Below, in pieces: positions 1 through 64,000 of a stretch of 64,000 nucleotides of DNA. Positions within the stretch are counted from its first letter, which is position 1. Every line of letters starts with the position of its first letter. Origin of the DNA: Klebsormidium nitens (taxonomy: Eukaryota > Plantae > Klebsormidiophyceae). The notes under the pieces are model-generated. The model was not told the origin of the DNA and made no database searches. It saw nothing but the letters and a program-made list of their open reading frames with translations. The stretch is from positions 248,001 to 312,000 of the forward strand of contig DF236955.1 of assembly GCA_000708835.1 (NCBI GenBank). Reading direction: 5' to 3'. Both the position numbers and the translations under genes were made by a program.

Positions 1-3000
1 TTTGAGCAAGTATGTCTCTCTAGCACAAACTGTGCGTATTTCAACACTGGTGCACGAGCAAGGAACATCAGCGCATACCGTGTTTGGACTTCGTAAAACG
101 ATACGAGAGAAAGCAATCAAAACCAGACAAGGATGCTAAGCTGGCCATCAAAGATGGACCACGGCAGGCTGAAATGATGTATGCACACCTCAAGCCCGTC
201 GTCCTCGTCGTTTTCTTCGGCAGCTTGACGCGCCCTGGTAGCTCTAGCCCGTCCAGCAGCCGCTGCGTTAGGGAGATCTCGGTACGCGTTCCGGCACTCG
301 CGAACCTGAGGAAAACGGAAAAGCTTCGGTGTCAAGAGGGCCCGCCCGCTGCTTTGATTTTAAAACGATTCATCTACCAGCTATTATTCGACCCGTGCAA
401 AAGGGAAAAGTTAACCTGAAGTTGTGAGGCACGCACAAGGAGTAACGATACGTACCTTGAACTCTAAAGCTTGCAGCTCGTAAGACTCCATGCTCTGGGC
501 ATAGACTGGAAAGGTGTTCTCAATGAGCTCCATCAGAATCTTCTTCGGTGGGGAGACGAACTCGTCCTGTTCGCTTCCAAGTTCCTGCAGCCACAAGTTT
601 TGTTCGCTTTTCTCAACTACGGGTCGAAGCACGGCGTTGGCCATCAGTTGAGTTCACAGAAAACTTCAAAAATCTTGCGAAAGATGTCGGTTGTTCAAAG
701 TGCTTCAAGTGGGCCAAAAGCAGCAGAATTACATCCCAGACACTCATCAAGGAGTCAGTCTGAAAAGCAGATTTCCGTAGAGCTTTCCAGCAGAATTCGT
801 CCAACCCTTACCTCTTGCTGTCTTGTCATCGCCGCCTCTCCTGTTGACTGCAGACCGACCTGAACCAGATACCGCGTGAAGTTTAGCACGGAAAATTCTG
901 AATGACCTCTCGGAATTAGGCAGAGCACATGACCAATCAGCAGCCAGATGACAATCGCCGCTGTTCCCAAATAGTCTGTGCTTTGAAAGCATCTGCCAAA
1001 CTAAAGATTGACAGTGCAGCGTCAAACACCTGACGACAATCGAAAATAAACGATCGCTTACCACGACTGCCATGTTGTCTTCTTCCACAGCTTTCTGGGC
1101 GATCGCAGCGAGTTCAGGTATTTTTGCAGCAATCAGCATCTGCAAAAATTTGACAGCTTTTCGTAAAAAGGGCCAGATCCGATAAGAATGAAAGTGCTTT
1201 CGTGGCTGGGCAGGCCTCTCTGGCTTCATAAGCAGATAACGGACTGACAGGGTCCTCTTTGCCAGGAAACTGGAAGCTCACCTGCCGAAAGAACCGCATA
1301 TGCTCCGACCAGAACTTCGCCCAGCTGTGTTTTGGAACGTTGGCCCCTGCAGCCTTGGCGGACTTCATCGTCCTGAACAAGAGCTGCCAAAAGCCTGCAG
1401 CCCTGCACAGGAAAACCAAGGAGATACTTTCAACGAATCTGAAGTGCATAACAAAAGAAGATCATATAGACGATTCTGAAGGTCCAATCGTATTAGAGGC
1501 GAATTAAAGAGGAGCAAACTAAAGGGAGTTGAAAGGGCCAGAGACTTTCCTGCGGTCTGCTTACGAACTGAAAAGCGGACCAGCGACTGTGGATCGGGCT
1601 GATCCGAACTGAAGAGCCAAGCATGCCATCTCTTACCTGTCGTACATCACTTCCAGGTCAGGGGGTATGTTGACGTCAGCAACCTCAAACTCTGTTACAA
1701 GAGAGGAACATGCAAGTAAGACAGGCTGTCTGTGTGAAGCAACTTGCAGATCGGAAGAAATTCGACCACAATAAACATTCCAAAATGCAACAACACAAGC
1801 AGAAATTCAGTGGATTCAGCACATTCAGAGTGAGGGGCTCACCAGCGCCGTCGTAGCTCAGAGTTCGATTGACATAAGCTCCCAGTGCCTTGAGCCCCAT
1901 CGAAAACATCTGCAGACGTAGGAGGTCATCAAAAAATTCCTTGGCTCATCTTTCACCCAATGTTCTTGTGATAGCTCGTTCTGAAAAGAAACGTCCTTTT
2001 CCCTCCTAAGATTCATACGACCCTGATTTGACCATTCGAAACACAGTCGTACCTCCATGGCTCCGAAACCAGCCCTCTTGATCGTATCCAAGAAATCGGG
2101 AAAATCTGCAGGCACAAAGAGACTTTGTGTCAAGGGAATCAAGAATGAAATGTGGAGAAGCCGGCTATTTCAACTGCCTTGGGTTCTCATTGGGCAGGAT
2201 GTCAGAATGATGCAATGCTCAGGGAGACGAAAATCGAGGGACTTACCCGAAAACCCCCTCATCATGTCAAGCCGCACCATGTACCCTGCAGAAATCCGTG
2301 AATAGAGTGGTGAAGACAGACGATTGAAAATCTTGGTGTTAAACATAGACGTTTGACGAATTACATCCAATTGAAGCAGTACGGCGGTTGACCAGCCACC
2401 CTAATTGTTATAAAAGCCTACTTTACACAAACGGATCTTTCGGCTCACCCAAGTTCTCTGGCTCGGATGCCCCTGTGGCCGACACATATAGGATGCGGGC
2501 ACTGGGCAGTGCATTCTGGAGCGCCACAACTGCCAGTGCCGTCTTTGTTGGCTTCCCTGCATCATGAATTATGCCACGTATTACCTACTAGCGAAGGCAG
2601 ACTTTTTGGTGCCAAGAGGGATAGCATATTGCCGTTTGGAGAAAAGGAGGTGCAAGCGAGGCAGGATCGTTTCAAAAGAGGGGATAAAACCTGTTTTGCA
2701 AAGAGGAAAAGGTACACACCGTTTTTGGGGACGAGGTGCTTTGACTTGTGTGATTCATCAAGTACAATCCTGCAAGGGAAATGCGCGTGAGGACAAGCCA
2801 AGCTAACCTTGGCTAGGCAGCTTGAAGCAAAGGCTGAGGATAAGAACTGGCTTCCAGATGCTGTCTTCATTAAGCAATCTGATGATTCCAAGCAGAGCAA
2901 TGAAAGTAGGGCATAGAAGAGCTAAGATCATAGGGAGTCCATCGCAATGAGTCACTTACAAAGGTCCGGCCTCCTCATGCGTTTCATTGCCCATGAGCCA

Positions 3001-5047
3001 CTCCACAATCTGCTCTCGTCGTGAACTGGCGATGCCATCGCTTGAGACAAGCAAACTGTATGTCACGAACTGCAGAAAATCGCACAGAATATTCACCCTG
3101 TCAGAAGAAATGCTATGTACCTCCTGTCTTGACGGCAAATTAAGGCTGACTTATTCCTTATGACGCAATAGTTGAAAATTGCTCTTATCATGGCAGGCGT
3201 GCTATGGAGAGGTAGGGGACGTGATTTTGCAACTCGCAAAACCGAAGGATACGGCCTACTGTTAGGGATCGTGATGTCTTACCAGCACTCCATTCCCGAT
3301 GCCATTTGCGCTTAGCCTTAGGCTTGCCTTGGGTAGCACGCTTGTTCCTTCGGGGTATAGTCGGATGTTGAGGCCCAGATCTTCAAGGTCTCTGTATCAA
3401 ATCATTGCTGTGAGTTAGCCCCACAGCTATTCAACAGTGGCTTTGTTTTCTGGAGGCACAGGCAAGCGAGTAGCCTCCAAGGGAGACAACGCTGAGAGCT
3501 ATCAATTCTAACAGACTACTATTCGACATTGCAACAAGAACGATGAGGCCAACAAAATGGTAATCTACCTCTGCGCGTCCCATTTGAGATCAGTAGATGT
3601 GCTCGTCCATAGTACACGTCCTGAAGGTCCCACAATTCTCATGTACTCCGCAATGATGGCTGCTATTTGTCTGCCTTTGCCGACCCCGGCGCCGTCCCCT
3701 GAAGGAAAATGCATCAGAATGAAGCAACTACGGCTGTACAGAAGAGTATATCGAGTTTGGCCAGAATGCTGTCACATCGGCCGAATTATGTTCCAAGTCC
3801 GTTTGTTTTACATTTCAAACAAGATTCTACGATTCTATTTGTCCAAGCAGCCATTTGCTGCCTGCATATGAGAAAACTGGTGCCGACTGTTCAGGCGGAT
3901 CCCAATAGTTTATTCAGCATTTGGGATTGAGATGGAAGGCTTACCAATGAAGTACCCCTGACGATCTCCGTTGGCCAAGCGGGGAGCGTTTTCAAACTGC
4001 AAACATGCCAATGCTGTGTGCTGAGCTCTCGTGATGTAGATCCTGCTTAAGATGTGCAAAAATCAAAGTGGATAAAGCTTACTTGAGTAGGCACTTGAGG
4101 CGTCATGATGGGGTGAACGATCGAAGATAGATACGACAGAGATGCGGCAGTAAACATCAAGCCAGATCAGCATTGAAATAGCAAAACTGGCTCACCTTTT
4201 CAAAGGCATAGATAACAGACTCCAGTTGGAGAGAGCTGATGGAGCCCTCTGAAACTTGTTTCTGCAGACCATGCTTGTAAGTGAAATCCGGGGGCACAAC
4301 CTCTGCAAGTGATGCGGTTTCCACCACCTGCATCCATATGACAGTACAATACTTAACCATGCACAAGCTGGACAAGCACTTAGAAATAGTCACTGTCTAC
4401 GGTGAAGAAGCCTTCAAAAGCACGAGTAGATAGAACGGAAAGCACGCCCTTTGGAACAATCTTGTGACTTACGGGATCAGGATGCGGGATGCCTTCAGTG
4501 ACCTTCTGAGGAACATAGTTGGCATACAAATCATCTGCCTGGTCTGCCTCTGCTCCAGCGGAATCCTGTAAAAGCAGCGAAGGACAAGGGATGTAGCCAA
4601 GCAGAAGACTATCAGGGCAATTGTTGTCAGCAGTGACCCAGATAAAAATCACTCAAAGGCTTTGAAGCTGCATCAAGAGGCAGGTTAGAGGTGTATTTCT
4701 TTAGCAAAGTGCCGGAACAATACTCGAGCAGTCTGAACATCTGAAATTACATATTACATGATGAGAGGGTTGGGGTACATCTGTCTGTTTCATGACGATT
4801 GCTTTGTTGGTGATCTCACATCCACTGCCGACCGATGCGCCTCTGCCTGCTGCTGCTCAGAGGCTTCTGCATTGTCCCTGTCCATGGCTTTCTGCTGAGC
4901 CCGAGCCTTTTTGACTTGAGCACAAGCCATTGCTGCTGTTTGAGCGGCAGTCATGTTTGCCGCCGCCCTGGCAGCCGCCATCTGGGCTGTAAATACATTA
5001 CCAGCTGCTGCAAACCCTGCTTGAGAGCTTGTTCCAAAAGTACTCAT
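1..5047 (-). CDS. SBNO: Strawberry notch family SF2 helicase-like protein (FORGETTER1/SBNO-like), multi-exon, 3' part runs off the left edge; start codon uncertain
   Basis: Minus-strand exons encode [37 protein letters not shown]...[12 protein letters not shown], the P-loop [13 protein letters not shown] (~3650-3700), [53 protein letters not shown] and [16 protein letters not shown]. All are hallmark strawberry-notch motifs in the expected order, separated by GT-AG introns. The Met at 5047 (MSTFGTSS) is a guess. Confidence 0.92.
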
Positions 5048-5415
5048 TGCGCCTGTGATGGTCACGATGTGACCAACAGGAACGTAAACTTGCTGGTGGT
5101 GGTATGCTGGAAACCCTCTGGTCACTGAGCTTACGTTCCGTTGATTAGTCCAAAGCTCTTGTGCCTAAGGAGATCTACCTATGCCAAAAGACCACCGGCG
5201 ATATCTTGCCTGCAATCTGCACCCTTGAGCCTCCACTCTACAGTCTACGGTGGGCACTACCTATCGTCTAGCGTGACAGAGCTGACAAAGGACTGCACTT
5301 GGCCGCCAAGGAAGGTCAAAAGCAACTTGCCCGCAACTTGTCACTGCATGGGGTGTCGAACCGAACCTCCCGTCCAGTGGTTTTCGGTAGACAGTAGACT
5401 GTAGACAGTAGCAGG

Positions 5416-5500
5416 TCAATCAATCAATCAATTTATTTTATAGTCCCGTAGGAGCCATGGGTGGCTCATGAGACAGGTGACTCCGCACGATGCGTCACGG
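5416..5500 (-). mobile_element. 3' end remnant of a non-LTR retroelement (RTEX-like LINE fragment or SINE); 5' boundary unknown
   Basis: Minus strand reads AGCCA-CCCA-TGGCT-CC (hairpin), 10 nt, TAAAATAAA, then (TTGA)4. The hairpin and spacing match the 3' end of the LINE at 37171-37216. Confidence 0.55.
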
Positions 5501-6649
5501 CCGGCCCGGGGCAGCCGCTCGTGAGTCCAACATGAAGAAATCCCGAGTCAAGCAAAATTCGAATTGAACCACCAAAATTGGCGCCAAATTTCACAGTTTA
5601 GCGAATCGGTGCTGGCCACGTACCAAGTCAACTACACTGTTGACCGTCGATCACAATATTGTAGTCACTGGCTGCGATTATACCAATGCTATAGTGCTTG
5701 TTAAATAGAAGCCGTGACATCCGGATTTCTTGATCGGACGGTCGGCCTTGAGAACACTGACCTTCAGCACCTGCGTTCCAATGATATCCCTTCACTTTTT
5801 TTTTGTAGCTCGGTTTTTTTATTTTGTAAAAAACGAGCTCTCGCTTTTACCCGGGTAGTTTGGTTTTGGGATAAAGTGGCGCTCCAGACTGGGTCACTCA
5901 GTTAAGCCGATTTTATCCATCGAACGGTGCTTCTGGCGGAACTACGATCTGAAATCAGTCGACTTGGCTTTTCGACGGGTTTTGGAGTTCGATGCTTCAA
6001 AAATCTTTTTTGTTGGTGAACCTTTTTGGAACGTGACCGCCATACGTACGATAAAACCCTGCGATCATGCCCGCGTGCTAGCGCCCGCAGGGGACCGTCA
6101 CCCGGCCGCGTGCTTTGCATCTTCCTAGTATGAAAAGGTAGCCGTCCGATGGTATTGTGCCAATCGGTTGGATTACATATTCGCACGCGTGAAATTGGGC
6201 GTGGCTGCCTGCTTATGTCAGCACCGGGCAAAACTCTGTCGACTTGAGTACTCTAGAAGGTGGACCCGGTAGCAGGATTTATAGGACCTACGACGACGGT
6301 TGCTCTGTAAGCTATACTCACTACTAGTGGTCAGCTCCTTATGTCTACAGTACCGGTCAGTGGTCTTCGATAACTTAGATAAGACGGGTGCCCGGTAGAT
6401 TCTCATACGCTGGATAACCGGCCGGTCGTAAATCGGAGCAAACGGCAGCCGTCCGATTGTATTTTCCCACGCGTTTGAGACGCTTCGATTGAGTAATCTA
6501 ATACTTGCAATAATTTATTTATCAAATTTTGCGTCAATACGCTCAAAAATGGAAATCCCCCCCAAAAGAAAGAGCGTCAATAGGCGAAAACCGAGCATTC
6601 ACACCGCACAGCGGTTTAGCATTTTTTTTTTTTTTTGTACACACATATT

Positions 6650-7010
6650 CGAGCGCTATATCCTTTTACTCTTTCCGATGTCGAAACTAGGATACACCAT
6701 ACACATCATGTGGGCCTGAAATTCTCAGAAAAGGCCTTCCTGTACCTAGTCCTACCGTATGGTCTGAGCCCGGCTCTTAGCCAAGCCTCCAACATGGCAG
6801 GCCTTCATTTGTTGCCATGATATATACCTTTTTCCTCTAGGCAGGTCGCATTGCTGACGGCCACATGAGTATGCGATGGTTTCCTGTCAGTGTTACAGAT
6901 CTGTTTGTGTGGGACTGCAATGAGATCCTGACTTGGTGGACAAGTGGCTCTACGCAACCTTTCATGAGACGTAAGAAGTTTGGCCTGGTTGCAAACGAAT
7001 ACCATATTGG
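6650..7010 (+). mobile_element. Possible highly degenerate DIRS/Ty3-type reverse transcriptase remnant
   Basis: Across frames: FTLSDV / KLGY / HHVGL ... FLYLVLPYGLSPA ... KFGLVANE, resembling DLKSGYHHV...VLPFGLSTAP...GLVVN.EKS. No intact YxDD, frameshifts are present and spacing is imperfect. Confidence 0.3.
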
Positions 7011-8084
7011 CTTGCCAGCCTCTTCCTCTTAGGAAGAGAGTAACCATAGGAATAGCGATTTCGGCCGCTGTACGACGCCGCGGCGCGGGGCCCGCAAAAT
7101 GACTTGCTCGAGGTGCTTGGGTTGGCTTGGCTCGACGATAAAACGTACGGTACAAGCCGATTTTTTGTCCGGATAACGGTGCGACATTTGTTGGACTGGG
7201 GCCCCGCATGCGGCGCAGTTACACCTTACGAATCGAACAAATTGGTCCGAGCGGTCCATGGTGCAAGTCTTGAAGTTGGCCTTCGATCGTGCATGTCCGC
7301 GATACGACGTCGGAATTTCGCGCTTGATCGGTTGGCTGGTTTCACGACCAAGACATCTACACCGTAGAAACGAAGATTGCCATTCGATGCCACCTGCGAT
7401 TTACAACCGTTGATAGCGGTTGGAATCGAGGAAGAGGCAAGCCCTTGCCGTCGCACAGACGGCCGATCATGTATTCCTTCATTGCAAACAACGAACATGA
7501 TGAGCTTACGTCCAGCTGCGCAGCGACATTCAAACCGCGAGCCGATCAGTGATAGGTAGTATCCTTTTTATAACCTAGGATCCGCGTGCGCGTAATAAGG
7601 ATTTTATGTTGATATGGCGGCCGGGCCTTAGTTTAGCTATGCAAGGGCATGCACAGAAGTTCCACAACTTCTGTATTCTCTTGACTCCATCGCGTGTGTT
7701 GCAATTAAATCTGATGAGCTAGCGATTGCTAGCATCGCGCTAAGCTGATTCAATTTATATATGGGCATCGCTGTCAGTGGACCAGGCCACGCAGCACTCC
7801 TCGATCTCATGACACGGATGCGTCCTGGTTTGAGCTTTGACCGGAAAGATTTGCCGAAATGCAGCAAACACCATTTCTTGCAATCCAGTGCACAGGCTGG
7901 TAAGACCAAAGTAAGGTCTAATCCTTGTCGAAAAGCGCATGCACGTAGACGAATTCATGGAAGCCATGTATTGCAATCATCATGTTTGCTCGACGATCTC
8001 AAGAAACGCGGCGGTTAAGCGAGCAAACATTAGCGTCTGTAGCTTGGTCTCCAGACCCCTACGTCCACCAAACGGGCCCGACAC

Positions 8085-11000
8085 CTAGACAAAGTACGAT
8101 GCCGACGAGGTCAGATCCGCCAAGACGTCCAACTCTTCCTCGCTGAACTCCGTGCGGTGCAGCGTCCATGTGTCCGCATGCGTCCTCTTAAAGTCCCCAA
8201 ACGTCTTCGTCACCGTCGTGTTGATCGGGGACGGCTCGTGCACCGACTCGGCCAGCGTCATGAGCACTTTCGGGAGCCACTTCGGCACATCGTACGGGCT
8301 TGACAGCACGCATGCTGACAGACCGAGGATGGGACCGTGCCGCGCGGGAACGGACTCGAAGGGGGACGTTGCGCCGCCACCCGCGGCCTTCTTCTTTTTT
8401 GAGTTCTTGGAGTAGGCGTGCGCCTCCTTGGCGGCCGCGGTGCACCGCTCCCGGACGGAAGCAGCAAAGGACCCGTCGTCGCCCTTCAGCAGGCCGGTCA
8501 AAGTGGCCGCTGCCAGCTCTCGCACCTGGAGTAAAACGTTGAAATGCACGACTGTAGGAGACGTAGATTTGTGACGATTCTCTGCATTCAAGCTGTGCTT
8601 CTGATGTGGCATGCAGACGCCCCAACTATCCGACACGAAAAAGCCATAAAACTGCTCAGAAGATTGCCCAACCTTTTGGGTTACTGGATAAGTCGTCATG
8701 ACCGGGTGGTCGGCAAACCTCTCAGATGTCTCTTGTTCTTTGGCAGCGTACATTGTATAGCACAACATAGATACGCAGATCTCGTCGGAACGCCGCTGGC
8801 TTGCTTGCGCGGTATTTTGTCTGCAATATAGCCATGTTCGCCTCGTATTTTGTGCTAAGGACCCTTCGGTCACACATTCCTTGTTGTGAGCAGACATCCA
8901 TGCTCTTGAGCAGTCCATGGACGCAAGCCGCTATCAAAAAGAACCAGTTCCCACCTCCAGCTGCGAGTCCGCCAGCAGCTGCAGCACGGCCTCGCGCAGC
9001 CGGTGTGAATCCTCCGCCTCCAGCAGGAACGAGTGCCGGTACGCAAACGCCTGCAGGAACACCAGCGCCGCTGCGCGGGTGTGCCAGTTGGCAGCGCCGC
9101 AGGCGGCCACAATCTCCCGGGCGGTGCCCGGTAGGGACGAACCGGGCAGAGGGAGGTACTTGAGATAGGCCAGGGCCTGCTTGGCCAGGAGCGCGAAGTC
9201 CTGGTCGGAGACTTCCTGGACCGCCATGATGGGGTGTAGGAGGGGTACGATAGTGGGCGCCAGGCCCGCGGCGTCGCCGGACTTGACGGCGCTGATCACG
9301 AAGAAGAGGACCTGGAGGGGGAGAGGGGCCGTCAGGAGGCGGCAGCGGGATCACGAAGTGAGACTGAAAAGAAGGGCGGCAGGAAAGTAATGTGGGATTC
9401 ACAGGACCAGAGGGAAGGGGCGGGGAGACAGGGGCACCGAAGAAGGAAAGGAATGACATTATCGATCTGAATCATAGAGAAGCACGCAACGAGGAAGGGG
9501 TACAGCTCCTGAAGGTGGGTTCAGGCAAAGTCAGATAAGGCCTTCCCATGAGTCCGCATTAAGGCCTTCCGAATAAACCGCGCAAATCCGCGCACGAAAG
9601 GGCAGCAGCAAAAGCAGGAGCGCCGAGCCAATCCTTTGCTTCGAGCAGGTTATTGTAACAGGGAAGAAAGCCGCGGCTCCTCACCGTCTCCATCCAGCGG
9701 ACCGCCTCGTCGTGCTCGCCGCTCTCGCTTCCCCCGCTTATCTCTTGCACCTTGGCAACCGCGGCCGGCGCCTGCTCCACCAGGCTTTGCCGCAGCGCGG
9801 CCGCTCGTGCCTGTAGAGTCGGCCACGTGGCACCAGCGGGCGAGCCGGAAGCAGGCGACTGAGCCAGGTTCGCGAACAGCATGGCCAGCAGCCGCCCCAC
9901 GTTTTCTCGGACCTGCAGCCACCGTTGCGTGGTCGGTTTGATGGCTTCTCGCGGCTGCGATCTTAAGATGGGCATTTATCCCGGTGTCCATGGAAGCTCA
10001 ATTGTCGCTGCTAAGACGGGATACCACCGGTTGCAGATACAATGCGCAGCTCCCCCTACTCCCCCTGATAATCAAGAACGCCATCCCACTCCTTCTGACA
10101 ACTGTGGAGCCAGTCAACGTAGTTCGTCAGTTTGAAAGCCGTATACCAAATCATAAACTCCGTTATGAGACCCTCGCCAATCCGCGCAAACAACTGCGCC
10201 CCTTCCTTGCTTCCAACCGCACTCGCTGCCCAAACACCCACCTGCCGCGCCGGGTTGGCCATGCTCCCCTCCAGTTCCTCCAGCAGCGCCGCCTTGAACT
10301 GCAGCGCCGGGTCGTCCTCCCCCGCTTGCGTCAGCTCCGCCAGAACGGACCCCAGCAAGATCAGCCGCTTTGCCACCTGGCCGGAGGCAGCGGTCGAGGA
10401 GACGGGCTCCGCGGCGCACGCCAAGACCTCCGACCGCAGAGAAGGAGATTGATGTCCGCAGGGACCGTCGCCGGTAGCTGTGGAATCGGCGACAGGAGGA
10501 GGTTAGGGGGCAGCTTTACCGCAGGGAGTTAAGAACTGAGTCCATTGCTTGTTATGCTGTGAATCGTTTGGCCCATGCAGCTCATAAGGTGGACTTTGCG
10601 GACTAGTCGTACCCTTAATGCGGGAGCTATGACCAATTGCAAAATGCAACTCAATATGCATCCTAAACCAGGATATAGGTCCAGTGATGCCGACAGTCCC
10701 TCTTGACCTATGCGGCCCGCAAGTAGGGAGGCATTTTCTCAAGCGTGCAGTCCATGGTCGCAACCCGCTGGCCTTAACAGCAACCACTAAATGGACGACA
10801 ACGCGAGCTGCAACAATTTTCTCGTTGAGCCATTTCGGTATCACGACCGACGAATTCGTCCTTATTGGCGGTAATCTTTACCTCGATAGCACAGGCAGAT
10901 TGGAACACGGCTTGCAAGATCAGGATTCGTATCGTTTGCTGGTAGCGAAGACCCCTCAAATGCGAAAGATACATCCAATCAGGCACTCACCGACGTAGCG

Positions 11001-14000
11001 CAGGCACGCCGCCCACTCCCCCTGCGACTCGGGCAGCGCCCCCGCCAGCGCCTGCTGCAGCAGCCCCTTCATCCACGTGTCCCACGCCCCCCGCACCGCG
11101 TGCCCCCCCCCGTGCAACAGCCCCGCCATCGCCTCCGCCGCGATGCACTGGCTCGGCCGGTCGTGCACCGCGCCCACCGCCTCCTCCAGGGGGGTCTGCA
11201 AGGCTGCGATCGCCTCAGCGCTGCACACCCCCGCCAGGCGCTCGAACAGCTGCGCGTACGTCGGGTTGAACGCCTGCGCCGCCACGGCCCGGTTCGCGGC
11301 GTCCTTCGTCTTCGTGTGCGGCCATTCTTTTGCGGCCGCGACCGCGCCCATGGCCTTGATCAGCGACGCGCCCCCTTGCTGGAACATTCTCGCGGCGGCC
11401 GCCCCGAGGCCCCCTGCTGAGTTGGAGCCCCCCTCGGAGAGGTTGTGGTCCAGCGCCAGGTTGCGCAGCGCCTTCTCCGCAAAGCCCTTTGACGCCACCA
11501 TGTCCGCCAGCACACCGTACCCCCCGGCGGGCTGCGCGCTGCTGACGTCAGCAGCGACCACCTGCCCCCCAGAGACAGTGGCCGGCTGCTTCTCCGCAGC
11601 TTGGCTCCCCCCGCTGACGTCACCGCCCTCGGCCTCGTCGACGTCCATCTCCGACCCCGCGTCCTTGAGTGACGTCAGCTTCAGGGCTTTCGGGTTCAGC
11701 TGTAGCGCGGGTTCGTCCCCCCCTTGCAGCAGCATCAGCAGCGCGACCACTGACAACGGCCGTAGGGGGGGCAGCTCGCTGCTCAGGTTCCGCAGGAAGT
11801 GCTCTAGGGGGCTCTTCGCGCTGGCGTTCCCGCCCCCCGGGAGCGGGGCCGCTGCGCCGTGGCTCGTCAGCAGCAGCAGGAACGCGTTCGCCATGATCGT
11901 ATATCGCCAGTGCAGCGCCGACGGCTTATCTTCCGCGAGAAGCGAATGAATCTTCTCGAGAACGTCGCTGTACTTGGGCCCCTTGCCCCCGCTGACGCTC
12001 GGCCGGCTAAAGCGCAGCGCGAAGACCACGAACACCTCGTTGATCGCGGCCTGCGCGCGCACTGACTCCTGCTTCTCGCTCGCGAGCATGGCGGTGAGGA
12101 ACGACGCCATGGCGGGCCAGTCCTGGGTGACGCGCCGCATGAGGACACGTGTCGAGTAGAGGGCGCACGCGCCCATCGCGGTTTCTTCGTTGCTGTCGGG
12201 GCCGCCCATTGCGCCAGAGAGCGTGGGCATGCAAGTCTCGACCAGCGTGGGGTACCGCTTGAGGATACGCTCCAGGGGGCCACGCGCAGACCTGAAAGGG
12301 AGGGGGGAGATGGTGAATTGACAACGGGCTCCGTGAAATAATCTGAGTGTACCTTCAAGCGTGCAAGCGCTGCTCTCCGAAGTCGCAAGCTCGGACAAGC
12401 TGGCAACACATACAGGACACGCGGCCGCAGACTCGACGTTTCAAAGAAATACGCGTCTGCCGATTCGCTAATGTATAAGAGAAACAAAGAATCGAAGCGT
12501 GCTGGCGAAGCACTTGTTGACCATCAGAAACAACAACACAGGCCAGCCGCCCCTCACTTCACTAGGGCGGTTCCTAGCGCAGACCCATCCGGGCTTAGCA
12601 AGAGGCCCTTACGTTCTGACGGCGTTGTAGCGGGAGAGGCACATCTGCAGCAGGTCTTGCGTCAGCGTGACAACTGACGGCGGCGGCGCCGCGAGGCGGT
12701 CCGGGAAGAAGGGGCGGTAGTGCGCCTGGGAGGCGCGCCACGTCAGGTGGAGGAACGACTTCTCGACCAGCAGCCAGTGAGGCCTGCAAGAAGCGGTGCC
12801 GGATCAGGAACGATGCGGTGGGAGGTCCAGAAATGCATTAGCGAACAACGGAAAGCAAACGCATCTTTAATATCGGGCCTTTAAAAAGGAGTCAGACCCA
12901 CGTGTGGTTGATGGGAAGAATTGACTTTTACCTAACCAGCAAACGGTGGACAGGTTTATCACCCGGTCCAAGACGGAACCTAGACTTTTGCCTTAGCGAT
13001 TGCATTTCTGAACACCGAAATTGATGCTCCAAAAAGAAGATTGCAAGAATTAACGGCTGACCTCCTCCTGGACTGCGCATCGTCCCCACCGGGCAGCACC
13101 GAGAACTTGGGCTCGGTGAGCGCGTTGGCGTCGGAGGCCCAGGAGAGGCGGCCGTGCGCCCACGTGGAGTACTCGATGGAGCCGAAGTTGGCGAAGCAGT
13201 CCATCACGCGCAGCAGCTGCTGCATGTTCACCGTGTCGTCGGAGCGCGCCTCGGTCATGTACCTGGACAAATTCGAGAAAGATGATATCAAAACAGATGC
13301 GAACAGATTGAAAACGTGCGGTATAGGTGTATGGCGATGAGATTAGCAGCAAAGTTGGCCAAGCAGACCCGTCCCATGCAGCAGCTGCTGTGTGTTCACC
13401 ATGTCGTCGGAGCACGTCTCGGTCATGTACTTGAGAGGAAACGAGGAGGGTGATAACAAGAGCTGGTGTCTTTCGCAGTGATATATTCTGCGCTCATGTC
13501 AAATCAACATAAGTGCTAATCTGGGGCGCCCCTTTTCAAAGGCCAAAGTACAGACGCCCCCCCATCGCAAACTGAGATTGTCGAGGTTTTCGGAAGAAGC
13601 TCCCCCCGCAGCCACTATTGTGCGCCAGGCGAAAGTGGAGGGGCGCCAAACAAAGAAGAAGCTGGGCGTACGGAAGAAAGATGCAGATGGCCAAAATTAG
13701 CGCGTGGAGCAGTAGCTGCATGAGGGCCGTCTTGTCGCCGCCACTCTCGTCAGAAACGGCGGTGGAGCGTGATGATGAGGACATTATCGGCTGACACCTA
13801 ATGGATAGACATGATGCGCTCGTGGCCGCTGCAACCGTCCTCGGACGCTTCATCTCATTATTTTCCGGGCGTGCATTCTGCACGGCGGGCTCCGAGTCCG
13901 ACTAAACCGTCGTTTTGGTGGACAAGCGGCTTACAGCCCGTCAACAACGACTGGTCTACAAACAGAACAGTTGCGTCTCATCCAATAACAACTGAAAAGC

Positions 14001-17000
14001 ACAGTACGGGGAATGTGACATCAGGTGGACCAAGATCTTGCCAAGCTCAGTCTGAAAATCAATGCCCTGGAGCTCCAGCAGTCCACTCACTTGCACGCAT
14101 CGTGCAAGACTGCCGCAGCCTCATCCCGCATCGTTGGGCTCCCGATCGAGGCCCCCGCAGACCCGACCACAGTGAGGGGCTCCGCTCCGGACTGCTCTTC
14201 CCCGGACCGGAAGTCGGGGATGCAGGCGCGGGCGCCGCGCACGACGCCGTCGAGGCGCAGCAGGATCACCCGCAGGTTGTCCTTCTCTACGCCTGAAACA
14301 GGAAAGAGAGGGAACAAAGTGAGGGCCTCTCTACAATCTCAGAGCTTCCTTCCAGGACGTGCATCAAGGGCTTGCTCACCATACCTTCAAACGATGCCAC
14401 CTTTGAAATTACTCAACCGTCACCATGTCACCAGAAATCGTAATGACTGCCAAGGTGGTCGAGAGTAACGATCCGGACCGAAGACTCTCCATATATAACC
14501 CCCTCAAGACCAGACGAGTGGAGGAACACAACACAGACACGGGCACATGATCGGAATATGATTGCACTACTGAGCACGGGCTGTCAGTGCAAACTCGCCG
14601 TCCCCGCAGAAGAACAACGCCTCTCTCTGAAACTTGCAGATATCACGTTACATTTCCTCGTATGGACCCTCACCGGCAGCCCCGTTAGCAACCACAGCCC
14701 GCAGGTCCCGCAGCGCCCCCGTCAGGTGCAACGTCAGCAGCTCGTTTGCAAACGCGACCTCGTCGTCGTTAGGCACGTGCCAAGTAGGCTTCATCCCTGG
14801 CGAGGCCCGAGTGGCGCCCTTGGTGCCAAGCCAACGGTCGATTCCGCCGGAATCCGGGAGGCCCGGGACGGAACGGTACTCGTCCAGGGAGTAGTAGAGG
14901 ACGAGGCTGCTCAGGAGGCTCTGGAGGACGCGGTTGGCGGCCTCCACCACCTGCCAATGGATGATTTTCTTGCCACGTGTCAGATAAAGGGAACGAGGCT
15001 TCATTCACAACTCCCTTCAAGTAGACTCAGGCGCCTTGTGAGAACCGGTCGACCACCAGCCTTTTCACACCTTTCGACCACCCTACCGAGTAAACAAAGT
15101 GAGCATGATCGTTTCTTGTCTGGGGCTGCACGAGGAAGAAGGCAGACTCGTGGCCACAGCAAAAACTCCTCAACTCGAGGTGCACGAAGGAAAGACGGCC
15201 CAAAGTGCGCGAGCCAGGTCTTAAAGAGTCAAAAGCAGTATTGCACAACTGTCAACGATTGTTTCAACACTCGCACTTTGTGGCTCACGGCAAATCGTAA
15301 GTGTGTCATTGCAAAATCGAAACCTTAGCTCCTTAAGCAGTTCTAAAAACACTTAATTTTCTAAATTGACGCGATCGACGTTGAGCGTATCGGAGAACAC
15401 CGCACCTTTGTGGCGGGTGCGTCGAACGCGGCCGCCAGCAGCTTGACGAGGCTGTCCTTGAAGGCGACCAATCCAGGGCCCCCGAACATGAGCAGCGTGC
15501 ACAGCACGTCCAGGTGATATGCCACGCTGCCCGCGAGAGCGGACGACAGGGCGGGGACCTGCACAGGGCACAGACAGCGCGTCTGAGCGTCTTTCCAACC
15601 AAGGCGCACGGCACTCGTTTCCCGATTGTCTGACCGGGTTCCAAAAGGAGCGTCCGTATGTTCGCTTTCATCTTCGGCGTTGTACATGCTCCGGCCACAA
15701 AGCGATGCCCCTTCCACCACTCATCAGACGGGCGTTGTGGCCGCTACAATCACAGGCGCAATCGCTTCGAAATCCTTAGATAAGACGGACCCGAACACCG
15801 CCTTCTCTCTTTGATGAAGTAGGTCTTTATACTGAGAGCTTGACCACTCAATCAGGATCTCACAACCCCGTCCAAGGACGACAACCCAGCCCAAGGCCCA
15901 AACCCAGCCCTGAGAACTTGCCTTGCATCATCACGTGAAGGCTTGGGCCGTGCTCTCTTCCGGACTCTTCTCAATCACCCTGTCATCACTCTTCTCAATC
16001 TTCTCACCAGGATTGAAAAGAACCAGCCGGGTGACAGAACATAGTCCCCATCCGGGACCGAAAAGGAGACAAAGTAGACCACTGCAAGCTTTCAACCCAC
16101 CTTCTTGTTGCCCTGGTCCTTGACCCAGCCCGACTCCGCCCCGCTCGCCCCTGTGGTCTCGGTCCCCTCCAGCAGCCGCAGCACTTTGTCCACCAGAGGG
16201 GGAACTAGAGCGGGGGCGGCCAGCTCCGGTCGCGCATACATAGCCGCGCCGCACAGGAAGCCCACCTCAGCCTCGGCCCCAGGAACGACGGTGCTGGTCA
16301 CGAATTCGGTGATTTTGCGAAGGGCCTGTGAGGAGGAGTCAGGGTGTGTATAAGCAAACGGTTTGCGACCGGTTGGTTGCACATGGATGGAAGATGCTTT
16401 TTTCACCGATTCCGAGATCTATCCGGAGCACACGCACTCCCCTGTTCTGCCCGTCAACACAGAGAATTGCTGTGACTTCTGCAAAGACCTCAAAACAAGA
16501 AAGAGCAGCCCTTGCGATCATGCGCGTGTAGACAGATCTCCGCTGAAACTCGTCATTCCGTCCAGATCTCCGCTGAAACTCGTCATTCCGTCCATTCAGG
16601 CTCCGAGACGTAAAGCCGACTTTACATTAAAAGTACGTATTACTTCACTGCTTTCCATTTGACATAGAAAGCGTCAGGGACATATCATACACAACTGGGT
16701 CGTCCGGAAACCACAAAAGGTAAACCCTCAAGTCCGTAAAACAAAGCTCCCGCCCCCACCTGCTTGTAGAGCGGCAGAGTCAGGCGCCCAAAGAGCAGCT
16801 CCAGCATGGGGCGGAACATGGACCCCCCCGACATGAAGAACGTTCCGGATGCTGACGTGGCCGCCGAGCTGGGCTCCAGGTTCTGCAGCGTGGCCAGCAG
16901 CCGCCGCAGGAACTCGGCGACCCAGTCCGACCAGTCCAGCGGGAGCACGCCGCTGCCGCCATCTTCTGGGTCGCCGATGGTTCCCACCTGGACAACGAGG

Positions 17001-20000
17001 CAAACATCAGTGAGTACCCATTGGTACAACTGGTTCCAAGGAGGAAAGGGTGCTTGAACACAAGACCGAAGAGGTTGCAGGAAAATCAGGACGTGGAGGA
17101 AGGAGCTGCCATTGTTACCGAACATGGGAAAAGCTCAAGGACCCAGATTCGCGCCACAAAAACCATGATGGAGCCTTGCTGTCCCGTCTGTGCAGACTTA
17201 TGAAGCCGTGAAGCCACGCAAGCAAGATTATTTTGAGCGGAGTGATTCGGCTCAAGGTAAAGAACAAAGATGGTTGGTGAACAACAAAGCGAAGCAAGCA
17301 AAAGACGCGTTGGACAGTGACAACCCGCTTGCGAAGCAGCAGGGCCCTGTGGGCGAGATTGGAAGGAATCAGCACTCACGCTAGACAGGACCGATGCGTA
17401 CAGCTGCAGCGTCGCGAGCGTCTTCGGGGGATCGTTCGCATCGATCCCCGGGAGCGTGTGCATCAGCGCGTCGGCGATGGCAGCTCGGCCGGCTGCCAGC
17501 TGGCCCACGTGGGCGGCCCCAAGGGGCACCTCGTCCAGTTCCATGGGGTCAGCTCCAGGGCTGCCGAAGGGGGGGGACGCGAGGAGGATGGGCCGCGTGC
17601 AGAGGGCGAGCGTGGTGACCGCAGACTCGAGCTGGTGGGTTGCCGTGACCTGGAGAACAGGGCAACAAAATAATCTCGTCGTATGCATACCGTTGTGGGG
17701 GTCAACATGTCAGGAAGGGAGTGCAAAGGACCGCAACCAAAACTTAGCCAGCAAGGGTGAACGGCTTCGGTATATGTCGCCACAGAGTAGTGGTTCTTCA
17801 GTTGAAGACTCGCGCAGCCCTTCTGACTCACTGCAACGATCAAACAACTTCCACTGCTGCCAGGTTCACTGCTGCCTCCACTCGGACTGCTGCCGCCTGC
17901 TTCTAGTCCTCAGCTTTTGGATGCCATCACCAATGCGGCCATTTGTGTGCGAACCTTTAAAATTCACGCTCGACCAATACGGAAGAAAGCCACCAGGCGT
18001 GTCAATATCACAGCTGACTACGACTGTAAACGACCCCCCAGCTGACTACGATTGTAAACGACCCCACTATCCATGGATCAATAGGTGCTCACCGTCTCGA
18101 CGGCCTGCTGGAAGCGTGCAATCGCGAGCGGCAGCACGACGGTGGGCTCCGCATACGCAAGGCCCATGGCTGCGCTGGCAGCCTGGCCCACCATGAGCGG
18201 GCTCTTGCTGTACTGCGCGCGGTCCACAAACCGCATCATTGACGTCACAAAGGCTTGCCGGAGCTCGGGCGTCAGCGGGGGCGGGCGGGGCTTGGATTCG
18301 GCAGGGTCGTTCGCGTGCTTCCTGATATTCACAAAGGGGATGGAAATTAGAATTATTTTTTCTGAAACTAAACTTAGGACCGAAAACAAAGTCTGGGTCA
18401 GAAGGTGAGTCGAAAAGATTCAGGCAGAGATCGATATCTTTCAGTACGAGACGAGCGGTCATTCACCGATATTGGTGGTGATCGTGAAGCAAAAGTGTTC
18501 CTGTGTCAAGTCAATTGGCAATGACCGAAACGCCCCAAGGTTAAAGAGCACCTGATTCAGTTGACGAGTGTGAACTGCGACAAAAGTCGGGCAGAAGGGA
18601 CACAAGAAGCAGCTCCAGAAACCCTCACTCTAATAAGTTGCTACAGAAAGCAATGATATCGAGAATTAGAATGACATCCACAAGTTGTCCATTCAACACA
18701 TCTACAGAAATGCGACACTTGTTCTTCCCGGCTTACTTTTCGCTGGCCAGCCGCTTGAGGAAGCTCATGACCAGGTACCGCAGCAGCCGCTCCAACGTAT
18801 TGGTCCACGTGCCTCCGTTGGACGGGTGGTAGTACTGCTCCAAATAGTCGACGAACGCCTCGAAGCGCGGCCGGACGCTGGGGTAGCGTCCGTACAGGAG
18901 CACCACGGACGCGGCAATGTGTTCGGACAAGCTCTGCCCCGCGAACATGCGCGCCATCTCGCGGGGGGCGCTGCGGTCGATCGGGGACTGCGCCTGGGAC
19001 TTACCAACCGGGACCTGGACACGGAAGAGGAGCATTAGGCCTTCAGATGGGACCTGTCCTCAGGAAATGCCAACCCGGACACGACTACAGATCCCTTTCG
19101 CTGCAAGGGGACCGGTTGGGAATTGTGCGGCATCTGGACACAGGCACGAAAGTGGTCGTTTTTGCCTGTCTCAGTGGTGATTATTTTGAGAGCAAGAAAA
19201 TCCCCCATTATTGTGTGCTTGAAAGCAAAAACAAAGAGGTAGACATCTATCTTCGTCGCAGCCCGAAAACAGCCTCAAGGAAGACGGGCCTTAGTAGCTT
19301 GATTGTCAAAGCCCGCACTCTGTCGATCCAAAAAGAAACGCACTTTGTCAACTGTAAAAAAAGAAAAATTGAAGCTTCGAAGTGCCGCACCTCGATTGCA
19401 TTCAGGAACTTGGTGAAAAGGAACGGTAGGTGCGGCTCCCAGTCCACGTCAGCAGGGGCCACGTGCTTGATGGCACGTGCCACCAGGCCGCCCCACTGCG
19501 TGTCCCAGTACTTGCAGTTGGGGACCGCCGCCCACAGGCGGACCCACTCGGCCACCCATTCCTTCCATGGCGGGGGGGAAGCTTCGGCGGACTCGGCACC
19601 CCCCTGGCGCGATTTGGTTGGCAAGAAGAGGGCAATCAGGCCGGCCGCTTCGAGGGCGTCGTTGTGAGCGAGGTCCTTGAAGGCCGGGCTGCAAAGCAAA
19701 GAGAAGGTCTATCTCTATACTCGTGAAATGGGAAGACGAAACCTACGAAGCGTCGTCAGTTGAAAGCCTCAGCTCGAGAAGGTCCGTCCAGCAAACGTAC
19801 CTCTTCTGCAGTCAGCGTCCTCGTCAGCGATCTCACAAAAGATGAAAGAAAGCTCAGCAAAGGAAGTTCATGGAAAGAAGAGGTTGTGCAGAAGCACGCA
19901 AAGGGGCTCGCACAAAAACAAGCACATGCAGGGACGAAACCGCACACAGAAAACATAAGCGCGCCAATAAGAGTAAAGCTTGCAACGGAAGCAGAAACGA

Positions 20001-21306
20001 AAGAGCATAAGCGCCAGCAAGGTCGATCAGAGAACCCAACAACAGGCGTGCCCGGGCATGCAGAAAAAGCTGCTCACCTGAGCTCCGCCCAGATCTCCTG
20101 AGCGGCCCCTGGGGGGAAAAAGCATCTGGCCCGCTGAACTAGAGTGAGGACCGTCTGCTCGTGGACCTGGTGCAGAGCCAGCCCCTCGTAGGTGTGCCGC
20201 CTGGAAGACGAGAAGGCGCGCTTGAAGAATATTCTCAGATCGCTTGATACGGTACGGTACAGAGTTTCTCAGTTCGAGGATCTTATAACCGAAGACTCTT
20301 ACCAAGAAATTCAATGCCGACTTGCCATTCAACTAGCAATCTGTTCATGGAAAATTCACTCTGTGCGCAGAAGGGAATACCGCGCTTGGTAACGTGTTCG
20401 AGCCTCAAGGTACGAACTCTTGGAAATACTATGTTTCCATCTGATCCTGTAAGCCACTCGATGCCGTAGTATCTTCGCAAGTTTACATCGAGCTGGTCGA
20501 AATCCCTTTAGAAGATGTGACCCTATCTTGTCAACCGTAATGAGGAGACTCGTATGCAAAAGATTGTCAGTGTTTGCAGAGATGATAGAGATGTCTGAGA
20601 GGAGAGCCCCACTGACCTCCTGAGGTGCACGTCTGTGAGCAGCTCGTACAGCGGCCGCCAGGGGATGGTAAGCTGCAGCTGCTTGCGCAGATGCTTCTCA
20701 CGGAGTATCTTGGACAGGACGCTGCCCCACCGGATCTGTGACATAAAATCGGATAAAGAATTTGTGGAGCTACCACAGAATCGACCAACGGCATTCTTCC
20801 CTCTACGTAATTCTTTTTGGAACTTGTGCAACACTGCAATGACCAAGTAGAAGCTGCCGGAAGAAACCATTTAGGCAATCCGCCCATGCGCTCCTATCTT
20901 ATAATTTGCACCTTTCCTATTAATAGCCCTCCGTACCGCTGGAAGCCCATACAAGTGACAAGCCTTTGCGAAGCAACAGCATGCACTGGATGTCAAAACC
21001 TGTGTGAACAATCAGACTGCCTGGGCGCCACACAAAAAGCCTGCTCACCTGCGCGAACAGATTGTCCGGGCAGCTCGTCAGTAGCTGCAGGGCCACCTTA
21101 GCGACTGCATTTACATCCTCCGCCTCAAGCTCCGTCAGGGAGTTGATGAAACTGACGATGGGCGACACAAACTTTAAAGTGCTCTTGACGTCCCCCTGAT
21201 TCTGAACCTCCAGGAGCGCCAGGACCAGAGAGTGGAAGCGGCGGGGTTCTGCCTCGGCCGCTTGGTCGGCGATTGCCGGAGGCAGCCATTCGTTGTAGAT
21301 GTGCAT
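8085..21306 (-). CDS. PA200: Proteasome activator PA200/PSME4 (Blm10 family), many exons
   Basis: Starts MHIYNEWLPP at 21306 (plant-type N-terminus). Internal exons include WGSVLSKIL, WDTQWGGLVARAIK, YHPSNGGTWT, LPGIDANDPPKT, EWAACLRY and NWHTRAAALVFLQAF. Last exon SSPYDVPKWLP...KRTHADTW...LADLTSSASYFV* ends at 8085. Checked junctions are phase-compatible GT-AG. Confidence 0.97.
13352..13433 (-). repeat. Intronic ~82-bp degenerate duplicate of the 5' end of the adjacent PA200 exon (pseudo-exon)
   Basis: 13378-13433 matches 13210-13265 at 50/56 nt, all six differences transitions, and similarity extends back to ~13352. The acceptor CAG has become CAA in the copy. Confidence 0.9.
16533..16592. 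repeat. Perfect 30-bp tandem duplication in a PA200 intron
   Basis: CAGATCTCCGCTGAAACTCGTCATTCCGTC x2. Confidence 0.95.
18011..18065. repeat. 28-bp tandem duplication in a PA200 intron
   Basis: CAGCTGACTACGA(C/T)TGTAAACGACCCC(C) x2, one mismatch. Confidence 0.9.
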
Positions 21307-22850
21307 CTTGCCCTTTCCTTCGATGCGAGCCTCCTCTCTTCTTACTTCAAACCCTTTGAAACACTCTTCTCACCACTTGTATCCGCCCTTTCTGTGTGGT
21401 TTCTTTGAATCTCACTGTCCTTTTGATGCTCGTCAATTGAAGAACTGCCTGCAGCAAAAGGACAATGCTGTCTCACAAGTATTGAAAATCCTCATGCTTT
21501 ACTTGGTCATGATTGGTGGGTCATGCGTATGGTAGATTGAAGCGGAGGACGGTGAGCCTCGTGGCAGCTGCCAACCTGAAGAGCGCCAGAGCAGACGCTC
21601 CACAGATACGTCTAAGTTTCCTGTACGTGCTGTGCTAATGAAGGTAGTTTTACGGCTCTATTCAGACCAGATCCTTGGGTCACCTTGATTGGGCTGCTTG
21701 CATCCATACCCACAGCAACACTTTTGAAACCTTTCAACACACGGCCCATTAGTTCCCAAAATGAAAGATAGCCCTGAGATCTGACGGCCTTCACCAAGGG
21801 CAATTGACCTACTCAAACTCAGATATCATCAAGGACGACGACCACCACGTCTGAAAAGTATGGTACAGTAGTAGCGGTGCTGGTTGAAAGTGTCCTTTCA
21901 AACACAAAACATGCTGAGATACAGAGAGTCTCATTCTTGATACGAGGAGCAAGCACAATATGAGAGACCCGCAACAGTCATCTTTTGACTTCTGTTAAAA
22001 GGTGTCATCTATCAGAGGTTTTGAGAGCATAGATGCCATGTTCTCCAAGTACATCTGCAGAGCTTGCAAGCATCTATGCTGCACCGCCAGAATTACTTAC
22101 AACCACCAGCGTCTTCCTCAAATGCTCACAACTTTGAAAACAATCACAGCTTGAGCAATTGAAAGAGTGGCAGCAAACACATCGCTTCTGATATGATACG
22201 AGCTCGTGCTTACCTGGGCTCCTCCTAGCTACTCCTCCAGGCAATAACCTCAAAAATCGTGAATGAGTACAGGCTCGGGTGTCCCCAGAACGTTAGCTGC
22301 AGCACTCCAGGCTACAAAATCTCTTGTACTCAAGGCTCTCTAGTGCTGTGGAAAACAGCATCCTTCTGCACCGCTAGCATCAAGGTGAAGAGCCAATCAA
22401 TGCTGCAGAGATGCCTGAATCAATCCTCCTTTTGACGAATCAGGGCCACCACCATGACGCGAAGCCCAGTGACAAGATGGAGGTCGGACACAACGAGCTG
22501 GCCCTGGGCTACGAACCCATGCGCAAAACACTGTGTTCTCGAAAGCTCTTGTATCACAACCATTGATAGCCAGATCTCGTAATCTGATGGTTACAAAGCT
22601 GTTGTTCATCTAACCGTTGATGACTCTAAAAAAACATCGGGCGGCTACAAGTTGGTTCTGAGCACCCTGCCCAGAGAGCTATATCACGTGCTTCTTTTGA
22701 TCTTCCTGGCCTGCTGTGTTCTTCTGCATGGGGCCGATGAAGGCTTTCATTGCTGGCCGCTCGCAACACCACCTGCCAGGGCAAGGGTCTGCATGGGGAG
22801 GGAGAAACTGACAGAAACCTCTTTTCTGAGCTTCGCATCTGATGTGTATC

Positions 22851-25800
22851 ATGAGCGCTAAGAAGGATGACGAGCGTCCGGAGGGCGCCTACAATCTGAC
22901 CTCACTACAAATCAGGTGAATCTCGGATGGTTCTTCCTGCTTCATGTCAGTAATCGCTAGAATCGTGGAACTGAGTCAACCGGTAAGCTGGTCCTGCTAA
23001 TGGCAAGCTGTTTGCATACGTGGCATAATGATCTCTGAGCTGCCTTCCGGTCAGGCAGGATTGCGAAACGGGGACTTGTGGAGTTGCCAGTTATGAGCAT
23101 CTCCAGCTCAAGGTGGTAGCTACACATTGCGTCGGGAAGATTTTTGCTTTCAGCTCAAACAAGTGCAGTAGCTCTGCCAAGCTAGACTTGAATTGTGGGA
23201 CAGCATTGCATCTGGCTATCTTCCAGGATCTTTTTGTTCATGAGGCCGCATAACTGGCTGGAGCAGTCAACCAGACTCACCTGATATGGAACTCAACTTT
23301 GAGGTTACTTGGTCTTGGCTGCAGGGATATGGTGTCCTATGTGCACCATAGCCTACGGATAATTGTCGACCACGACCAGAAGCGCTTGGTGCTTCTGGTG
23401 GACTATGGCCCTCCCACTAGAAGATGGAAGAAGTCATTCGAGGTCTGGCAGAGGTTTGTAAGCCAGGTAAGACATGGGACTACGGCTCGCACATCTTCTT
23501 GTCTATACTAAAACTAAATACTTTTGTTCTTCTGCAAGAGTACCCTGCCCGTGTGAACTGTGTAGAAGAGGGGCAGCATCGAAATCGGCATAGTGATTGC
23601 GGATGTTGCGATCTCTTGGTTGTTCTCAAGGAACTCGAATGGGCATCTGATGCAAACCAAGCTGAAGGTGTTTGATTGCGATCTCTAAGCTCATATTGCC
23701 TCTTACTCTTCCTATGCAGTCCCGGCGCTCCCCCTTTGTGAACCACCAGGAGCTGAAAAAGGTGCGCCGCTCTCGAGCTTCCAGCGACAATCTGGGGGGG
23801 TCTGAAAGCCAGGGCAACAGCCCCCTCGCTGGCCAAGCAAACGGCTTCTTTCGCCCCCTTCTCTCAGCCGCCAACCGGTTCTTTCCCCCTGTTAAGAGGG
23901 GGCCGTTTTATTGGCTCGGGGGGGTGGTTCCTGCTGTCAAGGAGCGGTGGAAGGTCCACGGGCTTTACGGCTGCCTCGGGTTCGAGGTGCGGTTAGCGGA
24001 CGTGGTTGGGCTTAACTACCTCAATGAGCTGCAAACGGGGGGCTGCCTGGCGCTCGAAGCAACCCAGGTCGTGAAGCGCGAGTTTCGGGATCTGTGCGAA
24101 GCAGTTGCTTGGTACAGGGGAGGTGATCTCCAACTGGGAGCGCAACTGGGAGCAGTGTCTTTAGGAAGCCGTGAGGCGCCGGAGGGCACGAAAATCGAAG
24201 GGCCAGGCCAACCCTGGGGGGGTGATGCCTTGGAAGGGGAACAGATCGAGGTGTCGTCGACCGCTGTGCGAAGGAGCAGCAGTTGGGGAAGGTTAAGCGC
24301 GGAAGTAGGAAACGAGGTGGGAGATTCGAATGGTCAGTATGGGGAGGGTGCAGAACCTGACGCAGCTGACCAAGATCCTCCTGTAGGCAGTTCCAGTACA
24401 GATAGCCCGCCAGCGGCACAGCCGCTGTCAACCGAGCTGTCCCTCGGTCCAGGTGGCTTCCTCGAAAAAGTCTGGGTGGAGACAGCAGAAACGCCAGAGA
24501 GGCGAGAGGGCTTTGCTTCGGCTGAACCCCCATTCACATTAAGGGGCCCCCTCCAGGTGCCAGAGTGTACAGTAACCAGCCCCGCTTATCATTCTGCTGC
24601 GGCAAGCCCCTCGCTTGCCAGGCCCGGTTTCGAAACTTTGTCTGCAAGCTGTAGAGCCAGTCGGAAGCTTGAGTTTGGTGCTGTCGGGTTCGAAGAGGGC
24701 TCTGATCCTGAGGAAACCAAAATGGTGAGGGCCGGTGTCGCTGAGAACGGGCTCGTTGAGAAGCCCTCAAGAGTTGGGACAGTAACTTCAGCGGAAGTCA
24801 GTGTGATAGCGTTTGAAACGGGCTCCAATCACAAGCCTCTGTCGGCGGACTCCTCAGCAGCCTTGGCAGTCAAAGTCAGCCGTCAGACAGTCACAAAGGG
24901 TCCCTCCCCAAGTGCGTCAGAAACAGGGGCGGCAAACTTCCATAGGCCCTCCAAGGCGTCGAGTTCCTCCCTACTGGCTCCCGATGGTGTCACCCGGGGA
25001 AGGGCGTTCCTGTCCAGCCTCCAGCCCTCCCACAGCAAGCTGCGCTTCCGGCGCCAGCGGAGCCGGTCGCTCGACGATCCGGTCGTGAAAGCCGTTCTCG
25101 ACCGGGTGGCCGAACAAGCTGCACGCATCGCCACCTTCCCAAAGCATTCGGACGGTTCTCGTCGAGCCAGCCTCCCGGCTCTACGTTCGGACGTCCGGCG
25201 GCACTCCAGCCCCTCGCTAGTTACGGCCGGCGTCAGCGAAGCCCAGCACTGGCAGACCGCAAACGGTTTGACACCGACGCTGCCCCGATTGCGTGTAACA
25301 GCCCGATTCCGCCAAAAAGATTCACCATCCCTATCGGAACCAGCCTCCCCGACCGAAACCTCCCCTAAACCTGCCCCGGTGGGTGAGGTTTACACAGACC
25401 GGCTGGTAGTGTTCCGGTTCCGGGATCCGCTCCTCCCAGACGCGCTGAGGGAAGCGATCACGACAGATCAGCGGCTGCTCAAGATGCTCGAATCGGGGCT
25501 GCCCACGTGGGCGATTCTGGTGCAGAGTTACCCGGCGCTGTGCCATGTGTACCGGCCCTGGATGCGGAGGGTAGCGGGGTATTTGTACTTTATCGTGTCA
25601 GCAGTCACGGTGCTCATTGGCTTCTACGACCTGTACAAGGTGAGGGGCGTCGACGGGCCATCGAAGATAGACTCAAGGTTATAAGAGGTTGCATCAAACT
25701 GCAGTTCTTTAGGAGCATTCAAGCAATTTTGTGAGACAGTTGGTGGTCGCGGATATATAAATGTTGAGACCTGAATTGGTTTGTTCTGGAAAAAAGTGTC

Positions 25801-28067
25801 TCTTGATCGAACGGCTGGCGAATGGAGGTGGTCTTGAGGTGCTCATTTATTCTGCTTGAAGGCCATGCTGCTACAGAACTTGGATCTACGAAGTCGAAAT
25901 TTCTTGGAGTATAATCGACACTCACCCTTCGCCGACATAGGTAATTTTGTTTTCTATCTGAAGCTTGCGTTCACCTTCGCACCTTCGGAAACACACCCCT
26001 TACGTGGACTCCCTTTCTCAAGCTCCAACGGCGAAAAACTTTTTGGAATCCTTCGCATGTTCTCAAGTCTTAATTCTGTACACCATTCTCATATAGGGAA
26101 ACCCATTACATATCCCCCTTTTCTACCCCCGGTGCAGAACCTGCCGTTCGTCCAGGACTCCCTGCACCGCTTGCTGGGCCCGCTGTACGAGTGGGTGGAC
26201 ACGTGGCAGATGGGCGCTCGCCTGGGCTACCTGGGCACCATGCTCTTCCTCCAAAACTTCCAAAAGGCGTTCCGCGCCGCCCAGGGCGTCGCCCGCAGCC
26301 TGCACTACCTCGGTTCCGTTGCGTTCCGCCCGGTGGCCGTTCCGCTGAGCTTGGCAGCGGAACTTTTCCGGCCGGTGGGGGCAGCTATCTGGGGGTTCAC
26401 CTGGGAAGTGGGGGCGCTGTTCGGGGGGGTGGGGTCCGCGTTGCTGGGGGCGGTTTGGTTCGTCGTGACGTATGTGGTCAGCCCCGTGGTGGGCTTTGTG
26501 CAGATGGTGGGAATGGCAGGTGAGAAATTAAAGCGATGGCCTCCCCTTTGTGCAGACGCACAATTCCTGTCGGACTTGTTACTTAAGCTGGCCGAACCGA
26601 CGCAGATTGTTTGCGAAGTCGGGTCGCAACAGCTCCGCGCCAATGTGCAATTCCAAGATGCAAATTTCTGCCTGTTGCGATATTTGCTACCTTTTGCTTC
26701 GGTATTTTGAACCCCGCATGAGCTCAGAAGATTCTTCTGAAGATGTCCCACACTTGAGTGCAGCTCAACTCGCCGTCTGAATACTCAACAGAAGCAACGT
26801 TGGTAGGCTCCGTGATCGATTCAGAAATATGCCCAACACCGGGCACACTCATTTTCGCCTCTGGTGACCCTTCAACTCCTGTTTCGGTTGTTGATTTTGG
26901 CTGTCACTCCTGCCTCCACACCCACCGTTTCGTACCCTCCAGGTCTCGAGCTGGTGTACCCCCTCTGGACCGCCGTCTCCTCCGCCCTCCTCCTGCCCCT
27001 CACCCTCCTCGCCAGCCTCTTCTCCGGGCTCGCCCCCCTCTTCTCGGCCGTCACCGAGTCCTTCCAGGCGACCTACGCGAGCGTTGCCGGAGCGGCGAGC
27101 ATCGTGAAACGGGTCCCCGCCCGGCAGGCCGTGTCGGCCGCGAAAGCTGCGTCAAAGGCCGGGAACGACGGGGTGTTCCGTGGGCTCTGGATGAGCCTCT
27201 ATACGGTGTGGAACGACCTGCTGTGGAAGGTGAGCCTTCGTTCTTACTTTGCTTGGAGAAGGTTTGTTGTGTTTGATCTGTAGATTCGGCGGAGAGCATG
27301 ACAAATCATGCGGGTCTATCGTGCCGCCTGCCATTTCAAAAAGGGTATCAGTGATTGGCACTGGTCATTACCAACTTGAGTAATCCAGTCTCATCTCGAA
27401 CAGGCCCAAATGTTTCGTTTTCATTTTAGAAGCATAGTCCCTGAGTCAAAGCGGCGAACACAGGCCAGACTCGTTCACGCCGCTTTACTGAGCCACGTGA
27501 TGTGTTGCCACGCTGAACAGACGTTGGTGGCAGTGTTTGGTACGAGAACCGAAAATTTCAGGGTTTAGTGGTCAATGTGAGACTCGCCGCCTGCTCTTCC
27601 AAGCGATTCGCCAACTTTTCGCATTCCTGACGGCACGGAGACTGTTTGGCGGTAGATGGGGGGCGTATCATGAAGCTGATGCTCTTCTCAGGTTTCCCAA
27701 CTTCTTGGTTCCTCCCGCTGGCCATTGTTTGGCTTCTGTAACAAACACCTGCGCATTGACTGCTCTCTGCCGCTTTCTGCAGGTGTTTGGAGCTCTGCGC
27801 AGGATTGTGTTTGGATTCCTGGCGTTCATTCTCGAGATCAACAAGCACCGCCTGAGCACGTACAACCACGTCGTGGCCTGCCTCGTTGAGGCGGAGAATG
27901 CCACGTGGCAGTGCATCATTGGAATGGAAGAAATGATAGTTAACTTCCTTGCTCGATCGAGATCAAGCCTGAGTGCCTTGGTTAGAGTCAAGCCATTCGG
28001 CAGAAGCCCAGAAAGCTGTCTGGTTTTCTATGACGCACGGGAATACTTTGACGAAATGATCAACTGA
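22851..28067 (+). CDS. Plant-conserved uncharacterised multi-pass membrane protein, ~1026 aa; join(22851..22915,23325..23466,23720..25639,26138..26519,26943..27229,27783..28067)
   Basis: All six exons join in frame with GT-AG introns. Motifs WQRFVSQSRRSPFVN, YTDRLVVFRFRDPLLP...LLKMLESGLPTW...QSYP..CHVYRPWM...SAVTVLIGFYDLYKNLP and LGYLGTMLFLQNFQKA, plus NKHRLSTYNH, match a land-plant hypothetical family recalled from memory. Several hydrophobic segments. Confidence 0.85.
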
Positions 28068-29525
28068 TTAGATGCAAGCTTGTGAGATATCGCTGATGAT
28101 ACGTCGAGCGATACAAGACTCTGTGCTGCCACTTATAATCAGAGCACCGAAGGCAGAACGTAGGTGTCTTAATTACAGACAGTCTTTCAAAGTGAGAAAG
28201 AAGTACTCATGTCGCTCAGAAGTTCTGAACAGTACTTCAAACGCGAGCCTACTGCCGCCTAAAATGTACGATCGAAGAGCGAGCCTCGAAATGTATCTAA
28301 TGTCCTCGCTTTCTGTACGCGCATGATCAGAGCGACTTTTGATCATGTGAATCGCTCCAGCTTGCACCCGGTGACATGTGCATTGAAGTCAGTGTAACAT
28401 GATGCAGAGCTATGCTAGGCGTAGAATTTGATCAGTCATGCACGTAACAACAGATCGCGATCCTCGCCGGCGTCAAACCTTACTTTGAATGAGCTGGCTA
28501 GCTTTGAGTTAGTACCTAGTCCGACGATGTTGATATACATCGACTGCGCGCCGGCAGCGCATAATTACCCCTGTGATGGCCTAGGCCACTTGCACATGCG
28601 GTACCGACATGTATGCTCGCCCCGATTGCCAGGAGTCACGTTCAACGGTTGCGCGTACAACGATCTATGTGTAAACCTGAACGCTATCCGAATCTGCGGG
28701 CCCGTCATGGATGCAGGGCAGCAGGCTGATGCCAAAAGGTACAGCAACACAATGGACCATGTGTGATCAAGAGAATGGCTGTCCGCAAAACAAGACAGGC
28801 CACCGGTACGCGTTCGCCCGCGGCCATCATACAATTCTTGCATGCGTCTTGTGGTGAACTTCACGGTCGATTGAGTATGTAGAGCTGACGTGTCTGGCAA
28901 AGACGTACTCCACATGCGTAATGCTGCGCGATTGTCCGGTAAAAGTTGCATATAGACGTCATGCATGTCATCGTGTTAAGTTTTAAAAGTTCCTGACGAT
29001 GGACGTGTGCCGAATTCAGGGCGAAGTGCCGACAGCTAGCGCAATAGGTGTAACAAGACGTTTGGAAAAGCCGGGGAAAGTGCCAGGACTTTGGGATGCA
29101 AGCTTTTGCCAGCGGTTGATGAACTTAATGACAGATGCGACCTGGCTATTGCAGCTCTTTAAACGATTCAAGACTCAGATTTACAGATTTTCCGAATATA
29201 TGCTGCAAGTATCGGTCTCTGGCTTTCACTTTCACAGGATCGTCCAGGGCTTTGCCCTCTTCCTTTCAACTGTACCTATCTGCTGACAGTTTCAAACACT
29301 TCTTGTCGACGTACACACCAGCCGGCTCGAGGACCTCTCAGACAACTTTACTTCGATGATACAGTCGGTCTATTTTCCTAGATTCAAAGTTGGCACGGCC
29401 ACTTTCCCGTCAATTACAATAAAAATGGCTGCAGTCTTCTAAACCTCAGTGTACACTCTGCAAACTCAAAACTCAACTCCTTTTCTTTTCAAGACTTGTC
29501 CTTTGATTTCTTTCATTTTGCCCCC

Positions 29526-32277
29526 TCAGTCCACCAGTGTCAGCTTCTCGTACTCGGGCCCCGCCACCGCCTTGCGCACGATGACCATCGGGTCGATGTC
29601 CCCGTCGTTGTCCAGGAACAGCTTCAGGATGTTCTTCGAGAACCCGGACACCATGGCCACCCCGCGCTGCGTCGCGATCACGGGCGTGCTCGAAGTGTCC
29701 CGCATGTTCCAGAACACGATTTCCGGCGGCGTTCCGTAGCCCGCCTCCCGGAACTTCCGCTCAATCTCCGCGTAGTCCGTTTGGTACGGCCGCGCGCTCG
29801 CGGCGTCAAACTCCATGTCGCTGAACACGAAGAGGCGACGCACCATGGCGTCCGGCGGGAGGTTGGTCGCCTGCGCGAGCGCCAGCATGTTGTCGAAAAC
29901 CTTCTGGAAGTCGGTGGTCATGTTCCACTGCATTTGCGACACGAAGCGGTATTTCTCCCGCAGGTTACCCCCCCGCACCTCGTGCATCTGCGGGTTTGCG
30001 CTGAACGTGATCAGCTTGCCCCCCCACGGCGCCTCCGCCAGTTCTGCCACCAGCATCCCGAGCGCGATCGCGACCTGGATCGGCGTTCCGTACATCGACC
30101 CGCTGACGTCACAGATAGCCATGCAGTTGGCCAGGCTGCCCTTCTGCTTCAGATCCGCCACGATCCGCTCCCACTGCCGTTCCGCCACCTCCGCCCCGGC
30201 GCCGGAACCGGTCACCGCCTCCTGCAGCACCTCGTGCGGCAGCACCGCCCCCGCCGCGATCTTGGTCTTCCCGGCCGCCACGTCCGCGAGGAACGCCTCG
30301 AAGCGCTCCTTGTCGTGCTTCACGAACACGTCCTTGTTCATGCGCATGCACACGCTCGGCACGCGCTTGTACTGCACCTCGTGCCACCGTTGCGCCGCGA
30401 AGAAAACCTCCGGCACCGCCAGCGCCGCGCGGAGCGGCGTCAGCACCGAGCGCCGCAGCTGGTCACGCGCGCGCGCCGCGTCCTCCGCCTCCGACAGCCC
30501 CGCCTCGGCCGCCCCCCGGGGGAACATCCGCCGCGCGATCGCCTCGCACAGCAGCGTCGCGCGGTCGTAGCTCTTGTCCGGGCTGGGCGCCCACTTGGCC
30601 GCCAGGCTGACGTCATACGGCCGCCCCGCGCGCAGGCTGTCCACGTCGCGCGCCAGCTGCTCCGCGAACACGTCCGCCACCGTGTCGTGCAGCGCGCGGT
30701 AGCTCCCGTTGTGGGCGTAGACGCGCACCGAGCGCGCCGCGAGCTCGTACTCGCGCTCCTTGCGCTCCACGCGCGCGCGCTCGCCCGCCTCCTTGTTCTT
30801 CTCCAGCTGCAGCGCGATGCGCTCCTCTCGCGGCTTCAGCGTCCCCTCCCGCTTCGCCACCCGGGCAGCCTCGCCCTTCTTGTGCTTCCGCCCCCCTCAG
30901 CGCCAGCCAAACGACCCCCCCAAAGCGTCTGCCGGCCCCCCTGCCCCGGCTCCCGGCCCCCCTCTGCACAGCGAACACCCCCGCCTGCTTCACGCTCTCC
31001 TTGCGGGCCGCCCGCGCCTTGCCGGCCTTGACCGCCACGTCGTGGGTTGCCTTCTGCTGTGCGCGCTGGGCAGTCCCCTCCGGACCCTCCAGGACTCTGC
31101 GAGAGAAGAGAAGATGAGGGTTAGACTCACCGAGATCTGACAGAGCTGGAAGGCTGTCAAAGATTTTGGTGGAATTAGACTCTTGAAGTATTGAGTTTCA
31201 AGTGTAGAGTGCAGAGGGAAGCTATGAACTAGAGTGCTTTGAAGTACAGGTCGAGGACCAGAGTCTTTGAACAAAAGCACTGATGTAACAAGGAGACACA
31301 AACGCAACTAGCCTTCAATCAATCTGCGAGATTCCAAAATGAAGACATAGACCATCACCAATGAATACCACTCAGAACCAGATACGATTTACAAACTTGG
31401 TTCACGAATCGCCACGCCCGAACTTCGTCATTCATTTTCTGGCAAAAGATATCAGGAAACATGCAAACGCTGGCAAAACGCTCCAGCGAACACCGGGAAC
31501 CAGCCAGTCAGTAGCCTCTTCCAAGCCGCTCTAAACAAAAAAACTCATTCTTCTTCTGAATCTAGGTGCTTTCTCAGAATCCAGTCCCACAAGAGTCATC
31601 AGGCACCCTCCTCTTTCAGTCTTTTCCTTGAACAAACGCAAAGTATCAAAGGTTTGTCAAACAAGATCACAAGCTTTACATGGACTGCATGTCAGATCTA
31701 AACTCGAAAGCAACATGGAATTGAAAGCACTGAGATCCGCGGCGCACCTGAGCACGATTTCCAGCAGGTCCTTGTCGTACCCGAACACGCCGACCTGCCT
31801 CAGGTTGCCCAGCAGCGTCCCCGGGTGCTGCTCCGCCAGCCACAGCCCCCCCGTGTAGAAGCCCCCCTTCTCGGACTTGCCCGTCCCGCGCACCCCCCTG
31901 AGATGGAACAGCAGCTTCAGCGCCAGCAGGGGGTCCTCCTTCCACGCCGCCCCCAGCAGCTGGCGCACCCTTTCAGGGGGGGTGTCCGCGACGACCTGGA
32001 AGAAGAAGTCCAGGCACGCGCTGCCGGATTGGGTGAACGTCCAGGAGCTGTTCTCCGTGTACCCCATGGGGGGGCGCGGGATGTGCTGGAAGCCTGCCTG
32101 GAGGGCCCCCCCGGAGAGCATGCTCAGGAAGGGGTTGGTGTCAGACCCCCCCTCAGTGGAAGTGGAGGAGTTCCCAGCCTGCTTCTGCCGCTGCTGCCAC
32201 GCTGCCAAACCTTTGGGACCCGCGAGAGTGGAGGGGGCGGAGGAGGAGGCAATGGGGAGGCTGCCCTTGATCACCAT
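29526..32277 (-). CDS. DUF2828 family protein (TROVE-like N-terminus plus vWA domain; mimivirus L728-like); two exons, apparent +1 frameshift at 30891-30896
   Basis: MGYTENSSWTF..SGSACLDFFFQV, AWKEDPLLALKLLFHLRGVRGTGK, VSLAAKWAPS, Y.RVPSVCM, vWA MIDAS ICDVSGSM, ITFSANP and FVFSDMEFD. Intron 31747..31097 joins EIVLR|VLEGP in frame. Confidence 0.92.
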
Positions 32278-32665
32278 GTTCGCGAGAGGTGGCTTCTTAG
32301 CGCGAAAGCGAGGGTTTCTTGCTGGACGTCGCGCTGATTCTTTGGAGAGAATGCTGGCAAGACCTGCTGGCTGCCCTTGATGTTTGCTGAGGGGAAATGT
32401 GCTTCCTCAAAGAAGGTCGGGAGGTTTTTTGAGATAGCCGGTGAGCCTGTGCAATGCCGGGCAATGCTTCACATGCATTGCAGCCTAAGCAAGCTCCTTT
32501 GCATTACATCGGCTTGCGACCGCTTTCAATAGCAGCTTAGCACAACAACGCACACTCGAGTCAGCCGTTGGAAGCTAGCTTCAAGTTAGACTCAGCACGT
32601 CACGTCGGCGTCACCGGTCGCGCAACCAGGGGTCCCCCGAGAGATTTTGGAATTCCGGACGGTCG

Positions 32666-32760
32666 GACCGTGCGCGGTCGACTCACGGCGCGGCCGCGGC
32701 GCGGCCCTGCCGTACCGCGCGCGGCGCTGACCTAGGCGCCCGCGGCCGCGGTCACTCACT
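32666..32760. promoter_or_regulatory. CpG-rich palindrome cluster in the divergent promoter between the DUF2828 and F-box genes
   Basis: CGCGGCCGCG at 32689 and 32741, CCGCGCGCGG at 32715 and a GACCG-n4-CGGTC hairpin at 32666. A regulatory role is inferred from position only. Confidence 0.3.
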
Positions 32761-32852
32761 GCTTGGGCAGGGACGGCTTAGAATCAGACATCAGATATCG
32801 TTTCCTGACATACAAGTAGGTCAAGCAAGCCTACAGGCACCTATAGGCAGCT

Positions 32853-34208
32853 ATGGCGCTCTTTGAGCAGCTGCCGGAGGACGTCAACCTTCTCATTTGC
32901 CGCTTCGTTTCTGCTCTAGACCTGGACCTTGAGCAGCTTGGCTGGCTGAGACGAGTTTCCAAAGCATGGAAGCAGGCAGTGGAGGATGGAGACCTGGGAA
33001 GCGCAGGGGCTTTTCACAAGGCAGGTCTGCCAAAGTTTGTTTGTCGGGTGACCCGGAGCAGTGAGAGGACGACCTATCCAGGGCTTGGAATACTAAGTGA
33101 AGACGGAGAGACTCTTCATGTTCATCCCTTCAAATCAGGAGCTTTTGGAAAGGGCTGGACAGGCGTGGGGGGTGCGCATTCTGACGAAGTCTGGATTGAT
33201 ATTCCAGAAAGCACTGTGGTTGTTGGTCATACTCTATACGTTCTGAGCGAGCCTCAATGCCCAGAAGGTTCTTTGAAGAAGGTACCGACGATGCGCCTTC
33301 GGTCCTTTGACTTGAAGTCAGGGAACGGCTGGCAGGAGAGAGCAAGTCTGCTATACGATGAAGAAAGGACACCATTTTCACCCGCATTGGAGTGCTTTCA
33401 TCGCGCACGCAAACGCATCGAGCTGCCAGCGCAGACTAGCTTCACTGTGGTGGCCTCTAAGCAGTTCATCTTTGTGCTAAGCTTCGCACTAGCGAACAAA
33501 GAGCACTTTTCAACTACCAAGTGTCTGCAAGGGAGCCTCTACGACACTTTGAAGGATACATGGAGTCCCTTCCCATTACCGCGTCCCTTTGCGCTTGGAT
33601 GCCAACTTGAAGGATTCTCTTTGTTCTCTAGTGGTCTGACCGAGCTCTTCCTTTGCGGTACTGCAAGAAGCGAACAGCTCTACCTCCTGTTGAATGGGAC
33701 ATATTTCGTACGCTCCTTAAGAGCTGAAGAACTAGACAGGCCCTGGCAGACCATATCTTTCATGGATGCAGACGGAAAACCGGAACATGTCAGGGCCTTC
33801 TCTTTGGCAATCTCAAAATCGGCCGGCGGTTTCGACGATTTCAGCGTCCTGGCACATCCGTTGTACAAAGGTGCTACCTCGGAAGCGCGTGCAAGAATCA
33901 GAGTCAAAAGATTTCGAGCTGCACCGGACCTGCAAAGGTTTGCGGATTCAATTCGGCACTTCACATCCAAGCCTTTCTCGTTGGTAGAGGGGTTCGTATG
34001 GAAGCAGCCGCTACTCGGTGCGTTCGACTTGTACTCCCTTCATCGCCTCCATGTAGTAGGAGGAGAGCCACTGATTTTGGGCCGATTAGCAGGCAGGTGG
34101 CAGCGACATGCCGAAAAGACAATCCACTATCAGAAAGCTTCCCAATGTGGTCATCCGCTCGAAGTCTGGTGGTCCGCTTTGCTCCCTATTTCCGCAAAAA
34201 GCGAATGA
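32853..34208 (+). CDS. Intronless F-box protein with divergent kelch-like repeats, 451 aa
   Basis: N-terminal F-box LFEQLPEDVNLLICRFV...LRRVSKAWKQAV. Kelch-like pieces: VVVGHTLYVL, WQERASL, FIFVLS and SLYDTLKDTWSP. Single uninterrupted ORF. Confidence 0.85.
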   Translation: MALFEQLPEDVNLLICRFVSALDLDLEQLGWLRRVSKAWKQAVEDGDLGSAGAFHKAGLPKFVCRVTRSSERTTYPGLGILSEDGETLHVHPFKSGAFGKGWTGVGGAHSDEVWIDIPESTVVVGHTLYVLSEPQCPEGSLKKVPTMRLRSFDLKSGNGWQERASLLYDEERTPFSPALECFHRARKRIELPAQTSFTVVASKQFIFVLSFALANKEHFSTTKCLQGSLYDTLKDTWSPFPLPRPFALGCQLEGFSLFSSGLTELFLCGTARSEQLYLLLNGTYFVRSLRAEELDRPWQTISFMDADGKPEHVRAFSLAISKSAGGFDDFSVLAHPLYKGATSEARARIRVKRFRAAPDLQRFADSIRHFTSKPFSLVEGFVWKQPLLGAFDLYSLHRLHVVGGEPLILGRLAGRWQRHAEKTIHYQKASQCGHPLEVWWSALLPISAKSE

Positions 34209-35524
34209 GACACTGGATAATGCGGCAAAGGTTGTCGTCTCAGGCACTGCTGTATAGAGGAAGTTCTTCATATGAGATCGATTGAAGGGAAGTAGAGAAC
34301 ATCCTGTAGATTCACGTCAGCATCTCGACTTTTGAGGAGCGAACAGACAAGAGTCCGACGGATGGAAGCTTTCGATCTACAAATAGCTCGGAAGCTGGCA
34401 ACTATCAAGAATACGTTCTCTTCCAGCATGCTGGTTGATTGCCGGCCGGCCTTGTAAGCTTTGACAGAGGTCTCGTCAGTCACTCCAAGTAACCTCGGCC
34501 CCACCAAGACTATTGTAGCTGTCAGTATTTCGCATCTGATTGGCATCAGTGCAGCCGGAAAACATCTTATGTTGCTCCTCCTTGTTCCAACTGGACTTGG
34601 TACTAAATCTTCGAATGGGTGTCGGACCCCAAGGAGCTCGTGAGCATTGTAAGCATCTACTTTTCATATGGTGCTTGCGAACGTAGGTACATCCTTGTCC
34701 AGGTTCAGTCGTAAAGAGGTACTTGACCTTAGCATGCGTTGGGACCAAGTGCCGAATTCCTTCGTACTTTTCTTGCACGTTTGTTTCATGCAATACCATC
34801 GTGTGGCATGCGACGCAAGATTTCAAAACTCTTGTGTTTTTCAAGTTGGCCTTGGCATGACAAAATGATTTGTACCATGATATGTGAAAGATCTTTTCCG
34901 AAACAGAGCAGAGAACATCCTGAGAAAGGGAGGTAGTAGCGCAGATGTTATGGGCGTGTAATGTGCAGACGGCATATGTTGAGGGCAGGGCCGGCCAGTT
35001 GCGGCTCATGTGATCTCAATCTCACGGGTTATAGTACTGCTCAGTATAATTCAGATTGGGAAGTGCATTAAAGCCGGCCAATCGTGCACCGCCTCCAAGT
35101 GCATCTGGAAAATCGTTCTAGCAGTTTGCGATATGCAACGTCCGAAAAGAAAGTGTGCACGTTTTCAAAGATGGTTGTCATTTAAAAGGTTCAATACAGC
35201 AACTGCAATCGCAGTGCTTTATCGCTTCCATTATGTACAAAACTCTGCTTTGAATTAGTTTGGTCGGACTATATTGTGCACGCAAGGGACCTCGCAGACA
35301 CGTTTGGTCTGTCACGTTCATTCTTTCTATCGCCTGGCCTGGGTAACGTTTTGAGTGACAAACCACTCGCATGCGGCTCTGCCCAGCTCTCACGAACACA
35401 ACAACGTTATAGAGATTCTCGTGTCCTTCCAGACTGGCGAGAATTCTGCCTACCTAATCCTGATCGAAATAGCAATCTGAAACTTAATGTTGCCAGCTAG
35501 CTTGCATCTCCGTTCTACTCTTTT

Positions 35525-37147
35525 GAGGAGCAGGTCCGGGCGCGGGGGCAGGCAGGATTCCGGAAGGGGTTTAGGGGGGCGGACCATATGCTGGCGCTGC
35601 GGGTTCTGACGGGTCGGTGGGGACGAGGTAGGAACCGGCACCTTTTTGCCTGCTTTGTAGATTTCAGAAAGGCGTTTGACATGGTGCCGCGAGAGAAGTT
35701 GTGGACGCGTTTGGAGGAGCTGGGAGTCGGGGACCGGATGCTTCAGTCGGTGCGGAGCATGTATTCTAACGTGCGCTGCCGGGTGAGAGGGGCCGGATGG
35801 GTTTCGGAAGAAAGTTTCGAAAGCAGCCGTGGGGTAAAACAGGGGTGCCCGTTGAGTCCCCTTCTGTTCGGTCTATACATTGACGGTTTAGAGGATGTGA
35901 TAGGCGGGACAGCAGACAATCCGGAGCTTAGCGGGGTCGAAGTTCCGTTTTTGGCTTTTGCGGATGACGTTGTTCTGCTGTCGACGAGTGCGGCGGGGCT
36001 GCAGAAAAAGTTGGGGCTTCTGGAAGAGTTCAGTAAAGAGAGTGGGCTCCCGGTAAACCTTCAAAAGACGGAAGTTGTGGTCTTTGGGGGTCAGTTCGCT
36101 GTGCAGAAAGTGAGGAACGAGTTTCAGTATGCGGGAGAGCGGGTTGCAATTGCGCAGAGCTATCGCTATTTGGGGGTGCAATTTCATTGCAACGGCAATT
36201 TTCGGGAGGGGGTCCAGGTTCTGGCGGCGGCCGGGCGGAAAGCAGCTTTCGCTCTGGAGCAAAGGTGTGCGGAGTTGGGGGCGCGAAGGATAAGGACGCG
36301 GGTCGGTTTGTTTGACGTGCTCGTAGGGCCGATTCTGCAGTACGGGGCGGAAGTATGGGGCCCGGGGTACGGTCCAAGGTGGGGGTGGAACGGGGACGGG
36401 GATTGTGTGGAGAAAGTCCACCGGGCGTTTTTGCGGGGGCTCTTGCGGGTCAAGAAGTCGACTCTGTCCAAGGCGGTTCTAGGCGAGTTCGGCCGGTTCC
36501 CTCTGGTTCTGCCTAGATGGGAGCAGATCTTTAGATTTGTTAATCGAACCGCGAACCTTCCGCAGGATCGACTAGCTCGGTTGGCCTTAGAGGAATCCAG
36601 GCGCATGTGGGCGGATGGTGAGGGAGGGTGGTTTGCAGAAGTCGTGGCAAAGGCCAGAGAGTTAGTTTTTGACGACAAAATTGTGCAGGGCTTTGATGTG
36701 AAGTCTCTCCGGAGTCTATCAGAATTTGCATACATGCAAGATTTGAGAGAAGAGCACGGTCGTAAGTACTGCACGTATTTTGAGGAGGTGAAGCAAGGCT
36801 ACTCGTATGAGCCCTACTTAGACCAGATAGAGCATGCGCCGTTTCTTCATGCGCTAGCCAAGTTCAGAGTCGGAGCTCATAATTTGGCTATTGAGACCGG
36901 AGCCTGGCAGGGGGTACCTAGAGCCGAAAGGTATTGTGCCTTGTGTGCAACGGGTGAAATAGAGGACGAACATCACTTCGTGTTCACTTGCCCAGTGTAT
37001 ACTGACCTCAGGATAGACTTCCCATATATCTTTCAGGATAGAGGAGAGATAAACTTGAGAACGTTCCTTAGTCTACAAGATACTTACGTGATAGGAAAGT
37101 ATTTGCACTTAAGCTTTGCATTAAGAGCGAGTTTAGTGCAGAGTTAG
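35525..37147 (+). CDS. LINE ORF2 fragment: reverse transcriptase plus C-terminal Cys/His domain; no endonuclease (truncated)
   Basis: QAGFRKG (in frame, upstream of the Met at 35588), FVDFRKAFD, GVKQGCPLSPLLF, FADD, VNLQKTEVVVF, YLGV, LFDVLVGPILQYGAEVWG and LAKFRVGAHNLAIETG..RYCALC..EDEHHFVFTCP. Confidence 0.95.
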   Translation, partial: EEQVRARGQAGFRKGFRGADHMLALRVLTGRWGRGRNRHLFACFVDFRKAFDMVPREKLWTRLEELGVGDRMLQSVRSMYSNVRCRVRGAGWVSEESFESSRGVKQGCPLSPLLFGLYIDGLEDVIGGTADNPELSGVEVPFLAFADDVVLLSTSAAGLQKKLGLLEEFSKESGLPVNLQKTEVVVFGGQFAVQKVRNEFQYAGERVAIAQSYRYLGVQFHCNGNFREGVQVLAAAGRKAAFALEQRCAELGARRIRTRVGLFDVLVGPILQYGAEVWGPGYGPRWGWNGDGDCVEKVHRAFLRGLLRVKKSTLSKAVLGEFGRFPLVLPRWEQIFRFVNRTANLPQDRLARLALEESRRMWADGEGGWFAEVVAKARELVFDDKIVQGFDVKSLRSLSEFAYMQDLREEHGRKYCTYFEEVKQGYSYEPYLDQIEHAPFLHALAKFRVGAHNLAIETGAWQGVPRAERYCALCATGEIEDEHHFVFTCPVYTDLRIDFPYIFQDRGEINLRTFLSLQDTYVIGKYLHLSFALRASLVQS

Positions 37148-37216
37148 TAAATAGAGACATTCGTCGACTTAGCCGACCACGGCTCCGAACCGACGTTAAA
37201 TCAACTAAATCTAAAA
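35527..37216 (+). mobile_element. 5'-truncated non-LTR retrotransposon (LINE, RTEX-like) with 8-bp target-site duplication
   Basis: Flanked by TCTTTTGA at 35519-35526 and 37217-37224. Contains an uninterrupted RT ORF, a short 3' UTR with a stem-loop (37162-37195) and a TAAATC-like repeat tail. Confidence 0.93.
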
Positions 37217-37320
37217 TCTTTTGACCACACAAATGTGGAGGCGACTTTACCACCTCGGCTGAGAAACGTCAGTTCCGCCTCCGACTCAGCAATATGTATT
37301 ATGTGAAGCAAGCTCGGCCT

Positions 37321-39800
37321 TCACGCCACGCATCGTTTCTTGGCCGACCGAATATAGCACATCCGCCCACACTCTTCTAGGTCAGCCGCGTCCCGTATCC
37401 ATCGCCGCCCCTCCCAATCGCTCGACGCATTCACCGAGCTCCAATCCACTTTCTTGCCGGACTTCCAATACTGTGCCAGGTTCCGATAACTAGCGTCGGT
37501 GCCAAAATCGTATTCCTGCTCGAACCGCCACAGCTTGGCCATGTCCAACGGCTGCACGTTGGGGATCGTCACCGGGCGGTCCGTACTGGCCCGGTACTGG
37601 TGATACGCCGGGTCGCTTACTAACTGGGACAACGTGCCCGGGAAGAACCACCCCATGCTGTTGTCTTTCTGGTAGTCGAACGGCACGCCTGCCCGGTTAA
37701 GGCACAGCCCGACTCGCATGTCCCCCGCCCAGCAGTCGGTAAAGTCTACCATGCACCCGTCGAGAAACGGGGCGACCAATTCGAGCGATTTCTTAGACAA
37801 AACGAAGCCTGCGTCGCCCTGGGGGAACATCGCGTTCGTCTTGCCAGCTGTCACGCCTGAATCGTGCATCCCCCCGCAACCGGTGACCAGGTACCCCCTG
37901 CCCAAGCACATACTGTTCGCCGTCGCGGTGGGCAGCTTCGACAACAACACTTTCGCCACGTTTTCTAACATCAGATACGCATCGTCGTCGACTACGAGGT
38001 ACGTCTCCGCCGTCGGGAACGTCTCGTGAAGCAGCCTGAGCGCGGGCAAGAACGTTGACTGCGCTCCTTCCTCTTGGGCAGCTTTCCCGCCCACTTTCTT
38101 GAGGAGTTTGCTGGCGAGTTTCGCCCCGGGGGGAACCCCCGGGCCCTGCTTGTCGGACACGATGAGAAGGTTGGGGATGCGGCTCTCCTGGAGCCACGTG
38201 GATTGGAGGACCGGCAGGCGGTGGGCGGCAGTGGAGGCTTCTGTTCGGACGGCAATGGCAACGCGGCTGGAGACCTGGCAGAGAGGACGGGTGGGGAAGT
38301 CTGAGCTGAAAAAGTAGATGGTCAAATCTTCTTAAACGTGCTTTCTTTGCTGCTGCAAATGGATTCGCTCAGGCATCACAGTTGTTGCAAGAAAAAGATG
38401 CTATGCCCTGGAACCTGGGCCCGAGGAACAGCGAACAGTCTTACAACGCCACTTTTGTCCAAGAAACGAACCAGCCGACCAAATCGAAAAAAGACAGACT
38501 TGAATGGATCGGGAACGAGAAGAGATCTGAAACGAGCGTGCCAGGAAGCTATGCGTCAGCGCCCAACTAGTTTGTAAGCAAACTCAATCTCAAACATGCT
38601 ATTCACACAACTGATAGGAAGCAACGTGCAAAGAATAAGATTGTCAAGCCTGTTTTCCCACCATCTTTCTGTCTCCCTATTCTAAGAGAATCCCAAACCT
38701 CCTTTGAAGCTCACCTTTTCCCAGAGGGACTCCTTTGCCGCCCACTGGATTGCTTCCCTAGGTGTAGCCACCATTTGCTTCGGCTTTATCCTGCCGTACC
38801 AGGTGGGCCTTCCGTCAGGCCCAAAAGTCGGACTCGGAAGGTTCCGTCCACCTTGCCTCGCAGTTTTGACACCGGTGCTCTGGATCGAGCTCGGAACTGC
38901 AAATCTGTCGCCCCCCAGTGCAGACAGGAGCAGGAGGCCCAGGAAAGCGCCGCAGCAAAACACCAGCAAAAGGAGCTTCCAACCTGGGAACAGAAGGAGT
39001 GAGAGGTGTGTGAGGAATTGTGTGGGCGAGTGAGCAGAAGAAGAGGAGCAATCATATATAGGCCGGCAAGTCCTTCCATGATGAAGGTGCCGCGGGCCAG
39101 CACAAGTTGCAATCAGCACTGCTTGGCCAGATGGGTTCTTAGCATGCCAGATTGGGGCTGAACGCACACACTTTGCAGATTGGTACATAACTGTTTGCAC
39201 AAATTTATCAGGCTGACTTTTGAATGTCAAGGCATGTGCATACAGTTGGTGAGAGCTCCAACCGTTCGCAAACACATTGAAGCTACTTTGACCATAGCTA
39301 GAATAGGCAGGTTCAGTGTTGGAGCTAGACGAGGGCTGAGCATATGCGCGCACGTCCGCCAAAGCACAGGTTTTGAACAGGGATTTGCAACTCAAAGTCG
39401 CGACTCATCAGTTTGTCACCAGCACCGAAGCTGCAAAACGAGCGGTGGGCTGAAGCGGATAGAAAGCAGTGTGTCCATCAGATTGCGCCTCTCGACAACA
39501 GATTTTGCCATTCCGCTAAAAGCCGCGCAAGCCAAGTGCCAAAAATCTCAACTCACCCGGAGCCCCATTTTTCAGCCACGTGTCCAGCTCCGTCAGTTCG
39601 CCGACTTCGTCCTCTGCTTCTAGTTCCAGCTCCGGGCCCTCTGAGCTCGTGTCGCTGATAACTGTGTAATCTCTGGACTGGTCTGAGTCGGAGTCTGATC
39701 TATTTCTGAGGACTGAGCTGGGCGACGACTGCCGGTAGTTCTTGGGTGGAGCATTGGTAGTGACCCGAGTGCGCCGCCCTGTGCTCTTTACGATAGCCAT
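37321..39800 (-). CDS. GT31/Fringe-like beta-1,3-glycosyltransferase, type II membrane protein, ~488 aa; join(39800..39557,38983..38715,38274..37321)
   Basis: The three exons join in frame. TM segment WKLLLLVFCCGAFLGLLLLSAL, DxD motif YLVVDDDAY, QGDAGFVLS and GDMRVGLCL. Confidence 0.85.
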
Positions 39801-41179
39801 TCCTGCTGAAAGGAGCGCCCGATCAGGCAGGAAGTGGGCGGACTTCTCTCTGTGTTCAAGTGGCGCTCTTCAAAGCTGGGCGCCAGCACTATGAGCTACA
39901 GCTCGATCTCGCTGTACTGCAAGGCCAGGCTGCTCCAGATGAGACATCCTTTGCTGGATGCTGCATCTACACGCAGTTCCCTCAGGAGTCAGGGAGTCTT
40001 GCAGGGGAGCTGAATCCTGCGCTCCTCATGGCCCAGCAGACAGCGGTTCTCGAGCTGTTGCATCGGTTGACAACACCAGACATCACCGGAACTACCTAGT
40101 TCTTATTTTGCTTGCCAGTCACAACACGCTCGTGTTGGGGGTTTGACATCAAATGGGTGCGCCTTGCATGTACGCAGCACTGCTTCTACCACCGCCAGGC
40201 CGTTACGTTTTAGAATGGATGTTATGAACATTGCGTGCGTGCACTCAAGTTCGGCGGTCGGTTATATTCTCGCCAGGTCTCGCAACTGGCCGTCCGTTTA
40301 CGGTTTCGAATTCTAACGAACGGCTTGGATTGGAACCGACGCACTGAGAAACTGCGCGCGCATCTATTACCAAATATTGTCAAACTTAATTTAGGCTAGT
40401 AACATGATTTGTGGTCGTCGATTTTCATGGCCGGTCGGCGGAAAAACTGCAATCAATCCCAAATTCACCACAATTCGGTTTCAATCAAAGGAGATATCGT
40501 TCAATATTGGCAGTCGCCAAAAGCTGAGTCTTTTTGCATGGAGACAACGGGGCCGCATGAGCTTATATTGCAGCAGCATGCGCATCATCGCCGCAATTCT
40601 AATAACCTTACATTGTGTGCCACTGAACCATGATGCATTCGACTTCGCATGAAAGACAAGCTCCGGAGAAGCTCGACACGATACAAAATGATGCGTATAT
40701 TCCGTGACGCTGTGTGGGTTGAACAATACTTTGTGCACTCGGAGCGAATGGCAAAGCTGGACTAGATATATGTGAAATGCATATGACGACTGCATGTCCA
40801 CGTACTGAACCGACGTACGAACACCGTTGTTCAACTTGATCGATACCCGTAACCGGCCGCCAATGAAGATCAAAGGGTTGTTGAAGCTGGTTGACTAGCC
40901 CCTGTTTGGGTAAGATGTTTGGCAATACATGAGCCTTTGCATCGCAATCTGCTTCGATATTGATAGTTTATTACCCATGACGTCATCAATGCCCTAGAGA
41001 CGGTCTGTGATCCACGCATGCCAAAATCCCAGTACTTGGACACTCCTGATGATAAATCAGGTCGCAGAGCATTAGAAGACTCATAATCAAGCTCCACCAC
41101 TTCTGGCCATCCGTGTGCCACGAAATTCCGAAGAACCATATTAAAGACGTCCAGCGATCACCATTGCTGCTTTTTCCTC

Positions 41180-44100
41180 CTAATGCCCATCAGCTTCCTC
41201 CTCCTCTTTGTGGAGCTTGATCATATCATCGATTCGCAAGATCGTGATCGCTGCTTCGGTTGCAAACTGCACAAGGAAGTCATCCCTAGCTCAGTGGCGA
41301 CGTAGGTTAACGACAAATTTGCGAATCTTCCTGACGAGTTGTTTTTCTCACGGCATTGCCTCTGCAACTAGGCATTGAAAACCACGAGCGCATTGAAGCT
41401 CAAAGCAAATGTAGAGATTCATCGAGCAAAAGCTCAAAGGATCGACAGTGGGGGGAAATTCGACTCAGTCCACATGCAAAATAAGTTGCCAAATGATTCG
41501 GAATGAAGACGAACCTATGGGGTATTCGGACAATCATGTAACGCTCTCTCACCTGCAGGACCTTGGTTTTGCTAAGAGCCGGCTCGATCACCCCTGCCTC
41601 GATGTTGTTTCTAACCACGCCGTTCACGAGGTCCAGACCCGTCCTGTATACAGAAGACCAGATAAACCTACTTAGTGAACTGGCAAATATGGTCATTTGG
41701 GCTAAGCCTGCTGGATTGTTCGCTCTCGAGTTTTCAAACCTTTCAAGCGGCTGTTAACATCGGTGATCCCGATCAAGCAGATGTAGCTTCACGCCTTACA
41801 GAAGAACCAGGTAGAGGTCCCTAAAAGATCAGCCCTCCGACTTCGCTCTTAGAGCAATGCTCGCGGGTTGCTTTATCTGGATGCGTCGAACTCGACGACC
41901 GGCCACGGAGTGGGTTCCCAGCCTCCCAGCACTACGCAAACGCTGCTTCTGGACTCGGCTATTGATGCCTCCCACGCCTGGGCAAAGACCTCAAGCCCAA
42001 CTCACCCCGAGAGGTGGGCTTTGTCCGGGGATGTCTGCGCTTTGTGGTGGTACGCGCGCAGCTTGGCCACCAGCTCGGTGGCGTCCTTGGCCGCGTTCAC
42101 GGCCAGCGTCTTGGGGATGACCAGCAGCGCCTCCGCGAACTCGGCGATGGCCAGCTGCTCCCGCGACCCGAGCGTGGTCGCCAGGTTCTCCAGGTGCACC
42201 GACAGCGCAGCCTCCACGGCGCCCCCCCCCGCGACCACCTGGAACGGAAGACAAGACGGCTAAATCAGCGCTCGAGCTTTTGGGCCTGAGGGGGCCAATG
42301 TCGTCGATCAGAATGGAGGCCGTCGCGTCGTCTTGAGTGCGAGTACGGGCTGTGAGAGGGCGGCTGAAAAACGAAGTTTCTTTGCACAGGGCGGACTGGC
42401 TTTCAAAAGTTGGAGGACAATTGCCGGTATGGGACGCGAACAGGTCGCCAATGATTGGACTGTGAGCATCAAATAGGATTGCCGCGGATCATTACAGATC
42501 AGGAGTACAATGCGAGCACAATGAACCAGCGGGAAATTGCAGGAGGCAGAGCATCAAGCTTTCAGATCACCTGCGCTTCGATGCAAACGACTTATAGAAC
42601 CGGCCTTCTTATTTCACCATGAAAAGGGCAGTGTGACACCAGACAATGGGAATTGACTGAAATTCGTGACGGCATGTCTCAGAGAACGCGCAGATCTGGA
42701 GATAGAAAAGCGGCACAACGGAAGGCCCACCGTGTTCGACTCGAGAGTCCGCTTGACTATGCATAGCGAGTCGTGCAGCGACCGCTCCATTTCGTCCAGC
42801 ATGTAATCGTTGGCGCCTCTGAGAAGGATGGACACCTGCACGCAAAAAGGCCGTAAACAATGAGTGAACAGATGCCAACTCGCAGTCTGCAGTGTTGCAT
42901 CGCATGCAGACACGAGCTTCGCCTTTGAAACTAGCGAGCCTGCTTCAAAGGCAAATGTCCCAAAGTCAGAAAGTAAAGTGCTACACAGTTCCTACACGAT
43001 GAGTCATAACATCGAAAATACATCTTTCTGGCGGTTGAGCAACTGAGTTGAGAAAATCCTTCTGATGCAGGCAAGGACCTGCGGGTTCCACGCCGCAATA
43101 TTCTTTAGTGCAAGCTTCACTCCTCTAAAAAGCAGAAGTTGCAGTTATTTTCGACAGCGACACGAGGAACTAGACAGAAAATTGTTGCCCCAGTGCTGTC
43201 ATGCCATGGAGGCTGTTCACAGGCCCAATCAAAGGCATACTAATGCTTACCGCCCGCGAGTTCTTGGGTCCCTTGATGACTAGCAATTCATCGTCTGCCA
43301 CCCGTTCCTCTGCAACCTCCTCCGCTGTCCCCAGGAACGAGGCGTCGAACGTCTCCCCGCCCTCCATGTCGGCGAAGGTCAGCATCTGGAGTGATGCACA
43401 CGAGTTCAGAAGAGATGGAGACCTTTTCGAGGCCCCCGCTTCGGTGAAACTTGCACGTAAGGTAATCAATAAGCTACCCAGCAGATAACGTTCTAGAAGG
43501 AAGCGACGGATTTGACGTGTCAGCAGAGGAGCTCAACATCTCGATGCACACGCGATTAGGAGAATGTTTCACAATAGTTGTCCTCAACCTGCGCAAATTC
43601 TTGCGGCCAAACAGGACCAGAAAAAAACGGAGCCGAAAATTCGCTGCTGAGCGCTATGCTGCGGATCGAATTCAGGAGGACGTACCGGCGTGGCCCCAGT
43701 CGCCTTTGCTATGTGCCGAAGGTCCTCCTTGCTCACTCGGCGTGCTGCAATCGCTCCGGCTTCGACGAAGTACTGCAGACAACATTCAAAATTAGATTGA
43801 GGCCTCGCTCGGAGCAAGAGCCCCAAGCCTGCGCTTACAAACCAGAGAGTTTTGCAACCACTTCACAATGTCCAATCCCCGTGAGTACATCAGTGGCCTC
43901 ACAAGGCTCGGTTTAATAAGCAGAGCGAATCGCAGATGCCTGCATGAGAACCTCGCCCTATGCACTATTTCTCAGAACAGCTTGCATCGCTTGCACAAAC
44001 ACGTTAGTTGCAAGCAGTCGTGTCCCTACCTTGAGTGCCATATCGTCTATCCCCTTGGTCGTCAGAATGACGTTCGCCCCCGCCTTGAGCAGCTTCTGTA

Positions 44101-47038
44101 TCCTCTCCTTCGTTACGTCAGACTCTCTGCATGTTTAAGTCACGCTGTTACGTTTCTTCACTTCATGGGCAGAACGCTCTTTATAGCTCAAAAGGTCAGC
44201 GTCACCGCGTCAGATGCACCCATCGAGCCGCTCTTGATTGCTGAATGATCTTCGCACCAGTTCTAAGCACCCTCACGTGAAAAAACAAAAACGTAAACTG
44301 CAATCAAACGCACCTCCCGTGATCTCATCTCCTTCATCTGAGTGGGGCCCTCAGGCTTTCGAACCGCTCACCTGTCCCTAATCTTCTCCAGTTCCCTTGG
44401 ATCATTGACCAGCACCTGTATTCCCATCTGCATCTTGGTCTTCTGGAGGTTGAAGTCTAGGCATGCAATCTTGGCCGGTGACACGCTCTTGACCATCCCC
44501 TGGGCTGCACGTGTCGTGTTGATTGCGTAACCCTTCAGCAGCTGGCTCTCCTTGGCGCTCTTCCCGTGTGCCTTCAGAATATTGATGGACTGCAGGACGG
44601 TGTTAGAGCGATCCATGTTCAGCCCAGAGTCCTTGTGAAAGGAGACGTAAGCATGATTTACCAAAGTCGGATAGATTTGAGCAGCCGGCAACTCGAAACC
44701 AGCGCTGCATTTGTCCATAAAAGAGGAGAAGGATGATGTAGCTAGGTCAGGTATCTCAGGAAAACTGGAAGCATCTACAGTGCGGGCAAGATTTTCCGAA
44801 TTTCACCAAAATACGTATTACTTGGAGTCCTGACCACCAGTCTCACTGACCTTGATTGGGTAGCGCACATCTCCTCTATCGTTTGTTGACTTGATGGATT
44901 GCACGGCATCCACCGCCTGCAATGCAATCACGAGGCTCAGTCCGGTTGCTACGAAAGCTTTTGGTGCACAGAAGGACCTAAAACAAGACCAATGGTCCCA
45001 AGCGCAGTCCATGAACAAGTATCAGGCACCTTAGTGCACTGGCCGATTGTACCGTTTTCCTTTGTGGTCGGTGACTTACTATCTTGGCAAAGTAGTCGCT
45101 CTCAGTTCCAATGATCTTAGAGGACATGCTGGTCTTTGCGGCATTAAGGAGCGTCTCCTTGGGCAGTTTGTCAACCTGCAAAGAAATGTTCTTCAGTCAA
45201 GTTGGGCACATGTGAGGTTGCGAGGTTTCAGATCAAGAAAAACATGACTGCATAGGAGGGGACGATGCGTAACCTGGTGATATGATGCTGGAGTCGAGCA
45301 ACAAGCACCAAAATGCATGAAAATGGGCAAAAAGACCTCCCCTTCACCTTTATGGCCAGCTTCTCATCTACATACTTCACGGCTTCCCGCATAGCAAGCT
45401 GCAAAAAGAGAAAGACAGACACATGTGAGCATTGTGATTCGAAACTTGGATGTCTGTCCCCTGTACCAAGATTGGAAGGTCTAGATTGCTTCATAGCAAG
45501 TACATCTAGATTCTGTATACTGTACGCTTTTCATCAACGTCCATTGCAAAATTGCACCTATTCATCTTCAATTGGCAAGTTGCCGACTCTCAAAGTAGCA
45601 GAGCCGTTGACATCAAGTTTTCAAAAGCGACATCAACTCAGAGTGTTAGTGTTAGGAGTATTGGCTCATTTAACTTACACCATTTTTGGCACTACAGTAA
45701 TCTGAACTTACCCTGTAGCCACTGATGATGGATGTTGGATGTATCTTGTTGCGAACCAGGTCGTTGGCCCTCTGCAGGAATTGCACATAGTCCATCAGAA
45801 CACGAACACATACCCCCGTACTGAATCCTGCCTCCGTCATCAATCGCCACACCACAAGGTCCAACCTTCACAAGTTTTTCACCAACGCTGGAGCAGCGAC
45901 ATCTTGAAAAGCCTGGCGCTACCACCAACACCGGAGCCACAAACTTTTATGAGCCCTGGCGCTGCCACTAGAACACACTCACCTTCAACAGCTCCGCTGC
46001 CACAATGACCACGGAGGTGGTGCCATCGCCCACTTCCCTGTCTTGGAGCTCCGCCAGCTCAACAAGAACCTGTACTTTGATAACCCAGACTCAGAACGCC
46101 CTTCTAATTCAGAAACTTGCCGGAACCTGACGACTTGATGGCCGGACTTCTGATCTTACAATGATGCCACCACCCTCGACAAGGCTTAGAAAGTGGTCGG
46201 ATGCAAGTGATGGTTGATCTGCAGTCGGTTGTGCATCAGATAGTTTTTTATGCTGGACCTCTCGTTCATTGAAGCCCTGGCAGCTTACCTTGGCGGCTGG
46301 ATGTTCCACTTCGAGCATCTTCAGAATTGTGGCACCGTCGTTTGTGATAGTGACATCACCGATGTCATCCACCAGCATCTGTGGAGGCACCGCTGACCTC
46401 AATCAATCACCTTAGAAGCAAGGCTTGGGTATCAAGTCCAATTTGCAATCAATTAAGTATCAATTTGGTATTCTACCACCACTTAATGGAGATAAACCAA
46501 ATACTCTTGACTTCTAGACCATCAACAAGGTAAGATCGAAACCAGGTGTCTGCTACCACTGAAAGTACGAGTGTATGACTTTGTTGCAGAGTGCACCAAT
46601 CAAACACCAGAAAAAGGACGGATTCTCTTGCACTAAGGTGCCAGTAATACTCACCTTGTCCAGGCCCACAGGACCCAAGGAGCTCTTCACTACGTTGGAG
46701 ATCGCTTGGACGGCAGTGGCTGCAGGATCAAATATTGTGTGTCAAACTGTGGCTTTGTTTGACAGCAGGTTGCACCAGTGACCAATTTTTTTTTGTGGAG
46801 TTCGTTCGAAGGTGTCAAATAAGTGTTGCGTGTTCTTAAGGAGACTTGTCATGATGGAAGTTCGATTAATCAAACAGCCTGCAGCAAGAATTCACCCAGT
46901 TCCGCGATGCCAGCAACGCTCCACGACGCAGTGCACACGCCTGTTAAAACAGTTGTACAAGCAAAGGCTGCCCTTACCGTTCTGTGTTCTGACATCTTGC
47001 CCGGATTGACGATCGCCAGAGATTTCCAGTCCTTCCAT
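41180..47038 (-). CDS. CCT1: T-complex protein 1 subunit alpha (CCT1), multi-exon
   Basis: Starts [20 protein letters not shown] at 47038. Exons encode [66 protein letters not shown] and VAGGGAVE; last exon [18 protein letters not shown]...GH* ends at 41180. Confidence 0.98.
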
Positions 47039-48002
47039 CCTAGCCTGCTTGGTGAAAACCACAGGATTGAGAAGACACTCGCGCAGCTACTAGCTGCGAT
47101 TGGAAGCTCTCTCGTCAATGCGCCGTTCACAAACGTCCCTGAGGCTGCATTCTTCAAGTTCTGTTCTGCCCACTTCTTTTCTGAACAGCTTTCAAATTCT
47201 GGAGTGCAGCTGCCGGGTGAATGCAGGTCTGTCCAAACTAGCAAAATGCTCCAAATCGCGAGGCGAAGGCAAAACCGCGTGTTTTTGGACAACGTCGAAG
47301 AGCTCCGCTTGTTTACAATCGACTAGCTGCTTGGTTGATATGCCCAGAAGATGGTGAGCCTAGCCGGTTTTCTTGACCACCGGGGGCGGTGGGGTGGGGG
47401 CTTACTGCTACCATTAGTTAAATAAGGACTGCCGGCCAAATCTCTTCACCCGCATCAAGAGCACCTGGTATTGAAGGAAGCACCGGGGGGTGTGGCTGCC
47501 ACAACTGCTTCCTGACTTCGAAACCTTCTGAGGCCTTGTAAATTCTCGCGAGCTTAATTGCAAGCACAGAATGCTTATATATTTTAAAAGGGATTTTAGG
47601 GTTTGCTGTGCTTGCGCAGCGCCGCACTGCCAACTGGTCTCTGCACTGGCAGGGATTTGGGGCGGCGCGGCGGCATGGGTGCATTGGGCATTGGGGGCTT
47701 GCTGGAGATATTTCTATCCAACCAAGTTTGAAATGTTGTCTGGACCACGGACAGTGGCTTCTCAGATTGGAGAATCGCGGCCATCCACCGCATGGCTCAA
47801 CCAACTTATTGACAAAAGAGGGCGCTGCAGTCTCCACCTGCTGCAATGCAGTGGTCGTCTGACGAATACATCCAGCTTTCCTGTGCATAAGCCTGCTTTG
47901 GAGCTGGTGGCAGCTACGCAGCTTTCATGACACTTGGAAGCACTTGCAGAGGCTCTCATCGCCTGCTGCACCATTAGAGAGCAGTATCAAACGACATCTG
48001 CA

Positions 48003-50104
48003 ATGAACAGTGACACAGATCGTTTGTGGTCTTGGGAGGAAGCGCGTGATTCGTGCCTGCAGCGGCTCCAGGAGGCTTGGGGTTATGGCAGCAGGGTCGC
48101 AAAACCCGGGATTCCATATGTGATCCAAGGAGCTGCAGCTGGAATCACCTTTGTGGGGGGGTTAGCTGGTATCCAGGTCAGCAGGGTTCATTTTGCAATG
48201 CCCTATCAGTAATGTAACCGTTGATGATTGACCTGTGCACCGCCAGATTTGATCTCCAAACATTTGTACCTTCGGTATGCTGGAAACTGATCGTATGCAA
48301 TTCTTAAAGAGGGCCATCTGCTTTGTTTGCAGGGGGTTGCATACGCTTGCAGAATTTCGTGCGCATCACCTCACATTGGTCCCTTGTTTGGCATGGTGGG
48401 GGTTGGACTGGCATCAGCAGCTGGCGGACAGGTATGTAAACACTCTGCTTTGCAAAACTTCGAAAGCATGCAGCGCGCAGCTTTTGTTGCAAAGAGTGTT
48501 CGGGATAAGGCTGGTCGCGATGTAGAGCGATCCACACAAGTCTGCTTAAATCCTGATTGTGATTGCAGGTGTCGAAGGCTGTTGGCCGGTGGCAGGCAGG
48601 GCTCGAGCCTTGGCCCCGAGAAGGTCTGGCAGCTATTAGAGGAGAGGAAGTGCTTTTGGATGCTGCGCTCGGCATCCTAGCGTACAAGGTGTGTCGTTTC
48701 CCAAGGACGGAGGAAGGACTCTTTTAGGCAAATGGCTTGTCTCTAAAGATGGAGTCACCGTTGGTTTTGTTTCAGCTTTTCAAGCCTCCACTGAACATTC
48801 TAAATCACCCTCAGGGGCAGAAAGGTTCTGGTTTGAAAATCTGACTTTGGTGCCATGACCTGACCTGGCTAAGTTCCCCTGTCTATCAGGCCCTGGGAGG
48901 CATGTTCAAGAACGTGAATCCAAGCGACCTCCGCTATCCTGGTTCATTTGCAAGAAGTTCAATAGCTGGTGAGTTTCCAGCATGCGCCTCATGCTTTTAC
49001 TCAGAAAGACTCGTAAGAAGTTGAACTTTGATTGTCCTACTTGGTGCTCTTAGTCGAAGCTGAGAGTAACATCTGCGGTGCGACGGCGTTTGTTGCCCAC
49101 TAAAATTCTGGCACAGTGTGCAGCCAACGGTGCCCAGTACAGCACCGTAAAGCAGCGGAAGGACATCGTTAGCCTCTTCCGACGGTATGGGTGCCATCAC
49201 TGTGGCAGGCGCACTGGAGAGTGGTGAGGAACACCAAAAGACCCCTCTCTTTCTCGAAGCCGGTCCCTGGTGTGTCACTCTGACCTCAAGGATGCCAAGC
49301 CTGGACACCATATTCTGGGGCAGAAAAGTAGTCGTCGAAGCAAGGGACAGAAATCTCTGATAATGAAGCGATGGACGGTTGAGTTGATAATATTCACGTG
49401 GACAGTTCCGAAGAGTGCGGCCACTCAGGCCCTCGTAAATCTGACACAAGTACATTCATTTGCAGTATTGGCGACCACATGCCACCAAACAAGTTTGTCT
49501 GGCCCGAAGGTACTCGTTCGAAGGTAGTGACTGCCAGTCAAAATGTTTTCGTGAAAGCGTTGAGACAGGTAACAAGACGAAAAGGTCCAGCCCGCACCAA
49601 CTCGGGGACGTTGAAGGCTGCAGAGCGGGTAGCCCAGCGCCTGTTCCCGCAGTGCACGAAATGTTCGGAGAAGCAGTCAGTCGCCGTCAAGCTCGGGAGG
49701 CAGGTTCTCGTTGTTCACAAGCGACTGGGCCTTCCTGAGGTGAGGGAATTAGCCGCCTTCCAGTCCTTTAGGTCTCGTTTTGCCTTGTTGGGACTGTTGC
49801 AAAATGTCCTTGTTCTTTGATGTTTTGACAGACTGGTCTGCTCCCGAAAGCTGCTTCTTCCCCTTTCGTTCTTGATTGCCATTTTCTCCTACTTTCTGGA
49901 GGCTTGACGAACCAGCCTTTGTCTTGCAGTCGTGCTATTACGCGGGCGTCTTTGCTGGACTTAGACACTATGTCGACCCCACGATCGAAAGACGGAGAGC
50001 TCATAAGACAGACGGACCCACTCGACACCACTAAAGCGGAGAGGATTGTCGGTGTCTGCCTGTCGTTGAGCATTCAAGGATGCCCAAAAAGTTTATTATA
50101 TTGA
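48003..50104 (+). CDS. Uncharacterised membrane-associated protein with an HNH-like (His-Me finger) domain resembling bacterial Rhs toxin C-termini; join(48003..48176,48333..48431,48569..48688,48890..48968,49124..49223,49466..49739, last exon uncertain from ~49832)
   Basis: Six exons join in perfect phase through GT-AG introns to give ...PSDLRYPGSFARSSIAANG...RRYGCHHCGRRTGECIGDHMPPNK...QRLFPQCTKCSEKQS. The N-terminal half has Gly/Ala-rich hydrophobic helices. Start Met and final exon are tentative. Confidence 0.8.
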
Positions 50105-51615
50105 AATGCTACACTACTGTAGCTTGCTGCGATTGAGCAAATTTTGCCATACGCTTGCTAAGACCATTGCGGACACATGCATCAGCTGCCAATCTAGCTC
50201 AAAGGCGTCTATGAGCAAATCTGACAATATGGAGACATGCTAGTGCAAGTCAGAGGCAATTTGTTGTCGAGGTGCACGGGCTGATTGCGCGCGCCCAAAT
50301 TAAGACTGTAACCATGCAGAATCGATTCATGAGCTCTTAATTTACAAGGAGATAGCACTCAAAAGTGGACATGCCCACGAATGACTCTCAGCCAGGCGCC
50401 AAGCATTATGTGAGTAAATAGCATATCGTGTGCTACTAGGCTGCACCGCAACATCCGTATCACGGCAGCAAGCTGGAGCCTCCACTTTCTTCTGCACTAG
50501 GTCGGATGCTCAGAATCTTAAGCCGCAGCCGCAACGTACATGCTACAGAGTGACGATCGATAGCTCCGTCGAGTTTTGTCGCATATGTAGCTGATTGCCC
50601 GTGTCCTTGCACATGCTATCCTATGTGCATGCCTGGCCAAAACGCCTTGCACATGCACTTCCGACTTTGCTCCGCATGCGAAACAGGCCCTGATGATCGG
50701 CATCTAGGATAAGTTTCCAAATCATTCAGATAATCCTGATCTGCAAAGAGCCTTTCTTCAATCGATCTGCACTTTTATAACGTACTTCAAAGTCCTGTGT
50801 GTTGAGGATAGTCTGTTCTCGATACCATCGAAGAAAGATAGTCAAGTGTGTGAACGTACATCCATGGTTGAATTACCAGTTCAGACTTCAAAACGTGCTG
50901 AATCTCAGCCAATCAGCTCCGAGTCACATATGATGTTGTCCAGTATTCAAGCAATGCCAAGTAGCAAACAAGTACAGAGATCACGCGAGTTTTGCATGCT
51001 TGCGACCTCAATATCACACTACTTGACGTCTTTCACACAAAATAATCGCTCATTCGACCCAGCACAGTGAAGTCCTCGATCGCGAAACAACTATTAGGCC
51101 CCAGTACTCGTGCTCCCCGTACAAATCTTGGCCGACGTTGGCGGAGATTTGAGGCTATGGTCTTGGCATGGTTACGAGATCCTCATTTGTCAAGGACCCA
51201 ATCAGCGCAAGGAGAACGTGACAGCTGGCGGCCATCTATCGAGGCGCGTGCCTTCGTTTTAACGGCTATACCCTATTCAAAACCTCCGACTGACTCTGCT
51301 GGCTGACATCAGGGCAGATTCCTAGGATCTTGGACCAGCCGAGTGTGACCCAGAGGCAGCAGACACAGAAGTCTGAAGATATTTAGTGAGGAACCATTGG
51401 TGCGAAATTGTAGTTTGGCATTCTGCGAAATGATTCTGAAGAAGCTCGTGAGGCTTGAGCGAGTCTTGGGCAGCCAGTGTTTGTAGCGCACTGAAGAGCA
51501 CAGAGACGCAACGGCTGTATGCCTCTGGCCTCAGCCTCAACACTGTCCTTAGGGCGAGGCGGTGTCGAAGGGACTTGCAGAAGACGAAGCTCAGTCATGA
51601 TGTGCCAGTGCACAT

Positions 51616-53631
51616 GTGATGGAAGATCCGCTGACTGCCAGCAACGACCACGATGCCAGTGAGCGCAGCCTTGATGCGGACGAGAACTCGCTGGTTTTTG
51701 AAAGCCTTGATGACAGAGGACATCAAGGAGAAGATGGCTTCCTGGCTTGGGATGAAGCCTTGGATGAAGACCAGGAGAACATCCCCGTGTTCTACGATCC
51801 TGGAGCGCCTGCAGAATCAAGCACAACCTTGATTACGTCAATCCGCAGCCCTTTTACGGAACAGCACAAGCAAGCTTGCCTTCCTGCCAGATTGCATTCT
51901 CACCAGGCGAGAAGCCCTATGGCACCAGCAAGAGAGCACATGGTGCCTTCGGACACAAGTGCCAATCTGCAAGCAAAGTTCAAGAAGTTCTTAGTACCGG
52001 ACCAGGAAGAGCCTCTGCCACGAGTTCCTACTCCGGAGGCAGACGTGGGGGAGTTGGGCATGTTCAGAGGCATACAACAATTTGAAGCGCTAGAACAACT
52101 TGCTGAAAAGCTGCGCACATCCACTATCACATGCAGGCGTTGGTGTGAGAAAGAGGCTTCCAGCGTCATCTCTGATGTGTGCTGCCTGCTTGAAGATAGG
52201 ATCGCAAAAGTTGCTGGAGAAACAAGTCGAGTCGATGGCGGCGAAAAATCTGCATCTTGCAACTTTTGTTCTCCTCCAAAGAGTCTGTTTCAAGAGGATT
52301 GTCTTAGACAGTCCCTTGTTCACCTGCTCGACCAAGCTCTCGAAGCAGACTCAGAAAGAATGAAAAGCTTGGCAGACGCCTCTGAAAAAGAATCTTGGGG
52401 TCTTGAAGATCAAGCGAAGCTTGCTTCAGCGTTGGGAAACTATGTGAGTCGGGGATGCTTTCCGCAGGATCCTGGCACCGAAAAAGGAGAGAGGCAAAAA
52501 CTGAGGGACGATAAGTCACAAGATCATGAAACCTTGAGGCCGCAGCATGCAGGAAAAAACAGTGGAAGCGGACATGGTGCTCAAATTGAGAGGGCCAAGA
52601 GCACTGACGTCATCAGCAGAGCTCCTCCCTCTGTTTGCATGCTTCCAAAGGAGGATGTTGACGACGAGCGTCAAACAGATTCACCAAGAGAACAATCTTC
52701 AAGGTTTGAGCTTGAATGCTCCTCGATCCACAAACCAGAGATCCAGCAAGGCGCTCCGCGACCAACAAGCGAATCGTTGGCCGCCTATCAGGTCGCATTT
52801 TTCAGGGCTAAGGGTGAATATCTGGCCTGGCAGCATATACGGGAGTGGGCGAAGTCCGACGTTGAGCAGATCTGGGCAAGAAAGCAGCTCTTCGAAGCAA
52901 AGGAACGCTTCCACTCCTTGCAGTCTGCGATGCTGAATCTGAGGCTTTCTAGGCAACAGGCAACGGAGCTTGAGTTGTCCCTCTGTCTGCAAATTGGGGT
53001 GAGCAGGAAAAGAACCCTCGAGACTATCCCTCATTTCTCCGGCGATCCTTTGGGTCCACTTCTGCGTGCGCTGGTCCGTCTTCGATGATGTTAACACTTG
53101 AGCATAGATCAAAAGCTGTTGGTTCCTTCCACTTGCGATTCCTTCCGCTCTTTAATCCCCATCTTTTCATAACACCAGGAAGACGCAAAGTTGCGCACGC
53201 TTCACTGGAAACTTTCTATTCAGACTGGTCGCAAAGATACTTCAGGATTTTCTTCATAGAACCACAGTGGTGGCAGCACGTTTAAAGTTTCAAACGATTT
53301 CATTTCGAAGAGGGCAATCGGTCGTCGTCGCAGTTTTCTTGAAACACTCTTTGATCGGTACACGCAGGTAGAAGATGGACTCGTCAGTCTCCGGTCCAGG
53401 AGACAGCGTTTGAGGGAGAGACTAAAGGCGACGCAGCCCATTCTGGAGACCTCGGCAGCGGGAAAGCTCGAAGAACGGGAAAACAACGATCTGCACACCA
53501 ATCAACATGATGTCTCCAGTGGGCAGGACCCGAGTCCTGCATCAGAAGTGCCCGACAATCTTCTCCACGACCTGACCGCTAGAATGGATCATATCTTCTG
53601 TGAAAAGAAGTTGCTGGGAGCAGGCTCATAA
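51616..53631 (+). CDS. Hypothetical protein, acidic N-terminus and C-terminal coiled coil; probably two exons (intron from ~52999 to ~53406)
   Basis: 490-codon ORF with a donor at QIG|gtgagc and an in-phase acceptor gacag|RLRERLK leading to the stop at 53631. No family motif recognised. Confidence 0.6.
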
Positions 53632-55073
53632 ATGATAGGTTTCAGAATCGGCAGGCGCCGATCTGCTCTGGTTGATCATATTCAGCTCAGAAAACTAGGT
53701 ACCAGGGCTGTCGAAGTCAGAAATCATTCAATAGATGCAAACCTCAAGAATTACAGTTCAAAAGTTGACCAGAATATAGACTCTGCGATTGGTAAACTAG
53801 CTGCTGATAACTGGCTACCAGGTATTTATTGCGACATGTTAGTGACGTGCTCAGTAGGGGTTTTGCAAAAGGAGTCTGGCAGGAGATCTCAATGACGTGT
53901 TTATGACAGGGGACCATCCGTGCGCCCCGCACACAACCAGCGCTAGGCCGGTTCATTGATTAAGAAGAAAACCAAGGCGCTTTCTGGCATGCCAAGGGGC
54001 ACCAAGACTCCCAAGATCAGAGGTTGATGCAGTCGTCTCTGGCCGCCGAGCTAGGGACTATTGCACACATGCGGCCTTCAATACGCGAACAGGCGAGGAT
54101 GAACAGCGAGCTCGTCCTTAACCGATGAGGTGCAAGTTTTGAAGAGCTGCATGGGGTATGTATGGACCTTACCGTCTCTCTGACAACAAGCGTGATCGAA
54201 ATGCTCTTACTGGAAGTCCTCATGCAAATCGATCCACGGGGTGACCGTTGCGCCATGGGGTGACCGACCGTCGCGGCATGATATCTATAGGGCTCAACCG
54301 ATGGGCCCATTCATTCAATTAGACGCCTGGGAAAAGCAAACGGTTAATCGATCGATGAAGTTATAGAAACCATATAGATACGGGCACGAGCTAGACTGTC
54401 AACGTCTCCATGTGAAGGAGGGGCCGCGCAGAGATCGAGGCTTTCCTAGCACGTAAGGTTCTTGGGAACGGACTAGCTTTCAATGAAGTCGACCATGAAG
54501 GATCAAGCCATACGTACGTACCGAAGTAACCATATATTTGGTATATATGTATCTGTAACGCTCTATGGCGTGGCTGCCGAAGCAGAGTGTATGACCGATT
54601 GGAGTTTGTCGGGTATTCGTACGTAGCTTTCTTAGATAGACTATGATTCCAGTGACATCAGCAGTACGTACATGATCCATTTGTACGGACGTAGCTGTGT
54701 TAGCATGAAGTGCTTGCTTCATAACATTCTTATATAAAAGTATGATTTCCACGTTGACCTCCATACGGACAATGTCCGGCCACTTGTCCCGGACGCCGTG
54801 GATGCGTGCTACCCTAATTCTTATGCTGATTCATATTACCTGCATGTTGCTGGGAAAGTTAGAGAACTTGTACATGTGGTCTGGCACACGGTCCTTCTTT
54901 GATCCCGCGCACCAATAAGGCATTCAACTCGATCTATCAACGACACATACTGTACAACAACAAAACCAGACACTGACTCGTCTTTCGGATCGAACCTCTT
55001 TACAAAGCCGCATACAGCGGAATCTCGCCCAATCCCTCATCCCCCCTTCCCCCCATATCTTCGTGTTCGAACT

Positions 55074-57094
55074 TCAGTGGTTGAAGGCTTTGTAGTGACA
55101 GGCTGGGCCAGCGAAGTGTATTTGTGGGAGCAGTCTCCTGGTTTCGTCGCGTAAGGGCAGGGCCTCCACTTCTTGTAGGACCTCCGGGGGAGCCTGGCCT
55201 GTGACGTACCTGCACCAATGACAAAATGGGGTATCAGGCCCTGAGACAGAGTAGTATCTACGCTCTCTTGCAAAAACAGCCAGCACTAGGAAGTGGTACA
55301 AGCATGAAGAGAGTCGTGATGGTCGTGCGATAGGAACCCGGACAACGGCCTGCCCACATGTGTAAGCACCTTTGTTTGAAGCGGATGAAACTTGAGCAGC
55401 CACTCAACCATGACGAACTCCCAACATCGTCCCATGGTGGGGTCTTGCCCCGAGTTTCTCATGGAAGATCGTAAAAACATCAAGGATCTTTCTCGTTTCG
55501 GAGTACGTGCTCTAGGTTTCGCAGCAAAGGTTCCAAGAAGCAAGTTTTGCACTATCTACGAGCAGGCACAAATGCCTTTGGAGAAAAATTGATTCTCACC
55601 CGTTCAGCTTGGCCGCTATTGGAGACGTGAGGATCTCCTTGTCCGACATTTTCAAGCTGGTAAGAAGAGGCTTGTGATCTCGTAGCCTGAGCGCATACTT
55701 TTGGTGGTAGTCCTCTGCGTTGTAAAAGGTGACAGCTGGCACAATCTGAGTGACTACCGGTTTGTTGAGGAGGGCTTCGTACTTCTTTTTAGCGGCCAGC
55801 GTGGCCTCTTTCTGCTCCTCCGAGTAATAAAAGACAGCAGACCGGTATTGGCTGCCGTAGTCGGGCCCCTGCAAACAAGAGAAGATCGAGGCTGATGAAA
55901 CCCGGCCCCGGCTTTACAGAGCAAAGACGAAGCAACGTGACTGATGATAAGGAAAACATGCGAAAACACTGTCTACGCTGCCAGGTATCTTCTTTCTGGG
56001 TGTCCTTTCAAACCGAAAAACAGCTCGAAGCTACTGCGTCCAGCATGACTGACATCGTCAGAAAGCTTCTGGCTTCTTCCCACGTCTTCATGAGGGCAGA
56101 AGACTGGAAGTCAGAATCTAAATCATATTGTCGCCCTGCACCCTTCAGGGTGCATCTTCTACCTAACAGTATCCTCGACGACCAAGACAAAAGAGTAGAG
56201 TATAAACATTGAAAGCTGATCGTTGCCAGGTGACAAAGCAGCAACAAACCAAAACAAGAAGAGCGCTACTCGTTTCCTTCAACTGACCTGTCTGTTGAGA
56301 GTTGTCGGATTATGATTCTCAAAAAAGACCTCCAGAAGCTGCTTGAACGAGACCTTGGAAGGGTCAAATGTCAGCAGCACAGCTTCCGCGTGCCCGGTGT
56401 CCTTGTAGCACACCTGCAGGCAATGAGAGCACTGCGTGAGCGACAAGACCACCAAACAAACGAGCGTTGTCTGTATAAAGAAGTTGCGGAGCGACGGCCT
56501 ACCCCACACTTAGCTGCTGCACCTGAACACGACCGGCGCCGCTCGATGCACTCGGAGATCTGCGGTTGGACCTATGACCTGACTGTAAGATAGGTAGCCA
56601 CAGAAGCAGTAGCATTGCTTTTCTGAGAATCGTAAAAGAGTCCAGACCTAGGATGTCGAGTGTTGGCCTCCACCTCAACGAGATGGGCCTAAGACGAATC
56701 TGAACCCGCAGCGTTAGTTTCGGCTTTACCTGCTTGTAGGTGGGATTCTCCACATGGCCTCCAGTGTACCCCACTGCTGTGGTGATCACTCCGGGTACAC
56801 ACGCCAGTGTGGTTTCTACCCCCCAAAAGCAGCCTGCAGAAAAGAAGCAGCATTGGAGACTGTGTTGTACTGAAGTGAACTCAACGTGAAATGCTCAACA
56901 CCACCCGTCAGAGAAGCCCTTCCTAAGGGCATTGTAGCTGCGCCTCAGAAAAGTTTGAATTGGAGGGCAGGATCGGCAAGGTGGAGAGTTTGCAAGGGAC
57001 CGGAACATTGTCAAGCTGCAAGCAGAAGGGGTGAGGAGGGCATACCTGCAGCAAAGCAAGCGGTCTCCACAGCATGGTCATTGGGAGCTGCCAT
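55074..57094 (-). CDS. MSRA: Peptide methionine sulfoxide reductase A with C-terminal helical extension; join(57094..57046,56833..56730,56413..56288,55868..55600,55209..55074)
   Basis: FAAGCFWG active site, [43 protein letters not shown] and AEDYHQKY. Exon phases are compatible. Confidence 0.96.
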
Positions 57095-57771
57095 TGTCTT
57101 TTGCTGTGCTTGACCAAAGAACTTGCGGAGACTCCTCAAGGACAAGGACGGCCTCTGATTTGGGACCCTCAGCTCGGGAGTGCTGATGAGATATCAACGT
57201 CCTAGAATGCTCCAAACCCTGCTTGCAGAAAGCTACTTGCAAGAAGCTAGCATACAATCAAGAACTGAAAATGTGAAGGGGAAATGCAAGGAATTGCAGG
57301 AACCTGCAGCAACTTATGTAGTCTTGAATTGCTCAATGCCTGCTGGGTGGCCCCAGGAGAGCTGGACACAAGAACTCAGATCTCGGCTACGCCATACCTA
57401 GGTCCAGGAACCTGCGCTGCCAAGCTGGGGAATCAACCAGGATCAACTCAGTCGAAACTTGGAAGTTCCGCGGCCCCGGGGTCTATGGCTGGGGAAGCTG
57501 CGTACGTTGCTTCCGCTGTCCTTCAAGGCTGGTACCTACTCGGGCACCCGCAGCGGATTCCGCCGGCGCAGGCGGATTTGCACTGAACTACGAGAAGCAC
57601 GCAACGATACCAAAACCGTCGAGTACCGACGTCAGATTCAGTGACTCCTACTCCGACAGTATAGGTATCTGCCATAAAACCGGCACGAGGATCAAACCGG
57701 TTTCCCAAGCAGGCCCCACTTCCGTTCCGGCGCAGAGAAAGCCAAGAATGACGGCCGGAGTATGATCTGTC

Positions 57772-57986
57772 CAGGGTTTCCCACAGCCGGCAAGAGAACC
57801 TGGACCTGGCCGGCCGAGACAGGACCCCGGCCGGTGCCGAAGGCACCCCGCTGGTTGGCCGGCAGGAAATGCACGCACTTGCTAGGTACAGCCGGCCGGT
57901 AAAGCGGATTACCGACTACCCAGCCGACAGAACCGGGGGGCCGCCGGCAGCTGGCCGGCCGGGACGAAAGTCCGTGGGAAACCCTG
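57772..57986. mobile_element. hAT-superfamily MITE (215 bp, non-autonomous)
   Basis: Perfect 13-bp TIR CAGGGTTTCCCAC (57772-57784) / GTGGGAAACCCTG (57974-57986). Perfect 8-bp TSD GATCTGTC (57764-57771 and 57987-57994). Eleven internal CCGG motifs. Confidence 0.92.
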
Positions 57987-58143
57987 GATCTGTCTGCAAA
58001 AAGTTGCCTGCAAAAGTGCATATGCATTGGCAAAAGTGCACTGCATTGCATGCATGCTCAAGCCTAGCCACAGGCATAGGATTACGAGTTGGAGCTTACC
58101 GGTAATACCCGTTTTTTGGCAGCGCTTGAAGAATGCGGAGCAG

Positions 58144-61100
58144 ATGGAGCGCTGGGGGGCACAATCGTCTCTTCTGGACGTCTTTAGCGCAGCCCCAGAG
58201 ACCCCCACCTGTCTAATTACAGACAGAGAGCCTTTCTCTTCCGGCGAGGTGCAAGCAGCGGCTGCCACACTCTCGGCAGACCTGAGCAAGAATTTGCTGA
58301 GTCACGATATCACCCCGCAAGGCCTGGGCAATTCTGAACAAAAAGCCAGCAGGGGCGATGATGAGGGGCAATCAGAAGGCCAGCATTCACTCGAGCACCA
58401 GGATTCAGTGTCCAATGATAGAAGGGCATCACAAGGCCACGTGGCACTATTTCTAGAGAGGAGCCCAGCTTACATAGTGTCTCTGCTGGCGGTGTCGGCG
58501 ACTGGCGCAGCTTTCGTGCCAATTGATCCCAGCTGGCCGCCAGGCAAGGTCCAGCTCATTCTGTCGGACTGCACACCGCAGCTCATTCTCACGACGCCCG
58601 CTTTGCTGCCGCATTTGCAAGAGGCCTGTTCTGCTGCGGCAGAGGGAATTGGATGCAATGATTGCTTAGTAAGCAATAAGCGCACCTTTAGCGGAAAGTT
58701 TACACCAGGAAACAGCTACACCACTACATCATCGACCGTTTTAGGGCAACCCTTCCTCATACTGTCCTTCCAACCTGGCAAGGATCATGTCAGCCAGCCT
58801 TCTGTCGAAGAAACGAATGCCTCCCTTTTGCACCACTCCTTCAGGCCTGCAGAAGCACCTGACTCTCTAAACCCGCCTCCGCCCCTTCTCCCCCCTTTCC
58901 CCTATGCCTATGTCCTGTACACCTCTGGTAGCACCGGCCAGCCAAAAGGGGTTTGTGGGACCCTGGGCGGTTTGCTTAACCGCCTCTGCTGGATGGCAGA
59001 AGCGCAGCCTTACCAGCTGGATGATGTGTGCTGCTTCAAGACGGGGGTCGGGTTCATTGACCACCTCACAGAGCTGCTGGGGCCGATGCTTGCGGGAGTG
59101 CCGGTGGTAATCCCATCAGCGGTAGTACTGCGAGAGAGTCCCCTCTCCCTGGTGGATTGCATCCAAGTGAGTTGAGCACTTCCTATGCAAGACCTCAATC
59201 ACGTTAAAGCAGCTAGATGCTTTGCTGTACCGGGTAGCCTTCTTCATGTCCTTTCTTCATAAAAGCATGGTGTGCAGTCTCAGTAAATGACAATCTCTCA
59301 GCCTTATCTTGGAAGCGCACAGTCTACCGGTTGACAGAAGGATATGCTGGGCCACACATGATTATGCCAGTCATTACATGTCAGGTCTTGAAGTGCAGGT
59401 AAACTGAAGCCCGCCAGGCAAAGTCAGCCACCTCCTTTCCTGTCATTGTTGAGCGATCCCTCTCCCCCACTGCAGGAGCGTTGCATCACGCGCCTTGTGG
59501 CCGTGCCGTCTTTTCTACGGATGCTGCTGTCCTCTTTCGACCCGCACTTGCTTTCAGAACAGTTGTCCTTGCTGCGGCTAGTAGTTTCTAGTGGCGAGGC
59601 CCTCTCCTGGGATCTGGCACGGAGGCTCCAGAAGGCCCTGCCGCATGCGACGATCCTGAACCTTTATGGAAGCACGGAGGTGAGTAGCAGGCGGAGAGTA
59701 TTTCACTTGTTCTTTGAGGATGTAAGGGCTACGTTCGTTGATTGCCTGGTCCTGAGGAACGGAGGTGGTTCACATGGGGGACTGTCTTCACATGGGGGAC
59801 TGTCTGCAAGGACTCCAGCCCAGGTTCCTGGGCTTTGCAAGAACCCACATATTGATGCGGCTACTGCTATGGGCACTCCTGAGAGATAAAACAGACTGCC
59901 AGAAATCGACATGGAATTGCTGCCTCCTGAGTGCAACAACAAAAAGTGCACGCAATGATTTGAGCTACATTTGTTCTCATCGGCCTGTGACACAACTTGA
60001 GCGGGCGCATGCCTCTTTGGGTCCCGGCTGAACTCTGATCTGATTACAAGTCTGTGCGCTTTGCGTAGGTGACAGGGGACGTGCTGAGCTTCAATGTCAC
60101 ACAACAGCTGCTCAAAGCGGACCTGGTGACGTCATCATGCACCGTCCCAATCGGACAGCCCATACTTAACCACCGGGCAATGCTCATCAAGGACAATGAG
60201 GAGGAAGTCACAGTAGATGAGGAGGTGAGGCGCAGCAAACTGTGCCTTTGTCTTGTCACTTCGATTCTTTTGAAGATTCAACAAAGATCGCTGAATCGAG
60301 AAAAGTTCCTTGGTTCAAAGCGCACCTGTTGTGTCCGACTTGTTGCTCGTCGAGTTGCCAGGCCCAGCGATTCGCTTGGCTCGTGCTTGCGCCATCAAGC
60401 CCCGTCGCAGGGTCCAGCAATCAACACAATGCTTTTCAGACACACTGTGAAGTACGACATTTATGAAAAGATCGTATTCGCTCCAAGCAAACGTTCTTCG
60501 TGTCTTAATTCAGGTGGGCGAGCTCTGCGTTTCTGGTCCCGGTCTGTGCTCTGGTTATCTACACAGCCAGGAGGCGAGTCGCGACGCTTTCTTCCTCTGC
60601 AAACGCAACGGAACTGCAGAAAGCACAGCCGATGGACCGGAGGCAGAGCGTTTTTACCGGACGGGGGACCTGGCAACACGGCTGCTGGACGGGAACTACG
60701 CGTGGGTGGGGCGCAGAGATCGGCAGGTAAGCAGACGGACCGCTTCGGGAACTCAGGAGACTCGCTTCAAAACGGCTCTATTCCAGAAAAAGCGCTTCCC
60801 GTGACGTAATACTCTGTGGGGTAACACTCTTACGACGGCTCGAACCTTCCCTGCACGTGCTTTTGCAAGGAAGATTTTGCTTATGCAAAGGCTCTTAGCC
60901 CATCCTAAGGCCGCCGACAGGATATCGTCATCTCTCTGTAAGACGAACTTTTTTACCCAGCTATCCAGAGCAACAAGGGCTGAGCGGCGGCGTTTCATCT
61001 CTATCTTTCCCAAGCTATCTGTCATCTTCTCCAGTTCAAGGTTCGCGGTCACCGGGTGCAACTAGAGGAGGTCGAAGCGGCGCTCCGCAACTGTCCGCTG

Positions 61101-64000
61101 GTGCAGTCCGCCGCTGTCAAGGCCTGGCCGTTGCCCAGCCAAGAGCTCGGCTTGGCCGCTTACGTCACCCTCACGTCAAAGCCTCCTCAAAGCCAGGTCG
61201 GGTCCAGGGAAATCCAGGAACAGTCGTTTCAGCTAGTTTCGGAGCCACCAGTAGACTTACCGCTCTCGATGGCTCCGCCAGCAGATGCGTCGGGCACACC
61301 TGAAGTGCCACGTAGCGGACCTACGGAAGGGCTCGTGCTTCACAGACCAGCGGACCCACTGGCGGAAAGAGAGCAGCAAACGGTGGTGAGCATCTTGAGG
61401 GAGCACTTGCGCGGCCGTCTGCTACCGGCAGCCGTTCCGGCATTAGTCGAGGTCGTGCCCGCCATCCCCCTGACGGCTTCCGGAAAAGTGGACTACGCCG
61501 CCCTGCTGCCGCCCGCTTCGTTTCAGAGCCCGCTTCCTTTACCCCTCCCCCAAGGCGAAAGTGACAGTATGCACGAGGGGTTTGCTGGAACCCGGGAGGA
61601 ATCTCCGGGCGTTACTGATTGCTTGACTCTTTCGCCAAGTAATGAGCTCTCAAATCCGAGAGTTAACGCCGGCGCAAAAGGATTGCGGTTGGAAGGTTTG
61701 GCGGACGGAGCAGGACAGCTGTCGCAAAGAGTGCGGGCCGCAGTGCTGGGAGCCTTCCGGAAGGCGCTGGGGGTGCGCCAAGTGGCGGCTGATGCGGACT
61801 TTTTCGCGGCCGGGGGGAGCTCGGTGACCGCGGCAGAGGTGGCACACAGCCTGAGGGTCGACATGCGGTGGGTGTATTCACACCCTACGCCCGAGAGCCT
61901 GGCAGAGGCCTTGCTCAAGAGCGGCGTGAATAGCCGGCAGACCGGAGAGCCGGAAGAGTGGCAAGCGGAAACATTGCAATCTCAAGAGCGGGGGAGAATA
62001 GAGGGGTCGAGATTGATGGGGAGCGCAGAACGAGAAAGAGAAGACGAGGCCACCGCGCCTGGACGGGAACTCCCGGGGGATGGGAAAGCCGCTCTTGATG
62101 ACGTCACTTTTTGGGACTCTGACGAAGAGAGCGGTCAGCCAGAGGAGCCGGTTCGGGAGAGGATGGCTGGTTTTAAATCAGACGCCGGCGCCGCGAAAGG
62201 GGCTGCAGAGGCAGGCACGCTAGCGCTTGACGACTCGGAGGCTGACTCCGCGTCAGTCGCACTCCGGTCGGTGCCCAAGTTTTGGGAAGATGTAATCGAA
62301 GCGAGGGGACCGTTCTCGCTAACCAGGTGTAACCGCGTCGAGATGCTCTTGGGTCCGCGGTTGGGCAGTGAAGGCACCGCTCGAGAGAAGCGGACAGCAG
62401 CGGCAAACGGAACGAGTGAACGGACGGAAGATACGCGGCAGGCGCGTCCCGTCGTCCAAGAGCACTCCCTGTCCCCAGGGGGATCCTCCAGAAGTTTCAA
62501 GCTGCACGTCGCCTGGCGAACGAAGCTGGGGCTGTGCGTCGATGCGTCCCCGCTCCTTCTAGTTGCCCCGGGAAAGGCGCCCCGGCTGTTCATCGGCTCA
62601 CATGCGCACAACTTCAAGTGCCTGGATGCGGCAACCGGGGTTACGGTCTGGGAACGAGAGGTCGGGGGGCGGGTGGAAGCGACGGCGGGCTCGACTAGGG
62701 ACGGCGAGAAGCTTGTGGTCGGCTGCTACGACGGGAAGATCTACGTAATGAATGCGAGCGACGGGAGCATCGACTGGACGTTCCAAACTGGCGGAGAGGT
62801 GAGGGAGTCGAAGTGTTTGCAAAGCTTTTCTGCTCCCGGAGTTGCCAGTTGTTCCGCGCTAGACAGATCTCAGTCGCTAGAAATTCTGCTGAGATCATAG
62901 GTGTGAAATATTCCTGCCCGGAACCGCCGTGTCAGTGTGACAGATTTGCTCACTTCTTTTGATAGCGTCAGAAACTCCGCCGGCTTGCATAACATTGCAC
63001 AACTGGTATTCGCTGGCATGACCCAAAGTCTGATTTGGGTCCAGCGAAGACGTGCGGCATAGTAACGTCACAGGCCGCAGTATAGTCTTCCTTTCGTTTC
63101 TGTTCTCTTTGGTCCATTTGCTCTTCAAACAGTCAGCCATACTGCATTTCTATATCGTCCCATTGACCGCATTCCAGAGCCGGACTGATTTAGCCTCTTC
63201 AGCTGCACTCTCCTTCCCTCTCACTCGCAAAATCCTCTTCAGTATTTGCGCGAAGGTTCAAATTGTGTAGGCCCTTTCATTCATCCCCAGGTGAAGTGCC
63301 AGGCGGTGACCGACCCCTGGGCTGGCTTCGTGTGGTGCGGCTCGCACGACCACCAGATGTACGTCCTCGATCTCGCGGCCAAGACTGCCGTTTTCCGGCA
63401 CGACTGCGGGGGTTCCGTCTACGGCGCGGCGGCGTTTGACGCGGGCCGTGGCAGGGCGTATGTGGTCACTACACGGGGAGTCGTGACTGCCTTCGACGGC
63501 CGAAACTTTCAGGTCAGTTCTTAGGAGCCGTTTCTGTGCAGTTTGCCATCCTTCCTGTGTGCCTTGAAGTAGCCTAATCGACTTCGACGGACGGAGCTTC
63601 CAGGTTAGGAGTTTTGAACTGTCTGTGAGCAGCCTCTCTGTGTGCGTTTTAGAAAGCAGGTTTTTCAAGCTTGAGGGTTTTAGGCATGCCCTCGTAGCAA
63701 GCGCTTGTTTTGGGTCTTCATGTCAGGATACTTTGAAGAGTGAGGTCGTGTATAAGCTACTTTCCATACTCCCAGATCTGGGCGGAGTCTGCCCTTGCAA
63801 CGGGATGCGAATCTTGGTCCTAAGGCACGTGCATTTCGTTCTAATGCTGTTGCCGGAAAGACGTCCAAGTTCGCCGTGCGACTGAAAGACTGCGGACGGG
63901 GACCCCTCATGATTGCACCAAGTAAAGTAGCCCGCCTGGTCAACATACGCCACGTGATCATTCTCGCGGCGACTGTTGTTCAGGTCTTTACGCAACAAAG
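58144..64000 (+). CDS. AAE19: NRPS-like acyl-activating enzyme 19 / AASDH homologue (adenylation, carrier-protein and PQQ-type propeller domains); 3' end beyond the window
   Basis: A-domain motifs YVLYTSGSTGQPKGV, LNLYGSTEV, GELCVSG, FYRTGDL, GRRDRQFKVRGHRV and IPLTASGKVD. Carrier motif DFFAAGGSS. Propeller repeats CVDASPLL, VVGCYDGKIY and VWCGSHD. Exons ~58144-59166, 59476-59679, 60069-60224, 60514-60726, 61035-62798, 63291-63512. Start Met tentative. Confidence 0.93.
59769..59804. repeat. Perfect 18-bp tandem duplication in an AAE19 intron
   Basis: TTCACATGGGGGACTGTC x2. Confidence 0.9.
63582..63605 (+). repeat. Intronic degenerate copy of the preceding exon end and splice donor
   Basis: CTTCGACGGACGGAGCTTCCAGGT matches 63491-63514 at 20/24 nt. 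Confidence 0.6.

Follow-up and report, generated by a model that had tools for sequence, protein, structure and literature searches.

The window, a 64-kb stretch of the Klebsormidium nitens assembly, contains a real, expressed green-algal gene of seven coding exons on the forward strand, between positions 48003 and 50034 (listed in the table below). All intron borders are GT-AG, and phase arithmetic joins the exons consistently into a coding sequence that, with the addition of a seventh exon carrying the TAA, measures 951 nt and encodes 316 aa. An earlier interpretation made from the letters alone (the sequence-only reading) had joined six exons in exact phase into a protein of about 280 aa or more, in a feature running to 50104; the six exons, their phase and all of the quoted peptide strings were found where they had been placed, but the last exon had been missed and the coding sequence ends at 50034. 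The proposed splicing is borne out by transcript contigs from four runs in four studies, in which all six introns are precisely removed. Each exon is also matched by homologous proteins, in collinear order, and the support for the gene model is far beyond chance expectation. A diverged relative (locus L001) has the same seven exons, with the six intron positions conserved and synonymous sites saturated; dN/dS between the two genes is approximately 0.06, purifying selection is strongest in exons 4-5, and a search for conservation of intron sequence between them found none.

Features of the gene, in coordinates of the 64-kb window
Feature	Position	Strand	Description
Transcript	~47615-47669 to ~50313-50400	+	span in transcript contigs
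5' UTR	47615..48002	+	contig starts 47615-47669; five upstream ATGs open uORFs of 6 to 65 codons
Exon 1	48003..48176	+	58 codons; start ATG, acidic N-terminus, first Gly/Ala-rich hydrophobic helix running on into exon 2
Exon 2	48333..48431	+	33 codons; best-conserved of the N-terminal helices, (R)ISCAsP.lGP..GmvGvGlASa.aGQ, glycine-zipper-like
Exon 3	48569..48688	+	40 codons; linker and start of third helix (LLDAALGILAYK)
Exon 4	48890..48968	+	end of third helix, then first conserved nuclease-domain block PSDL..PG.fArsSIa
Exon 5	49124..49223	+	helix and first zinc knuckle GCHHCG
Intron 5	49224..49465	+	242 nt; about half of the transcripts keep it, in each of the four runs (rough contig-derived depths)
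Exon 6	49466..49739	+	beta-1 with predicted catalytic GDHMPPNK, eukaryote-specific helical insert, beta-2 with second zinc knuckle and helix (QRLFPQCTKCSEKQ), conserved LVVH
Exon 7	49930..50034	+	conserved C-terminal helix (YYAG..aG.RH), basic tail, stop TAA 50032-50034
3' UTR	50035..50400	+	chlorophyte-type TGTAA signal at 50307; contig ends 50313-50400

The transcripts carry two features that may bear on how much protein is made. Besides the upstream open reading frames there is the retained form of intron 5, whose translation stops after ...GEW, ahead of the DH motif. It can be speculated that output is held down by the upstream frames together with this retention, which would cut the reading frame before the predicted catalytic residues; the contig depths suggest that retention is a possible simple means of restraining a dangerous enzyme. 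These depths are rough, and the runs, whose contigs are spliced, carry an RNA label that is a guess. A minor alternative acceptor for exon 5, at 49117, occurs in one run.

The C-terminal half of the protein contains the motifs GCHHCG, GDHMPP and PQCTKCSEKQ, which together form a CxxC, DH, CxxC, Q signature; the putative catalytic His and the four Cys highlighted by the sequence-only reading are thus all kept. In an alignment of 44 algal and bacterial sequences, the invariant columns are C, C, D, H, P, C, C and Q. Queries for searches and folding were the exons and database homologues rather than the joined 316-aa protein. An AlphaFold model of the domain (pLDDT 87.5) places, in order, a helix, a CxxC, a beta strand bearing DH, the insert, a second strand and an alpha helix, giving a predicted beta-beta-alpha core of HNH/EndoVII type (strands 55-60, with DH at 58-59, and 96-101; helix 102-114; CxxC at 45-48 and 101-104). 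When this model was searched against the whole PDB with VIA, the best 16 rows were almost all HNH/EndoVII nucleases, including Gme HNH, McrA, the Cas9 HNH domain, T4 EndoVII, ZRANB3 and Hpy99I, over 64-73 aligned residues at Z 3.1-4.5; because these scores are low, the fold call rests on agreement among the matches, not on their strength. An atlas structure search listed HNH families behind the family's own clusters, and Foldseek against PDB matched nothing, whether the query was the full-length model or that of the domain. The HNH/EndoVII fold anticipated from the letters is accordingly upheld at the level of a confident predicted model and its leading VIA neighbors, and we describe the domain as a predicted zinc-stapled beta-beta-alpha-metal finger.

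Sequence profiles place the domain less easily. The gathering thresholds of Pfam HNH (PF01844) and GH-E (PF14410) were not reached by exons, homologues or bacterial tips; contact with PF01844 came from one of 27 tips (E 0.11), and the link to GH-E is a weak language-model lead only (0.80). More broadly, no Pfam or NCBIfam model gave a significant match to single exons, full-length homologues or bacterial tips; PDB sequence searches, whether queried by exon 6 or by the algal or the bacterial profile, yielded spurious rows only, with no solved structure matched; and our literature search found no experimental study of the family. Members are therefore all annotated as “hypothetical protein.” A 4976-aa fibronectin-repeat protein (P0004) that appeared in the large HMMER search was rejected as a low-complexity false match. 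Compared with the classical zinc-finger HNH group (PF01844: McrA, the Gme HNH nickase 4h9d, phage GVE2 HNH, Cas9/IscB HNH) and T4 endonuclease VII, which are the best structural neighbors of the domain model, the family shares a CxxC, a first strand ending in D-H, a P, a second strand and a CxxC where the alpha helix begins. It differs in having other residues at the Asn position and in place of the final His (QR...CS..Q), and in the long insert that the eukaryotic sequences carry between the two strands. Since the last His of the classical motif is Ser, Cys or Ala in the family (Ser in the window gene), the chemistry may differ.

The clearest relatives of the domain lie at the ends of bacterial toxins. 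The bacterial motif that the sequence-only reading had cited is real: an ending of the form PGPxAxESIPA..GCHTCG..DHQxP..QR[YF]YPQCxxCSxxQGG terminates Rhs/YD toxins of Ideonella, Sphingomonas and Casimicrobiaceae and recurs in approximately 29 further protein clusters of long Rhs proteins, and the conserved block in exon 4 is the counterpart of its PGPxAxESIPA. Within five bacterial loci, the match occupies the final ~95 aa of three ORFs: one of 861 aa, one of 1601 aa and a long one that continues to the edge of locus L006 (2052 aa within the locus; the database protein, P0067, has 2634 aa). By Pfam, the proteins carrying the tip are of RHS, YD-shell, SpvB and TcdB types, and the tip also ends HINT proteins. 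Directly downstream of the tip in L002, L003 and L006 is Imm21 (PF15589, E 1e-19 to 1e-20). The profile of the algal family aligns with that of the bacterial Rhs tips at an hhalign probability of 99.6% (E 6e-24), and an HMM built from bacteria only ranks exon 6 first and exon 5 second among the window's 1,648 six-frame pieces. The similarity to an Rhs C-terminal toxin tip proposed from the letters is thereby substantiated, and residues ~170 to 290 are, by sequence comparison, a domain homologous to the C-terminal tip of Rhs/YD polymorphic toxins that is neutralized in bacteria by Imm21. An Imm21-like gene was sought across the 64-kb window and none was found, in line with the earlier remark that no immunity gene lies nearby. 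The region before the bacterial tip is not conserved, and the idea that the algal N-terminal helices were inherited from a Gly-rich stretch there was rejected (E above 0.4 against 29 proteins). A tblastn search of the tip against phage records gave no match and did not recover the published phage members.

By sequence, homologues occur in Coccomyxa, Trebouxia, Symbiochloris, Chlorella, Monoraphidium, Raphidocelis, Spirogloea, a marine picoalga and Chromera. Proteins of ~300 aa in which a Gly-rich helical module is followed by an HNH finger bearing a eukaryote-specific insert, and then by a C-terminal helix, recur among chlorophytes, in Spirogloea and in Chromera, and are probably present in diatoms and cnidarians as well: atlas clusters from Chlorophyta, Bacillariophyta and Cnidaria are of similar length, the diatom and cnidarian link being through predicted-structure and feature similarity only. 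The insert is variable (30-180 aa) and splits the beta hairpin; together with an LVxH block and the C-terminal helix, it sets the eukaryotic proteins apart from the bacterial tips. In an unrooted tree, a long branch with full support (100/99) divides the eukaryotic sequences, as a single group, from every bacterial tip sampled. The family is eukaryote-wide rather than a private algal acquisition. Of the earlier proposal that an alga acquired a bacteria-derived domain, the homology to bacterial toxin tips stands; the algal acquisition does not sit well with the eukaryote-wide spread, and the unrooted tree is silent on the direction of transfer.

These characteristics correspond to a clade that has been described computationally. 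The type protein of the NGO1392-like (Tox-SuFu-Nuc) HNH clade is NGO1392, a MafB of Neisseria gonorrhoeae. Zhang, Iyer and Aravind (2011; PMC3113570), followed by Zhang et al. (2012; PMC3482391), predicted both this clade and its passage into eukaryotic lineages, among them Viridiplantae, and together the papers give its signature (CxxC, DH, CXXC, Q), its link to Imm21, its RHS/TcdB/HINT contexts, its presence in Viridiplantae, alveolates, stramenopiles and metazoa, and the downstream partners of its bacterial toxins (Imm21, Imm-SuFu, Imm13, Imm33 or Imm38). Our family shares the signature; its bacterial relatives share the Imm21 partner and the RHS, TcdB/SpvB and HINT carriers; and the listed spread (proteobacteria, actinobacteria, firmicutes and eukaryotes including Viridiplantae, alveolates, stramenopiles and metazoa) agrees with ours, which in eukaryotes covers chlorophytes, Spirogloea and Chromera by sequence and diatoms and cnidarians by predicted structure or features only. 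From this agreement in signature, context and phyletic pattern, we infer that the gene is a eukaryotic member of that clade, and so a further member of a known group. The caveat raised at the outset, that the domain might belong to an already characterized eukaryotic family, holds in part, the characterization consisting of computational descriptions (PMC3113570, PMC3482391). The combination of a Gly-rich helical module, an insert-bearing domain and a C-terminal helix does not appear in the text consulted of the published description, and a membrane tether would make the DNA-repair role proposed there for eukaryotic members less obvious (PMC3113570, PMC3482391).

A useful comparison is with animal proteins. 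The C-terminal Tox-GHH domain of teneurins derives from YD/Rhs toxins. There too, an HNH-fold YD/Rhs toxin tip became fixed in eukaryotes, attached to a membrane protein. GHH, however, is another HNH clade, and teneurins keep the whole YD shell, whereas the window family keeps the tip only, joined to a short helical module.

Taken together, we consider it fairly probable that the gene encodes an HNH-clade nuclease homologous to toxin tips, predicted to be active and possibly tethered by its helices to an internal membrane. The domain would cut nucleic acid, most likely DNA, as an endonuclease dependent on a divalent metal, with the His as general base, the Asp and the helix Gln holding the catalytic metal, and the four Cys holding a structural zinc. 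More tentatively, the N-terminal and C-terminal helices might anchor the enzyme at or within an internal membrane, where it might act locally and not as a secreted toxin. Gly, Ala and Ser abound in the five N-terminal helices and in the C-terminal one, whose Kyte-Doolittle peaks (1.4-1.8 over 19 residues in homologues; 1.6 over 15 residues in exons 1 and 2) are borderline for transmembrane segments. Membrane insertion is plausible, and yet a soluble protein of the same identity, with the helices bundled on the nuclease and a role in nuclear or organellar DNA repair or recombination, is unlikely but a serious contender: the predicted full-length model is compact (pTM 0.77), the hydrophobic peaks are modest, and a repair role has been proposed (PMC3113570, PMC3482391). 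Against solubility, though not decisively, the helices have small residues in GxxxG-like spacing and are nearly free of charge over 20 or more residues, and the nearest structures to the full-length model are membrane proteins, at weak Z; that VIA search is uninformative because generic helical and membrane proteins dominate it.

Whether the finger still cuts is a separate matter. A domesticated zinc- or nucleic-acid-binding module that has lost catalysis, as might be supposed from the Ser in place of the classical third His and from the insert of 30-180 aa that splits the hairpin in eukaryotes, seems improbable to us: bacterial toxin tips, which must be active, also do without the third His, the D, H, Q and four Cys that are invariant in toxins are equally so in 18 eukaryotic sequences and the window gene, and purifying selection peaks on exons 4-5. 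We hold it a shade more improbable that the protein remains a weapon, that is, a toxin or defense effector against competitors, bacteria or viruses, or an agent of self-destruction, with an unlinked immunity factor. The toxin origin and the apparent restraint of expression by upstream frames and intron retention would fit such a role; this is nevertheless a single gene in a window lacking any Imm21-like sequence, no signal or targeting peptide was noticed in the protein, its architecture is conserved in distant eukaryotes, its sequence divergence is low, and selection on it is strongly purifying rather than diversifying. Finally, a recent, lineage-specific transfer from a proteobacterium to Klebsormidium nitens is very improbable. 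The closest prokaryotic matches found are indeed proteobacterial Rhs tips, but the long branch uniting the eukaryotes, their exclusive insert, LVxH block and C-terminal helix, and six introns at positions shared with a relative whose synonymous sites are saturated all argue against it.

Relative to the predictions of 2011-2012 (PMC3113570, PMC3482391), in which the HNH clade and its eukaryotic spread were already laid out, this gene would be a further member and a predicted nuclease. It provides a clean, transcript-verified case in which a nuclease of bacterial polymorphic toxins has become a fixed, conserved gene in eukaryotes, and its architecture and strong purifying selection make it a concrete protein with which to ask about localization, substrate and the effect of a knock-out; a family profile would let annotators name its members. 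A bolder version of the membrane-tethered reading, which we regard as distinctly unlikely as it stands, is that the eukaryotic branch works as a nuclease anchored in an organellar membrane or the endomembrane system, for instance degrading or processing, at the membrane surface, foreign DNA or that of organelles. Its dosage would be gated after transcription by the upstream frames and by a “detained” intron 5 lying between the zinc knuckle and DH. If true, this would reveal an unrecognized eukaryotic nuclease system, widely conserved and derived from a bacterial weapon.

The plus-strand locus at 48003-50034 divides, by phase arithmetic over 47400-50700, into seven exons with GT..AG borders throughout, which sum to 951 nt, or 316 codons and a TAA stop (see table). 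The sequence-only reading had quoted peptide strings that are all found in the window and had joined six exons in phase, which are present, but it missed a seventh, in which a conserved helix of the C-terminus and the actual stop codon lie. Four public runs, from four studies, were compared with 47500-50600; the matching runs contained 54-63% of the window's words, which is what spliced transcripts would yield. The RNA label of these runs is only a guess, but the splicing of their contigs shows them to contain transcripts. The contigs extend from ~47615-47669 to ~50313-50400 across the four runs and skip exactly the six modelled introns, all of them at GT..AG joints, which confirms the gene model. 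In chlorophytes the usual polyadenylation signal is TGTAA; its occurrence in the 3' UTR at 50307, 6-25 nt ahead of the contig 3' ends in three runs, fits that role. A minor alternative 3' splice site at 49117, 7 nt upstream of exon 5, was seen in one run (depth 3.8 vs 12.2), and its use would shift the reading frame.

Exons of the algal gene, with the joints seen in transcript contigs, and long open reading frames (ORFs) of three bacterial loci
Feature	Position or length	Strand	Basis or remark	Joint to next exon
Exon 1	48003-48176	+	phase arithmetic, transcript contigs	48176/48333
Exon 2	48333-48431	+	phase arithmetic, transcript contigs	48431/48569
Exon 3	48569-48688	+	phase arithmetic, transcript contigs	48688/48890
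Exon 4	48890-48968	+	phase arithmetic, transcript contigs	48968/49124
Exon 5	49124-49223	+	phase arithmetic, transcript contigs	49223/49466
Exon 6	49466-49739	+	phase arithmetic, transcript contigs	49739/49930
Exon 7	49930-50034	+	conserved C-terminal helix; stop at 50032-50034	
L002 long ORF	1601 aa		tip at C-terminal end	
L004 long ORF	861 aa		tip at C-terminal end	
L006 long ORF	2052 aa, reaching end of fetched locus		matching database protein P0067, 2634 aa	

Pfam and NCBIfam searches with single exons gave no match, and a word search with exon 6 returned no more than three exon-sized ORFs, all from close relatives. An exhaustive HMMER search with exon 6 recovered 18 proteins, and a profile search using their alignment recovered 25. 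These proteins of ~290-360 aa have no Pfam domain, are all "hypothetical" wherever the source gives a name, and align collinearly with all seven exons. They come from Trebouxiophyceae (Coccomyxa, Trebouxia, Symbiochloris, Chlorella), Sphaeropleales (Monoraphidium, Raphidocelis), the streptophyte alga Spirogloea (three paralogues), a marine picoalga known from Tara and MMETSP data, and the alveolate Chromera velia. Atlas searches point, as leads and not by alignment, to further clusters of comparable length under the labels Chlorophyta, Bacillariophyta, and Cnidaria (TM 0.68-0.76 by structure, 0.94-0.96 by features).

Prokaryotes were scanned, at one genome per species, for the two peptide patterns best conserved in the family, which gave five loci (Ideonella, Hydrocarboniphaga, Sphingomonas, Allosphingosinicella, and a Casimicrobiaceae MAG), in all of which the match is the final ~95 residues of a long ORF. 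By Pfam these ORFs carry RHS-repeat, YD-shell, SpvB, TcdB, and FG-GAP modules, and in three of the five the next downstream ORF is Imm21 (PF15589, E ~1e-20). In the Sphingomonas locus (L004), the tip is followed at 6294-6698 by a 134-aa ORF that matches neither Imm21 nor any other Pfam family and might encode a different immunity protein against this tip. The tip consensus, PGPxAxESIPA...GCHTCG...GDHQxPxK...PQR[YF]YPQCxxCSNxQGG, is essentially the motif that the sequence-only reading had given for proteobacterial Rhs/polymorphic toxins. A region-restricted search placed the tip on 29 further Rhs/YD protein clusters, one of them HINT-bearing and actinobacterial, and tblastn placed it on plasmids of Burkholderia, Priestia, Bacillus, Streptomyces, and Shinella.

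Aligning the profile of the algal domain with that of the bacterial tips gave a probability of 99.6% and an E of 6e-24 over 97 columns, bearing out the relationship to Rhs C-terminal tips that had been proposed. An HMM built from bacterial tips only ranked the exon 6 piece first (E 6e-6) and the exon 5 piece second (E 6e-4) of 1,648 six-frame pieces of the window, in collinear order, and a combined algal and bacterial HMM with the window excluded gave E values of 1e-15 and 5e-9 for the same two pieces. Homology of the algal domain with Rhs toxin tips is therefore established. The invariant columns of the 44-sequence algal and bacterial alignment are C, C, D, H, (P), C, C, Q, and the algal domain encoded in the window retains all of these residues. 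All 18 eukaryotic sequences additionally have a 30-180-residue insert between DHxPP and QRxYPQC, a conserved LVxH block, and after it a helix YYAG..G.RH, none of which occurs in the bacterial tips. In a maximum-likelihood tree, one long branch (100/99) parts eukaryotic from bacterial sequences, with Chromera outside the green sequences; the tree is unrooted and so carries no direction of transfer, and its bacterial sample is biased to relatives of one tip. The tree does not reject a single origin for the eukaryotic genes in the sample.

The full-length homologue P0011, folded with the family alignment (pLDDT 82, pTM 0.77), is modelled with five helices N-terminal to the domain and two C-terminal to it. 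The domain-only model from 44 sequences (pLDDT 87.5) runs from a helix and CxxC through a strand with D-H at its end, a helical insert, and a second strand (RFYPQC) to a CxxC that opens an alpha helix bearing the invariant Gln, a predicted zinc-stapled beta-beta-alpha-metal layout. Foldseek with this model found no match, PDB sequence searches found no matching chain, and classical HNH lies out of reach of sequence profiles (of 27 tips, a single one reaches PF01844, with an E of 0.11). Compared with 48,161 PDB representatives, the model reached Z 2 or more with no more than 59 chains. HNH/EndoVII nucleases make up nearly all of the top 16, the best being the Gme HNH nickase (Z 4.5, 73 residues); others are EcoKMcrA, several Cas9 HNH domains, T4 endonuclease VII, GVE2 HNH, ZRANB3 HNH, IscB, Cap5, and Hpy99I. 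Each score is weak singly, and we call the predicted fold HNH-like because so many agree. In the atlas search, the family's own clusters and an RHS cluster are followed directly by PF01844-type HNH clusters.

For the NGO1392-like clade (Tox-SuFu-Nuc), Table 1 of Zhang et al. (PMC3482391) gives an HNH/EndoVII fold and a conserved "CxxC, DH, CXXC, Q". There its carriers are RHS, FilH, TcdB/TcaC, HINT, and similar modules, its immunity proteins Imm-SuFu, Imm13, Imm21, Imm33, and Imm38, and its hosts proteobacteria, actinobacteria, firmicutes, apicomplexans, choanoflagellates, metazoa, stramenopiles, and Viridiplantae. The published signature matches our invariant columns, and the Imm21 link and carrier modules of the bacterial tips also fit; we therefore file the domain in this clade on the basis of signature, gene context, and phyletic pattern. 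An origin in bacterial toxin systems followed by transfer to eukaryotes has been described (PMC3113570, PMC3482391), Jamet et al. (2015) go no further for the gonococcal MafB than noting its HNH/EndoVII call, and full-text literature on "NGO1392" yielded no experimental work on eukaryotic proteins. The original observation is confirmed and extended, and its interpretation as a toxin-tip-related HNH domain is supported by the homology and the predicted fold. The gene adds one well-documented member to a family that has been described by computation and is untouched by experiment.

Eukaryotic clade members may serve DNA repair (PMC3113570, PMC3482391); a soluble repair enzyme is not supported here. 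The helices are Gly/Ala/Ser-rich with GxxxG-like spacing but only moderately hydrophobic (Kyte-Doolittle peaks 1.4-1.8); their insertion into a membrane is plausible. The N-terminal helical module had no counterpart detected in bacterial proteins (E above 0.4). Many Rhs proteins have a Gly/Ala-rich hydrophobic stretch between Rhs core and HNH tip (L002 5800-6000; L006 5800-5900; P0059, P0060, P0068, P0080), which is not conserved and has no homology to the algal helices; it is nonetheless a functional parallel, which may have to do with passage through a membrane. Nor is a deployed toxin supported. No signal or transit peptide was noticed, the N-terminus is acidic, and profile searches of the window found neither a second copy of the domain nor Imm21-like sequence, in agreement with the earlier remark that no immunity gene is evident nearby. 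The neighbours are an exon-sized ORF upstream (44368-44715, minus strand) of the TCP-1/cpn60 chaperonin family (E 5e-12), an ordinary eukaryotic gene, and just downstream a 490-aa ORF without Pfam match (51616-53088, plus strand).

Purifying selection on the gene is strong. Against its diverged metagenomic relative L001, which has the same seven exons and GT-AG introns, pS is 0.67 (synonymous sites saturated), pN 0.09, and dN/dS ~0.06, with 96-100% protein identity in exons 4 and 5. An inactive zinc module and a recent transfer are likewise not supported. From sequence and model, we infer instead an active metal-dependent endonuclease, in which the His would act as general base, the catalytic metal would be bound by the Asp and the helix Gln rather than by the classical Asn/His, the four Cys would bind structural zinc, and, more tentatively, the helical module would hold the protein at a membrane.

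Expression of such an enzyme may be restrained. Intron 5 (49224-49465) is unspliced in a unitig covering 49194-49494 in all four runs, at much the same depth as the spliced joint (retained and spliced, respectively: X1, 50 and 49; X2, 28 and 38; X4, 66 and 48; X7, 17 and 13). By the same contig depths, which are rough, retention elsewhere in the gene is 0-5%: ~5% for intron 3, and none seen for introns 1, 2, and 6 in the four runs. The retained frame ends straight after ...GEW, past the first zinc knuckle (CxxC) and ahead of DH; the splicing of intron 5 may be regulated, or the intron detained. The 5' UTR (~335-390 nt, up to 48002) contains five upstream ATGs, with one in-frame uORF of 65 codons from 47733 that terminates upstream of the main ATG. 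Intron 5 retention and the upstream ATGs may together curb a hazardous enzyme.
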